A stretch of DNA of 58,352 nucleotides, counting the filler, from Thelocarpon superellum (taxonomy: Eukaryota), in the NCBI GenBank assembly GCA_026025795.1. It is 2 parts of 2 records of this genome, joined end to end, with 100 filler letters (N's around TTAATTAATTAA, not from the genome) between each part and the next. Parts side by side here need not be neighbours in the genome. Positions count along the whole stretch, not along the records: positions 29,305 to 58,352 come from JAPEUG010000226.1; 1 more part is not named here. One strand, 5' to 3'. Below are positions 1 through 58,352 of this stretch, in pieces. The notes beneath the pieces are model-generated. The model did no database searches. It saw nothing but the letters and a program-made list of their open reading frames with translations, and had not been told where the DNA came from. Positions within the stretch are counted from its first letter, which is position 1, and the number at the start of each line of letters is the position of its first letter. The position numbers and the translations under genes are program-made.

Positions 1-570
1 CATGTACTGCATATGCTGCAGCTCGATCATCCCCAAGACTTCTCCTCCCCTTAGACTTTCCAACTCTCGCTTGGTTGAGCGCTTGAAGTGCCCCTTCTTC
101 CATCCAAATTGATATCGCCGTCCTCGTGATATCGTGATACCACGGGCTCCCTCCCATTTCCGGCCCGCGCTGCTCGCTTTTCCACCCGACAATGTCGCCA
201 GCTTGTCATCCACCACGCTCCTCTACGCACCATCGTTTCTCGGCGCGCCTGATCCTAGAGCGCCTCACGTGAGCATGGTTCACTTCACGAGAGCAGAGTT
301 GGCCCACGTACTGTGCCGCGAGGAGCCCTGAGTGATCGCGGGGCGCCCCACGAAAGTGGTGGCTGTCGTTATGCCCGGGCGGACTCTTTCCAAGTTCCGA
401 GGAACTCGAAACAATGACGTCGGCCAAGAATGACCCTCGGTCCCTGAGGACATGAGCCCGGCCCCCTTGTCAGATCACGGGAAGGAGAGACTTACCGCGT
501 GAATATATGTATAGAGGCATCACCAACATCGGGCGCGCCTCGGCCGTCGGCCGTCGTGTTCGCCGCGGCT

Positions 571-960
571 CTACTTTGTCCACGCAGCGCCGCGCTTGAA
601 ATGCGCGACGATTCGCCGCCAGATTCGCGTCGAGCGGTCGGCCCACGTCGAGGCCGGGGCCGCGGCCGCGTCCGCATGGGCGTGGCTGGAAGTCGCCTCG
701 ATGTCGGCGGCGCGGCGCTCGCGGAGGATCCGGTCCACCGTCTGGTCATACTCCGCCTGGCCGTATTGGTGGAGGATGAGGTCGGCTTCCGGCCCCATAT
801 AGATGAAGGCCTCCCACCTTCGACTCTCCTCTCGCCTCTCCGCTTCACTCTCGGAGGTCCCAGGGGCTCTCTGGCCCCAATTTGCCGCCGCGGATCCGAT
901 GGAAGGCAGCCGGGCGAGCTGCGGCATCGTGGCCTGCATGTGGCACGCGGTGAAAGTCAT
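571..960 (-). CDS. Small hypothetical (orphan) protein, 129 aa
   Basis: ATG-initiated ORF (MTFTACHMQATMPQL...). On the minus strand it is preceded by a TATATAAG box (1053-1060) and a pyrimidine-rich leader. No recognisable family. Confidence 0.5.
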   Translation of the reverse strand: MTFTACHMQATMPQLARLPSIGSAAANWGQRAPGTSESEAERREESRRWEAFIYMGPEADLILHQYGQAEYDQTVDRILRERRAADIEATSSHAHADAAAAPASTWADRSTRIWRRIVAHFKRGAAWTK

Positions 961-1052
961 CGCGGCCGGCGGGGAAAATCGAAGGAGGAGGGTTGGTCGG
1001 TACGGGATCGAGAAGATGAGGGAAGAATCAGAGAAGATCGAGCGGAAGGAGC

Positions 1053-1060
1053 CTTATATA
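1053..1060 (-). promoter_or_regulatory. TATA box of the 571-960 gene
   Basis: Minus strand reads TATATAAG about 93 nt upstream of the ATG, followed by a CT-rich tract. Confidence 0.45.
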
Positions 1061-1647
1061 GTCCCCGATAGCCCGGTTCAGATCCCCATCACACCACACC
1101 CGATGAAGCTGTTCACTTCAGTCCACTTGGAGGCAGGGGCCCCTCTCGATCTATCCGGCATGCTGCCCAGCCCAGCAGTTACTTGAATGCGCGTTCCTGC
1201 CATCTAACGTGTAGCGGGCCCCCGTTCAATAGGAGGCCAGGCACAGCGGTCGCAGCGGTCGCCTTGAGAAGGTGTAGTTTCTCGACAGGTCAGTCGCGGA
1301 CCAAATCACCCCTATCTAGCGCCATCTTGGGTGTTGTGACCCTCCGCCAATTCAGGGCAAGTACAGGCCTCTAAGCTCCAGCCGTAGCGCTCATGCTTGC
1401 CATCCTGCCTTCCTCCATCACTCCGCAGAATAATGGGAAAGAGTAAGTGGGCAAGTCCTGTCAAACCTCGGCGGGTTGGCCCGCGGGCAGGAAAGCATCG
1501 AAAGCAGTCAGGGCTTATTCAGGGTCAGCATTGCTAGCTCCTCACCATAGTCGATCTGAAGACCGGCCAAGTCTTGTCGGTGAGGAGTGCCGCGTTCGGC
1601 CAAGAGGGACAGTTACAACAGCGCTCGCATTGTGTTCTCACACGGTC

Positions 1648-2856
1648 TTAGGCCATCTTTCGGCCCACGTTTCCCACCCCCCGTCCGACAAGGCTAAGAA
1701 TCAGTTCGTCGTCCACCGAGTCATCAGCATCCCGGATGCCCCAGCCGCTGGCACCGAACGTGCTGAGATCGCGTGCCAGCCCGATGATTTCCTCCGTCCC
1801 GAGCACGTCCCGACCGATGCACAAGCGTCCAACGTCTTCCGATCCCATGGCCATGAGGATCAGCATCGTCGATGCCCCCGCAAGCGAGACACAGCCACCG
1901 CGTGCGATGTTCTCGAGCAGCTGATGTGCACTTTGTCGTCCCAGGTCCTCCGGGCGCTGCCCCCCTTCGGGCGTAGTAGCCACGTCGGCCGAGTACCGAG
2001 CGCCCGTGGACGACTCGGCCACCAGAGAGATGCCAAATCCCACACCCGTCTTCTTGCGGGCCGTGGACGATGTATCCTCCGAGGCCACCCAGGGCGCGGA
2101 CGACACGTCGGAGAAGATGTACACGTCGCCCACCAGCGGATTGAGAACGGCGCGGGCCGCCTCGATCACGCGTGCGTTGTTGGAGCCGGAGACGCCCGTG
2201 GCATAGGCCACGCCCCGGATACGCTTGACCCGGCCAGGATTCAATAGATGAATGGTCTTTGGTAAGCGCACCTGGTGTCCAAAGACCAGCTGGACTTCGC
2301 CTGCCCCACCGGCTCCCTGCGGCCCCGGGGCGGAGCGTCTCAAGGTGCGCAGCTCGACGTTATTGGAGATGCCAAAATGCTCATACAGCGGCAAAATGGC
2401 AGTGCGAAGAGTGTCAATGGAGACATCGCCGGTCGGTGTGGCGGACGTAATGACGCCCGGGCCAGTGAAAAGCACGTTGACGGGGGCCTTGGAGAAGGGG
2501 GCCAGCAAGCAGAGCGGAAGGAGGAAGTAGGTGACGCCGCGGGTGCACTCGGCCGACAGCACATGGTGGATCACCCCGCCGCGGGCGCCCGTGCCCGGTG
2601 CGCTCCCGGTGATGAGGCCCGGTCGATAGCGTAAGATGGTGCCAGTATAGGAGATCTCAATGCTCGAGCCATTGCTCACGGCTTCGAGGAGGCGAAGCAG
2701 CGAGACCTCGTGAGGGGCAAGACCCGGATTGGTGGGAGAGGAGGCCCGAATCTGCGAGACATGAATGGGGCGGCCGGTGAGGGTGGAGAGGAGCAGGCGC
2801 TGAGCCAGGGCCTGGTGAGTGGTAAAGCGAAGTGGGAGGGGTGGAGCGTCCGCCAT
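1648..2856 (-). CDS. RCL1: RNA 3'-terminal phosphate cyclase-like protein (18S rRNA biogenesis), intronless
   Basis: 402-aa ORF with Rcl1 motifs: RLLLSTLTGRPIHVSQIR..NPGLAPHEVSLLRLLEAVSNGS, LAPFSKAP, RRSAPGPQGAGGAGEV, C-terminal GRGVGNVGRKMA. Confidence 0.95.
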   Translation of the reverse strand: MADAPPLPLRFTTHQALAQRLLLSTLTGRPIHVSQIRASSPTNPGLAPHEVSLLRLLEAVSNGSSIEISYTGTILRYRPGLITGSAPGTGARGGVIHHVLSAECTRGVTYFLLPLCLLAPFSKAPVNVLFTGPGVITSATPTGDVSIDTLRTAILPLYEHFGISNNVELRTLRRSAPGPQGAGGAGEVQLVFGHQVRLPKTIHLLNPGRVKRIRGVAYATGVSGSNNARVIEAARAVLNPLVGDVYIFSDVSSAPWVASEDTSSTARKKTGVGFGISLVAESSTGARYSADVATTPEGGQRPEDLGRQSAHQLLENIARGGCVSLAGASTMLILMAMGSEDVGRLCIGRDVLGTEEIIGLARDLSTFGASGWGIRDADDSVDDELILSLVGRGVGNVGRKMA

Positions 2857-3195
2857 TGTCAGCGGTGCTTCTCTATGCTACGCCTGCATTGGAGCCTCAT
2901 CCATAGCCGATGACTGTGTGACCTGGTCAGAGATTCGGTAGATCCGCATGCTGTTCATTTCTCCCCCCTACGTGGACTGGGAATCTTTATGAGGGACAAT
3001 TTTTTTTCCACACAACGAACCGGCTGGTCGTTTAAAGTCGCCCACAAGGCTTGCCCACTGTCGCGGAACTGGCTCGTGATCACATGGTGCCCACGTGATC
3101 TCTACAGGTTCTACGAGAGAGTTGCGGCTTCTGATATGAATACTGTTTATACTATTCAAGCGGAGCAGCTTGCCAAATGACGTAGTCCCCCCTTT

Positions 3196-4545
3196 CTATT
3201 CAAGTCTCCAGTCGCGCCGGCGCCCAAGCCACCTGACAAGATACACTAGGCCCAATAGTACGGGAACTTCGATCAATGGCCCCACCGTTGCCGCCAGCGC
3301 TTGCTCGCTGTTCACTCCAAATGTGGCGATTGCAACGGCAATGGCAAGCTCAAAGTTGTTACTGGCGGCGGTGAAGCTTTGGGTACAGGCGAGGCGATAG
3401 CCAAACCCCAGGCGATGGGTGGCGAAGAGGGTGAGGAAGAAGATGATCATGAAATAGACGACAAGTGGGGCGGCAACGCGGACCACAGACACGATCTGCT
3501 GTACCACATGTTTGCCCTGTGACGCAAACAGGATCAAGATGGTGAAGAGCAGTCCGAGGAGAGAGAGCGGGCTGATCCAGGGAAGAAATCTCGTGTCGTA
3601 CCACGACGCACGGGTCACCCTCCGAAGACCGAAGCGCGTGACGATGGCTGCCCCTAACGGAATACCCAAGAAGACGGCGACGCTCTGGGCCACCGTGGGG
3701 TAGCTGATGGCGACGGCGTTGGGCGAGTTGCTGACCACCTTCAGATAGAAGATGGCGAGAGGGGCGAAGAGAAGCATCTGCAGAATGGAGTTGATGGCGA
3801 CGAGAATGGCGCAATACTGACTATCGCCACCAGCCAATCCGGTCCAAACCAGCACCTACTCCGTCAGTTCCACGGTCGTCGTTGCAGGGATGTGGCCCAC
3901 TCACCATGGCGATACATCGTGCAACGCCCACGAGAATCAGGCCCTCCCGGAGTTGTGGCTGGTCTGGCAGAAAGGCCCAAGCCAATCCTACCTGACTCGG
4001 TCAGTTTAGTCCCTCCCTCGTCAAGGTGGTCAGCGCCACCCACCATGACCAGTGGTGCAATCACCCAGTTGACGACAATGCTAAAGCCGACCTGGACCCA
4101 AAGGGCCCGGCTTTGGAAGACCAAGTGTAGTGCCTCGAAGCGGACCTTGCACAGAATGGGATACATCATAACCAGGAGCCCGATGGCTATCAGCCATGAT
4201 TCGAATCAGCGGATGGCTGCGTCACCGATGGCGTTGGGTCTCACCGATTGGGGCGGAGACTCCCACAAATTGTCCCTTCTGCAGCGCTGGTCCAGTGTTG
4301 GGAACGAAATTGCCCAACAGGATCCCGAGAGCCATGGCGAGGAAGATCCAGACGACGAGAAAACGATCCAGAAGACCTAGACCCCTGAAGGCCGATTGAT
4401 ACTCGTCCTCTTTGGCGGCCGGGACGGCTTCAAGAGTCTGCCGTTCAAGATCAACATCCCCGGTTCTCGGTTTTTCCCCTGCTCTGCCAGCCCTAGTGTC
4501 GTCATGCTCCCGGCCAGTGTCTGGGCGAGCTTGCTCTTTCGCCAT
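3196..4545 (-). CDS. ACR3: Arsenite efflux permease, Acr3 family (multi-exon)
   Basis: Motifs LDRFLVVWIFLAMALGILLG, GLLVMMYPILCKV, ARCIAMVLVW and SFTAASNNFELAIAVAIATFG...GPLIEVP. Intron 1 is 4187-4244 (GTGAG...ATAG). Two further short introns lie near 3990-4043 and 3856-3905. Confidence 0.95.
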
Positions 4546-5109
4546 TTTCAATAGCTGCCTCTGAGCAAATCTTACGACGGGTTCGCCTGAATGCTGTACG
4601 GCAAGTCCCTCATGTAATGGCGAAGCAATGGAGGATAGACAGAATGTGATATCCGGCCTGAGTGGTGACGAGATTGAACATTCTCAGATATGATGGTCTA
4701 GTAGGGCAAGGCTCCTCCAGCCTGTGACCTACAGCGTCATACTCAAGGATTCGAAAGCTGTCGCGCGACACTTCCACCAGTGGACGGGCAGGGCGTAGGC
4801 GAGCTCTCCAGCCAATAAACAAGCGGCAGTGACATTTTGCTACCGAGATTTTGTGGGCACGTCGCGCCCGCTCAACGTTGACCTCCACCTACACTTCAGC
4901 CAGGCCGCCTTGGTGGGCGGCGATCATATGTATCTGCATCTTTCCCCCATGCCGCTTCGAGTCATGTTGGTCTTTAGCAGACCGGCCAGCGAGAAAACCT
5001 TGCTCGAACTACTACGGCTGGTGAGGCTGCACGGCGCAGAATAGAGACGCACGCGGCACAACATGACAAGTGTCAATGCTCTCCTTCTTCCTCTCCTCTT
5101 GGGCGCTGG

Positions 5110-5237
5110 GAGTGGAACACACAAGTGAGCTGGAGAATCGAGTCGGCAAAAGCAGCCTCACGTGCAGCAGGATGAGTGGAACTTGAAAGTGAGCTTGAGA
5201 ATCGAGTCGGCAAAAGCAGCATCACGTGCAGCAGGAT
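5110..5237. repeat. 64-bp tandem duplication (2 copies), each copy containing TCACGTG
   Basis: gagtggaac....aagtgagct.gagaatcgagtcggcaaaagcagc.tcacgtgcagcaggat occurs at 5110-5173 and 5174-5237. Confidence 0.9.
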
Positions 5238-5814
5238 TCACGCTGCAGCGAAACCTGACTGCCGCGAAGCCAATGGCGGGGCAGAGACGCGAGGGCAGGT
5301 CACGAGACCGGCACACTGGGGTGCTTCCACAGCTTCGCCACCGATGGCGCCGAAGCGAATTAGGTTAGCACCAAGCTGAGGGCGTATGGAGTACAGGAGC
5401 AGCCCCGGCGCGCGGCAACGGCCGCAGCGAATGGAATTATTTTGCTTGGGCCCGAAGCTTCGGCGTGGTTCGTCCGTCTGGTCGTGTCTGGGTCTCTTGT
5501 CTTACTCGACACCAACCACCAACCTCACAATAACCCATCTCCACCACCGCCTCCACACCATCATCACACCACCACTACATTCATCCGTCACTGCGCGCGC
5601 GGTCGCTCATCTCGCATCCAGCTCGATTGGTGGCCCTTTTCTTTCTGCTGCCTCTCTTCTCTTCTCTTCTCTTTCCTCTCCTTCCTCACCTTCCCGTCGA
5701 ACCGCCTGGCCTTGGTCGTCTTCGCGCTTCCTGCACACGCGTCCACGGGCTTCTTCGATTCTCCGTGTCCACGCGTGCTCGCTATCGTGCGCTTCCGCGT
5801 GATCCACTGACATC

Positions 5815-7861
5815 ATGGCTGAGGACGCCGCTGGCACGACTACTCCCCCCCCGCCAGCCGCCGAGCCCCCGGCGCGTCCGTTGCCGGCGGAAGACGAGGC
5901 GGGCGCTGCCACCAACGGAGGTGCTGGCGACGCCGCGCCGGCGGGCAATCACGGTATGCACTTCCTCTTCCTCCGTCCATCGCGGCCCCTTCATCCAGCA
6001 CTGACCATCGCCTCGCCGTGATAGCCCAAGCTGAAGCAGACCCGATCGCCAAGACCACAGGCGTGAGCGAAGACGTGCCGACCGGCGCCATCGCTGTGGC
6101 GGAGCCGTTGACCCCCGCCTCAGGCAAGAAGGGCAAGCGCAAGTCGATTACAGGCGTGCCAGAGCATCGGATGAAGAAGGTCAATCGCAAGAAATCGCAG
6201 GTCTTGACGCACCTCGACGCGCAGCCGGGCGAGTACTACTTTGCGCGATTGAAGGGGCATCCGCCGTGGCCAGCCATGGTGTGCGACGAGGAAATGCTCC
6301 CGCAAGCCTTGCTGGCCACCCGTCCCGTCACAGCCAAAAAGCCGGACGGCACGTACCGCGAAGCCTTCGCCGAGGGAGGCAAACGCGTGCAGGAGCGAAC
6401 CTTCCCGGTCATGTACATGGGCACCTACGAGTTGTACGTCGTGTGGGAGCATGCACGGATGAGAGCGGGCTAATGGATCGCAGTGGCTGGATTCCCAACA
6501 CCGACCTCACTGAGCTCGACCCCCACACCGTTGGTCAGGAGGCCGAGAAGGGCAAGAGCAAGAGTCTTGCCTATGCCTACACGGTCACAGCAGAAGCTCA
6601 CGACATCGCGTATTTCAAGAATCTGCTCAAGGAACACCAAGAAGCCCTCCGGGCCGATGCCGAGGCCAAGGCCAACAAGAAGAAGGCCAAAGGCAAGGGC
6701 AAGAGCAAGGTCGAGGTGGACGACGGCGACGAAGACGCCGAGGAGCCTGAGGGCATGGACGTCGACGAGCCTGGCGAGGGCGACGGTGGGAGCACGAAGA
6801 AGTCCAAGAAGCGGAAGAAGGAGGCGGAAGATGACGACGAGGATTCCAAGGTCAGTGTGCGCCTGTCTTGTCCAGCTGCTCTTGCTAAGCACCGGCTCAC
6901 ATCAGCCTGCGAAGACGCCCAAGCGATCGGACTCGAAGAAAAACACGAGCACGCCGAAGCTGAAGCTCACCAACCCCAAGACGCCCAATGGCGTGTCGGC
7001 CGGCAAGTCGGCCAGCAAGGGCTCCAGCGCCAAAGCCGGCAAGGCCAAGGGGAGTACGGCGAAGAAGGCCGCCAGGAAGCCCGGGGACAGTGACGAAGAG
7101 ATGGCGGATGCGTCGGCGCTCGTGGAAGAGAAGCCTTTGACGCCGGCGGAGATACTAGAGAAGAAGCAAAAGGAGATTTTCTTCCTCCGACACAAGGTCG
7201 GTCCCGGCACACCTTACCCAGAGCTGTACTGACCTTCGCAGCTACAAAAGGGCTTACTCACCCGGGACGGACCACCCAAGGAAGAAGTACGTCCGCCACG
7301 TTCCATCTTACCACATACAGACACGTACTGACGGACTCGTACCAGGAGATGAAAACCATGTCGGACTACATCAAGAAGCTGGAGACGATGGCCGATCTGG
7401 AGGTCAGCATCATGCGGACGACGAAGATCCACAAGGTGCTACGGGGCATCATCAAGCTCTCGTCCATCCCGCAAGACGCCGAGTTCAAATTCAAGCAGCG
7501 ATCGCATGATTTGCTGCAAATCTGGAACCGTCTCCTTGCTGCCGATGGTGGCGCTGCCGCCGACAAGGACGCGCATGAAGAGGGAGAGACGGAGAAGGAG
7601 AAGGAGAAGGAGAGGGGGGACAAAGGGGAGAAGACCAACGGCGTGAGCAAGGAAGAAACAGTGACGGAGAAGGGCACAGACGAGGAAGCAGCGGGAGAGG
7701 ACAAAGAATGGGTGGTGGTGGAGAAAGAGGGCGTGAAGGACGACCAGAACGGCGTGTCTGCGCCGCAGGAGCAGGAGAAGGAGAGCAAGGAGCTGGAGGA
7801 GGAGGGGACAACAGAGGGGAAGAAGGAAGAGGAGGCGGAGACGGAGGGAGAAAAGGCGTAG
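5815..7861 (+). CDS. PWWP-domain chromatin protein (Pdp3/Ioc4-like), about 6 exons
   Basis: PWWP domain YYFARLKGHPPWPAMVCDEEMLP. K/E-rich linker. C-terminal IFFLRHKLQKGLL...TKIHKVLRGIIKL domain. Introns begin near 5954, 6434, 6851, 7197 and 7287. Confidence 0.85.
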
Positions 7862-7867
7862 CTACTT

Positions 7868-7930
7868 CCTGCTGCCCCTGCTGCCCCTGCTGCCCCTGCT
7901 GCCCCTGCTGCCCCTGCTGCCCCTGCTGCC
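7868..7930. repeat. 9-bp tandem repeat (CCTGCTGCC)x7 just after the PWWP gene stop codon
   Basis: Directly visible perfect repeat. Confidence 0.95.
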
Positions 7931-9186
7931 TCTCCTTGTGCCTTTTCTCCTTATGTCTCTCTCTGCGGTCTAGTTCAGTCCGGTCCAGTCCTGTCTGCTT
8001 TACTCTTACTTGCCCTACTTCTTGACGTGACATCCACACGTCTCTCTATTCATCCTCCGCACAGACGCCACGCGGTGTCATGTCCAGGATGGGAGATAAA
8101 AGGGAGACAAAAGGGGGAAAAGGTAGAAGGAATTGGGAAAAATTGGCCGGGCGGATGTCTGACTAGTTCAATGGGAATTAAGCCAAGTCGCCAGAAACGA
8201 ACGAGAGGAAAATCCTGGGCACGAATGTCAAATCAAAATAAGATCAGCAAGACGAACGTGGAGTGAAGATCTCGTTCACTTGTTTCAATCCACAATTATT
8301 CCGCACCAACAGCGGCGACAGCACCGTGCGAAAAAGGGCCGGTCGCTTTTCAAACTCCTGAGACCTCTTGTGTCTCATGCAAGCTCTCGTGTCTCAGCCT
8401 CTCGCAGTCTGTTTGTCCATCACCTTTGGTCTCCATATCCCGTGCACTCATACTCGCACACGTCCGTCGCCGGTCGAGGTGCGGATAGGAGGCGAGCAAT
8501 CTCGCTTAGTCAGGCTTCGTACGTGACCGGTTGTGGCTCCGTTGCTCGTCACAGCTTCCTCCCCGTCAAGTTGACTTTGTTCCGTTGAGGAAGCATCGTG
8601 GTGAAGTGAGAAGGAGCGGCGGCGAATGTCGTTAGATGATTGTGACAGGGCAGGAAGCTCAAGTCGAGGAGAAGTGGAAGAAGATTTCAACTTACCTCAC
8701 GGCCACTGCCACAACATGACGTGGGAGGGTCACAGAGACGGTCTCAATGTTGGAGCTCTGATCTCAGATCTTCTTTCGCTATCCACGAGCAGGACCCAGA
8801 CCACATGCGAATGATAAGGTGATGGCGTGCTGCAGTATCCGTGCTACTCCCACCAGTCATGGCTCCCAGTCCGTATCATCACGTCACCATGGCCCGCTCG
8901 CGTGGGGTATATCATATCAGACAATGCTGTTTGTGACAGCCTTGCGGGGCAGAGACCGCAGTCTGGCTAGCTGGTGGGTCGTCGCTGGCTGCTCGCAGCT
9001 GTCAGCCTCGCGCCGTGCTGATTCAGAGGCGATCGAGTTGACGTGGCATCGGCTCGGCATATGCTCAGCCTTCTCTCTCTTCTGTCTACATAAGGCCTGT
9101 CTCCTCGCAAAACGCGGCAACATCACCTCCCAGTCCAGAGCCGACATTCAGATAACGGTTCGCATTCCGCGGCAGAAACCAGAAAC

Positions 9187-9760
9187 ATGCCGTTCGGAAA
9201 TCACGGCCCGGTCGTCACGCCCCTCCGCGGCATCGACCCCAACGAGAGGCACGACGGTCTCGTCGTCAAGCCTTACATGTCCAGTGGGAGCCAGTTTGGC
9301 CCACACTCTCAACGCTCCTACACCTAGACACCACCTACTCGCAGAGGGCTGCACTATCGTCTATGGCGTGGATGTAAGCTCGTCTTGAGTCCACAAGGGA
9401 CAACCCTGCCACGCGCTGACACTTTCCACCCGCATCATTCTAGACGAGGCGAGCCCATCCGTTCCAAATTACTGCCCAGAGGTTCGTCCGTGCCAAGAAT
9501 CGGACTGGCGCATTGCCCATCACCGCCCGCTTGGTGATCCTAGAGCCGAGGCCGGGTTTTGGACAAATTTGCATCTTCACTTTGGGTCTGGTACACAGTA
9601 CACCGTGCTCGATGATGGTGCTGGTGGATCGGGTGGGGGTGGGAGAGGAGGAGGAGGACGACGACGACGCTCAAGCAACCTCTCCGAATTACGCCCAGTC
9701 TATGATGCCCAGCTCGACATGGCCAAGAGGAACGCCTCCTTCTTTGGACGCCGTTCCTGA
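9187..9760 (+). CDS. Small 4-exon hypothetical protein, 126 aa
   Basis: Exons 9187-9283, 9345-9373, 9444-9481 and 9544-9760 are joined by GT-AG introns of 61, 70 and 62 nt. The result is one open frame: MPFGNHGPVVTPLRGIDPNERHDGLVVKPYMSKGCTIVYGVDTRRAHPFQITAQRAEAGFWTNLHLHFGSG...SFFGRRS. Confidence 0.55.
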
Positions 9761-10114
9761 GCTACGACCGATCGCGGACCTTGGTAGCCGCCTGCTCAGG
9801 CCGTGAGCAAGGGGCGTTCTGGGTTGAAGGATTCTGATATACGGCGGATTGGAGGAATGATGCGCTGCGTTTTGCTCCGGTGACAACACCTACCTAGGCA
9901 CTCCTACTAGGATGTGTGTAGCATCATTCTCTGTTTCTTTGAGTACTTGATCACCTCTTCATCTGAGACTCTACGTCTGTATCTTTGAGGGCTCATAGGT
10001 ACAGAACTGCTTCGGGACTCCATCTACCTCGACTCCACCCTCGACAGTCTCTTTGGCGCTATGTCCCCCACAGTCCTACTCGTCGTCTATCCATCGGACG
10101 ACAGGGGCGGGAAA

Positions 10115-13100
10115 TTACAGAGGCTTCCCTCCAATAAACTCACTCCACCGACGCACTTCACCCGGGATCTCCCCCTCGTTCTTGGGCAGTTTCTCGCGCA
10201 TGCATTGCGCGAAGAGAAGGGCGGTCTGTGTTTCATTAGCCTTCATCATCCCATGCATGCCGCTCGCCAGGCCATGTGACGAGTGCACCTACCTTCGGCT
10301 CCATGAAGAGCGGAACGCCAAAATCCACCGCGTTGCGTCGCATCACGTAGTCTTCATCCAGCAGCGTCTTGCCGCGGTGGGCCGCGAGGTTGAAGACGCC
10401 GCGGATGTCGTTCTTCTCAAACACTTCTCGCAGGGCGCGTTTGTCTTCCTTGGGAAACTCGACCACCTCGACGCGGATGGGGTGCTCGGCGGTGGAGGCG
10501 CTCTCCAGATGCTGCTTCATCTGTTTGTTGGCCGCGTAGAGCCTATATCCCATAGGCGCGAGGTAGTCGACGATCTGCGCCAGCTCCGCCTTGGTCGTGT
10601 CGCCTCCGAAGAGGAGACCCTCGCCGGGCTCCGGCAGGCGGAAGTTCATCGTCGACTGCAAACTGGTCCAGTAGGCTTCCACCACGTCCTTGCCAAAGCA
10701 CGCAATCTCGCCCGTGCTCGACATCTCCACGCCGAGGAAAGGATCGGCGCCCGCGAGACGCGTCCAGGAGAATTGCGGCACCTTGGTCGCCACGTAGTCG
10801 CGCTTGATCGTCATGAGGTCCGTCGACGTCGACGGTTCCCGTCCCACCAATGCTTTGGTGGCGAGGTCGATAAAGTTGACCCCTAGCACCTTGCTCACAA
10901 AGGGGAAGGACCGCGAGGCCCGCAGATTGCATTCGATCACCTTGAGCGTCGGCTCCGCGCCGTCCGCCGACGGGGACTTGATGACCTGCATGTTGAAGGG
11001 CCCGGTAATCTGCCACGCCGTGGCTACCTTTGCGGCAATCTCCTTGAGCCGCGCCATCGTTCGCTCGTCCAGCGAGACCGGCGGCAGGATGAGCGTGGCG
11101 TCGCCCGAGTGCACCCCGGCCGCTTCGACGTGCTCGCTGACGGCGTGGGCCACTAACCTGCCCGCCGACCCGACCGCATCCACATCAATCTCCATGGCGC
11201 CTTCGATGAACTTCGTGATGACGACGGGATGGTCAGGCGAGACCGCGCTGGCGGAAATGAGCTTCTCTTGCAGCTCGTCCCGACTATGAATCACGCTCAT
11301 GGCCGCGCCCGACAGCACGTAGCTCGGCCGGACCAACACCGGATAGCTGACCTCATCCGCGAACCGTTCCGCGTCCGCCACCGACGTCAACTCCTTCCAT
11401 GCCGGTTGATCCACGCCAATGTCATCCAGAATCTGCGAGAACTTGTGTCGGTCCTCGGCCTTGTCGATATCTTTCGGATCCGTGCCCAGCACCTTGGCCT
11501 TGCCCGTCTCCTGGAGCCGCAGCGCGATGTTCTGGGGTAACTGCCCGCCCACCGACACCACCACCCCGCAGGCCGATTCGAGCTCGTAGATATCCATGAC
11601 CCGCTCATAGCTCAACTCTTCAAAGTAGAGCTTGTCGGCCGTGTCGAAGTCGGTCGAGTACGTCTCGGGGTTGTAGTTGATCATCACGGTCTTCTTGCCC
11701 ATCTCCTTCAGCGACAGCGTGCAGCTGACGGCACACCAGTCAAACTCCACCGAACTTCCGATCCGGTAGACGCCGCTCCCCAAGATCACGATGCCATGAT
11801 CGTCAAAGGTGACATCATGTGACGTGGCGTTATAGGTGGTGTACAGGTAGTTGGTGTTGGCCGGAAACTCGGCGGCCAGGGTATCGATCTTCTTGACGTA
11901 CGGCGTCACGCCGAAGCCTTTTCGTCGGGCTCGCACTTCGTCCTCCGTACTCCCGACGCATTTGGCAATCTGCGCGTCGGAAAAGCCCATCTTTTTGGCC
12001 TTGCTAAGGAGCTCCTTCTTGAGACCGAACAGGCTGCCCATGTCCTCCAGCTCATGGTGCAGGTCGACAATATTCTGAAGCTTGTAGAGAAACCACTTGT
12101 CGATCTTGGTCAGTTCATGCACCCGGTCGACCGTGTAGTTTTCGTGCAGGAGGGCTTGGCCAACGGCGAGCCATCGACGGTCGCTGGGGTTCCTCAGCGC
12201 ATCATCGAGGTCGTCAAACTTGTCGCCTTGGAAGCCCAGGTAACGAGGATCGACTTGTCGGATGGCCTTCTGGATGGACTCCTCAAACGTGCGTCCAATG
12301 GCCATGACCTCGCCGACGGACTTCATCGAGCTACCAATGTCCCGCTTGACATGCTGAAACTTGCTCAGATCCCATCGAGGGATCTTGGTGACGACGTAGT
12401 CCAGGCTGGGCTCGAAGTTGGCCGTGGTGGTCTTGGTGACGGCGTTGGGCAGCTCGGGCAAGGTGTGTCCCAGCCCGATCTTGGCGGCGGTGTAGGCCAA
12501 GGGATAGCCTGTGGCCTTGGAGGCCAAGGCGGACGAACGTGAGAGACGAGCGTTGACCTCGATGACACGGTAGTCCAGACCATCGGGTTGCAGAGCATAC
12601 TGCACGTTGCACTCGCCGACGACGCCCAGATGTCGCACGATCTTGATGGCGGCGGTGCGCAGCATGTGGTACTCCTCGTCGCTCAAGGTCTGACTCGGCG
12701 CCACGACGATGCTGTCGCCGGTATGGATGCCCAAGGGATCAAAGTTCTCCATGTTGCACACCGTGATACAATTGTTGCTGGCGTCCCGAACCACCTCGTA
12801 CTCGACCTCCTTCCACCCCTTCAAGGATTTCTCCACCAGCAGTTGCGGCGAGAGGGTGAGCGAGCGGGACGAGAGGTTCTTGAGCTCCTCCTCGTTGTTG
12901 GCAAAACCCGAACCCAGACCACCGAGCGCGTAGGCGGAGCGGACGATGATGGGGTAGCCAATCTTGGCGGCCGCATCCAGGGCTTCATCGACGGTGCCGA
13001 CGGCCATCGACTCGGCGATGGGAATGTCAATCTCTGTCTCGCGTCAGTCCGAGGTCCATGGCCCGCTCCTCCACGCACACATACCGTTCAAAGCCTTGGC

Positions 13101-13807
13101 AAAGAGATCCCGATCTTCACTGGTCTCCAAGGTCTTGATGCTGGTGCCCAACACTTTGACGCCATATCGCTCAAAGATGCCCATCCGCTCCATCTTGACG
13201 CCCAGGTTGAGGGCGGTCTGACCGCCAAAGGTCAGCAAGATGCCGTCGGGCCGCTCGCGCTCTATCACATACGTGACGTACTCGGGCGTCACGGGGAGGT
13301 AATAGACTTCATCGGCAAGGACGTGGGAGGTTTGGATGGTGGCGATGTTGGGGTTGATCAAGACGGAGGCGGTGTTGGCTTCTTTGAGGGCCTTCAACGC
13401 TTGCGAGCCTGTGTGGGGTGGACGTCAGTCATGACCCGGCCCAGGACAGCGGGACGTATCGCACCTGAGTAGTCAAACTCCCCCGCCTGTCCGATGCTCA
13501 ATCCGCCGCTTCCGATGACGAGGACTTTCTTGACGTCTACTAGATTCTGTCCTCCCGCCAGCACCCCACTCGATAGATAGGCCTGGGCATTTGGCGCTTC
13601 TTGCCCCGTCGTGGCGTGGGACTGTGACGAGGAGAAGGTTCGCGTGGGCTGCCATGCTCCTTTTCGCTGGTGATGTGGGATGGGCAGAGAGCGAGTTGAT
13701 GCGGTTGTGCCGGACCATTGTCGCTTGACGGTCGAGGTGTAGCATCGAGGGCGAAGGGTCCGTCGCGAGAGGGCGCAGGCGTGAGCTCTCAAGCTCGGCG
13801 TGGCCAT
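10115..13807 (-). CDS. CPA2: Carbamoyl-phosphate synthase, arginine-specific, large chain (mitochondrial presequence)
   Basis: [23 protein letters not shown], two ATP-grasp folds ([17 protein letters not shown]) and an MGS-like domain. R/S-rich N-terminal leader. Last intron is 10226-10292; the terminal exon TALLFAQC...GKPL ends with TAA at 10115. Confidence 0.97.
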
Positions 13808-14414
13808 TTGGAGGGTTTGCGGGGTGAGGGGCACTCCGCCGTGCGTGGGTGTCCTCAGAGGCGTGTGATCATGGAGGTGGGGTGGTCAGGCCTTCACGAG
13901 TCGATCTTACGGACGATTGTCAAGGAGCGAATTGTCATTACATGGCACAGAATGGAGCGGATTGATCAATTGTACGCCTGGAAAGTTGGGGATGCTGGGG
14001 TGCAATCGGTCGTGTGCATGACTCGACGGGCAAGCTAATTTTCTTTCCGAATCGTTGGAGACGTTTTTGGCGGCGCTGGGCGGTGACGGGTGACGGGCGG
14101 TAGCCCGTGGCCGGTGGGTGGGAAGGGTTGAGTTCGTTAGCTATTCCGGTACCGGACTGGACCCAGCCGCAACAGCTCCAGCTCTGCCAACTTACCACCT
14201 TGAGTGCAGGTGTCGATAAGGGAAAAGTTTAGTCGGCCTCTGGTCCTTCGTCCATTGGCTTGGGTAGCGGGGGCGGTGAGCAGGATCGTCCGCGGATCAC
14301 CTCATCTGCCGCTACTCGCGCAATGAACCTTCAACACCAGCTGGACAGCCGCAAGTACCCACGTCGTCATACTCCAGACTGTAGGTTGGAGCCGCACGAT
14401 TCCATCACCACATC

Positions 14415-14463
14415 CAAGCTGCAAGCTGCAAGCTGCAAGCTGCAAGCTGCAAGCTGTAAGCTG
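14415..14463. repeat. 7-bp tandem repeat (CAAGCTG)x7
   Basis: Directly visible, with one mismatch in the last copy. Lies just beyond the stop codon of the 14524-16191 gene. Confidence 0.9.
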
Positions 14464-14523
14464 TGTGGACACATCTTTCAACTCGAGTCCACAAGCATAC
14501 AGCCTACAGAATACAAGATCTCG

Positions 14524-16191
14524 CTATCGCACCTCCAGGTTCCCATCCATCATCTGCCACAGCCCACGTGCGACCGCTTTCTTTCGCTTGCTCTTTCCGT
14601 CATGGCTATGGCTGCGCTTCGTCTGGTGCCGTGGTTTCCGTGGGACATCCTCGGTCCAGATGTCCTCCTGCCTTCCGCCTTCCACGCCCCGCTGTATACT
14701 GCGCTCACTTTCGTCCGGGCCCGCGCCAAGAAGGGTGCGTACTTCCTCCAGGAGCATTGTAGTATGAGCTAAGCTGGCCTCCCCAACGGCTAATCGATCT
14801 TCCACCGCTTCGTGGCTGGCCGTACGAGCGGCTTGGGCCGCGAACGCCCACCCCTCGGCTTTGCTCACGACATCCGACTTCTGCTCGGCGGGGTTCCGCG
14901 ATGAGCCCGGGAACGACCGTGCGGAGATGGCTGCGGCGGCATGCTTGAACCGCGGCTCATTCGCCAAGAACGGATAGGCCGGCAAGAGATGGCTCTCGTG
15001 CGCCAAACGATCCAGGGTGCGCCGAGAGTCTTGCTGTCGCCGTCCGAGGGCCATCGCGAGGTGAGCCTTCTGTTCGAGGACCGCCGCGCGTTGTCGAGAG
15101 AGGGGGAGCAGGTGCGTCGTCAACGACTGGAGCGCCACATGCGCCGTCGCATCCGTCGCGCGGGGAGACTCCTCCTTGCGGACCGTCTTGGTTGGCGACC
15201 CGGGCGCGCTCGTCGGTCCATCAAGGAAAGCTCTGCACATCTCCACCGACGAGACTTCGTTCAGGAGAGACGTGCGAGCGACGAGGTAGTCCTCGTACCG
15301 TTTTCGGACGGCGTGAATGGCGGCGTAATGGTCGAATGATGGAGTAGACACATCCTCTCCCTCCGATGGCGGCTCCGACTGGTCGTTGGCCTTCCCCAGC
15401 TCTTCTTCAACCCACTGAACGAGGCCATCTCGCGTGCGTGCGAGTGCAAGCATCCGGGCCGCTGGGTCGTCCTCGGTGTCGTCTCTGCCTTCCTCACCAT
15501 GCCTATGCCGCATGGACTCGATCCTGGCCATCTGCGCCTTCTCATGCTCCAAGGCGTGTCGGGCGCGGAGCACCGCCATCTTCAGCTGTTTCATTCGAGC
15601 ATTCACCTCGTCCATCTCCCCAGACGCCGGGCCGAGATTTTGGACGACCCTGTGGTCGGCCACATCGGCCGGGTCGGGCCGTGTAGGCAAATCCTTGCTC
15701 ATCTCCGCCACATCCAAGAAGTCGGGCTGAGCAGGCGCCTTCCGCGAGAGGGTCTCCTGGAAGTCCTGCAGCGACTGCATCTTCTCATACTTTTGTCGTT
15801 GTCGTAACAGCGTGAGATAGGCCTGCAGCATCTCCGTGGCGTCGTCTTGGGTGCCCCCATCACGCTTCATCGGCCAGGTAGGGTCTTCGCTCGAGGCCCG
15901 TGGCCGCGCGGCCAAGGCGTCATACTGTCGTTGTGCGGCGCTTTGACGCTGCAATGCCTCCAGGTACTCTCGTCGGAGCCCTGACAGTTCGCGAGGAATC
16001 TGTCGCACCGTCACGTTCTCCGCGTGGGGAAGTATGCACGATCCACCGTCGGTCTCATCGCCCTCCGGTCGCTGCAGCTGGCGATTTAGGTAGACGGTGA
16101 GGACACGCCGAATACGCAGGGTATCGTGCCGGCTTTGGACATAGGGTGCTAGACGGTCCTGCACCTCCGGCAACGGAAAATCCGCCTCCAT
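14524..16191 (-). CDS. Hypothetical coiled-coil protein, 555 aa, intronless
   Basis: Long ATG-initiated ORF with helical heptad-like segments (LAPYVQSRHDTLRIRRVL, GLRREYLEAL, LDRLAHESHLLP). Function not recognised. Confidence 0.8.
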   Translation of the reverse strand: MEADFPLPEVQDRLAPYVQSRHDTLRIRRVLTVYLNRQLQRPEGDETDGGSCILPHAENVTVRQIPRELSGLRREYLEALQRQSAAQRQYDALAARPRASSEDPTWPMKRDGGTQDDATEMLQAYLTLLRQRQKYEKMQSLQDFQETLSRKAPAQPDFLDVAEMSKDLPTRPDPADVADHRVVQNLGPASGEMDEVNARMKQLKMAVLRARHALEHEKAQMARIESMRHRHGEEGRDDTEDDPAARMLALARTRDGLVQWVEEELGKANDQSEPPSEGEDVSTPSFDHYAAIHAVRKRYEDYLVARTSLLNEVSSVEMCRAFLDGPTSAPGSPTKTVRKEESPRATDATAHVALQSLTTHLLPLSRQRAAVLEQKAHLAMALGRRQQDSRRTLDRLAHESHLLPAYPFLANEPRFKHAAAAISARSFPGSSRNPAEQKSDVVSKAEGWAFAAQAARTASHEAVEDRLAVGEASLAHTTMLLEEVRTLLGAGPDESERSIQRGVEGGRQEDIWTEDVPRKPRHQTKRSHSHDGKSKRKKAVARGLWQMMDGNLEVR

Positions 16192-16637
16192 GGTGGGTGC
16201 CCATGTCTTTGCGTCTCAATTGGCCGTTTGGTTGGGGTCTGTTGTCGGATGTGTAAGGCGTGGACGAATGACACCAACTTTCGACGGCGTAGCCAAATTC
16301 CAGCACAAGCAAACTGCCTGACCGCCTCGTCTCTTCCTATGTGATGGGGTGGATCCGGGGTCCTGCGATGGCGAGTCGAGCGAGTACTCGTCCTGGTAAG
16401 CCGTTCGGTGTAGCCTGCGGCTCGGCCGAGTAGTATGTTAGAATAACATACTCGTGCTCCGACTCGTAAGCCACTCGCTCGTCGCGCTTCGTTAATTGCC
16501 CACGTTACCACGTCCAGCGAGTCCCACCTCGCGCGCGCGCTTCTGTGTAGACGGTCTCGCATGATGTCGATGGTCTCGTCAATTGTCATGGAACAAGCGT
16601 AAGATCTCACCCCGCCAACTGAGCTGTGAGGTAGAGC

Positions 16638-17959
16638 ATGGCCAGTTTCTTCGACAACAAAGCTCGTGCCGCCGCGGCTGCCACCAACGGCGGTTCGTCT
16701 TCCACGACCGCCCCGCCCAAGGACGATCACCGGCTGCAGCCATGGGTGGAGAAATAGTAGGACCTCGCGAACCTAGTTCTGGTATTTCTTCGCTCACCTC
16801 CGCAGTCGTCCCAAGAGTCTGAAAGATGTCACCGCGCAAGACCACACGGTCACGGTGTTGGAACGGACGCTTCAAGCCAGCAACGTGCGAAACTTCCCGC
16901 CGATGTGGATGGCCATGGGACTGACGGGGCCATAGCTCCCCCATATGCTGTTCTACGGTCCTCCCGGCACCGGAAAGACCTCGACCATTCTCGCGCTTGC
17001 CAAAGAGCTCTACGGACCGGAGCTCTTCAAGACGCGCGTGCTCGAGCTCAATGCCTCCGACGAACGAGGCATCTCCATCGTGCGGGAGAAGGTCAAGGAC
17101 TTTGCGCGCATGCAGCTGTCCAACCCGCCGGCCACCTACCGCGAGCGATATCCCTGTCCGCCCTTCAAGATCATCATCCTCGATGAAGCCGACTCGATGA
17201 CGCAAGATGCGCAGAGCGCGCTCCGTCGCACCATGGAGACCTACTCCAAGATCACGCGCTTCTGCCTCGTGTGCAACTACGTGACGAGGATCATCGATCC
17301 TCTCGCGAGCCGCTGCAGCAAGTTTCGCTTCAAGAGCCTCGATCAAGGCAACGCGACGCGGCGGCTCGAGGAGATTGCGCAGAAGGAAGGGGTGCGGATG
17401 GAGCGTGGGGTGGTGGAGACGCTGATCAAGTGCAGTGAGGGCGATCTGCGGAAAGCCATCACCTTCCTTCAGAGTGGGGCACGACTGGCGGGGGCCATTC
17501 CACAGGGGTCGAGCAACGGGCACGATGATGCCGAGGATGCCATGGACGTCGACCACGCCGCCCGATCGGCCGTGACGGTCCAGAGCATCGAGGAGATTGC
17601 CGGCGTCATCCCGGACACGACGATCCAGCAGCTCGTAGAGGCCATGCGACCGCGACGGAAGGGTGGTGTGTACGATGCCGTCGCCAGCGTGGTCACGGAG
17701 ATGGTGGCGGACGGGTGGAGTGCGACGCAGGTCGTGAGCCAAGTAGGTGTTGCCCCAACCGCGTGCGTCCGGATGACTGCTGACCGCGCCCTAGCTCTAC
17801 CAAGAGATTGTCTTTGACGACACGATCCCGGACCAGCAGAAGAATAAGGTGGTCATGGTCTTTTCAGAGGTGGACAAGCGGCTGGTGGACGGGGCCGACG
17901 AGCATCTCGAGATTCTAGATCTAGCACTCCGCATCTCGGGCATCCTCGCACAAAAATGA
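16638..17959 (+). CDS. RFC2: Replication factor C small subunit 2 (clamp loader)
   Basis: PWVEKYRPK, Walker [25 protein letters not shown] and the SRC motif. Three introns; ends ...[14 protein letters not shown]. Confidence 0.95.
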
Positions 17960-18121
17960 AGATGATGGAGATGGCGCACTTGAGCCGCTCGATTCTTCGC
18001 AACGCACGTGTGAACATGATCGAGCGAGCTGGTTGTAGTGTGACTAAAATACGCTGGCTTAATGATGATCGTCGCGCCCCATAGAAGTCGGCAAAAAGTG
18101 CGCGACGGGGATGACGAGGAT

Positions 18122-18160
18122 GTGGTGGTGGTGGCGGTGGCGGTGGCGGTGGCGGCGGCA
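18122..18160. repeat. GTG/GTGGCG microsatellite
   Basis: (GTG)3(GTGGCG)4 is directly visible. Confidence 0.8.
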
Positions 18161-19408
18161 GCCAAAGATGGGAAGTACTACACCAGACTCGGTCAATTGC
18201 TGCATGGGAGTTGGTCGAAAAGCAAGAAAACGGGGCGGGTATATAGGAACAACAAGAGCGTTTTGTTTTCGTGGGTCCCTGGCGGTGCGGTTATAGATGA
18301 ACATGGACCTCCGGGCATGAAGTAGTCGACCAACCAACCGGAACTTGAGAATACTCCTTGATTAGTTCGGTGACTCAGTTCAACTACCAGGCTAAGAACT
18401 CCCACGCCCCGAGTTGCGAGTTCGAAACCCCAGGAGAACCGGGATGTCGGGTATGCCACGCCAGGCACTCCGGTCTCACCTGTGGGTCCCTGGTTCCCGC
18501 TGACTCGACGATCACAGTGAGCTCGACCCTCACGCGGTGCAAGCATAGCAGCGCATCATGTGATATGTAAACAACCAATCTGAAGCGCTTGCGCGGATGG
18601 GAGGGAGTTTCAATAGACCGGGGTGAGGGAGCATGTTCGCTCCCTTACCTGGTCGAAGCTTTTGCCTTTTGCCGTGCTGGACCGTAGACTGGGGACGCAT
18701 TTTTTTGGGCGTCCAGTACTTCTCCCGAGCTGTACTGTTCGTATGGAACGACTCGGTCAGGCATGCAGAGCGTGTAGCATCATCGTCGAGGAATGATTGT
18801 GGTCTATTGGGGGAGTCCTGGGTGCAGCCGCCACGAGTTGTACTCGGTGATGCCCTCGCGATGTTGACATGTCGTCTATCCCGGTGTTGACTCCCCACGA
18901 CGTCTTACGTCATCCGATCTGCACGAAAACTGCAAGTTGCACCGAACCTCACCCGCCTCACTCCACAACCAATCCATCCCATCTCCAGTAGCCATGAGTC
19001 CAACCGCACCGCACCGCACCGAGCAAGAGAGCCCAAGCTTTCTTGTCGACATGGTGATACTTCGCTAGGTCCGAAATAGCTTGACAGGACGTTGCGCACG
19101 CTTGTAAGCGAGTTCGACGTCCCGCCGAACTCCTTTCTCCCGTTCATGCTGCACGATGCCGCAGCGTGCATTCGCGGCTGTCGCTAAGCCCACGCGCTGT
19201 TCCCACACGTAACCCCCACCCACGCATGCATGCCCGCGCCCGCACCCCAATTGCAGCAACCCGGAAAAAATCCACACCTAGCTGCAGAGCACCCAGGATC
19301 AAGTGGAAACCGTTTCCTACCTGCCAAAAGCCGCCCCGACGTCGCCCACGCCCTGACTGCCCGGTCGAAGTGGAAAAAAGTTCGTGCCACACCAGACTCA
19401 GCAAAAGC

Positions 19409-19531
19409 TGTATCCGGCGGGACTTGAACCCGCGACCTCCGCATCACTTTCAAAGAGGTAATATCATATCAGCCCGCGTTTGAACGCAGATTCATATAAG
19501 AACGGCACGCTAACCACTGCGTCACGGATAC
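19409..19531 (-). tRNA. tRNA-Ile(UAU) with a 50-nt intron (19445-19494)
   Basis: Minus strand has acceptor stem GTATCCG/CGGATAC plus discriminator A, and D arm ACGC-AGTGGTTA-GCGT. Anticodon TAT is at 19498-19496 with the intron after A37. T arm is GCGGG-TTCAAGT-CCCGC. A TTTT terminator follows at 19406-19403. Confidence 0.93.
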
Positions 19532-19681
19532 AGATATCAGTGAAATTTTCCTTAATTCTGTAGCTCAATCTACTTTCCGTATTGGAGTCGGCGACGACGC
19601 TGCTGGAGCGTGGCGAGCTATATCCTCCGCCCACGTAGCCCCGCCTGTGAGTGCTTTGTCTGCCTCGTCCAATTGCCCGAC

Positions 19682-20825
19682 ATGGCGGGGGAGGCGGAAG
19701 AAGAGCAAGACGACGACTACATGAACATGGCGATCGAAGAGCCAGCAAAGCCACGAGAGAAAGAAACCTATACGCAGCGACGACTGCGGAAAGAGCGTGA
19801 AGTACGAGCATACGCCCTCTATCCCACGAGACGCACCCGTCTCCACGTCGCTTTTGAAGGCTGACGATGGTGTCTAGGCGGAGCAGAAACGGCCCAAGTC
19901 GCGCGCCGAGCTCGCCGCAGCAGCGGCAGCCGCACAAGCCGCGGCGCTGGCCAAACCCCTCCACGCCGCCGCGCCCAACTCCAAGGGGCTTAAGATGATG
20001 AAAGCCATGGGATTTCAGGCGGGCGACGTACTCGGCAAGAAGCGCGACGACGCGGATGCCCGGGCGGAGCCCCTCGGCGTGGAGATGAAGGAAGGGCGGG
20101 GCGGCATCGGACTCGACAGCGAGCGGAAGCGCAAGATCCGCGAAGAGTGGGAGGCCGAGACGAAGCGCGTCAAGGCGGACGAGGGAGACTTTCGCGAGCG
20201 GGTGCGCCGCGAGCGGGAGGAGAGACGGGCAGAGGGCTTGCTTGTCGCTGCGCAGAAGGTCGCCGAGGGGCTGGACGGAGACGAGGCGGGGGCCCACGCG
20301 CCGGACGCGAAGGGCGGACCGCACGGGGAGTCGAAAGGGGACGGAGGCGGAGAAGATGATGAGGTCGAGGACGAATCGGCATTTCCGACTCCAGCTTCGA
20401 TGGCGCAGAAGAACAAGGTCCACAAACCGCTCAGGAGTATTCCGGTGCTGTGGCGGGGTCTGGTCCGAGAGCGGGAGGAGAGAGAACGCGAGCGACGCCG
20501 ACGCTACGACCTGCACCAGAGCCTCTCACGCCTGCCCACGTACGAAGAGAATGACGACGACGCGGACGCGGACGATCGACGCGCCGCGGGACGAGACGAG
20601 GAGGGCAAGGTGCGAGGAGATGCGCGGCACGAGATCCTCGAGGAGGAGCTCGAGGTGGACGATCCCGAGCTGGAGGACTTCCAGGCCCTCGGCCCCGTCG
20701 AGAGACTGCAGCTCGTCGTGCACTATCTGCGCGCGAGGTGGCACTACTGCTTCTGGTGCAAGTACCGCTACGATGACGACGCCATGGAAGGCTGTCCTGG
20801 CTTGACGGAGGATGATCATGATTAA
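19682..20825 (+). CDS. G-patch domain protein with C-terminal DUF4187 (GPATCH11/Cmg1-like)
   Basis: N-terminal DDDYMNM, G-patch SKGLKMMKAMGFQAGDVLG...GRGGIG, C-terminal YLRARWHYCFWCKYRY...CPGLTEDDHD. One intron at about 19802-19877. Confidence 0.9.
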
Positions 20826-20873
20826 AGGACCATAGCAGGTCCTTCTAGACTACCGCCATGACGATGAGTGTGA

Positions 20874-23630
20874 CTAGGCCTGCTCCTTTACAGGTGCAGG
20901 AGAAGCTACATGGTCGCCCGTATCCAGCGCACCGACGCCCATATCCCACGCGGCGCGCTCGATCTGGCGATCTAGCCTAGCCTCGGCGTCCGGACGACGA
21001 GCGAGAGAAGTGCGGAGGAGCTGGGCGAGGAGATGAAGGTTCTCGGCTGTGCGAAACGCCTCGTCGCAGTGGTCCAAGTCGATCCCCTGTTGTTCCAGGA
21101 AGGCGATGCGCTGCTCCGTTAGCTGCTCAAGGCGGCGCGACACGTTGCGGACGCCGGTATTGAGGTCGCGGCGGTCGCGGCGTCGGACGCCCTTTCCCTC
21201 CCCTCCCCCTTTGCCACCGCTACCGCCACCACTAGCACCACGACGCCGTTCTTGTCGCGCCAGTTGCAGCACCATGAGTTGCACGGTCTGGTCGTTGGGC
21301 GCCTGGGCAAAGTACGTCTTCAATGCGTACATGGCAACAATGCCCCCGGCCCAGTCACTGGAGCCGTCCGGACTGAAACACCGCATGATCAGATGGTAGA
21401 GGTCTGGGGAGAATTCGCGCTGGACGATCGACTGGGTCGGTGGTGGCGAGTCGAGGAACCATTTCATCATCGTTGCGAACAGGCCCCGGGCCGATGGAAA
21501 CCCCGTCTCCCGTCGCCGCTTGCTTTGCTCTTCGAAGCTGACGGATGCGTGTGCTTTCGGTATGACTAGTTCCGTGGCCCGAGACGGGGAGAGGTCTAGC
21601 TGGTCGGTCGTCTCCGAAGCTAGTGCGGCGTTTGTTTCCTCGGTGGCTTGAAGCGACGTCTTTTCATTCACGCATTTGACACTCTCCCAGAGACACTGAA
21701 AAGTCTCGACATCTGGACGGTCTGCGCCGTACTGCCGAACCCAATCCTTGTAGGATTGCCACACCGCTCGAGGGCCCAGGCTCTTCAGCTCGCTTTGCAG
21801 GACGCAATTCAGGAAGTAGGCGCTCGGTCGGATCTCGGCGAGGCTGATGGATCGATGTAGCCATCGAATTGCGTCATGGTTGGCGCGTGCGAGGTAGTAC
21901 TCGACCAAGATGGCAAACGTCTCGAGGGTGGCAGCGGGCGTGAGTGGGTGAGGAGGTGCTCGCGGCGTGGTCGGGGCTCGAGCGCTCGCGGCACCATCGG
22001 CCGAGGCTTCCTTCCGGTTTCGTGCGCGACGTTGGAACGCCATCGTCTTTCGTCGCTCAATCATCTCCCACCCAATGGCCTCGGCGCGTTCGAACGATTT
22101 GGCGTCTGCTTGCCGGATGAAGGCTGCCATGATGCCATTCAGGTGTCTGCTGTCGGGGCGAATGCCTCGTTGTCGTATTAGATCCACCACCAAGTCGGCA
22201 TATTCGGGCTCGCCGGCGCCCAAGAGCTTCTTGATCCAACTCCCGTAGAAGAATTTGTTCTGGAACGGCCGAGGAAGAACCGCCATCGCTTCCAGATTGA
22301 CGCGATTGGTCTCGGACGGCTCGATGGTTAGATCGCGAATGTCGCCAAGGATAGTTAGGGCTTGACGGTACAACGCCGACGAGTCTTGGTCAGAGGACGG
22401 ATCCTGGGTCAACATCATATCCTTGAAGACCGCCAGAGCCAGGTCGACTTTGCCGGCTTTGAGAAAGCTCTGGCACACGGCATCGTAGTCAGGCATGGCC
22501 ATGTCCGAGCCCATGCCCTCCTTGAGTCTGATGTAGAGAGCCCATGCGTTCTGAAATCCCGACAGACCTCCCATCGTATTCCAGGCGTCGATGACGGGAA
22601 CTAGAATGCGATAGTCCTTGGTCGTCTGCCCGTCGAGCAGGCGCCGTGCCACGTCTTGCGCCTCCTCCAAGTGGCACCGTGCTGCCAACATGCGGACCCC
22701 CAACACCCAGAATTCTTCGGCCATGGCACCATCGCTCAGCGTCGCTTCGTGCCGTCGCCATTCGGATAACGCCTGGTCTTGAGCACCGTCCAAGAACAAG
22801 GCCTCGATGTACTCGAGCTGCTGGGCGCCCGTGAGCTGGTGCCCCCCCGCCTGTAGATCATCTCCCAGGATGGCCAGGTGCGCGACCCGGTCGGGATTGG
22901 ATGGGTGAGCCACGCGTTGAGAGTCCCACAAGGTCTGCCAGGTCTGCTTGGAAATCTGCGCGCGAAAAGTAGGAATGTTCTGCCGACAGCGCAGGTACCA
23001 TCGCCAGAGCTGTTTCCGGTTGTCAGGGTTGTCAGGGTTGTGTCCCTGACGCTCCACTTGCTTCAGGTATCCGGCGAATCGATTCAAGTAGACCCGTTGC
23101 GCGCGTGGTGCGATGCCCTTGACGCTTGCCAGGTCGAGGGCGGTGCCGGACGAAGGCGTTGATCGAGCGTTGGGGGCGCCTCGCCAGGCGGAAGTGGACG
23201 CATCCGGGATTTTTGGTCGGAGTCGACTCGTGACCAGCTGCCGTAGCTCCGTACGTTCCTCATCAGATAGGTTGGCGAGAGGCTCGTTGTCGGTCACGGT
23301 CTGGCCAGCCTGGAGCTGCTGCAGCGTTTCTTCTAGCCGCTCAATGCGCGCCTTGAGCTGCTCTGCCTGGCGGTCATCGGCAATCCCCAGAGACACATCA
23401 AGCTGATCCCCCGCTTTTTTGGGGTGCAGCTCCTCAGGTACAGGAGTTGCGGGCAGGGAGGAGCTGCGTGGCTTCGATGATGGCGTAGCTCGCGGAGTCG
23501 TGGCGGACCACAGTCGACGGGAGGGGGAGGAAGCAGCCTGACGGGTGAATCGACATGATTGACAGATGAAGCCTTGACCCAGGCGAATCCTACATCGTCT
23601 TACGCCTATGGATTGCATGGCACCTCTCAT
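20874..23630 (-). CDS. Mitochondrial pentatricopeptide-repeat (PPR) protein
   Basis: ORF of about 920 aa with an R-rich N-terminus and PPR-like motifs (DYDAVCQSFLKAGKVDLALAVFKDM; GIRPDSRHLNGIMAAF; RPSAYFLNCVL; RPDVETFQCL). Start codon uncertain. Confidence 0.8.
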   Translation of the reverse strand: MRGAMQSIGVRRCRIRLGQGFICQSCRFTRQAASSPSRRLWSATTPRATPSSKPRSSSLPATPVPEELHPKKAGDQLDVSLGIADDRQAEQLKARIERLEETLQQLQAGQTVTDNEPLANLSDEERTELRQLVTSRLRPKIPDASTSAWRGAPNARSTPSSGTALDLASVKGIAPRAQRVYLNRFAGYLKQVERQGHNPDNPDNRKQLWRWYLRCRQNIPTFRAQISKQTWQTLWDSQRVAHPSNPDRVAHLAILGDDLQAGGHQLTGAQQLEYIEALFLDGAQDQALSEWRRHEATLSDGAMAEEFWVLGVRMLAARCHLEEAQDVARRLLDGQTTKDYRILVPVIDAWNTMGGLSGFQNAWALYIRLKEGMGSDMAMPDYDAVCQSFLKAGKVDLALAVFKDMMLTQDPSSDQDSSALYRQALTILGDIRDLTIEPSETNRVNLEAMAVLPRPFQNKFFYGSWIKKLLGAGEPEYADLVVDLIRQRGIRPDSRHLNGIMAAFIRQADAKSFERAEAIGWEMIERRKTMAFQRRARNRKEASADGAASARAPTTPRAPPHPLTPAATLETFAILVEYYLARANHDAIRWLHRSISLAEIRPSAYFLNCVLQSELKSLGPRAVWQSYKDWVRQYGADRPDVETFQCLWESVKCVNEKTSLQATEETNAALASETTDQLDLSPSRATELVIPKAHASVSFEEQSKRRRETGFPSARGLFATMMKWFLDSPPPTQSIVQREFSPDLYHLIMRCFSPDGSSDWAGGIVAMYALKTYFAQAPNDQTVQLMVLQLARQERRRGASGGGSGGKGGGEGKGVRRRDRRDLNTGVRNVSRRLEQLTEQRIAFLEQQGIDLDHCDEAFRTAENLHLLAQLLRTSLARRPDAEARLDRQIERAAWDMGVGALDTGDHVASPAPVKEQA

Positions 23631-23814
23631 CCATCCCACGGGCGTCTAGAGCAAATTTGGCGGCGCTGCGCGGTGGTCAAGCTGATTACCCAAAGCGGCC
23701 CGATGGCAACAATTTCGTCCGACTGATAGGTCGATGACTAATCCATCATCATCTCCTTGGCGACCTCCATCCCCTCCGTGACTACTGTTGGCTACCCAGG
23801 TCGACGTGTGAACG

Positions 23815-26185
23815 ATGTCAGACAAGGAGGGAAACCCCCTTGGTACTGCCCATGGTAACACCAATCCTAGAGACCATCAGGTACCGATCTCGTCCATCGT
23901 TCCGGGACAAATGCTAAGCCATACCAAAGGTCTGTTACGTATTCTCAAGCACTGGTAGAGGGACCTCCAAGCAAAGACCGGCCAAACGGCGCCAGATCAC
24001 CAAGAGCGGAACGCCAAAGCATCAGGTAGCATCGGGCTGGAAGAATATCTTCGTGCCGCTGCTCAATGGCGCCGAAGAGCTTCGCTTTGTGAAGCTACGT
24101 CATGCCACCTACCAGCGGCTGTGGTCCCAGCAGGAGCGGGTGATGGATGACATCGTCCAAAATGTCAATTCCAAGACGGCCAGAGATCTGGCCGCATTTG
24201 TCAAGAAGGCCAAGCCCGAACGATATGAGCAGAGGATTCCCACGGCCCTGCTCGTCGCGGGTCCAGGCATAGCGGCCCATGGCTTGCTCTTCCAGCAACT
24301 GGCCCGGCGTATCCGCACCGATGGGGATGCCGTGGTAGTCCTGCTGCACTCTACAGATGCCACGAATCTCAAAGGGATCCTGAAACACTTGATCCGAGCA
24401 GCTACGAGTCAGCCGCTCGATCCCGACGGCGAGGAGGTGGAGGACTCATCCAAGACCAAACGGCTCAGCTATGACCTCGACATCCTCGCCTGCTTTGTGC
24501 GGGACAAGCGGATCCGGCGAGTGGTAGTGTCGTTCCAGGATAGTGAAGCGTTTGATAGCGCCTTGTTGGCTGATCTGATCAGCCTCCTCCGGTGGGCACG
24601 ATCTCCCTCGATGAAGGCCCAGCTGACGGATCAGGTCATGGTTGGATCGGATCCCGCTCGTGCTGCTCTTTGGCATTGCCACCTCCGTCGAGATCTTCCA
24701 TGAGAAGCTGTCTCGGGCGGCTATCCAATGCATGCACGGGCAAAGATTTGAGGTCAACGGCACCGAGGACGCGATCGAGCGGGTGTTCTCAGCAGGCGTC
24801 GGCCCGCCCAGTCGTCTGCGTCTAGGTCCAGCCTTGACCCGACTGATCCTGGGACGGCAGAAAGACCACAATGACAGTGCAAGCAGCGTCGTCGGTTCGT
24901 TAAAGGTACGTCGCCGGATGGACCATGATAGATGCCTAGCTGACGAGGACAGTACGCGTACATGTCCCACTTCTACGCCAATCCCCTGAGCATCCTGTTG
25001 GTGGAGGACGACGAAGAATTGCTCGACCTTCAGCCTCTACATCTTCAGGCGATCCGGCATCTGCCATCTTTTCAGCAGTAAGCCCCTGACCGGACTCAGC
25101 AAGTCACACCCCGATGCTAATGGAGACGTTGGCAGATGGGTGGAAGACGTGCTTGACCAGGGCGATGGAGAGCGGGTCCAGTTACTACTTACGGACGATG
25201 CACACCTTTTGAAAACGGTGCTCCAATGCCGGAAGGAGCTGCTTGATGCGGCCGCAGGACTCTTGAGTGCTGTGGACTTTCTGCGGGTGCTCTTCGCCTG
25301 CTTCCCCAACAGAACATCGCCGCTATCGTCGGAGCTCTACGCCAAAGCAGTGGCGGGCGAGATGATGCACGACGTAGTGGTGCGCGATCTGTTTCTATCC
25401 ATCAAGAAGATGCCATCAGATGCCCTAGCCAAGCTCCTGGAAACGCTCACAGCGGCGACGACGCCGATAGCAGACGAGATGATTCAGCTGCAGCGCAAAC
25501 TCCACGCGCTTCACAAGAGCCGTCACCGCGACGGCCAGAAAGACCCCTTGCGAAGCGAGCACGACCTTCGCCACAACACCCTGCGGACGACGGTGATCGC
25601 GCAGCGCGTGGAAATCAGTAAGCAGCGATCGGCGCTCTCAGCGGACGACCTGGCCTACTCGAAGATCGTGCACGACACGCACGACCTGCTCTACGGCTAC
25701 CTCACAACGCACCTACAAGCCCCGCACGAGCGCTTCCTGCATGAGATCTTCTTCTACGACCTCAGGTCGCCATATCGGGACGTCTTTGCGCCCAGACTGC
25801 GCCCCGCGATCGAGCGGGCGCTAGCCTCGCCGCAGGACTATCTGAACTGTACGTGTTGCGCTGGCTCGTCCGAGGGCCTCTCGTCCACGCTGCCCCCCAC
25901 CGCGATTCTCTACCAGCTCTATCTGGAGTCGGGCGCGTTCATCAATGTCTACGACATGTGGCGCGCTTTTTACACCATCGTGGCGGGCGAAGACGGGGAC
26001 GACTGCGACGAGACCAGCGCAATGTACGTGTCTATCTTCGTGGCTTCCATCGGAAACTAAAGACTGACTTCGAGAGCAGGGCCTTGTTCTCTCGTGCCCT
26101 GGCCGACCTCCGCCATCTGGGCATGATCAAGCATAGTCGGAAGAAGACGGACCACGTGGCCAAACTGGCGTGGAAGGGACTTTGA
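23815..26185 (+). CDS. ORC3: Origin recognition complex subunit 3 (multi-exon)
   Basis: IPTALL, LSYDLDIL, FQDSEAFD..LLADLI, RIPLVLLFGIATS, YAYMSHFYANPLS, LYQLYLESG..IN.YD, and a C-terminal ADLRHLGMIKHSRKKTDHVAKLAWKGL. First intron is 23881-23929. Confidence 0.93.
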
Positions 26186-26335
26186 CAGATGACGCCCCTG
26201 GATCCGGGCCAGCTTCAGGGCAGGTCCATGATGCGTCTCTTCTTGTCTATAACTCCAGAATCTAAACTGGAGTTCTAGCCAACACGAGAGGGAAGGTCCA
26301 AGACCAAGATAAATCGGATCCCGGATCTCTACCCC

Positions 26336-27829
26336 TCACCACGTCAACCCCACGGTCAAAACCTCGGCCTCGCAGAAGATGGAGAATGCACGCCAGATGG
26401 CGTTGAAAACGGCATCGGAATCGGCGCCCAACTGCTCCCAAGCATTGCCTGGCACGTTGCAGCCCAATTCGGCAAGGCGATTTTCGACGGTGATGCGGCA
26501 GAGATGGAAGTGGTATCGACGTCGCATGATGTGCGTGATCATGTTGACCGTGGCGAAGGAGTACACGCGCAAGACAGCGATGAACTCGTCCTTCGCTTCA
26601 TTCCACCACTCGGCGGCTGGCTCAAGGCCAGAATCGGTGTGGGACCACACGCCGACCATGGTCGGCGACACGAACCAGCGCAGCGTGTCGCAGTCCGAGT
26701 ACTCGGCAAAGCAGACAATCTGCCACGCCTGTCTGACGCAGCAGCGCAGGATGGGGCTGCTACGCTTCAGCTCGGTAGCGGCAACCCACAGGGAATGGTA
26801 ACCCTGGAAGGTCTGCATGATCTCGATCTTGCGCTGGATGTCGAACCGGTCGAGCTTGGGCCGCGTCGGGTCCGGGCGGATGAGCGGCACCCATCGGCCC
26901 CGGCTGAACTTGCGTCGATTCAAAATCTCGGCGATGGTCTGCCACGACGCAGACGTGTTCTGGCTCATGACGGCTAGGAACTGCTCTTCACAGATCGACC
27001 ACGTCCGTGGTGGAACGATGTGGGGCACATCACCGAAGGCGATAGCCCCTTCCGGTCGTAGGGGCTCCAGGTTCTCGTGAAAGGGTACAGCTGCAACGCC
27101 TTAGAATCAGCGCCGTAACCAACTAGAAGGGAAACGACGAGGACGAGCAGGGGTAGTGTAGCTTTAGGGAAGGGGAGACGCACCGCCTCGAAGCCAAGGC
27201 GTGAGCACACCAGCTTCAGGGCCGAGGATGCGCCGAGGCATGTGGGTTTCAAAGCTCCGATCACTGTAGTAGCGCTGGACAGCGACAGAGTGGCCGAGGC
27301 TGGCATCCCCATCCTGCCCTAGATCATGTTCCACTTGGTGGCGGCGCTGCGGCCGCTCCTCTGCCTCGTGCTCGTGCTCGTGCTCGTATTTGTGCTCCTG
27401 CAGATGCCGTTCCTCTTCTTCCTGCATCGCACGCTCACTCCCACACTGGAGCCCAAGGTGACTCTCACGATCACGCTCCGGCTCGAGCTGAAGCCAGAGC
27501 AAGAACAGTCGCTCGCGCTCGCAGGCAGGCTGAAACCTCGGCCCGAGCTCCAGGACAAGCTCCGGGTTACGTTGACGCTCCCGCACGCGCTCCCGCTCCC
27601 GCTCCCGCTCCCGCTCGCGCTCGAGCTCAAGCGCGTGCGCGTGTGCTTGCCCATGCCGGGGCCCGGGCCCGGGCCCGGGCCGAAGCGTACGCTGGGCAGT
27701 AGGCTGACGCTGCTGGGCTAGCTGACGCACGCATTCAAGTCCGAGGCCACGCTGACGCTCGCGCTCGAGCACAACGCTGGGCACCAGCCGAAGTTGGGCT
27801 AGCTGTCGCTCGTATTCGGCTTCGTCCAT
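26336..27829 (-). CDS. Orphan 466-aa protein: low-complexity E/R/H-rich N-terminus and a duplicated Myb/HTH-like C-terminal domain (2 exons)
   Basis: ORFs 27164-27829 and 26336-27028 join in frame through intron 27091-27183 (GTGCGT...GCTGAT..TTGCAG). Confidence 0.65.
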
Positions 27830-28097
27830 TGGGATGGGCGGATCAATTCTGCGGGGGCATCTTTTGCTGCTTGCTGGCTGTCTGGGATCGACTCGATGGT
27901 GCGCGGGGTGCGGTCTGCGGTCCGCTGTTGCGGTGGTATGATGATGGCTTGAGATCTCTCGTGGCTGGCGGTGATCCTCCCAGACAGCAAGAGGAAGGAG
28001 CGAGAGAGGTGATGTTGGATCACGTCACCTAACTCCCTTCCTCTAGCTCGGCACAACCGGATACGTACACGTGGGCGAGCATGAGCGTTCACTGTGT

Positions 28098-29178
28098 TTA
28101 TCGCCGTCGCAGTGCGCGCTCCAGTGCGCGGTCGTCGCGCACAAGGTCGTCCTGCAGGAGACCCATGATCTCCTCAACCTCATCCTCGGCTTCTTCATCC
28201 CACGGGCTGGTGCCCGTGCCCGTGCCCGTGCCCATACCCCGGCCTCCACTACCTTCGCCGCTTTGGATGATGTTCTGACTGCCCAGTGGCAAGATCCCGT
28301 CGCTAAGCACCATAGCTTCGCGTCGTCGCCGCCGTATCATCTGCTCTTCCACGCTCTCTTCCCGTACTCGTCGGGTTCGTTGTGGGCTGCCGATGCCCTC
28401 GCCATCTGTCGCCCGCATGTCCCAACCACCCGGTCTGAGCCTGTCTCCATTGACCGTCGGGTTCGAATCACCGGCCTCGCCGGCCTCGCCGTCCCCGCGT
28501 GCCGAGCCGTTGCATTCGGGCTTTGGTGAGAGAAGGCCCATCATGCGCATCTCCTCTCGTCCGTCTGGGTGTGTTTCAATCAGGCAGATGATCTGCGACA
28601 TCAGGTCGTCGTTGGCCTTCCACAACCGGAGCTGGTTGATCGTGGCCAGCCTTGTGGCAGCACCTACGCCAAAGGGATAACATGCCAACCAATGGCGGAC
28701 GATACCGGCGCGTACGGCGATCGGCACCTTGTAGGGTAGGAGGTACGCGAGGATTTCCATAGCGATACGCTCGTTGGCGGGTCGGCCCAGCGGTCTGGTG
28801 GCACGTCGGGTGTCTTTTAAGGTGTAGATCAGGGCGGTGGTCAGGGCGTGGTAGGTAGGAAAGCTGTTAATCTTGCGCACGGCCGCTATTGGTCCGTGGT
28901 CAGCAAAGGAAGATGGTGGGTGAATCGTTGGAAGACCTACTGCTGTGTGCGAGGTATCTCAGCGCCACCAAGGCACGCGTGCGGGTCTCCACGTGAGGGC
29001 TCTCGGCCTGTGCGCAGATGGCAAAGTAGACTTGTCCGGTAGCGGCTCGTTCACAAATGATACCAATGGCTCTACGAAGGTCAGCGGGGTGGTGGGCAGA
29101 GGGAAGGGCGGACGGACGCATCGCGCGTGCCACCTCGAGGTCCGGCGGCCAGCTGCTCCAACGTCTCGAGCTTCAGGC
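28098..29178 (-). CDS. Conserved-looking fungal hypothetical protein, 5' end lost in the gap
   Basis: Exons 29178-29118, 29071-28941 and 28885-28098 splice in frame (LKLETLEQLA...AIGIICERA...AGIVRHWLACYPFG...REESVEEQMIRRRRREAMVL). The upstream intron runs into the N gap. Confidence 0.75.
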
Positions 29179-29204
29179 CTATCACAGGTCAGCTAGAGCG
29201 GTAC

Positions 29205-29304
29205 NNNNNNNNNNNNNNNNNNNNNNNNNNNNNNNNNNNNNNNNNNNNTTAATTAATTAANNNNNNNNNNNNNNNNNNNNNNNNNNNNNNNNNNNNNNNN
29301 NNNN
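29205..29304. other. Artificial scaffold spacer: N44-TTAATTAATTAA-N44
   Basis: Exactly 100 nt, with a central 12-mer that has stops in all six frames. Confidence 0.97.
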
Positions 29305-30246
29305 TCCAAAGATGCATTCGAGACGGTCCTGCAGCGAAGCCACCCCGTCATCATGTCCGGCCTTGACCTTGGGTCTTGTCGGGAAAAGTGGACCTTGCAA
29401 TACCTCAAGGATTGCATCAATGTCAACCGATTGGTCTGTGGAGAGTTGTCCGATCGCGTTGCGGCAGCTAATTTCCTGCAGGTGGTGATCCATCAGGCGC
29501 AAAGCGACCGAATGAACTTCCTCTCCAAGAACTTTTCATATGTCACTCGACGCTGGCATGACTTTCTCGACCAGGTAGACGAGGGAGAACGGGTATATTT
29601 GAGGTCCCTCTCGGCCGAACAGCCTATACAACGCCCAGCAGATCTTGCTCGTGATTTCCCTGAGATCGCTGGGGAATTTCAGCTGCCGCCTGCACTTTCG
29701 TTTGTCAAGGAACACGCCCACAGCTCACCGCTGCGGATCTCGGGTCCGGTGGCCTTGTGGTTACATTATGATGTGATGGCGAATGTGCTCTGTCAGGTCC
29801 GCGGACAGAAACGGCTCGTGCTCTACGCACCGTCCGAGGTTCGTTCTTTGCAGATTCCCGCAGGTGCCACGTCGTCTCACCTCGATGTCTTCGACGACGC
29901 CACCGGCGCTTATCCACCTCTGAACAATGCTCCTCGGCACGAAGCCAACCTCGAGCCGGGCGACGTGCTCTACATCCCGCCGCTCTGGGCGCACGCGGCG
30001 GCTCCCACGCAAGGCCCCAGCATCGCCGTGAACGTCTTCTTTCGCAACCTATCCGATGGATACGCCGCGGGCCGAGACGTGTATGGTAACCGCGATCTGC
30101 AGGCCTATGAGAAGGGCCGACTCGAGATCGCGAGGCTTGTCCGGTCCTTTGCCCCCTTGCCAGGGGATGTGCGGCGCTTCTATCTAGAGCGGCTATCCGA
30201 CGAGTTGCTATGTCTCGCGCACGAGCCCGCCTCGTCTCCATCATGA
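29305..30246 (+). CDS. PPM2: JmjC/cupin C-terminal part of the fungal wybutosine protein Tyw4/Ppm2 (5' part missing)
   Basis: PVIMSGLDLGSC..KWT, MNFLSKNFSY, YLRSLS, HSSPLRISGPV.LWLHYDVMAN, LYIPPLWAH, YAAGRDVYGNRDL. In-frame 48-nt intron at 29434-29481. Confidence 0.8.
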   Translation, partial: SKDAFETVLQRSHPVIMSGLDLGSCREKWTLQYLKDCINVNRLVCGELSDRVAAANFLQVVIHQAQSDRMNFLSKNFSYVTRRWHDFLDQVDEGERVYLRSLSAEQPIQRPADLARDFPEIAGEFQLPPALSFVKEHAHSSPLRISGPVALWLHYDVMANVLCQVRGQKRLVLYAPSEVRSLQIPAGATSSHLDVFDDATGAYPPLNNAPRHEANLEPGDVLYIPPLWAHAAAPTQGPSIAVNVFFRNLSDGYAAGRDVYGNRDLQAYEKGRLEIARLVRSFAPLPGDVRRFYLERLSDELLCLAHEPASSPS

Positions 30247-31690
30247 TACGCCAAAGTCGCCGGATGCGGCGCGGAAGACGTTCTGCAGACGCCGCTCGAT
30301 GGCGGTCTTAGCTTGATTTAGTATGAACAAAGGGTGGGTGCGGTCGTGAAAGTGGGTCGTCTCGAATGGTTCGAAAATGATTCGACCTGGCGCTTCCAGG
30401 AAGCTCCGCCGCCGGGGCCCTTGCTAGTCTGTGCCCACGAGAAGTAGTTGACAGGGCCGCGTCCTACAAGAGGGTCGCTTCGGCGTGGCAGCGAATGCAA
30501 GCCATTCTGCCGCCGGTTCAATTTGGGGAGACACGGAATCCAGCGGCTGCGGGGTAACGTGTAAGCGACCGGACCATGATCATGAACTCTGAGCCATAGC
30601 GAGTACGGTGACCCTGGCCAGAGGGTTTGAACACGAGGACGCTAGGTCGGCCCCCCATCTCCCACGATGCGCGGTGCATTATTCGCCCCAGTGCCGCCAC
30701 GCCCAGTGCTCGTCACGAAATCTTGAGACCCGTCTCCTACGTGTAACGTTCGTCCCCAGCAGAGGCTTGAAAGTGAAACCATGCTTTGCCCGAGGGTGGG
30801 ATCCTTATCCGAAATGCGCAAAGGTCGACGCCGCTGCGGTCGTCGACGGAGGTAGATGGTAGCGAGACGACACTACTCGCCTGCACGAATCACCGCGGTA
30901 GAGGATGCAAAGGCGCTCAGTAGCGGAGGGCCCAATCCATGCCGACCTTGCAGCGGCCCAATGAGCTTGTCAGTGCAACTCCCGATAGCACACCAGTAGT
31001 CTACCGATCACCACACATCCCTGTCATCCGGCCCTCCACTTCTTGGTGAGTGGGTGGTGACGAGCGATGGTGGTGGGGGGGAGTGTGCACTATCACCACC
31101 TCCACCATCACTGCGAACTGACAACCGATAGCGGGCCAGCGAGGCCATCCCTCCACCGACCACCGCTGCTGGACAGAACATGGCATGTCGGCCTCGTCTG
31201 CGACGTTGTTGCACAAGAACCGATTGAGCGTCGCCCATGTCCGTCTTGTGAGGAGTCACTTCTTGCTTGGGGTCTCAGGTACAGCCGACGCCGCTCCTGG
31301 GGTGCAACTGGCTGCAGTGCAGTTTCCCCGGCCCGGTGGTGCAAGGCACACGCAGTGGTGACAATCCCCTCGCATCCCATTGCCTCGTCGCCATGTTGAC
31401 GACTCCAGCTTCCGATCGAATGCCAGCCCCGTCCCTCGACCTCCCGTCTCATGCTGATGCCCTTCGGCGCCGCGTAACCTCGAAACTTCCAACGTTTGCT
31501 CGATCTGGCTGACCAACGGGACGCGCCTCGACGCTCCGCATTGCCCAGTGGACGCCAGCGGCCGTACCGGGCGCGAGTGTGGCGGGAAAGCTTCTGCTCT
31601 CCTCTCCGTCGCCCAGATCTTTTCTTCTCTACACCCGTAACCTTCCTGCTCAATTGAGCGTCGGGGAAGACTCCGATCGCATCCTTCGTC

Positions 31691-34054
31691 ATGGCCACTG
31701 TCGTCGCCCGACCGACGCTGATCCGACAATCTCATACGCCTCCGCCACTCACCGGCTTAAATGAATCCACGCTCCATCACCTCGCCGTCCCTAACAAATT
31801 CCTTCCGCCCGTCTCGCCCGGACGGCCTCCGACCCGGGCGCCTGATACGCCGCCTGCCTCCCCACCCACCAAGCATCTAAATATTCATGCGTCGTCCATC
31901 CTGCACCCGCCCGATTCCGCCTCCTTACTCTTCGACAGCCCAGCCGTATACTCGGTGGATACGACGCAGCTGGCGGCCGCGCTTGACCACCTAGCATCCC
32001 AGGCACTTCCGGATCCCAAACAGGTCTTTCCTTGGCTCCATGGCCTGCACCCAGAGAACAACGTTCAACTTGGTTTCTTCGTGGCCCGCCGACGATCGCT
32101 CCGGCGCACCCCGAAATGTTTGCGCGGCATCACCATCGTCAAGGCCGGTGGTGATTTGAGCGCGTCGCGGATCACGGGCGCCATCGGTCCGGAGGAATTG
32201 CTGGCCCTCGACCAGGACTCTGATGTCAGTTTTCTCGAGGCCGACCCGAAGGAAGGCTTCTCCGTACGCAACTTTCAGATTCAAACCCGGAAGATGGCCC
32301 TCATCTCCGACATCGTCGTCTATGGCGATGACGGGACCGATCCCGCTCAGATTCATGCTTTAGCGAAACAATTCGCAGGTGCACAACGGCGGTGGCACTC
32401 GGCCAACGACCTCGAGGGCCGCGACGGGCCGCTGTTCCACACGTTTGTCCTCACATGTACGTCGGGTGGACCGTCGAGGCCATGAGGCCATGAGGCCGTG
32501 AGTGCGAGCGCGAGTGCACTCTGCTGACACGCAGAACAGCGTCCTTTGCGGATTTCGAGCGTGTCTGCCCCGAGTTGATCGCGGTTGACGCAAAAGGTCA
32601 GATGACGGGGCAAGTCACGGACTTTTGTAAGCAGTCACTTCCTTTGGCCGACGCATCCAGGCGATGACCGCTCACCCCTCTGCAGTCTATTCTGAGCGTG
32701 CAGAGATGTGCGCCATGTCGCGTGCGAGCGAGATCGCAACCAATGTTTGGCTTGGTCCAACACCGGCATCGATGCTGGGTGGCGTCGAGGGCGGCGCCGT
32801 CGATGGACCCGAATTTGATGTGATGATCGAGGCGAGCGATCTGGCCCCGATGCCTAACTCGGAGTTCCTGCACGATATCTCGACGATCGCGTCGATGGCG
32901 GATGAGCCGCAGCTGGTCGAGTTTCCATCCTCCGGGGGCATTGTCCCGCCTACCTGGACAATGGCAGAGATTGACGGCCTCGTGGACATGTGTCAGTGGA
33001 TCTACCGCATGGCCAACGCGGTGGACGACGACCCTTTTGAGGACCCAGCACCCGATACTGACGGCGACGTGCGTATCCGAGGCACGGGGACGCCGTGCAA
33101 GATCTTGATCCACTGCGCGGACGGGTATACGGAAAGCTCGCTCCTCGCTCTGGCCTACTTCATGTACGTCGAGGCCTGTCCGGTGCATGAAGCCTGGTTG
33201 CGCCTCCACGACGAGAAACAGCGCAACTTCTTTGCCTATCCCTCCGATCTCAGCGTGCTCAAGATGCTTCAGCCGCGCCTGCTCCGCGAGAGCCCACGGC
33301 AGCGTGACATCACCATCGTGAGCGAACCGGCCTGGCTGTCGCGCATGGATGGCTCCTTTCCCAGCCGGATCGTGCCATATATGTACCTGGGCAATCTCGG
33401 GCACGCCAATAATCCGGGCCTCTTGCGCGCCCTGGGTATCGGACGGATCTTGAGCGTGGGCGAGCCGCTCTCATGGTCGCCAGCGGAAGAGGCGATGTGG
33501 AACCCTGACAAGCTTCTCTACATCGATCAAGTGCAGGATAACGGCGTGGATCCGTTGACGGACGAGTTTGCTCGGTGTTTGGACTTCATCCGTGCGTGCA
33601 GCCGGCCCGCCCCGCATTGGTGGACGCTTGCTGACGATACTAGACCAGGGACGGCGAGAGGGTGGAGCCACGCTGGTCCACTGCCGCGTAGGCGTGTCGC
33701 GATCGGCGACCATCTGCATCGCCGAGGTGATGAGTTCTCTCGGCATGTCCTTTTCACGCGCCTAGTATGTCACACCACACCTTCTCTCGGGTGACGAGTG
33801 AGGCTGACCGACTGATGTAGCTGCTTTGTGCGTGCTCGACGGTTGAATGTCATCATCCAACCTCACCTACGATTTTCGTACGTATAATGTGGCAGCCCTT
33901 GCGAGCATCCCGCTGACGTGATCTGGGTAGATATGAGCTCCTGAAGTGGGACGAGCTTCTGCAAGCTCGGCGGGGTCAGCCGCTTAAGCGGGAACTTGAG
34001 TGGGCCAGCATCGCGCGAGAGATTACGTTGATGAATCGACCATACGCGCGATGA
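31691..34054 (+). CDS. PPS1: Dual-specificity protein phosphatase, Pps1-like (multi-exon)
   Basis: VFPWLHGLHPEN, FSVRNFQIQ, degenerate first site IHCADGYTES, catalytic VHCRVGVSRSA, C-terminal RARRLNVIIQPHLRF...MNRPYAR*. Confidence 0.9.
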
Positions 34055-34852
34055 CGGGCGGAGGTTGGCGTCGAACGATTCGTGGCGTGGAACGATTCTT
34101 GGCTTGAGTTGGGGCCCGTCGATTTGAGGACAGGGTATGGGCCGGGTTCGGATCGGTCTTGGATGGAAGGACCTTGGATATCTCATTGGAATTCTCGTCT
34201 TGCTTTCCCAGCCTGGATCATTATGGAGTTATGTTCTGCGGGGATGTGTAGGTGGGGGTGGGGTATCCGATGAATGATAGGTGAGCGGTTTGGGATCGTG
34301 GGGCTGAGGGCTGGGAACTGGGGTCTAGGAACAAGGACACGCGGATCGGGTACTGGGGCCCGGGGCAGGATCAGCAAGGACTCTTTTCATACGTTCTTGG
34401 GAGCGGATTGACTTTGTTTGTCACACCTGGTGGACAATAGCCTGCGCATACTCTCCAGGCCTGGACTGACCACTCTCATTACCAGCACACGAGCATATCT
34501 AGGAGAGCTTCGCTGTCTTCGGAGAGAATGCTCGGGAGCACTCCCTTTGATATCGGCGTCCGTCTTTTGGTAACGGGGGGTCTCCTTGTAGGAATTTATC
34601 GGGACAGATGATGTCTGATAACCCCCACAACATGACTCAGAATCTTCGAGAGAGGAGTTGACAATATGTTACCGTTGGTGGCTTGAACCTCGAACTTTAT
34701 TACCCAACGCTCCGAGCGAAATCTCATCGCTTGTCGGTCGGTAGTCGCGTGGGGGCCCCTCGCGCGGTGTGGAGGGTGCCCGTGCCCCGATCCACCGTGT
34801 GGCAGGTCTCTCTCTTCTCTGACCGTGTCACGCCTGTTCTTGAATCCTCACG

Positions 34853-36346
34853 ATGGAGAAGAAGAAGAGCATCGTCTTCTTCCACCCTGATTTGGGCATC
34901 GGCGGCGCTGAGCGCTTGGTGGTCGATGCGGCCGTCGGGTTACAGAACCGTGGCCATACCGTCACCATCTTCACCAGCCACTGCGACCCGAAGCACTCGT
35001 TCGACGAGGCGCGCAACGGTACATTTGCCCCGTCATACCCGATGCTCTCCATGACGACGTTTAAGTGGACTGATGTACCGTCCGGCAGGGACCCTCGATG
35101 TTCGAGTCCGTGGCCAATATCTGGTGCCGCCCAACCTCTTCGGCCGCTTTGCCATCCTCGGCGCCATTCTTCGACAGCTGCATCTGCTGGCGCAGGTGTG
35201 GTACAACGGAGAACTCGCGGCGCTGAAGCCCGATGTCTACTTCGTCGACCAGCTTTCCGCCGGCATCCCCGTCCTGCGCATGATGTTCCCCGACATCCGC
35301 ATCTTGTTCTACTGCCACTTCCCTGATAAGCTCCTCGCCTCCCGCCAGAGCTTCGCCAAGGAGCTCTACCGCCTTCCCTTTGACTGGCTGGAGGCCTGGA
35401 CCACAGGTGCAGCGGATAGCTTGGTCGTGAACAGCACCTTTACGAGCCAGGTCTTCGCGCAAGCCTTCCCCGGCTTGCGCGAGCGCACTCCGACGGTGGT
35501 CTACCCCTGCGTCAACGCCCAAGCGGCCCCGCCGACGGATGGCCCGACCTTGTGGGACGGCAAGCGGGTCATCCTGAGCATCAATCGATTCGAGCGGAAG
35601 AAGGGAATCACCTTGGCTTTGGAAGCCTTTGCACGGCTACGACCGGAGCAGCGGGCGGGTTCGCGGCTCGTGATAGCAGGTATGCCGTCACCCGGATGCC
35701 CCGGAAGCCCCAGCTGACCACCCCAGGCGGATATGATCCACGCGTCGCGGAAAACGTGGCCTACCATCGGGAGCTCTACCGACTAGCGGAGACGCGGGGC
35801 CTGACGGCGGCGACGACGCAAACCGTGGTGTCGGCGTTGAACATCCCGGCCGATATCGAGGTCCTGTTTCTCCTCTCCGTCCCCGCGTCGCTCAAGGCCA
35901 TGCTCCTTCACGGCGCCCGGCTGCTCGTCTACACCCCGGCCAACGAGCATTTTGGCATCGTCCCGCTGGAAGCGATGCTTGCGGGCACCCCCGTGCTCGC
36001 GGCGGACTCGGGCGGGCCGCTGGAAACGGTCGTCGACGGGCGCACCGGCTGGCTCCGGCCGGTGGATGACGTGGCAGCTTGGGCTGAGATCATGGGCCGG
36101 GCCTTGGACCCGGCCAGCGATGGGCTGCTTCGGCACATGGGCGAGGTGGGCCGACGACGGGTGCAGGATGAATTCTCCGCGGAGCTTATGGCGCAGCGGC
36201 TCGACGAGGAGATCGATCGCATGCAAAGTAGGCCCCGACCCGTGAATTTCATCGGCGGCGAGACCCTCTTCATGGCCTTTTTTGTCGCTGGCATCTCCAT
36301 CTTTCTTGGATCTCAGATTCAGAAACACCACTACTTTTGGCATTGA
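34853..36346 (+). CDS. ALG2: Alpha-1,3/1,6-mannosyltransferase
   Basis: [46 protein letters not shown]. Two introns. Confidence 0.96.
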
Positions 36347-37074
36347 GTTTAATCTAGGGAGCTGTCTGAGTATCTTGAAGCTATGTTCGTGTCCAAGTAC
36401 GCTTCTGAGCAGCGTGCAAGGACAAGGGAAGGCCGGCGAGGCTGACCGTCACCCAAGAGCGACACTCACAGTTCTCCAGCTATCATTTCGCAGGTACAGC
36501 CTATGTTACTGCTACTTCCCATTCCTCGCTGTTCGGTTGGCTCTGTTGCGCAGAGGGAGTTCAGCGAAAGATAGATCAAGGCTACTTATTGACTAAAACT
36601 CTGCTCGGGTCTCCCCATACAAATTATATGGGAACCCCTAATGCGGCATTTCCTGTTCTGATCTTCGCGAACAGCTGCTGTAGCTGTAGATTATGTCATC
36701 CTCCAACAGGCTTCACTCTGGAGCGACACCACGTGACAACGCGTGCTTCGTATCGGCAGGCGCGTCCCTTGTGGTTGATTGTACGAGTATGTTACGCTTG
36801 TAGGAATTAGAGCTGAATTGCTAATCTACGCGTAGTCGGGATAGTAATAGGAGTATGCTCGTGACCAGATCACGTGCGCTCCTACACGCTTAGCCGAGGT
36901 GCCTATAGTTGTGTTGATGCACGATGTACTTCGTACTATGTCCCAGTAACGTCTGCATGACCATACAGAAGAGATGTGGGGCAAGGCGACATGAGTGACA
37001 AGGATTGCTTGTGCCAAAGGTATTCTACGAGCCTGCCTTCTTTCACCATGCTAATTGCTGTGCTAGTCGGCGTC

Positions 37075-39073
37075 ATGACGGCGGTCATCGACTTGTGCCT
37101 GAGCGACACACCTGAGAGGCCTCGACCACGTCGATCGGTAGGCGCTATTGCGACGTCAAGCTACATCCTCCTCTCCGACGAAACCGATGGCGGTCTGGTC
37201 GATGATTGTGGACGGATCGAACCACCAAGGAAGAAACGCAAACCCAGTCCTCTTCTACCCCCAACGTCTCCTTCCGTCATTGACGATGCCGCGATTGAAT
37301 CTTTACGACCCTCTCCAGAGCCGGCCACCCTCCCCAAGGCCACCACGTGTCGAAAGTCCGCTCTCGTTCCCACTTCCGTTCCAATTTCTCTAATCTCATC
37401 GCCCATTGAGATCCGAGCCGCAATCAAGGCCACTGGCTCAGCCAGCCTTTTAGCCGGCCTGAGCGACGAGTCGGACGACCTCCCCGACGATATAGTCCCG
37501 ACCCGCCCGAAGGGTCGCATCAAAACTCCCCCTAAACTAGTGTCACAGCTCTCGGCTCGTACAGCTGCGTTGCTGGCAGATATCAATTGCAATGCACCAG
37601 CCAGGCGACCACGATCGAGCAAAAGTGGGGTCCGACGGGTGGACGAGGATCTCGATATTGATCCCCGTCCTGTGCTGGATGAAACTGCATCTCAGAAGCA
37701 CCCCGTGAAGCGGAAGCGAACGGAGGCACAAGAGGAGCAGGCACGGATAAAAGCTAGAGAGAAGGAGCTTGAGAAAGAAAGGAAGCAAAGGCTGAGGGAG
37801 CAGAAGGCGCGTGAGAAGCAGGTTGCCTCCGATCTTGCCCGGATCAATCGGGCTCGAACGGACAAGAAGATATCAACAGCGGAGATGATTGTGGATCTCT
37901 CGTCGTCCCTGGGAGAGTCGGTGTTTGCCGTGCACCTCCGACGTTCTCTGAAGAACCTCGAGATCGAGACGTCATCGCACGAATGGCCCATGGCCAACAT
38001 CATCCGATGGCGGCGGAAAGTGATGTCGCGATTCAACGCGGAAATGGGGCACTGGGAGGCGGCGCCAAGGAGTATACAAAAGGAGGGGCACGTGCTCTGC
38101 TTCATGTCCGCCAAGGAACTGGTCGCACTGGCGTGTCCGACTTCGGCCGATCCCGAGGGTCAAGATCTCGACGCACATGTGCGACGAATGAAGAGTCACT
38201 TTGACGAATGCACGCCAATCTACCTGATTGAGGGGCTTGCGGCATGGATGCGGAAAAACAAGAATGTGAGGAACCGGGCATACCAGGCTGCCGTCATGGG
38301 CCACACGCGTGAACCCGCGCCGCCCCCTGAGAGCCGGCCAAGCTCAAGACGCTCCAAGAAAGCGGTGCAGACATACGTGGACGAAGATGCCATCGAAGAC
38401 GCCCTTCTTCGACTCCAAGTAGCGCATGAATGTCTGATCCACCATACGCATGCGGCGGTCGAAACGGCGGAATGGATCACAAATTTCACCCAGCACATTT
38501 CCACAATTCCATATCGGTGAGCCTCCTGCCCGCTTGAGGAGAGGTACGTCTAACGTAGGGGAAGCACGCAACGAATGAATCTGGAGACCGGCTTCTGCAT
38601 GGACTCGGGCCAGGTGAAGACGGGCGACAATGCAGACGACACGTACGTGCGAATGTTGCAGGAGATCATCCGGGTCACGGCGCCAGTCGCTCACGGCATC
38701 GCGTCGGAGTTTGGAAGTGTTCGTGCTCTGGTGTCTGGGTTGGAGGAACAGGGACCGCTAGCCTTGCAATCTCTCAAGGTATGTGCACTCTACTGTATCC
38801 CTAGGCCTTTTCTCCTCGCCCTTCCTTTGACACATGATCAACCGCCCACCATTCAACGAGCGCATCTACAGCCTCATTCACAAATGATATGGAGAGGAAA
38901 GAGAGAAAAGGCAGAAGAAAGGAAGACGAAGACGACAAAGAAGGAGAATTAACAACCAGCAGAAAACAGCCAACAAAAACGGCGCCTTTACGGACGGCAA
39001 CATCGGACCAGCGATCAGCAAGCGGATCTTTAAGATCTTCACAGGGCGAGATCCGTCTTCTACGGAGGTGTGA
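37075..39073 (+). CDS. EME1: ERCC4-domain crossover junction endonuclease subunit (Eme1/Mms4-like)
   Basis: EMIVDL, IRWRRKV, PIYLIEGL..WMRKNKNVRNRAYQ, IEDALLRLQV, FCMDSGQVKTG, IGPAISKRIFKIF. Two introns; the last (about 38779-38962) is long and purine-rich. Confidence 0.88.
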
Positions 39074-39230
39074 GCGATTTCTCGGTGTCATGAGGGAGGA
39101 GGTGGGGATGGAAGGAGGTCAAGATGGCTCATGTACTGGCTCTGCTGCTCACTCACATTCAATCAATCGAAGCATTCAAAGTATCAGACAACCACCCCAC
39201 ATATGTGTACTCTAAAAAGCAAAGAAGGGT

Positions 39231-40711
39231 CTAGTACCGAATACTCCTCGTTCGATGATGTGGTATCACGTCCCCGTTCCTTGTCCTCGCTCTTTCTCCT
39301 CCATTAGATGATGGTCTCTTGATACTCGTCTCGCCTCCGTTTAGCTCCGCCGTCTCCTTGCCTTCACCATTGGTGATCTTGGCCTCCTGACGTCCACTCA
39401 AAGCCTCCACTCCCCCCTCTCGCCCTTCTCGCCCTACAACACCACTCAACGCCTCCGCTTCCTTCTCCTTGACAGTGTCATAGAGGAAGAAGTCAATCAA
39501 GATGGCATTGATCGACGCGTGCGGATGACGCTGCAAGATGTCGCGCCGGATGAGCTCGATAGCCCAGATGCTGCATCCGCGCAGTTCAATCTCCCACACC
39601 TCGTTCGGCTCGATGGGTTGGAGCGAGCGGATGTGGTGTTCCAGGGTGGGACCGTACTGGAGACATCCAAGTGAGTGTAGCATCTGCGGGATACGGTAAT
39701 CTAGGCCACGAGTATGAGCAAGGTGTGCGTTTTTCCAAAAGCCAGACGAGAGCAAGGGCGTTCAGCTCAGCGGTGGTAGTGGGGAGAGCCACTCACCGGC
39801 AAACATGGTGATTTTGTCAATGTCATCAAAGCGACCATATCCCTCGCCGTCGAAACAGGCCCAGAGATCAGCAACGAGGATCTGTGCCCGCTTCAGGATC
39901 GGCACTCTCCGCCCCTCGAAGCGCGACTCGTCGCGGAAACAGGGGAAGTTCTCGGCCAGCAGATTGACCAGCGCCGGCGCCGAATGGTTGGCTCGTTGGA
40001 TGCAATTGCTGAATCGACATGCGAATTCCTTTGTCGTCCACTTAGCGGGGAGAAACGGGGACGGGACAAGGAGGTCGCGTACGTCGTATAGAACGGCTCC
40101 GGCCTCGCGGAGACAGGCAAAGCGTTCCTTGAACAGCGGTATCTCCTCGTCTGTTGCAGACCGAAAGATGTTCTTCAGCGCCTCTTCGGTGAATTCGTCT
40201 TCGTTTTGCCAGTAATCTGAGCTGGTGATGGGAATTCCTAGCGGATGGGGCGTCAATGCGGTTTCCTTAAGAGACCTAAATCCATGACCTACATACCCTC
40301 GTCAAGAGCACGCTGTAAGGCGGCCACCAAACTCCAATACCCGGTCCACCGCCGCCCTCGATATTCAATGGCAAAGCGATCATCCGGCCCTCGCTCAGAC
40401 CAAAAGCAAAAGTTCAACAAATCCATGGTGAAGATGAAATTGACGGTGGACTCGTCGCGGGACTGCGGATGGAGCTCGTGCGTCGCCCATGTCTTGGTCG
40501 AGTAGCCCTTCTGCTGCATCAAAGTCCAGATGGTGGTCGCGGCCGCCTTGGTGGATCGCATGTCCAGTGCCACGTCGATGGCGTTGTTGTATACATGTTG
40601 AGCTCCTTCCAACACCCCCGTCTCCGCCGGCCGAGGTGTGGTTGAACCGCCTAAGCCAAGGGATTGACGGAGCAAAGCTAGGAGCTCCGGGTCGGCCTCA
40701 TCGTCGGACAT
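39231..40711 (-). CDS. QNG1: Queuosine salvage protein (DUF2419; Q-nucleotide N-glycosylase)
   Basis: MSDDEADPELL, FIFTMDLLNFCFW, WTGYWSLVAALQRAL, KRAQILVADLW, ITMFA/DYRIPQ, EIELRGCSIW, IPHHRTRSI. Three introns. Confidence 0.92.
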
Positions 40712-41125
40712 GCGTTCTTGTTCTCTCTTTCCTTTTTCTGCTTTTGTGTCGTCGTTCAATGCTCGGGGCTCAGTGATTGGTGGAATGGGATGCGTCATGC
40801 AGATCGCGCCGCTGCAGTCTGCACGTCCAACTCTATCGTACGAGCACTCGTACTCCCACCTCCTTCCGCAGTACACTTTTACTGCAACTCCAACAAACTC
40901 CATCCGGAGTATTTACTCGTTACTCGCACTCGCACTCGTGGCGGACGCCACACTCGCGCGAAATCACCTGATACTGGCCGATGAAAGTCTCGGCCATTGC
41001 CGTCCTCCGCCATCCGCCCTGCCGTTCCTTCAACGCTACAATCTCGGGCACACGTCCACTACTGTATTCGCTTTAGACGATACCGATGCTGCCATTCATG
41101 GCCATGAACAATGCTCTAGACCTGC

Positions 41126-41989
41126 TCAAGGCGACACGTGCGCCAGCCAGCGTCGATCCAATGGCGACAGGCCCTCCCCAAAACATCGCTGGGCAAAGAC
41201 GTTGATGAAACCCGCGGCCACCCAGCCGTACACAAATGTCTCGCAGTAATGACATCGAATGCAGGTATGTAGGCCGGCGCTGTGGATCAACGGCTTCGTG
41301 GCAACCATCCGCGCCAACGCGTCGGCGACCTTGAGGTGGGTGCAGAAACGCTTGCGAAGGGGTGCGTCATCCTTGACCCTCTCGACCCATTCGGAATCGA
41401 CCTGATCGTCATGGATGTTGAAATAGGTCAGGCTAGTCAGCCACCAGTAGGCCATGTGCCAGCCCGGGCCGTGGCATTCGTGTGCCCGATTATCCCAAAA
41501 CATCACGAAGACGAACGGGTCATGGCCGACGAAGTGGCACCGATGATAGTCCTCGCCGGTCCGGACCGGTTGTCGCAAGCCAAATGGAGTGTCGTTGTTG
41601 ACCAGTGTTCTCGCCCGCAACTTCCCAAGGTTGGCTCGGTAGTGCGTGAGGCTCATCGACAAGTGAGGACAGAGCCAGGCCGTCCGGCATCGGCGCACCC
41701 ACGGCCGTGCCAGCTGCGCTCTCGTTTCGAACCAGGAGGGATCGTGGTATGTGCGGCAGAGGCTACAGATGAGCTTCTCCGCGTTGCGTCCGTGGTCCTG
41801 TTCTGAAAGGCACTGCGTCGCAAACATCTCCTCCGGGTTCGATCGCACCTGCGCGTATAGCCGCGCGAGTTCGTCCACCGAGAGACTGAAATATAGCCCG
41901 CGGCTGCTCTGTCTCAATGCCAACGTTGAGCTGGGCGACAGGTGGTCGATGATCATCAAGAGTAGGTCGACTGGAAGACGGTGAAGCAT
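41126..41989 (-). CDS. F-box protein with Cys/His-rich C-terminus, intronless (start uncertain, could extend to 42109)
   Basis: F-box-like LHRLPVDLLLMIIDHLSPSSTLALRQSSRGLY, followed by CSLCRTYH, LCPH and CIRCHYC motifs. Confidence 0.75.
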   Translation of the reverse strand: MLHRLPVDLLLMIIDHLSPSSTLALRQSSRGLYFSLSVDELARLYAQVRSNPEEMFATQCLSEQDHGRNAEKLICSLCRTYHDPSWFETRAQLARPWVRRCRTAWLCPHLSMSLTHYRANLGKLRARTLVNNDTPFGLRQPVRTGEDYHRCHFVGHDPFVFVMFWDNRAHECHGPGWHMAYWWLTSLTYFNIHDDQVDSEWVERVKDDAPLRKRFCTHLKVADALARMVATKPLIHSAGLHTCIRCHYCETFVYGWVAAGFINVFAQRCFGEGLSPLDRRWLAHVSP

Positions 41990-43469
41990 GACATAGTCGC
42001 CCACAACGACCGTGGCGCGGTCCGAGGCCCTTTCCGATTCGAGACTCATTGAGAGCGAATGGAGTGTTTGAAGGAACATGCGAAGTAGGAATAGTAGCAC
42101 GAATGCCATGACCGGACATCAGGATACCGATGCTGAGGACGAACGCTGAAGCAAGGCAAGCGGGAAGTCATCTAGTGGAGGCACATCGTGGTTGTCTCTG
42201 CCGTCGGGGCAGATGCCGGGTGAGCTTTGGCCGGCACGATTCACTTGGCCTGGTCAGCGACAGAGAGACGCACCGGCGGACCAGAGGATTCCATCCAGCG
42301 ATCAAGTAAGAAAGCACGTTATCAGCCCCAGACATCTCGAGGGCACTTTCCGTTCACAGACGTCCACACGAGGTGCTCTTGACCTGGTCAGGTTTGACCC
42401 TGGTCCACTTGGCAGTCACGGCCCGAGTCGAAACTTCAGACGCTCCGATCCGGCCTCCCTTGGCCCGATCCGGATCTGGGCGGTTGATCTCGGACACAAC
42501 AACGTGACAAAGAGCTGGCACTTATCTCATTACAACCGGCGAAGGAGGGTTGTCCCGGAAGGACAGATGATCAGACTCGGTCGTCTCTCATAACGACCCT
42601 TGGGGCGCGACCGGAGCTACCAAGCACAGCACGGCTGGGGCAATCCCGTTGAAATGGTCCTGAGGTGAGCACCTGCCTTGCTCAGAGGAGGCACGAAGGA
42701 GGTTCGTTCCTTATGTCATACGTCTCATATCGCGGCTGTCGGGTGGCATTCGGATCGTGCAGTCGTCAAATGAACGGTGCAAATGCGTTCCCAAGATTGG
42801 AAGGGGCTCCCCGAGGCATGTCATGGGATGAGTGCAGGTCCGAAAGTAAGGAGTGGAATCAAGCAACTTAACGCTTAACTAGGACAGGACAATGAAGAAA
42901 ACGAGGCTCGTATCATTGAAGCTATTGGACCTGCTCTTGTACTGACTAGAGAGATACGAAGGTGGGAGTGACAAGTCAGTAAACCTGACGCATGCGAATC
43001 TGTGCGCACTCTTCCAGACTCATGTAGGCACACACTGCTCTTGTCAAGTCTACTGGACAGGTCAACCGATTTCACAAACAAGAAAGTATCCCATCTGAGC
43101 TGGTCCTGACAGCTGCGGTGATTGACATGGCTTCCACAAAGACAAAGGCGAGCCAATTCGCGGCGGGTGTATGAGTAACATTCTGTTGAGACACGTCGTA
43201 GGGAGCGTTCGTGGTACGGTTGGCAACGAACACCACAGTGGTAGCACGGACCAGTGCGTACTACGGAACTACAAAGGGTCAAACAGCGTCATGTCCCATG
43301 TTCCTTGTCGTCACGGCTCCTGGACCAACATCCCCCAGCCAAACGGGGAGGCTGCCTCTTCATTACCGTCACTCCTTTAAAGATCTAGGGTATCTCTGGG
43401 ACCACTTTCTTCCCCCTCCACTTCTTCGATGTCGTGAATCTCCCTGGACTGCTCGCCATCTTCCACAAC

Positions 43470-45646
43470 ATGCCTCGTGACCGGTACCTCCGACAGTCTC
43501 TCGGGACGCTCCGCAGTCGCATCGCCGAAGTACGTCGCCTCCACCTTTCCCACGCTTGCTCCGATCAATCGCTGACCTGGGTCTTCCTGGTGCAGTCCCG
43601 CGTGCTGCTAGTGGGTGCAGGAGGTATCGGCTGCGAGCTCCTCAAGAATCTAGTGCTCACCGGCTTCGGCGAGATCCAGATTGTCGATCTCGATACGATT
43701 GACCTCAGCAATCTCAACCGACAGTTCCTCTTCAGACATGAGCATATCAAACAGCCCAAGGCCTTGGTCGCCAAGGCCGTCGCCGGCAAATTCAACCCCC
43801 GTGTCAAGATTGACGCCCATCACGCCAACATCAAAGATGCCCAGTTTAACGTAGCCTGGTTCCAGGGCTTCACTTTGGTCTTCAATGCCCTCGACAATCT
43901 CGACGCGCGTCGGCACGTCAACAAGATGTGCCTAGCCGCTGACGTGCCGCTGATTGAAAGTGGAACCACGGGATTCAATGGCCAGGTTCAAGTCATCAAG
44001 AAGGTATCTCGCGCCCAGCTCGTCCACCATGGTCCTTTCACTTGCTAACCCGCATCAGGGCAAGGCTGAGTGTTACGACTGCAATACCAAGGAGACCCCA
44101 AAGACGTTTCCCATCTGCACGATCCGGAGTACTCCCAGTCAGCCGATCCACTGCATCGTGTGGGCCAAAAGCTACCTCTTCACCGAGATCTTCGGCGCCA
44201 GTGAAGACGAGGCGCCCGAGCTGAATCACACGGAAGACGCCGAGAACATGGACGAGATCGAGAATCTACGTCGTGAGGCGCAGGCATTGCAGCAGATCCG
44301 GGCCTCCATGGGAACCGATATTTTCCCGCGTCGGATCTTCGAAAAGGTCTTTGGCGAAGATGTTGAGCGCCTGCGCGGCATGGAGGATATGTGGCGGTCG
44401 CGAAAGGCTCCTGAAGTACTACCATATGACGTCGTAAAGGAGGAGGCGTCTGCCGTCGACCCGTCTATTGCGATGGATGACCAGCGTCCCTGGACCCTGG
44501 CCGAGAACTTTGCCGTCTTCTCCGACAGGTGCGTCCAGTCATGCCCGCATCGAGCTCCAAATACTAATGGGACCTAGCGTACATCGGTTGAGCAGGCGGC
44601 TGCAAGATGCACAAGCCCAGAACGGTCATGGCGCCGCACCTGCCGTCTTGACGTTCGACAAGGATGACGTGGATGCGCTGGACTTTGTCGTGGCCAGCGC
44701 CAACTTACGGTCTCTTGTGTTTGGCATCGAGACTCGTTCCAAGTTTGGCATCAAGCGTGGGTCTTCTCGTCCCGGTAGAAGACAGACTGCTCACTTTTCA
44801 CAGAAATGGCTGGCAACATCATCCCTGCTATTGCGACCACCAACGCTATGGTCGCCGGGCTCTGCGTCTTACAGGCTTTCAAGGTCATGCGCGATAACCT
44901 GTCCAGCGCGCGAATGGTGTGAAGCACGCATACCTTCGATCGACGCTATTCTGACCGCTCCCAGGTATTCTTGACCAAATCCACCGATCGCATCATCTCG
45001 GCCGAGCCCCTGCGCCCTCCCAAGCCCGACTGTCCTGTGTGTAGCGTGGTCCAGTCCACGTTGGAAGTCGACACGTCACGAGCGACGCTCAACGACCTCG
45101 TCCAGGGGGTCCTTCGTGAGACATTGGGGTATGGAGCGGAGTTCAGTGTCAACAACGACGTCGGTACCATGTACGACCCCGAGCTCGAAGACAACCTTTC
45201 CAAAAGCTTCAGCGAGCTCGGCATCCAGAGCGATAGCTTCCTGACGATTGTCGACGAGGATGAGTCGAGTCCCCGAGTGAACTTGGTGCTCTCAATCACG
45301 GCCAAGTATGTTCCATGGCGACATTTTGATGACGTCGGCTAATCTGCAAAGAACCATTCCGGAAGACACTCCCCCAATCATCCCTCCCACCCATCTTGAG
45401 GTCCCACGGCGACCCGTGGTCGTCAGCACCGCCGTCGCCGTGCCCAACGGTCACACGAACGGCGTGTCAAAACCCACCGACGTTGTGGCAAAGCGGAAGC
45501 GTGCAGCCGATGACGATGGGGAGGCACCGCACGCCACGAAACGGGGAAAGGCCGCAGACGACACGACGAATGCCACAGCTGACGATCTCATCGTGGTTGA
45601 TGACGACGGCGTCAACGGTGCCATCATCATTGGCGATGACGGATGA
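43470..45646 (+). CDS. UBA2: SUMO-activating enzyme subunit 2
   Basis: [28 protein letters not shown], catalytic [31 protein letters not shown]-terminal SIM-like LIVVDDD/AIIIGDD. About 6 introns. Confidence 0.95.
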
Positions 45647-45699
45647 TTTCGATAGATGCTCTTGGGCTCGGTCTGGATAGGGCCGTTCGCACCGATACT

Positions 45700-46838
45700 T
45701 TAGACCGCGCTGAGGCCACCATCGAGATTTAGGACGCAGTTGTTCGCGTACGGATTTGATGCCAGGAATATGGCGGCGTCGGCAACTTCTTCCGCCTGGC
45801 CAAACCGGTTCAGGGGAATGGTGTTTCGGGCATCATCACGGGCTGCGGGGGTCATGTCTTTTCTGTATCTTAGCTCCCGCTGACCAAACAAATGCACATA
45901 CGATGGAGCATAGCACGCGTCTCGTACCGTCGGTCATCTGGGTCTCAACGTAGCCCGGGACGATGGCATTCACCCGAACATTCGACGGGCCAATCTCGGC
46001 CGCCAGCGACCGTGTGAGACCTGGAGGGCGCGGGCGTCAGCTCAGTCCCTTCTCCGCTCGGCATATCCGGCACGTCAAGGAGGTCGTACCGAGTAGGCCC
46101 GCCTTGGACGCCGCATACGCCACCGACCCTTTGCCACCTTTGACGCCAAGCAGCGAAGAAATGTTGATGATGCAGCCTGGAAGCATTCGTCAGCCGCGTC
46201 GCCCGCGCGTCCGTGCTTGACACCCAGGAGATGCGCACCCTTCCGACGACGGACCATATTCCGGCCCACGATCTGGCCCGCCCACACCGGCCCCATCAGA
46301 TTCGTGCGCACCACGCGCTCCACCAACTCGGGCTTCGTTGCCATCAGCAGCGAGTAGTGCGCCACGCCCGCCGCGTTGATCAGCACGTCTACGTCTTTCT
46401 ACGCGACGTGAAACGACGTCTCAGTTTCTCTAGACTCCTTTTTCCTATCTCGCACCACATTGAAGAGATGGGTGAAGAACGCACCAGATCACGTCCCACG
46501 CTCTCCCAGAAGTCCCGCTCGCCTACGTCCCCCACTCTCGTCCGCACCGAGACTTGCTGCGCACCAGACGAGGATGCGTCAAGGACTGTCTGGCGTGCCT
46601 TGTTCAACGATGAGCCGTCTCGGCCCACGAGGATGCAGGATGCTCCTAGTGCGGAGACGCGCGTGGCTATGGCAAGGCCGATTCCTCGAGAGGCGCCGGT
46701 GATGAGGCATTGTGAGGTTGCGAGGGAGCTGGGGTTGGAAGGCGAAAAAGAACTGTGAAGTCGAACAGTCTTGGGACAGGCGCGTTTGAGGAGAGACGAG
46801 CCCACATCCGGTTTTACGAGAGGGAGTCTGGGTGCCAT
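45700..46838 (-). CDS. Short-chain dehydrogenase, 3-oxoacyl-ACP reductase-like (probably mitochondrial)
   Basis: ITGASRGIG, LINAAG, IINISS, YAASK, VNAIVPGYVET, IPLNRFG...LNLDGG. About 4 introns. Confidence 0.88.
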
Positions 46839-47070
46839 TGGCGATGGGCTGTCTGGCTGTTGAGCGCCGGTTAGCGATGGTGACGATGTTTTTGCTGCCG
46901 TCGTCACGTAGTGCCACGACAAGTGAAGCTTAGCGTGACGGCTTTTGCCGGCAACGAAAGCGAACGCGTCCGCTCGGTCCGGCGATTCGGGCTTCGAGCT
47001 TCCTGGTGGTCCGTTTACTACGTTTTCCCCCCACCGCCTTCGTCACCAGTCTCGATACTTCCCTCACAAC

Positions 47071-47584
47071 ATGGCACTCAACGGCGACGAGCAGCGCCTT
47101 TCGGAATACGTCACACTAGTCTCCTCTGACGGCTTTGAATTCGTGGTGCGAAGAAGCGCAGCCAACGTATCAGGAGCGCTACGGCGGATGTTGGACACTC
47201 GAAGTTCGTCTGCTAGTCTCCTTTCCGTCTCCCTTTTCACTGACACGAACTCCGATCTCCAGGTGGTTTCTCCGAGGCTTTGCAAGGTCGATGTGTGTTG
47301 GAAAATATCAAGTACGTCGCTCCTCCTTTCCTCGCTCCCTACGTGCTGTGGTGGACGGGTGACTGACGGACAACACAGCGGCATCGTCCTTGAAAAGGTA
47401 TGCGAATACTTCTGCTACAATGAAAAGAATCAGAATGAGCGAGATGTGCCGGACATGGACATTCCGCCTGAACTCTGCTTGGAATTGTTGATGGCGGCCG
47501 ATTATCTCGATAGTAGGTCCCTCCAGCCCCGGAAGACATCATCTCGTGGATGCATATGCTAACACATTTCTGTGAATAGCCTGA
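47071..47584 (+). CDS. ELC1: Elongin C
   Basis: YVTLVSSDGFEFVV, VLEKVCEYFCYN, IPPELCLELLMAADYLD. Three introns; the final micro-exon ends at TGA 47582-47584. Confidence 0.93.
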
Positions 47585-47976
47585 GCATGATCGTTTGTCG
47601 TACCGGAGCTGAGACGGTTGATTTGGGATGATTTGGGATGTTTTGACGGCGTGAGCCATATGGGAATCAGGGATTTGGGACGCTCGGGACGACCAATGAA
47701 GTACTACGCCTGCATGTACTACCAAATGAACATGCAATAAGTCGGAGAGGTATCTGTCCAAGAATCCCAAACGCCCTCCTGGTGTAGGTCAGCCAGGCGC
47801 CATCTGAGCATATGCGCTTTACTCTGACACCTCCACGGGTCAAGCGTCTATAGAAGATGGTAGAAGAAGATCACTGTCCACATTCTATTCAACCGGCCCT
47901 CGCAAGACGCTATGCTGGCCTGGTTTTATTCCAGTGGAGACAAGCCGTAAGATTTCACCACGTCTCGGCACAGCAA

Positions 47977-49598
47977 TCACGTACGGCCTCTACCTCTACC
48001 TCTACCGCCGCCTCTCTTACCCCTTCTCACTTCACCACCTCTCTTCCCACCTCCCTTGGGCCGCTCATACATTTTCTCCTTTGCAAATGCGGCGTCGCTA
48101 ATGCGGAGATAACTGACGACGCCTGCGTCCACCACAGCTAGCAAGACGTTTCGATATCCGTGCTTTAGGCGCGCGATTGACTTGGTAGGCCCGCCCATGT
48201 GTTCCGGCGGCGGCTGGTAGGGCGTGCTGGCCATGAGGGCCGAGATCTGCGATAGCGTAGGCAGAGGATCATCTCGGGCCGAGACCACAGCAATCCTATA
48301 GTCCGGTGGACCGGGCATCGATTTCTTGAAATCTGGCTGTGGCTTCCAGACGTGAAAGGCGACGCGGAAGGGTACAGTGGAAGGTGGTGGGGTGGAAAAT
48401 GCCGGTGCGGTTGCTGTCGCTGTCGTTGCGGGTGACGATGCAGCGAGGGTGGGGTCATGCGAAGGGATCGCAGAAAGGAGACGATAAATCTGATCTGTGA
48501 ATCATCAGTACCGCCACGACTTGCTTCACGTATTCGACTGCCTTACTGTAGCTCCGGTACAGGCCCGGCGCGACAAGCGGACCGGCGGGTGGAGGGTCCG
48601 TCTCGCCTTTGGGAAAGATGGAGGTCAAGATCCGGTCGAACAGAGCGGGAAGACCATGGGGCGAGAGGGCATTCTGAGAGGCGGTCGAATGCGTCTGTAT
48701 TGGGGGTGAAGATGGAGCTTCCTTGTCACCTTCATCATCATCGTGATCTTCGCTCTCATCAGTCCACGTCGGCGCCCTCATAACCACATATCCACTTCTC
48801 TTCAGCCCGGCATAGACATTCCACCGCTCCAGCCCGATCTTCCCGCTCGCTTCATCCCCAATACAGACTGCGTACGCACCCTGTAAGCTCATGGGGATAC
48901 CTTGTCCGCCTGTCTGCCCCTCTCCCTCTTCCCCTATCTCCCCCCTCTCCCCCTCATCCTCTCCCTCTCCTTTTTCCTTTCTCCATCCCTTTCCCCTTAA
49001 CCCCTCCCCTTCCCCCTCCTCTTCTCCTCCCGCTCTTTCCTCCCCACCACCCCATCTAACATCCAACCCGCCCCTCTCAAGCAAGTACAGCATCTCCTCA
49101 GGCAGCAGCCAAGTGACGCCATCTCGCGCGGCCCTCCCCATCGTTTTGAAAAGCGATCCCCGCGGGCGCGGTACCGCACACTGGCTACGCGCCGCGTACC
49201 AGTGGCCCAGGACGTGCGACTTGGGGAGGTGCACGCGCGTACTGCTCAGCGCGGCGTGCATTGCATCGCGACTTGCGGCCAGTAGCGCTGCCTGGTGTGC
49301 CGTGCCGTGGGGTTCGAAGTCTTTTTCGCCCCGGCGTGGAATGGTCGGGTGGTCGGTGCTGGTGGGAGGTTAGTTGGTGCTGACCGCGACAAATATCTTC
49401 CAGCGTGCCACGTAAGGGATTGTCGTAGGGTGGAAGTGAGGCAAGATCAGGCAGGATGGAGAGGGAGCGGGAGGATGAGGGGGATATCTACCCTGTCAAC
49501 GTGGAGAGGAACCGGAAATCTTGCGTTTCGTCCGAGAGGTCGATCTCTGTTGGATCAGGGGGAGCGATGCGCACTTCGTCTTCCTCCAGGTCGGCCAT
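47977..49598 (-). CDS. SEN54: tRNA-splicing endonuclease subunit
   Basis: DLSDETQDFRFL, IPRRGEKDFEPHGT, LLPEEMLYLLERG, VYAGLKRSGYVV, FHVWKP..FKKS.PGPPDYRI, RLKHGYRNVLLAVVDAGVVSY. Two introns. Confidence 0.93.
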
Positions 49599-50966
49599 GT
49601 TTGCGATGTGCGGTTTGCCGCTCCAAGTCAACTCGGGAGAGAAAATACGGCGGGTCAACAGATGTCGCTTCTGGAGGAAAGCTCGAAACCACTCTCGATA
49701 CTTGAGGAAGCAAATGCAGAAAGGATACAAGAAGCCTCGCTTTTCTTCCCTTCTAATCTCACGCGCAAGCTTCACAACCCGAAGGCTGAAAGGATCTTTG
49801 CACCAGGTCTTTGGTTTCGTTGCATGGTGTTGTCCCTCGCCGAAGTGAAAGGATGGTCTTGGGAGATGAGTCGCCGCCGGAGCTGTAAGTCGGAATCTCT
49901 CGCCAATTTTGTCCGTTTGATCACTTTCGGAATGACTCCACCACGTCCTGGTTACTTCTCGAGCTGTCTGATGCGTGGGAATATTCATGGATTTATGGAG
50001 ACCAGGTGGATCATAGAAGTCTACAAATTCTTTGAAATCACCTGACAAAGAGAACATCCATGCCGTTGAAAATCAACCCTGCTTTACATCATGCTAATCT
50101 CGGCGCCAACCGGTCACTGGAAATTCCCGCGTCACCCAATTACAGCCAGCGACCCTATTCATGTCTTCGGCCGTTCCAGTCCATAGCATGATGGGCAAAT
50201 GGGTCGGTAGGACTTCATCAGAAGATAACACCTGTGCCATGGGAAAGGCGGTGCAGCTGGTGGATGGCCTCAGCAAAAGATGGCCACTTTGTCAAAGCTC
50301 TACTAGAAGCATTCCAGGTATTTGACGCGAAAAGTCAAGCGACCCTGAGCGCCCCTGATTTACCGGGATTGAGAAGTACAGAGGGATCACCAGAGACGAC
50401 GATTGTCGTCAAACAGGCGCATGCATGGACCCACGGTCATGTTGTTTGCACCACAACACCCGGGGCTCCCTGCATTCACTCGGCAGGAGCGGGCGGGTAG
50501 CGCAAGCCGGCAAGGATTGTCTGGTGCGCGGTTGTGTAAGGAGTGTCTAGCAGACCGTCGTTGCTGGACCCTTGCCCCGCCACAATTCACGTCACGTCAC
50601 GCCACCTTTCCGAGGGTAAGCGAGCCCCACCAATCCTTTTCTACTTCCTCCCGCGGTTCTGTCATACATTTCCACAACGCTCCAACTCCCACTTCCATCC
50701 TTCGCATCAGACCGCTCGAACAGATCCACTCGCGACAGGACTAACTGAACAACAGACCTCATCACTCGCCGAATACTGGTCTGCTTACCTTGGCTGATAC
50801 TCTTGATTGCCGTGTCATCTGGTTGCTTCCATCGTCGCTGACACGACCAGGATCTCCAAAAATCTCCTCTGCTCGCTGGACCTGACCGCTCACCTGCCTT
50901 CTCTTCCGCAGGACTTCCTTCGCCCCTCACCCATCCTCTTCGTTCAAGCCCAGGTGTCCAGCCATC

Positions 50967-51182
50967 ATGTCTGCTCGGCAGTCAGGCCAAGTGAAGTGGT
51001 TCAACGAGTCCAAGGGCTTCGGGTTCATCACCCCGGCCGACGGCTCCAAAGATGTTTTTGTGCACTTCAGCGCCATCCAGGGCGCGGGGTTCAAGACGCT
51101 AGCCGAGGGCCAGAACGTCGAGTTTGAGATCGAAGATGGTCAGAAGGGTCCGACCGCGGTCCGAGTCACGCCCATCGTCTAG
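50967..51182 (+). CDS. Stand-alone bacterial-type cold-shock protein (CspC/CspA family), 71 aa
   Basis: RNP1 KGFGFI and RNP2 VFVHF in [54 protein letters not shown]. Kozak-like GCCATCATG context. Confidence 0.96.
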
Positions 51183-51494
51183 GCAGACCGGGCGGGGATG
51201 CGGCACAGCGGTAAGCTCTTCTCCCGCATGACGGCCAGGCCCTTTCCCATCTTCTCGCTGACTCTCATCTCTTGTCTCGCCTCAGTGCGAATGGGCGAAG
51301 GTCAACGGATACGATGCGATGTAACGGCAATGCGGTGGTACCGCGCGGATTACCTGATTGCTACCACACGGTCGAATTATTCTTTTCCTTTGCCCTCTTA
51401 GTGTAGCGGCGGGCGGATCGAGCCGGGCTGCGGCACCGTGTCGCATCCCTTCCCTTGAGCGACGGATACGATGGTGATGAGGACGCGATGGCAC

Positions 51495-51530
51495 GACGGA
51501 CCACGAAGACGGACCACGACGACGGACCAC
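51495..51530. repeat. 13-bp-period repeat with GACGGACCAC core, 3 copies
   Basis: Cores start at 51495, 51508 and 51521. Confidence 0.8.
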
Positions 51531-51805
51531 AAAGATGCGAGACGTGAACACGAGGAACGGACGGACGAAGAAGGGGAAAAGCAAAACTCATGATGACAAC
51601 TGGGCCATAGTCAGAACAGGGCAAGGAGCAGGGCAAGGATCATTTCGTTAGCAGCTCGGTCATTGACAAGACACACACCATCCTAGTGCGGAGCAGGGCA
51701 AATCAATCAATCATCACTATGCGGAATGGGGAACGGGGTTTCGTCGTGCTCCTCACATCGTGATGTAGACGGTCGAACGGCTCGTGTATCAGACGCGACC
51801 GCATA

Positions 51806-52379
51806 ATGTTGTCCCGTCTAGTACCGGTAAGTAAGCTGCGACCAGATCCAGAGTCATGAAAGCCATGCGTTCATATCCCTCTCTCTTCCTCTCTCGGTCT
51901 CTCCCTAAGTTTTACTCGGACATTATTCATAACAATAGAGCATCAGCTCCAAGCTCAAAGTCCGTCCGATGCCCCAGCAGGGACATCATCATGAGCACGT
52001 AGAGACCAGTCTCCATGCGGACGAGCACGAGCACGCGAAGATGGAAGAGAAGGGAAAACCAATCCCCCGTGAACTCCTTCCCGCTGCCCAAATTCAATCC
52101 ATCAATCAGCCGTACGCGGGCCCCTCCGAGAATATACGTAGCAGAAAGTCGAGGTATCGCTTAACGCCTGCTCCGCCTTCTTTACCTCCCTTTCCCTTCC
52201 CTCCCCTTCCCTTTCTTTTCTGCCCCTTTCCTCCTTGTTCGCTTCCTCGCTTCTTCGTCTTCCTCTTCTGGAGGTCGTATGAGGAGATGGAACTCATGTG
52301 TCGTCCTGAGACTGCAAGACATTCATCTGTCGCCTTGGTCGCGCAGTTTCGTGAGATCATGTGGCGACACGGATGGTAG
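51806..52379 (+). CDS. Small 3-exon hypothetical protein, 98 aa, with a His-rich segment
   Basis: Exons 51806-51826, 51939-52153 and 52319-52379 (donors GTAAGT and GTATCG) give MLSRLVPSISSKLKVRPMPQQGHHHEHVETSLHADEHEHAKME...AQFREIMWRHGW*. Confidence 0.5.
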
Positions 52380-52576
52380 TAGTGGTATTGGCCGTGTTGG
52401 TGACGATGGCGATGACGATGGGATGACAAGAGGTGTGTATGATGGTAAAGGCTCCAATATGAACAACACGCCGTAGATGGAACGCGCCACAACTCCATAT
52501 GGTGGGAGAGACATGAGCCGAGACGGCGACGGAGATGCTGATTGTGTCGCAAATGGGTGGAGATCCCTCCGTCGCA

Positions 52577-53910
52577 CTACTCAATCAATGGCTTCTTCGT
52601 CTTTCCAATCACCGTCAAGCCAAGGGAATGTAATGCGTTGTAGTCGTGCGCGCGGATGATGGTGGGCGCAGGCAGCATGGGATTGTCGGCGTTGACGTGG
52701 GCCGCGTCCTTGGCCGCTTGTTCGATCGCGTCCATCTCCAACTTGCAGTCCGCGTGGTCGTGGGGACAGACGACGATCGGTTGTCGGAGGATGATGTCTT
52801 TGGCGGAGTTCAGGTGCGCCTGGAGTACTCGGTCAGCGGCGGAAACCACGGGGTATAACGACCCACCTACCTTGACGGTGAGGAAATACTCAATCTTGTA
52901 CAGCGATCCCGTCGTCGTGAACCCACTGACGGAGTACATGGGAAACGCCGGTTTGCCCCGCGGTATCACGCCATCGGCGTCCCGAGTGTCTTTGGCGGGA
53001 AAGACCAAGCCCAGGTTGGTGAGGTAGCCCGCCTCAGGCATCTTCACTCCCACCGTCTGCGTCTGCTTCGCCAGTCGATTGACCTTCTTGGTCGGTTCGT
53101 CTCCCTCGTGGTTGTACGTAATCTCCTCCTCGATCCCAATCGTGATCTGCTTGATCGTCACCCGCTTGGCCTTGATCAGCCAGTCGGGATTGGGCGACAG
53201 CTTGATGTAGACGCTGACCGGGTCCAAAGGGCCGTAGGACCACCGTGGTAACGAGATGCCCAGCGTCACCAGATGGTCTGATACCCGCTCCGCCGATTCG
53301 GGCCGGTTGTACATGCCAAAAGTCGACATGGTGTCATATCGTGAGATGGGTACGGGAAACGCATATTTCTTCTGTTCCTGGTGTCCTTGTTGTACCGTCA
53401 CCACCAGTTCATAGTACGTCTCCGCCGTTCGCGATGGTAGTTGCAGCGACGCTGGCGGTACCCGTCGCGCCGTCTCCTCGCCCCCGCGTCCAAAGGGGAT
53501 GAAGAGCACAAAGGGGAGGTCCATGCAGAGGACATTCTCATACTCCCTGCCGGACGCACATCGAAAGAGGAGCATCTCCTTGCCCACGATGTCGGTGATC
53601 TCTTTGCGCGGTGCCGTCAGATGCTTCTTCGTCACCGAGTCCGCCGATGGATGGATCGTCTCGCGCCGGATCAGGGCAATTGTGATGAGCGAGATGGCCA
53701 CAGGGGCCGAGATGCCTTCCCCGGGTCGCACCTCGACCTTGCCTTCGATGCGCGGCTACATCCGCCCGCCCGTATCAGTTCCTCCGCGTCCGCGCATCAC
53801 CTCCAAGCCTCCACGGAGAGGGAGAAGCTCACCAAGGTTGCTGAGATGCCTGGATACCCCACCAAGTAGTTGCTGTTGGGTGGTCCCGACACCCGGACGA
53901 ATGCCGCCAT
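52577..53910 (-). CDS. Arrestin-fold protein (resembles S. pombe Art1-type fungal arrestins)
   Basis: VRVSGPPNSNYLVGYPGISATL/PRIEGKVEVR, MDLPFVLFIP, PPASLQLP..AETYYEL, YDTMSTFGMY, FTTTGSLYKIEY. Two introns (second at 52820-52870). Confidence 0.8.
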
Positions 53911-54694
53911 CCTCGCCCGGAAGGCTGCACGCCGCGTCAGTGAGCCGTCGACTCCTTGGGGCTGCGCACCGAGGGGCGCGAGTGCGACGTACGGCCCGTG
54001 GGCCAGATTGGAGGCGCGCCGGAATTGCAAGGGCCGCCTCCGGGCGGAGCAGGACTAGGTTATGCTTTGCGACTCGGCCGATGACGGAGAGGTCCGTCGA
54101 CGCTTCGAGTGAACCATGTACAATGGAGGCGGCAACTTCCTGGAGCGACGCAGGAAGCGTGTGGTGCGGGGCGGGGGCTGTGCGGACGAACTGGCGATGC
54201 GGCCGTCCGAGGGCGTCGGGCAAATGTCGGTGGGCGGTAGGAAAGGAGGGCCGATGAATCAGACAGCCTGCGTGGCACCGTGGCTGGTGACGAGCGTCGG
54301 AGGGTGCAAGCGCGTGCTGGTAGGTAGCCAGCCAGCCAGGTGAGGGCCCCCGGCGTCTCTACTGGTGCTTCTCGGTGTGTAGCGAACCACGGCCTACGAC
54401 GATACCAACACAACCGGAGTTCGGGTGCCAGCTTGTCCCTCCCAAGACCCGACAGCCCAGTCAGTGGCGCTTGGCAGCGGTGGGTGAGGTGGTCTGGGCT
54501 CCCCCGCTAGAACTGCAGCTAGGATGCGGCGCATCCGAGGGGGCCATTCGAGTAACAAACTACTTAGCAGGAAGGCAAACGACGTAAAGTCGCTCGATTA
54601 TCATGCAGCACAACTTGATCCGTACTGTTGACGATCCGTCTTCTCTGCTTGCCGGGGCTCGAGGCCAGAAAGATGCTCGTGCGAGCATCACGCA

Positions 54695-55364
54695 ATGTCT
54701 GTCACGGTAGGCGTGGACTGAAGTGCACAAGTCGCCGGATGTTCCATCCTCAGCTGACTCGTTCTTCTGCTAGGTGCATACGAACGTCGGTGACCTGAAG
54801 ATAGAAATCTTCTGCGAGAGCGTCCCCAAAACCGCCGAGGTATGCGTGTGGCCCTCGGCGATCCACACACAAGACTAAGCGCGGTGCAGAACTTCCTTGC
54901 ACTGTGTGCATCGTCATATTATGATCAGACCAACTTTCATCGAAACATCCCCGGATTCATGATCCAGGGTGGCGATCCCACCGGCAAAGGCAAGGGCGGC
55001 GAATCCATCTACGGCCCGCACTTCGAGGACGAGATTAAACCGGCGTTGCGACATAATGGCCGGGGTGTGGTAAGCATGGCCAATCGTGGTCCAAATACCA
55101 ATGGCAGTCAATGGTTCATCGCATACGCTGCGGCTCCGCACCTGGATGGCAAGAATACGGTGTTTGGCAAGGTAAGGGATTCAGGTGTACTTTTCTGGCT
55201 ACATTGCCTTGGCTCGTTCGCTTACATGGGCTTCACAGCTCCTTGATGGGAAAGATACGACACTAGATGTGATGGAGAAGAGGGAGGTGGACAAGAAGGG
55301 TCGACCCCTGGAGCCCATCACGATCAAGAGCATTACGATTCATGCCAACCCTCTGGCACAATGA
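54695..55364 (+). CDS. PPIL3: Cyclophilin, peptidyl-prolyl isomerase-like 3
   Basis: [51 protein letters not shown]...[12 protein letters not shown]...ITIHANPLA. Three introns. Confidence 0.93.
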
Positions 55365-55505
55365 TCTCAACGCTTGAAGCGACTGTTATCAACGCCTTCA
55401 CATGCGGATATAAACACATTATTGGAAGCACCGCACCGCGGCGCCGTCCGAACGCCAACACCACCCAGATCATGCTCCTCCGCAGGCGCTGGTCAGCAAT
55501 GAACG

Positions 55506-57127
55506 TCACGCCTGCTCATGCTCAAGCTCATGCTCTTTGGATGGCACGTGGAGCTCCTCGTCTTTGATCTCGTAACCCTCGACCTTGATGTCATTCAAGC
55601 CGAGGTCCTCCTTTTCATCTTCGGTCCGTTCGTAGTCCTCGATGACCATCTGCGGGTCGGGGTCTGGTGTCCGGAGATTCTGAACATAGCTGGCGGCCAA
55701 AGGATCTTCAAGCACGATGCTGAATTTCATCTCGGCCCGGATGGCCTTGCCAAGGTTGTCGAAAAAAGTCCCCCACGCCGTCTTTTCCTGTGACGCCATC
55801 GAATCTCCCGTCTTTGTGCCTTCGCCGAAGACATCGAACACCTGAGAGTGGAGATCATCCCGAATCTGGGTCAGGAGGCCTTCCAACGTGGTGAATCGTC
55901 CACCCAGCGTGCCGGGATTGACGGCGAGGTCGAGTTCGGGGCAAGAGAGGGCGCACGATTCGGATTTGAGCACGTCCCGGCCAAGATCTTCCGGCCCCTG
56001 CACGTGCAGCGTAATTCGACGACCTTGGGACGGCACCAAGCCGCCCGTCTTGACCTCATTACTCCGATCTAGAATCGACATCAGCAGGACAATAGACCCG
56101 TGCTTGTCTTGAGACTCACAGCCGCACAAATGGCAGACCGTGCTCATGATCACCACCTCTTTGAAGTGTGGGATGTTGACCATCTTCATGTGGGTGGAGC
56201 ATGGTCTGGTGCACGAGGGACAGCTGGCGGGAAACGAATACACTTCATCCGGCACGATCTCAGATTGAAACGCCTCCCCGACGCCACCGGCCGAAGTGGT
56301 CTTCTCCGTCGGTGGTGCTACGGCAGGTTCAGGCAATGACAAGGCCTCGTTCTGTTCCGGTGATCGGCGGTACTGTGTGCGAGTCCATCGGTGATCTACA
56401 TTGTTCGGAGACGGCTGTATCATAGAGTTTCCCGCTGGATCATCTAGGAGCAGGGTCAGGGGGAAGTGCTCCCCTGCCATAAAGGCTTTTCCTCGCGTGA
56501 TGACTGTGTCCAGTTCCGCGTGTAGCGTCGGGTCCAGCGTCTGTCTCGCTGGCTGTGCCAACTCCAAGTCGTCGATGATCATCGTCAAGAGACTCTCGAT
56601 GTTGGTGATCTGCCCTCGACCCGACGGGATCTCCACGTCGAGTTCAAGGAACTTGGCGATGCATGTTTCGCTTTTGATCACCTGCCGGGAGAAGTCCTCC
56701 ATCCCATGGAGTACGAAGCTGTAGCGACGTCCGAACTCTTGAATCTTGCCCGCCGACTGAATGTTGGAGTCTTTGAAGTGGCAATGAGGGCAGGCGAAGG
56801 AGGACAGGATCACTTCGTGGAAGTAGGGGATCCGAGTAAGTAGCAAGCGTGTTGTACCCTAGATCTCCATCACGCACGTCAGCGGGATCGCTCTTCGGTC
56901 TCCCTAGGCATCATCTAACCCCCTACATTTTCGTGGCAGTTCATGCAGAGACTCTCAATCTCATCTACTGGCTGAAGTTCGCCCTCGCTTTCGCTTTGCC
57001 CCACCTGGAGTGATTCCACTTTTTGCCCCACGCTCTCAAATAGCTCCGTCTCGTAATTCTCACTCCCCGACCCGGCAGCAGATTGGGCGTTCGCATTCAT
57101 CTGGCTCTGATTCTGTTGGTCGGCCAT
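55506..57127 (-). CDS. ZPR1: Zinc finger protein ZPR1 (eEF1A chaperone)
   Basis: IESLCMNCHEN/G.TRLLLTRIPYFHEV..SFACPHC; second finger CPSC...CHLCG; GTLGGRFTTLEGLL. Introns at about 56859-56924 and 56069-56119. Confidence 0.96.
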
Positions 57128-57327
57128 CGCCGCGTGGTTGAGGTCGCAATGCGGTCGTCGCTCTTGGATGATGTTGAGTTTTGTGGCGGGGTACTGGGTG
57201 CAGAAAAGTCCACGTCGTGACGGTGACGCAGCGCCATTCGCTTAGCGTCGGATCAGCCTCGAATTTGTGGTGCGGTTCCTGGGCAGGGTGGGCTGATCAT
57301 GATCAAGACTTGAGAAGGTCACGGATA

Positions 57328-57939
57328 TCACCCGTCTCTTCTCAAAATATCCATCAGATCGAGGCCAAAACCGCCACCTGTCGACTCTGGCTGCTGATTC
57401 CGTTGCTTGGCGACCATAGCTTGTAAACCACCCTGCTTCCGCGCCCTAGCCCTCCTTTTACTACTGGCGTTTTCTGACGGGGACCTGATGGCCGCACTGG
57501 CCATAGCACCACTTGGATCGGACGATTGGGGGCCGACGGCTTCTAGCAGGGCTTTCCGGGTGCGACGTGGACGCCTCCCAAGGTCATTCGAGGTCACTCG
57601 TGTTTGGCGACCGCACCGATCACACCTGTACACGAGCTGGGATCTGTGCAGGCTGGCGTTTTGATTATCGCTCGATGCAGCAGTCTTACTTTTCCCCTCG
57701 CTCGTGGCGCCTGGGGAGGTCTCCGTAGCCAGATGAGATGTCCAGCCCGGTACCGTCAGGCTCCCGCATGCACCACACGCTTCTCGCCGTCGGGCTTCCG
57801 GCAAGGTCACTTCGCCCTCGACTGCTAGTCTGCCACATTCCGCCATGAGGTGAGCGGACGCGACCGGAGACGCAAGTGCCAATCGATAGGCCGATTCATT
57901 CAGGAAGCGTAAACGTGTAGAAAGCGCTGCGTTGGCCAT
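57328..57939 (-). CDS. RPR2: RNase P/MRP subunit of the Rpr2/Rpp21/Snm1 family
   Basis: RLRFLNESAY.L...SP..SAHL, Zn ligands CGACG...PGW...CDRC, and a basic tail NASSKRRARARKQGGLQA. Confidence 0.82.
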   Translation of the reverse strand: MANAALSTRLRFLNESAYRLALASPVASAHLMAECGRLAVEGEVTLPEARRREACGACGSLTVPGWTSHLATETSPGATSEGKSKTAASSDNQNASLHRSQLVYRCDRCGRQTRVTSNDLGRRPRRTRKALLEAVGPQSSDPSGAMASAAIRSPSENASSKRRARARKQGGLQAMVAKQRNQQPESTGGGFGLDLMDILRRDG

Positions 57940-58144
57940 TGCAGCCACTTCTTCACGAAGCTGTCGAGCTCGATCTGATCAGCGTAGCTGCTCCAAAGAA
58001 AACGTGAAAAGTTGGTGACCGGCAAGTGCCGCAGAGTCAGCGGAATTCGTACGGTATCCTTAGGATTGGCGACTGTTGCGTTCTTCACTCGGGCGTCAAT
58101 CCGTCGGTTACGAGTGGTAGCTACAACTTCACGAATTGTTCGCC

Positions 58145-58349
58145 ATGGACGTGCAGCTCCACGAAAAGAAGGGTCTCCGTATCGCTGTCGAAGGCTGCGT
58201 GAGTTTTCTATCTCCGCAAGACACCATCGCGGACTGACTAAACTTAGGGCCATGGGACCCTCAATGCCATCTACTCGGCCGTGGCGAAGTCGTGTGAGGT
58301 CAACCAATGGGACGGTGTTGATCTCCTGATCATTGGCGGAGACTTTCAA
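58145..58349 (+). CDS. DBR1: Lariat debranching enzyme, first two exons (continues beyond window)
   Basis: MDVQLHEKKGLRIAVEGC, intron 58199-58247, then GHGTLNAIY...VDLLIIGGDFQ and a donor at 58350. Confidence 0.92.
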
Positions 58350-58352
58350 GTA

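Follow-up and report, generated by a model that had tools for sequence, protein, structure and literature searches.

How does a reading frame that looks like a bacterial cold-shock protein of CspC type come to stand among fungal genes, and is it really a gene of the fungus? The question is raised by a stretch of DNA from the Thelocarpon superellum assembly GCA_026025795.1, 58,352 nucleotides long with filler included, which we call the window; the part which holds the locus, positions 29,305 to 58,352, comes from record JAPEUG010000226.1. A first-pass annotation, made from the sequence alone, had noticed here a small cold-shock protein (CSP) gene and proposed that it was acquired horizontally, possibly independently of the known fungal CSP transfers, and serves in cold or desiccation tolerance. 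The explanation that best accounts for the whole is, in our judgement with good probability, that a bacterial gene of the CspC/CspE type was captured by the ancestor of T. superellum and T. impressellum and is now a working nuclear gene. The features on which the argument rests are collected in Table 1.

Table 1. Features of the CSP locus, in positions of the whole window
Feature	Position	Strand	Evidence
SEN54 (tRNA-splicing endonuclease subunit), left neighbour, directed away from CSP	48052..49598	-	Pfam PF12928, E 8.2e-23
Divergent intergenic region, 1368 bp, SEN54 start to CSP start	49599..50966	.	sequence between genes
CSP gene, intronless, 71 aa, single cold-shock domain, CspC/CspE type	50967..51182, stop codon included	+	ORF and Pfam
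KGFGFI codons (residues 16-21)	51012..51029	+	25-row alignment
VFVHF codons (residues 30-34)	51054..51068	+	25-row alignment
Arrestin-domain gene, C-terminal exon, right neighbour, convergent with CSP	52577..53755	-	Pfam Arrestin_C PF02752, E 9.4e-12; ORFs
Cyclophilin-type peptidyl-prolyl isomerase gene, second between CSP and ZPR1, approximate ends	54794..55364	+	Pfam Pro_isomerase PF00160, E 1.3e-35; ORFs
ZPR1 zinc-finger gene, taxonomy and synteny anchor	55509..57127	-	Pfam ZPR1 domains

The reading frame is as it had first been described: it runs uninterrupted from the ATG to a TAG at 51180-51182, and its product carries the cold-shock domain (CSD) of Pfam PF00313 with an E-value of 4.1e-32 and a score of 110.3 bits (cut-off 27); residues 6-69 align to profile positions 2-65 of 66. 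In the 71 residues Pfam gave no second domain, only a sub-threshold overlap of OB_RNB, and the protein is, as in the CspA family, one CSD of about 65-70 residues and nothing else. Its closest solved relative is the CspC chain 8h1i_B (E 5.2e-37), and the count of about five differences from CspC over residues 7-70, given in the first-pass annotation, is exact in the alignment with this chain: five of the 64 positions differ (40, 56, 63, 66 and 69), which leaves a core identity of 92% (59/64). KGFGFI and VFVHF, which we take to be the nucleic-acid-binding motifs RNP1 and RNP2, are identical in the alignments with CspC, CspE and CspA; among the 25 aligned rows K16, G17, F18, G19 and F20 never vary and I21 hardly does, and F31, V32, H33 and F34 are likewise invariant. 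The AlphaFold2 model (pLDDT 85.4) has five predicted beta strands (residues 4-13, 18-23, 30-33, 50-58 and 61-69) and its top Foldseek matches are CspE 3i2z_B and CspC 8h1i_B (E about 3e-12, TM 0.90-0.95), the predicted structure being the five-stranded antiparallel beta-barrel (OB fold) of the CspA family. The protein has derived states of its own in T63, R66 and a C-terminal PIV, and T63 is found in 4 of 129 scored proteins, three of which are the window protein, P0003 from an ENA metagenome and P0020 of T. impressellum. Its N-terminus, MSARQSG, is most like those of two other Thelocarpon-type proteins and of the 70-residue 'MS.K..G' CspE-like forms of Morganellaceae and Yersiniaceae. The start had been called Kozak-like and free of a Shine-Dalgarno sequence; an A indeed stands at -3, and the second statement is essentially right. 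A weak AGGTG, to which we give no weight, lies 10 nt upstream of the start.

The gene is integrated in fungal DNA and contamination is excluded. The possibility to be weighed is that bacterial csp reads were stitched into a fungal contig, and it could appeal to the source assembly being of the MAG type, to other csp genes in the run carrying the same conserved motif, and to loose contig ends at 50988-51044 in all four runs. In run X1, one contig (50250-51029, depth 130) joins the 5' flank to the reading frame and another (51000-51867, depth 165) joins the reading frame to the 3' flank. These two end inside the frame and overlap by 30 nt only, at the KGFGFI stretch (51000-51029), and no single listed contig holds the frame in full; the stretch recurs in other csp genes of the run, which is why they break there. 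However, either half of the frame sits in one contig with its own fungal flank, with 0 differences and at the depth of the flank contigs (95-173), and the break of coverage or chimeric join which the first-pass annotation had named as a reason to abandon its proposal is absent from the listed contigs. The other such reason, near-complete DNA identity to a bacterium, is also absent, as the highest nucleotide identity of the frame to any of 79 bacterial species is 78.7%. The E. coli match is limited to positions 18-194 of the frame at 76.3%, in 5418 of 5426 genomes, and third-position identity at conserved residues is 0.40-0.59 in the 15 closest bacteria listed. The GC3 of the frame, 0.79, falls within that of eight host ORF pieces (0.61-0.81), as had been claimed for its codons and their neighbours, against a bacterial median of 0.44. 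An independently assembled second species also has the CSP adjoining SEN54. An artefact is largely refuted already and scarcely credible.

The first-pass annotation had placed the frame between SEN54 and an arrestin gene, and Pfam recognised both, one on either side. The SEN54 exons correspond to three tblastn pieces of the 462-residue protein P0265, the proteins adjoining the CSP match a Thelocarpon superellum MAG, and ZPR1 is 100% identical in exon 1 and 96% in the rest (read through an intron) to P0145, 'MAG: Thelocarpon superellum'. The order of genes in the window is SEN54, CSP, arrestin, cyclophilin, ZPR1. The arrestin gene probably extends to about 54350; this upstream part is inferred, and Pfam gave no match in 53759-54358. 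The intergenic region ahead of the CSP is presumed to hold its putative eukaryotic promoter and 5' UTR, and GC is 0.542 in 50000-50966. Around the gene there is no flanking direct or inverted repeat that would suggest a mobile element, and the flanks outside the core of the frame have no similarity to E. coli. The Rfam cspA thermoregulator was considered as a retained bacterial leader and rejected: its match reaches 48.4 bits, where the gathering score is 78, and falls on letters of the coding part, as expected of homology between coding sequences.

The affinities of the protein are bacterial. In a search of 5.8 billion proteins the named sequences among the best 120 matches were almost all CspC/CspE of Enterobacterales, and the ESM Atlas returned bacterial CSP clusters only, apart from the exact sequence itself. 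Among the matches listed, identity over residues 3-70 is 87-89% to at least 17 named assemblies, 16 of them Enterobacterales. The bacterial sample was drawn from the matches listed by the peptide patterns QVKWFNE and SKGFGFIT and is therefore biased towards the CspC/CspE subgroup; the trees were built on 69-70 columns, and many of their forks, the exact sister group included, are unresolved. In tree 2, made of 79 named bacterial species and four eukaryotic rows, all four eukaryotic rows fall inside a clade of 76 rows with support 99/97, which is nearly all Enterobacterales, and seven other Gammaproteobacteria fall outside it. In this pattern-biased sample the window protein thus appears nested within the CspC/CspE of Enterobacterales. 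CspC/CspE-like genes are also present in Streptomyces and Planktothrix assemblies; an enterobacterium was not necessarily the direct donor. Tree 1 groups the window protein with P0003 (89% identical to it) and with P0020 of T. impressellum (82%), support 99/89. When tree 2 is left free these three rows are not recovered as a clade, and forcing them together raises the log-likelihood by 6.4. It had been stated beforehand that a broad, vertically inherited fungal clade would speak against an independent transfer; the clade in the tree is narrow, with three members: the window protein, that of T. impressellum and one from a metagenome. A scan of JGI metagenome contigs with a degenerate DNA pattern for this clade's signature, V-E-F-[DE]-[IV]-E-D-G-Q-K-G-[PL]-T-A, gave 0 stretches.

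Synteny in related fungi had been suggested as a check. In T. impressellum SEN54 (KAI9828152.1), CSP (KAI9828153.1) and ZPR1 (KAI9828156.1) lie on one contig of 563,040 bp, and the consecutive accessions (SEN54, CSP, two proteins, ZPR1) repeat the order of the window. Between the two Thelocarpon species ZPR1 is about 63%, SEN54 about 52-63% and the CSP 82% identical. While Thelocarpon has three proteins between SEN54 and ZPR1, the spacing of accessions gives two in each of three outgroups: Sarcosagium campestre (KAI9809161 and KAI9809164 for SEN54 and ZPR1, respectively), Phylliscum demangeonii (KAI9834167 and KAI9834164) and Caeruleum heppii (KAI9679509 and KAI9679512). The CSP site is apparently empty in these three genera, judged by accession numbers and not by the DNA of the interval, and one protein fewer at this place suggests that the gene was inserted within the Thelocarpon lineage. 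A gene of 70 residues could have escaped annotation in the three outgroup MAGs. A synteny scan of metagenomes, based on a 17-row ZPR1 alignment, gave 80 fungal loci, many of them short. Neither a CSP nor, at E 1e-5, a recognisable arrestin homologue was found in any of the 80, three of them (L101, L131, L155) have SEN54 within 10 kb but rearranged, and none is a clean empty site. The proposed horizontal acquisition from a bacterium is therefore supported by the nesting among Enterobacterales CspC/CspE, by integration at flank depth, by host codon usage and by the same locus in a second, deeply diverged Thelocarpon species.

Whether this transfer was independent of the Hypocreales proteins (CRP1 of Metarhizium and the protein of Dactylonectria) is the part of the first proposal that stands only in part. 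Independence is favoured by the apparently empty sites and by tree 1, where Dactylonectria goes with a 69-aa CspC/CspE group away from the Thelocarpon clade; it is not established, as under the AU test, with Dactylonectria as the stand-in for Hypocreales, a topology that unites the four eukaryotic rows in one clade is not rejected (lnL 4.3 lower, p 0.40). We consider it slightly more probable than the contrary that the Thelocarpon CSP is a separate capture of the enterobacterial-type CspC/CspE also carried by Hypocreales (Metarhizium CRP1, Isaria, Dactylonectria). Pairwise identities were rejected as a test of this: identities of 80% between the window protein and that of Dactylonectria, and of 87-93% to CspC, say nothing about independent origin because the bacterial protein is nearly frozen. 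The same conservation serves the alternative of an old fungal gene, which would have entered Pezizomycotina in a single early event, or at any rate ahead of the split between Thelocarpon and Hypocreales, and would then have been inherited vertically and mostly lost, the Thelocarpon gene being no independent transfer, since two old fungal descendants would each resemble CspC more than one another, and the AU test leaves room for their single clade. This is unlikely, however, given that three related genera are seemingly without the CSP at the conserved SEN54-ZPR1 locus, that the other lichen-fungus MAG species found via ZPR1 are absent from the best 120 matches of each of two CSP searches, that the metagenome ZPR1 loci lack it altogether, and that Dactylonectria stands apart in tree 1. 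A passage from fungus to fungus, in which Thelocarpon obtained the gene from e.g. a Hypocrealean and not directly from a bacterium, we hold to be quite unlikely. It would agree with the fully eukaryotic codon profile and context, with the monophyly with Dactylonectria that was not rejected, and with the presence of bacterial-type CSPs in Hypocreales (P0114 and further proteins reported in the literature). Against it, the Thelocarpon-type rows are 79-80% identical to Dactylonectria, no closer than they are to bacteria (87-93% over the core), tree 1 parts the two, and neither fungal donor DNA in the flanks nor a repeat marks a transferred segment.

Under the preferred reading, a direct capture from bacteria, the donor would have been a bacterial CSD gene of CspC/CspE type, which passed into the ancestor of both Thelocarpon species and came to lie in the intergenic DNA that separates SEN54 from the arrestin gene. 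Of the donor the coding sequence alone would survive, the flanks being fungal and the bacterial leader gone, and its synonymous sites would have been recoded to the GC3-rich usage of the host with the core of the protein almost unchanged.

Comparison with known systems is in accordance with this. The CspC (8h1i/8xyf) and CspE (Salmonella, 3i2z) of Enterobacterales are, like the window protein, single CSDs of 69-71 residues, and the window gene probably descends from this subgroup. Unlike them, it has MSARQSG, T63, R66 and PIV and it lies in a fungal chromosome among eukaryotic neighbours, with neither yobF nor a cspC leader and with codons of host type; leader, neighbours and codons of a bacterial locus are all absent. 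Eukaryotic Y-box proteins, Lin28 and plant CSD/glycine-rich proteins share the OB-type cold-shock fold and its RNA-binding surface (Foldseek ranks 25-50), but over the aligned domain they are only 35-51% identical, compared with 73-89% for chains of CspC and CspE. In those proteins the CSD is joined to auxiliary domains such as zinc knuckles and glycine-rich or basic/aromatic tails, while the window protein is a bare domain of 71 residues. The Dactylonectria macrodidyma 'cold shock-like protein cspe' (KAH7153357.1, P0114) is likewise a CSD of CspC/CspE type from a fungal assembly, where its contig measures 3.6 Mb, and is 79-80% identical to the window CSP; it differs in an annotated N-terminal extension of 16 residues and in having kept the bacterial states N40, Q56 and A63. 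CRP1 of Metarhizium, whose study is reportedly that of Leger from 2010 in Environ Microbiol 12:810, is by analogy the functional model for the window CSP, both being stand-alone bacterial-type CSDs in a fungal nuclear genome, that of CRP1 belonging to Hypocreales (Sordariomycetes) and that of the window to Thelocarpales. CRP1, which is cited in PMC7776561 and PMC5638334, reportedly protects against freezing, a cold-induced homologue is reported in Isaria (PMC5638334), and CRP1 is the sole experimentally studied fungal example that we found. CRP1-type responses have been called 'unique among fungi' (PMC7776561), which the window gene and P0114 together make too narrow. The literature searches yielded nothing about CSPs of Thelocarpon or Lichinomycetes, and for CSP transfer into Pezizomycotina they gave only the citations of CRP1.

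As for what the protein does, binding of single-stranded nucleic acids and melting of RNA may be inferred from its 92% core identity to CspC. With the aromatic and basic side chains of KGFGFI and VFVHF the beta-barrel of 71 residues would bind RNA or DNA in single-stranded form; as an RNA chaperone that also stabilises mRNA it would prevent the bound RNA from folding, and could so aid translation and RNA metabolism when cold, freezing or drying stabilise RNA secondary structure. Cold induction is true of some members of the CspA family only, and CspC and CspE of E. coli are not known to be cold-induced; the family name alone therefore predicts no role in the cold. The expression of the gene, the stress in which it matters and the role in cold or desiccation tolerance proposed at first are putative. 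That it could be a decaying relic, a transferred fragment neither expressed nor functional, is very improbable: the window, T. impressellum and one metagenome sequence all share an unbroken frame and its start, the CSP remains 82% identical where neighbouring proteins are down to 52-63%, every residue of the nucleic-acid-binding motifs is kept, and the recoding of synonymous sites to host usage has left the protein undamaged.

The case bears on a wider discussion, as claims of transfer from bacteria to fungi in Pezizomycotina are at present disputed and are questioned in two recent papers (PMC11273514, PMC11898892). What critiques of this kind usually look for is present here: physical linkage to genes of the host at a depth like the host's, host codon usage, one locus shared by two deeply diverged species, a supported nesting among bacterial sequences and, by accession spacing, an apparently empty site in three outgroup genera. 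The known range of fungal bacterial-type CSPs is widened beyond Hypocreales. Among fungi that have kept a bacterial gene it is a clean case, though one with precedents, the kinds of protein and mechanism being already known. Very small and easy to assay, the gene lends itself to the question of how a bacterial reading frame, once transferred, turns into a eukaryotic gene. If the capture was indeed separate, unrelated ascomycetes would have repeatedly domesticated one bacterial RNA chaperone, and the insertion point would be resolved to a single intergenic site that is apparently empty in sister genera. It would then be a natural experiment in which a naked bacterial coding sequence gained a eukaryotic promoter and host codon usage, and perhaps one of the ways in which minute, short-lived lichen fungi have adapted to freezing and drying. 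Short, near-identical stretches from the two flanks (e.g. 50327-50734, 50534-50859 and 51212-51435), none of which among those listed crosses from a flank into the reading frame, were also found in the moss-metagenome runs X2 and X3 and in the leaf-litter run X6, which hints at the presence of the fungus, or of a species close to it, in those samples.

Eukaryotic genes are found all along the window, and around the cold-shock protein gene (CSP) their order is SEN54, CSP, arrestin, cyclophilin and ZPR1 (see table). The first-pass annotation had described a CspC-like ORF amid the fungal genes SEN54 and arrestin; the gene content around it agrees with this, and the observation as a whole is confirmed. 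CSP and SEN54 are divergent and have a common intergenic region of 1368 bp, and the 3' end of CSP is convergent with the arrestin gene. Exon 1 of ZPR1 is 100% identical to a protein recorded as "MAG: Thelocarpon superellum", the rest, read through an intron, being 96% identical. No repeats were found flanking CSP. In its 3' flank a 13-nt unit occurs three times in tandem at 51493-51535 (shown as 17-nt copies, 88-94% alike).

Genes identified in the window, with positions where available
Feature	Position	Strand	Remarks
SEN54	48052-49598	-	
CSP ORF	50967-51182	+	ATG to TAG, 71 codons, uninterrupted
Arrestin-domain gene	52577-53755 and further	-	
Cyclophilin	about 54794-55364	+	
ZPR1	55509-57127	-	
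RNA-cyclase-like gene			
Carbamoyl-phosphate synthase large chain			
ERCC4 nuclease			

The product is a single cold-shock domain spanning residues 6-69 (Pfam PF00313, E 4.1e-32; score 110.3 bits, cut-off 27). Among sequences of solved structures its top match is CspC (8h1i_B, E 5.2e-37), followed by Salmonella CspE (3i2z) and E. coli CspA. The alignment to 8h1i_B shows differences at 5 of 64 positions in residues 7-70, exactly the number given in the first-pass annotation. An AlphaFold2 model (25-row alignment, mean pLDDT 85.4) has five beta strands, and the closest PDB folds found by Foldseek are CspE and CspC (TM 0.90-0.95). KGFGFI and VFVHF are intact, their residues being invariant or nearly so in 25 relatives. 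The predicted fold and the nucleic-acid-binding motifs are those of a CspC/CspE-type protein; CSP belongs to the CspA family and descends from its CspC/CspE subgroup.

By analogy with its bacterial relatives, CSP would bind single-stranded RNA or DNA and prevent or melt secondary structure; in the fungus it would chaperone RNA and stabilise mRNA. The role in cold or desiccation tolerance that the first-pass annotation proposed is hypothetical, and a role in cold is not guaranteed by the protein's name; E. coli CspC and CspE are constitutive and not known to be cold-induced. The only studied fungal counterpart we found is Metarhizium CRP1, for which Fang & St. Leger 2010 is cited, and a cold-induced homologue is reported from Isaria cateniannulata (PMC5638334).

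Near-identical bacterial DNA was not found in 79 bacterial species, the top nucleotide identity of the CSP core being 78.7%. The match to E. coli DNA is confined to ORF positions 18-194 (76.3%), whether the ORF or a 3-kb region is the query. At conserved residues, third-position identity to the 15 closest bacteria is 0.40-0.59, so that synonymous sites are near saturation. GC3 of the ORF is 0.79, compared with 0.61-0.81 in eight host ORF pieces and a bacterial median of 0.44. With the Rfam cspA-leader model the sequence reaches 48.4 bits, short of the gathering score of 78. The matching letters fall in the coding part; a bacterial leader has not been retained. The locus itself is no longer bacterial.

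Read assemblies point the same way. In X1, the run with 96% of sampled words and probably the source run, two contigs without any difference from the window join the ORF to fungal flanks, one on each side (50250-51029, depth 130; 51000-51867, depth 165); adjoining contigs are at 95-173. The overlap of the two is just 30 nt long and falls on the KGFGFI codons, where loose ends occur in all four runs examined. These arise because this sequence is common to other csp genes in the sample, which is also why none of the contigs listed covers the entire ORF. Both ORF halves are nevertheless anchored in fungal DNA, and the same arrangement is present in an independent assembly of another species. Contamination or a chimera is very unlikely. 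Further X1 contigs, at 49696-49775, 50088-50192 and 51868-51934, reach roughly a third of the total depth (54-57 of 154-177) and show many differences from the window in the non-coding flanks of CSP; they may represent another allele, or a related strain sampled together with the first.

Most informative of all is where the gene lies in other species. The T. impressellum proteins SEN54 (KAI9828152.1), CSP (KAI9828153.1) and ZPR1 (KAI9828156.1) are encoded on one 563,040-bp contig, and consecutive accessions give SEN54, CSP, two proteins and ZPR1, the order read in the window. Identity between the two species is about 63% for ZPR1, about 52-63% for SEN54 and 82% for CSP. A shared locus together with such deep divergence means that CSP is older than the species split and has been conserved since. 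The ZPR1 value (P0212 and P0269 being the T. impressellum ZPR1/SEN54 comparison) is barely above that to other classes, 55-60%.

In the NCBI taxonomy Thelocarpon belongs to Thelocarpales, leotiomyceta incertae sedis; a 2025 phylogenomic study includes it in widened Lichinomycetes with Sarcosagium, Caeruleum, Piccolia and Vezdaea (PMC12238968). In three further genera of the wider group, SEN54 and ZPR1 share one contig: in Sarcosagium campestre (KAI9809161, KAI9809164), Phylliscum demangeonii (KAI9834167, KAI9834164) and Caeruleum heppii (KAI9679509, KAI9679512), where accession spacing leaves two proteins between them; in Thelocarpon there are three. The simplest reading, with outgroups judged by accession count, is that CSP was inserted beside SEN54 into a conserved SEN54-arrestin-cyclophilin-ZPR1 block in the Thelocarpon lineage. 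A 70-aa gene could be present in the outgroups yet missed by annotation, but the apparently sister MAG records did call it in both Thelocarpon species. Among 80 fungal metagenome loci around ZPR1 none carried CSP, and three unrelated ones (L101, L131, L155) had SEN54, rearranged, within 10 kb; metagenome contigs are no cleaner test of the site than the accession comparison.

Relatives were sought in a collection of 5.8 billion proteins (8000 candidates scored, best 120 listed), with a second search using a three-row profile. Among the matches listed, artefacts aside, the closest is P0003 (89%, on a 1379-bp ENA metagenome contig), then T. impressellum P0020 (82%), then Enterobacterales CspC/CspE (88-92% over the core). 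One further fungal protein, from Dactylonectria macrodidyma (P0114, 80%, 3.6-Mb contig), was among the best 120 of 8000 in the first search. Scanning bacteria at one genome per species gave at least 80 loci, a sample biased toward the CspC/CspE subgroup by the scan patterns QVKWFNE and SKGFGFIT; of the best 17 listed (87-89% over residues 3-70), 16 are from Enterobacterales and one is from a Streptomyces assembly, and other Gammaproteobacteria are at 70-82%.

Tops of the hit lists are inflated by enterobacterial CspC fused at slightly varying points to one unrelated N-terminal peptide (P0013, P0023, P0043, P0054, P0067, P0069, P0085, P0097, P0102-P0104), by P0050 with a different unrelated peptide and by P0001 with an internal duplication; all look like frameshift/deletion variants or miscalled starts.

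In a tree of 79 protein-search rows of 66-73 aa (70 columns), CSP, P0003 and the T. impressellum protein form a clade (support 99/89), and Dactylonectria stands apart with a 69-aa CspC/CspE group. In a second tree, of 79 named bacterial species and four eukaryotic rows (69 columns), all four of the latter fall within a 76-row clade (99/97) whose 72 bacterial rows are nearly all Enterobacterales, exceptions including three Gilliamella, one Streptomyces and one Planktothrix; seven other Gammaproteobacteria lie outside. Its free search did not recover the three Thelocarpon-type rows as a clade; constraining them together raised the log-likelihood by 6.4 (p-AU 0.61), and constraining all four eukaryotic rows together lowered it by 4.3 log units (p-AU 0.40, not rejected). 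With so few columns the donor can be named only as "CspC/CspE type, as in Enterobacterales". The proposed horizontal acquisition is well supported as a bacterium-to-fungus transfer; its suggested independence of other fungal CSPs is likely, although trees alone do not settle it for the Hypocrealean gene.

The Thelocarpon CSP is of the same kind as the "eubacteria-like" CSPs of Hypocreales and involves no new mechanism. The protein is already recorded in NCBI; we found no literature on a CSP in Thelocarpon or Lichinomycetes, and as far as the literature was searched this transfer is the first of its type described for the lineage.

Assemblies of Streptomyces, Kitasatospora and Planktothrix likewise contain genes of the CspC/CspE type that is typical of Enterobacterales (L016, Streptomyces yunnanensis, GC3 0.75; L067, Planktothrix sp.; proteins P0086, P0096, P0141, P0093 and P0117), one of them on an 8.6-Mb contig. 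Transfer from one bacterial phylum to another, rather than contamination, may account for them; in that case the fungus did not necessarily receive its gene directly from an enterobacterium.

SEN54 and ZPR1, a few genes apart in Thelocarpon, Sarcosagium, Phylliscum and Caeruleum, form a small conserved neighbourhood. In Vezdaea their contigs are reported at equal size. Two ENA proteins, P0150 (ZPR1, 63%) and P0267 (SEN54, 71% over matched stretches), each have 27,368 bp as their longest reported contig, probably the same one, and this fungus, about as near to the window organism as T. impressellum, may keep the linkage.
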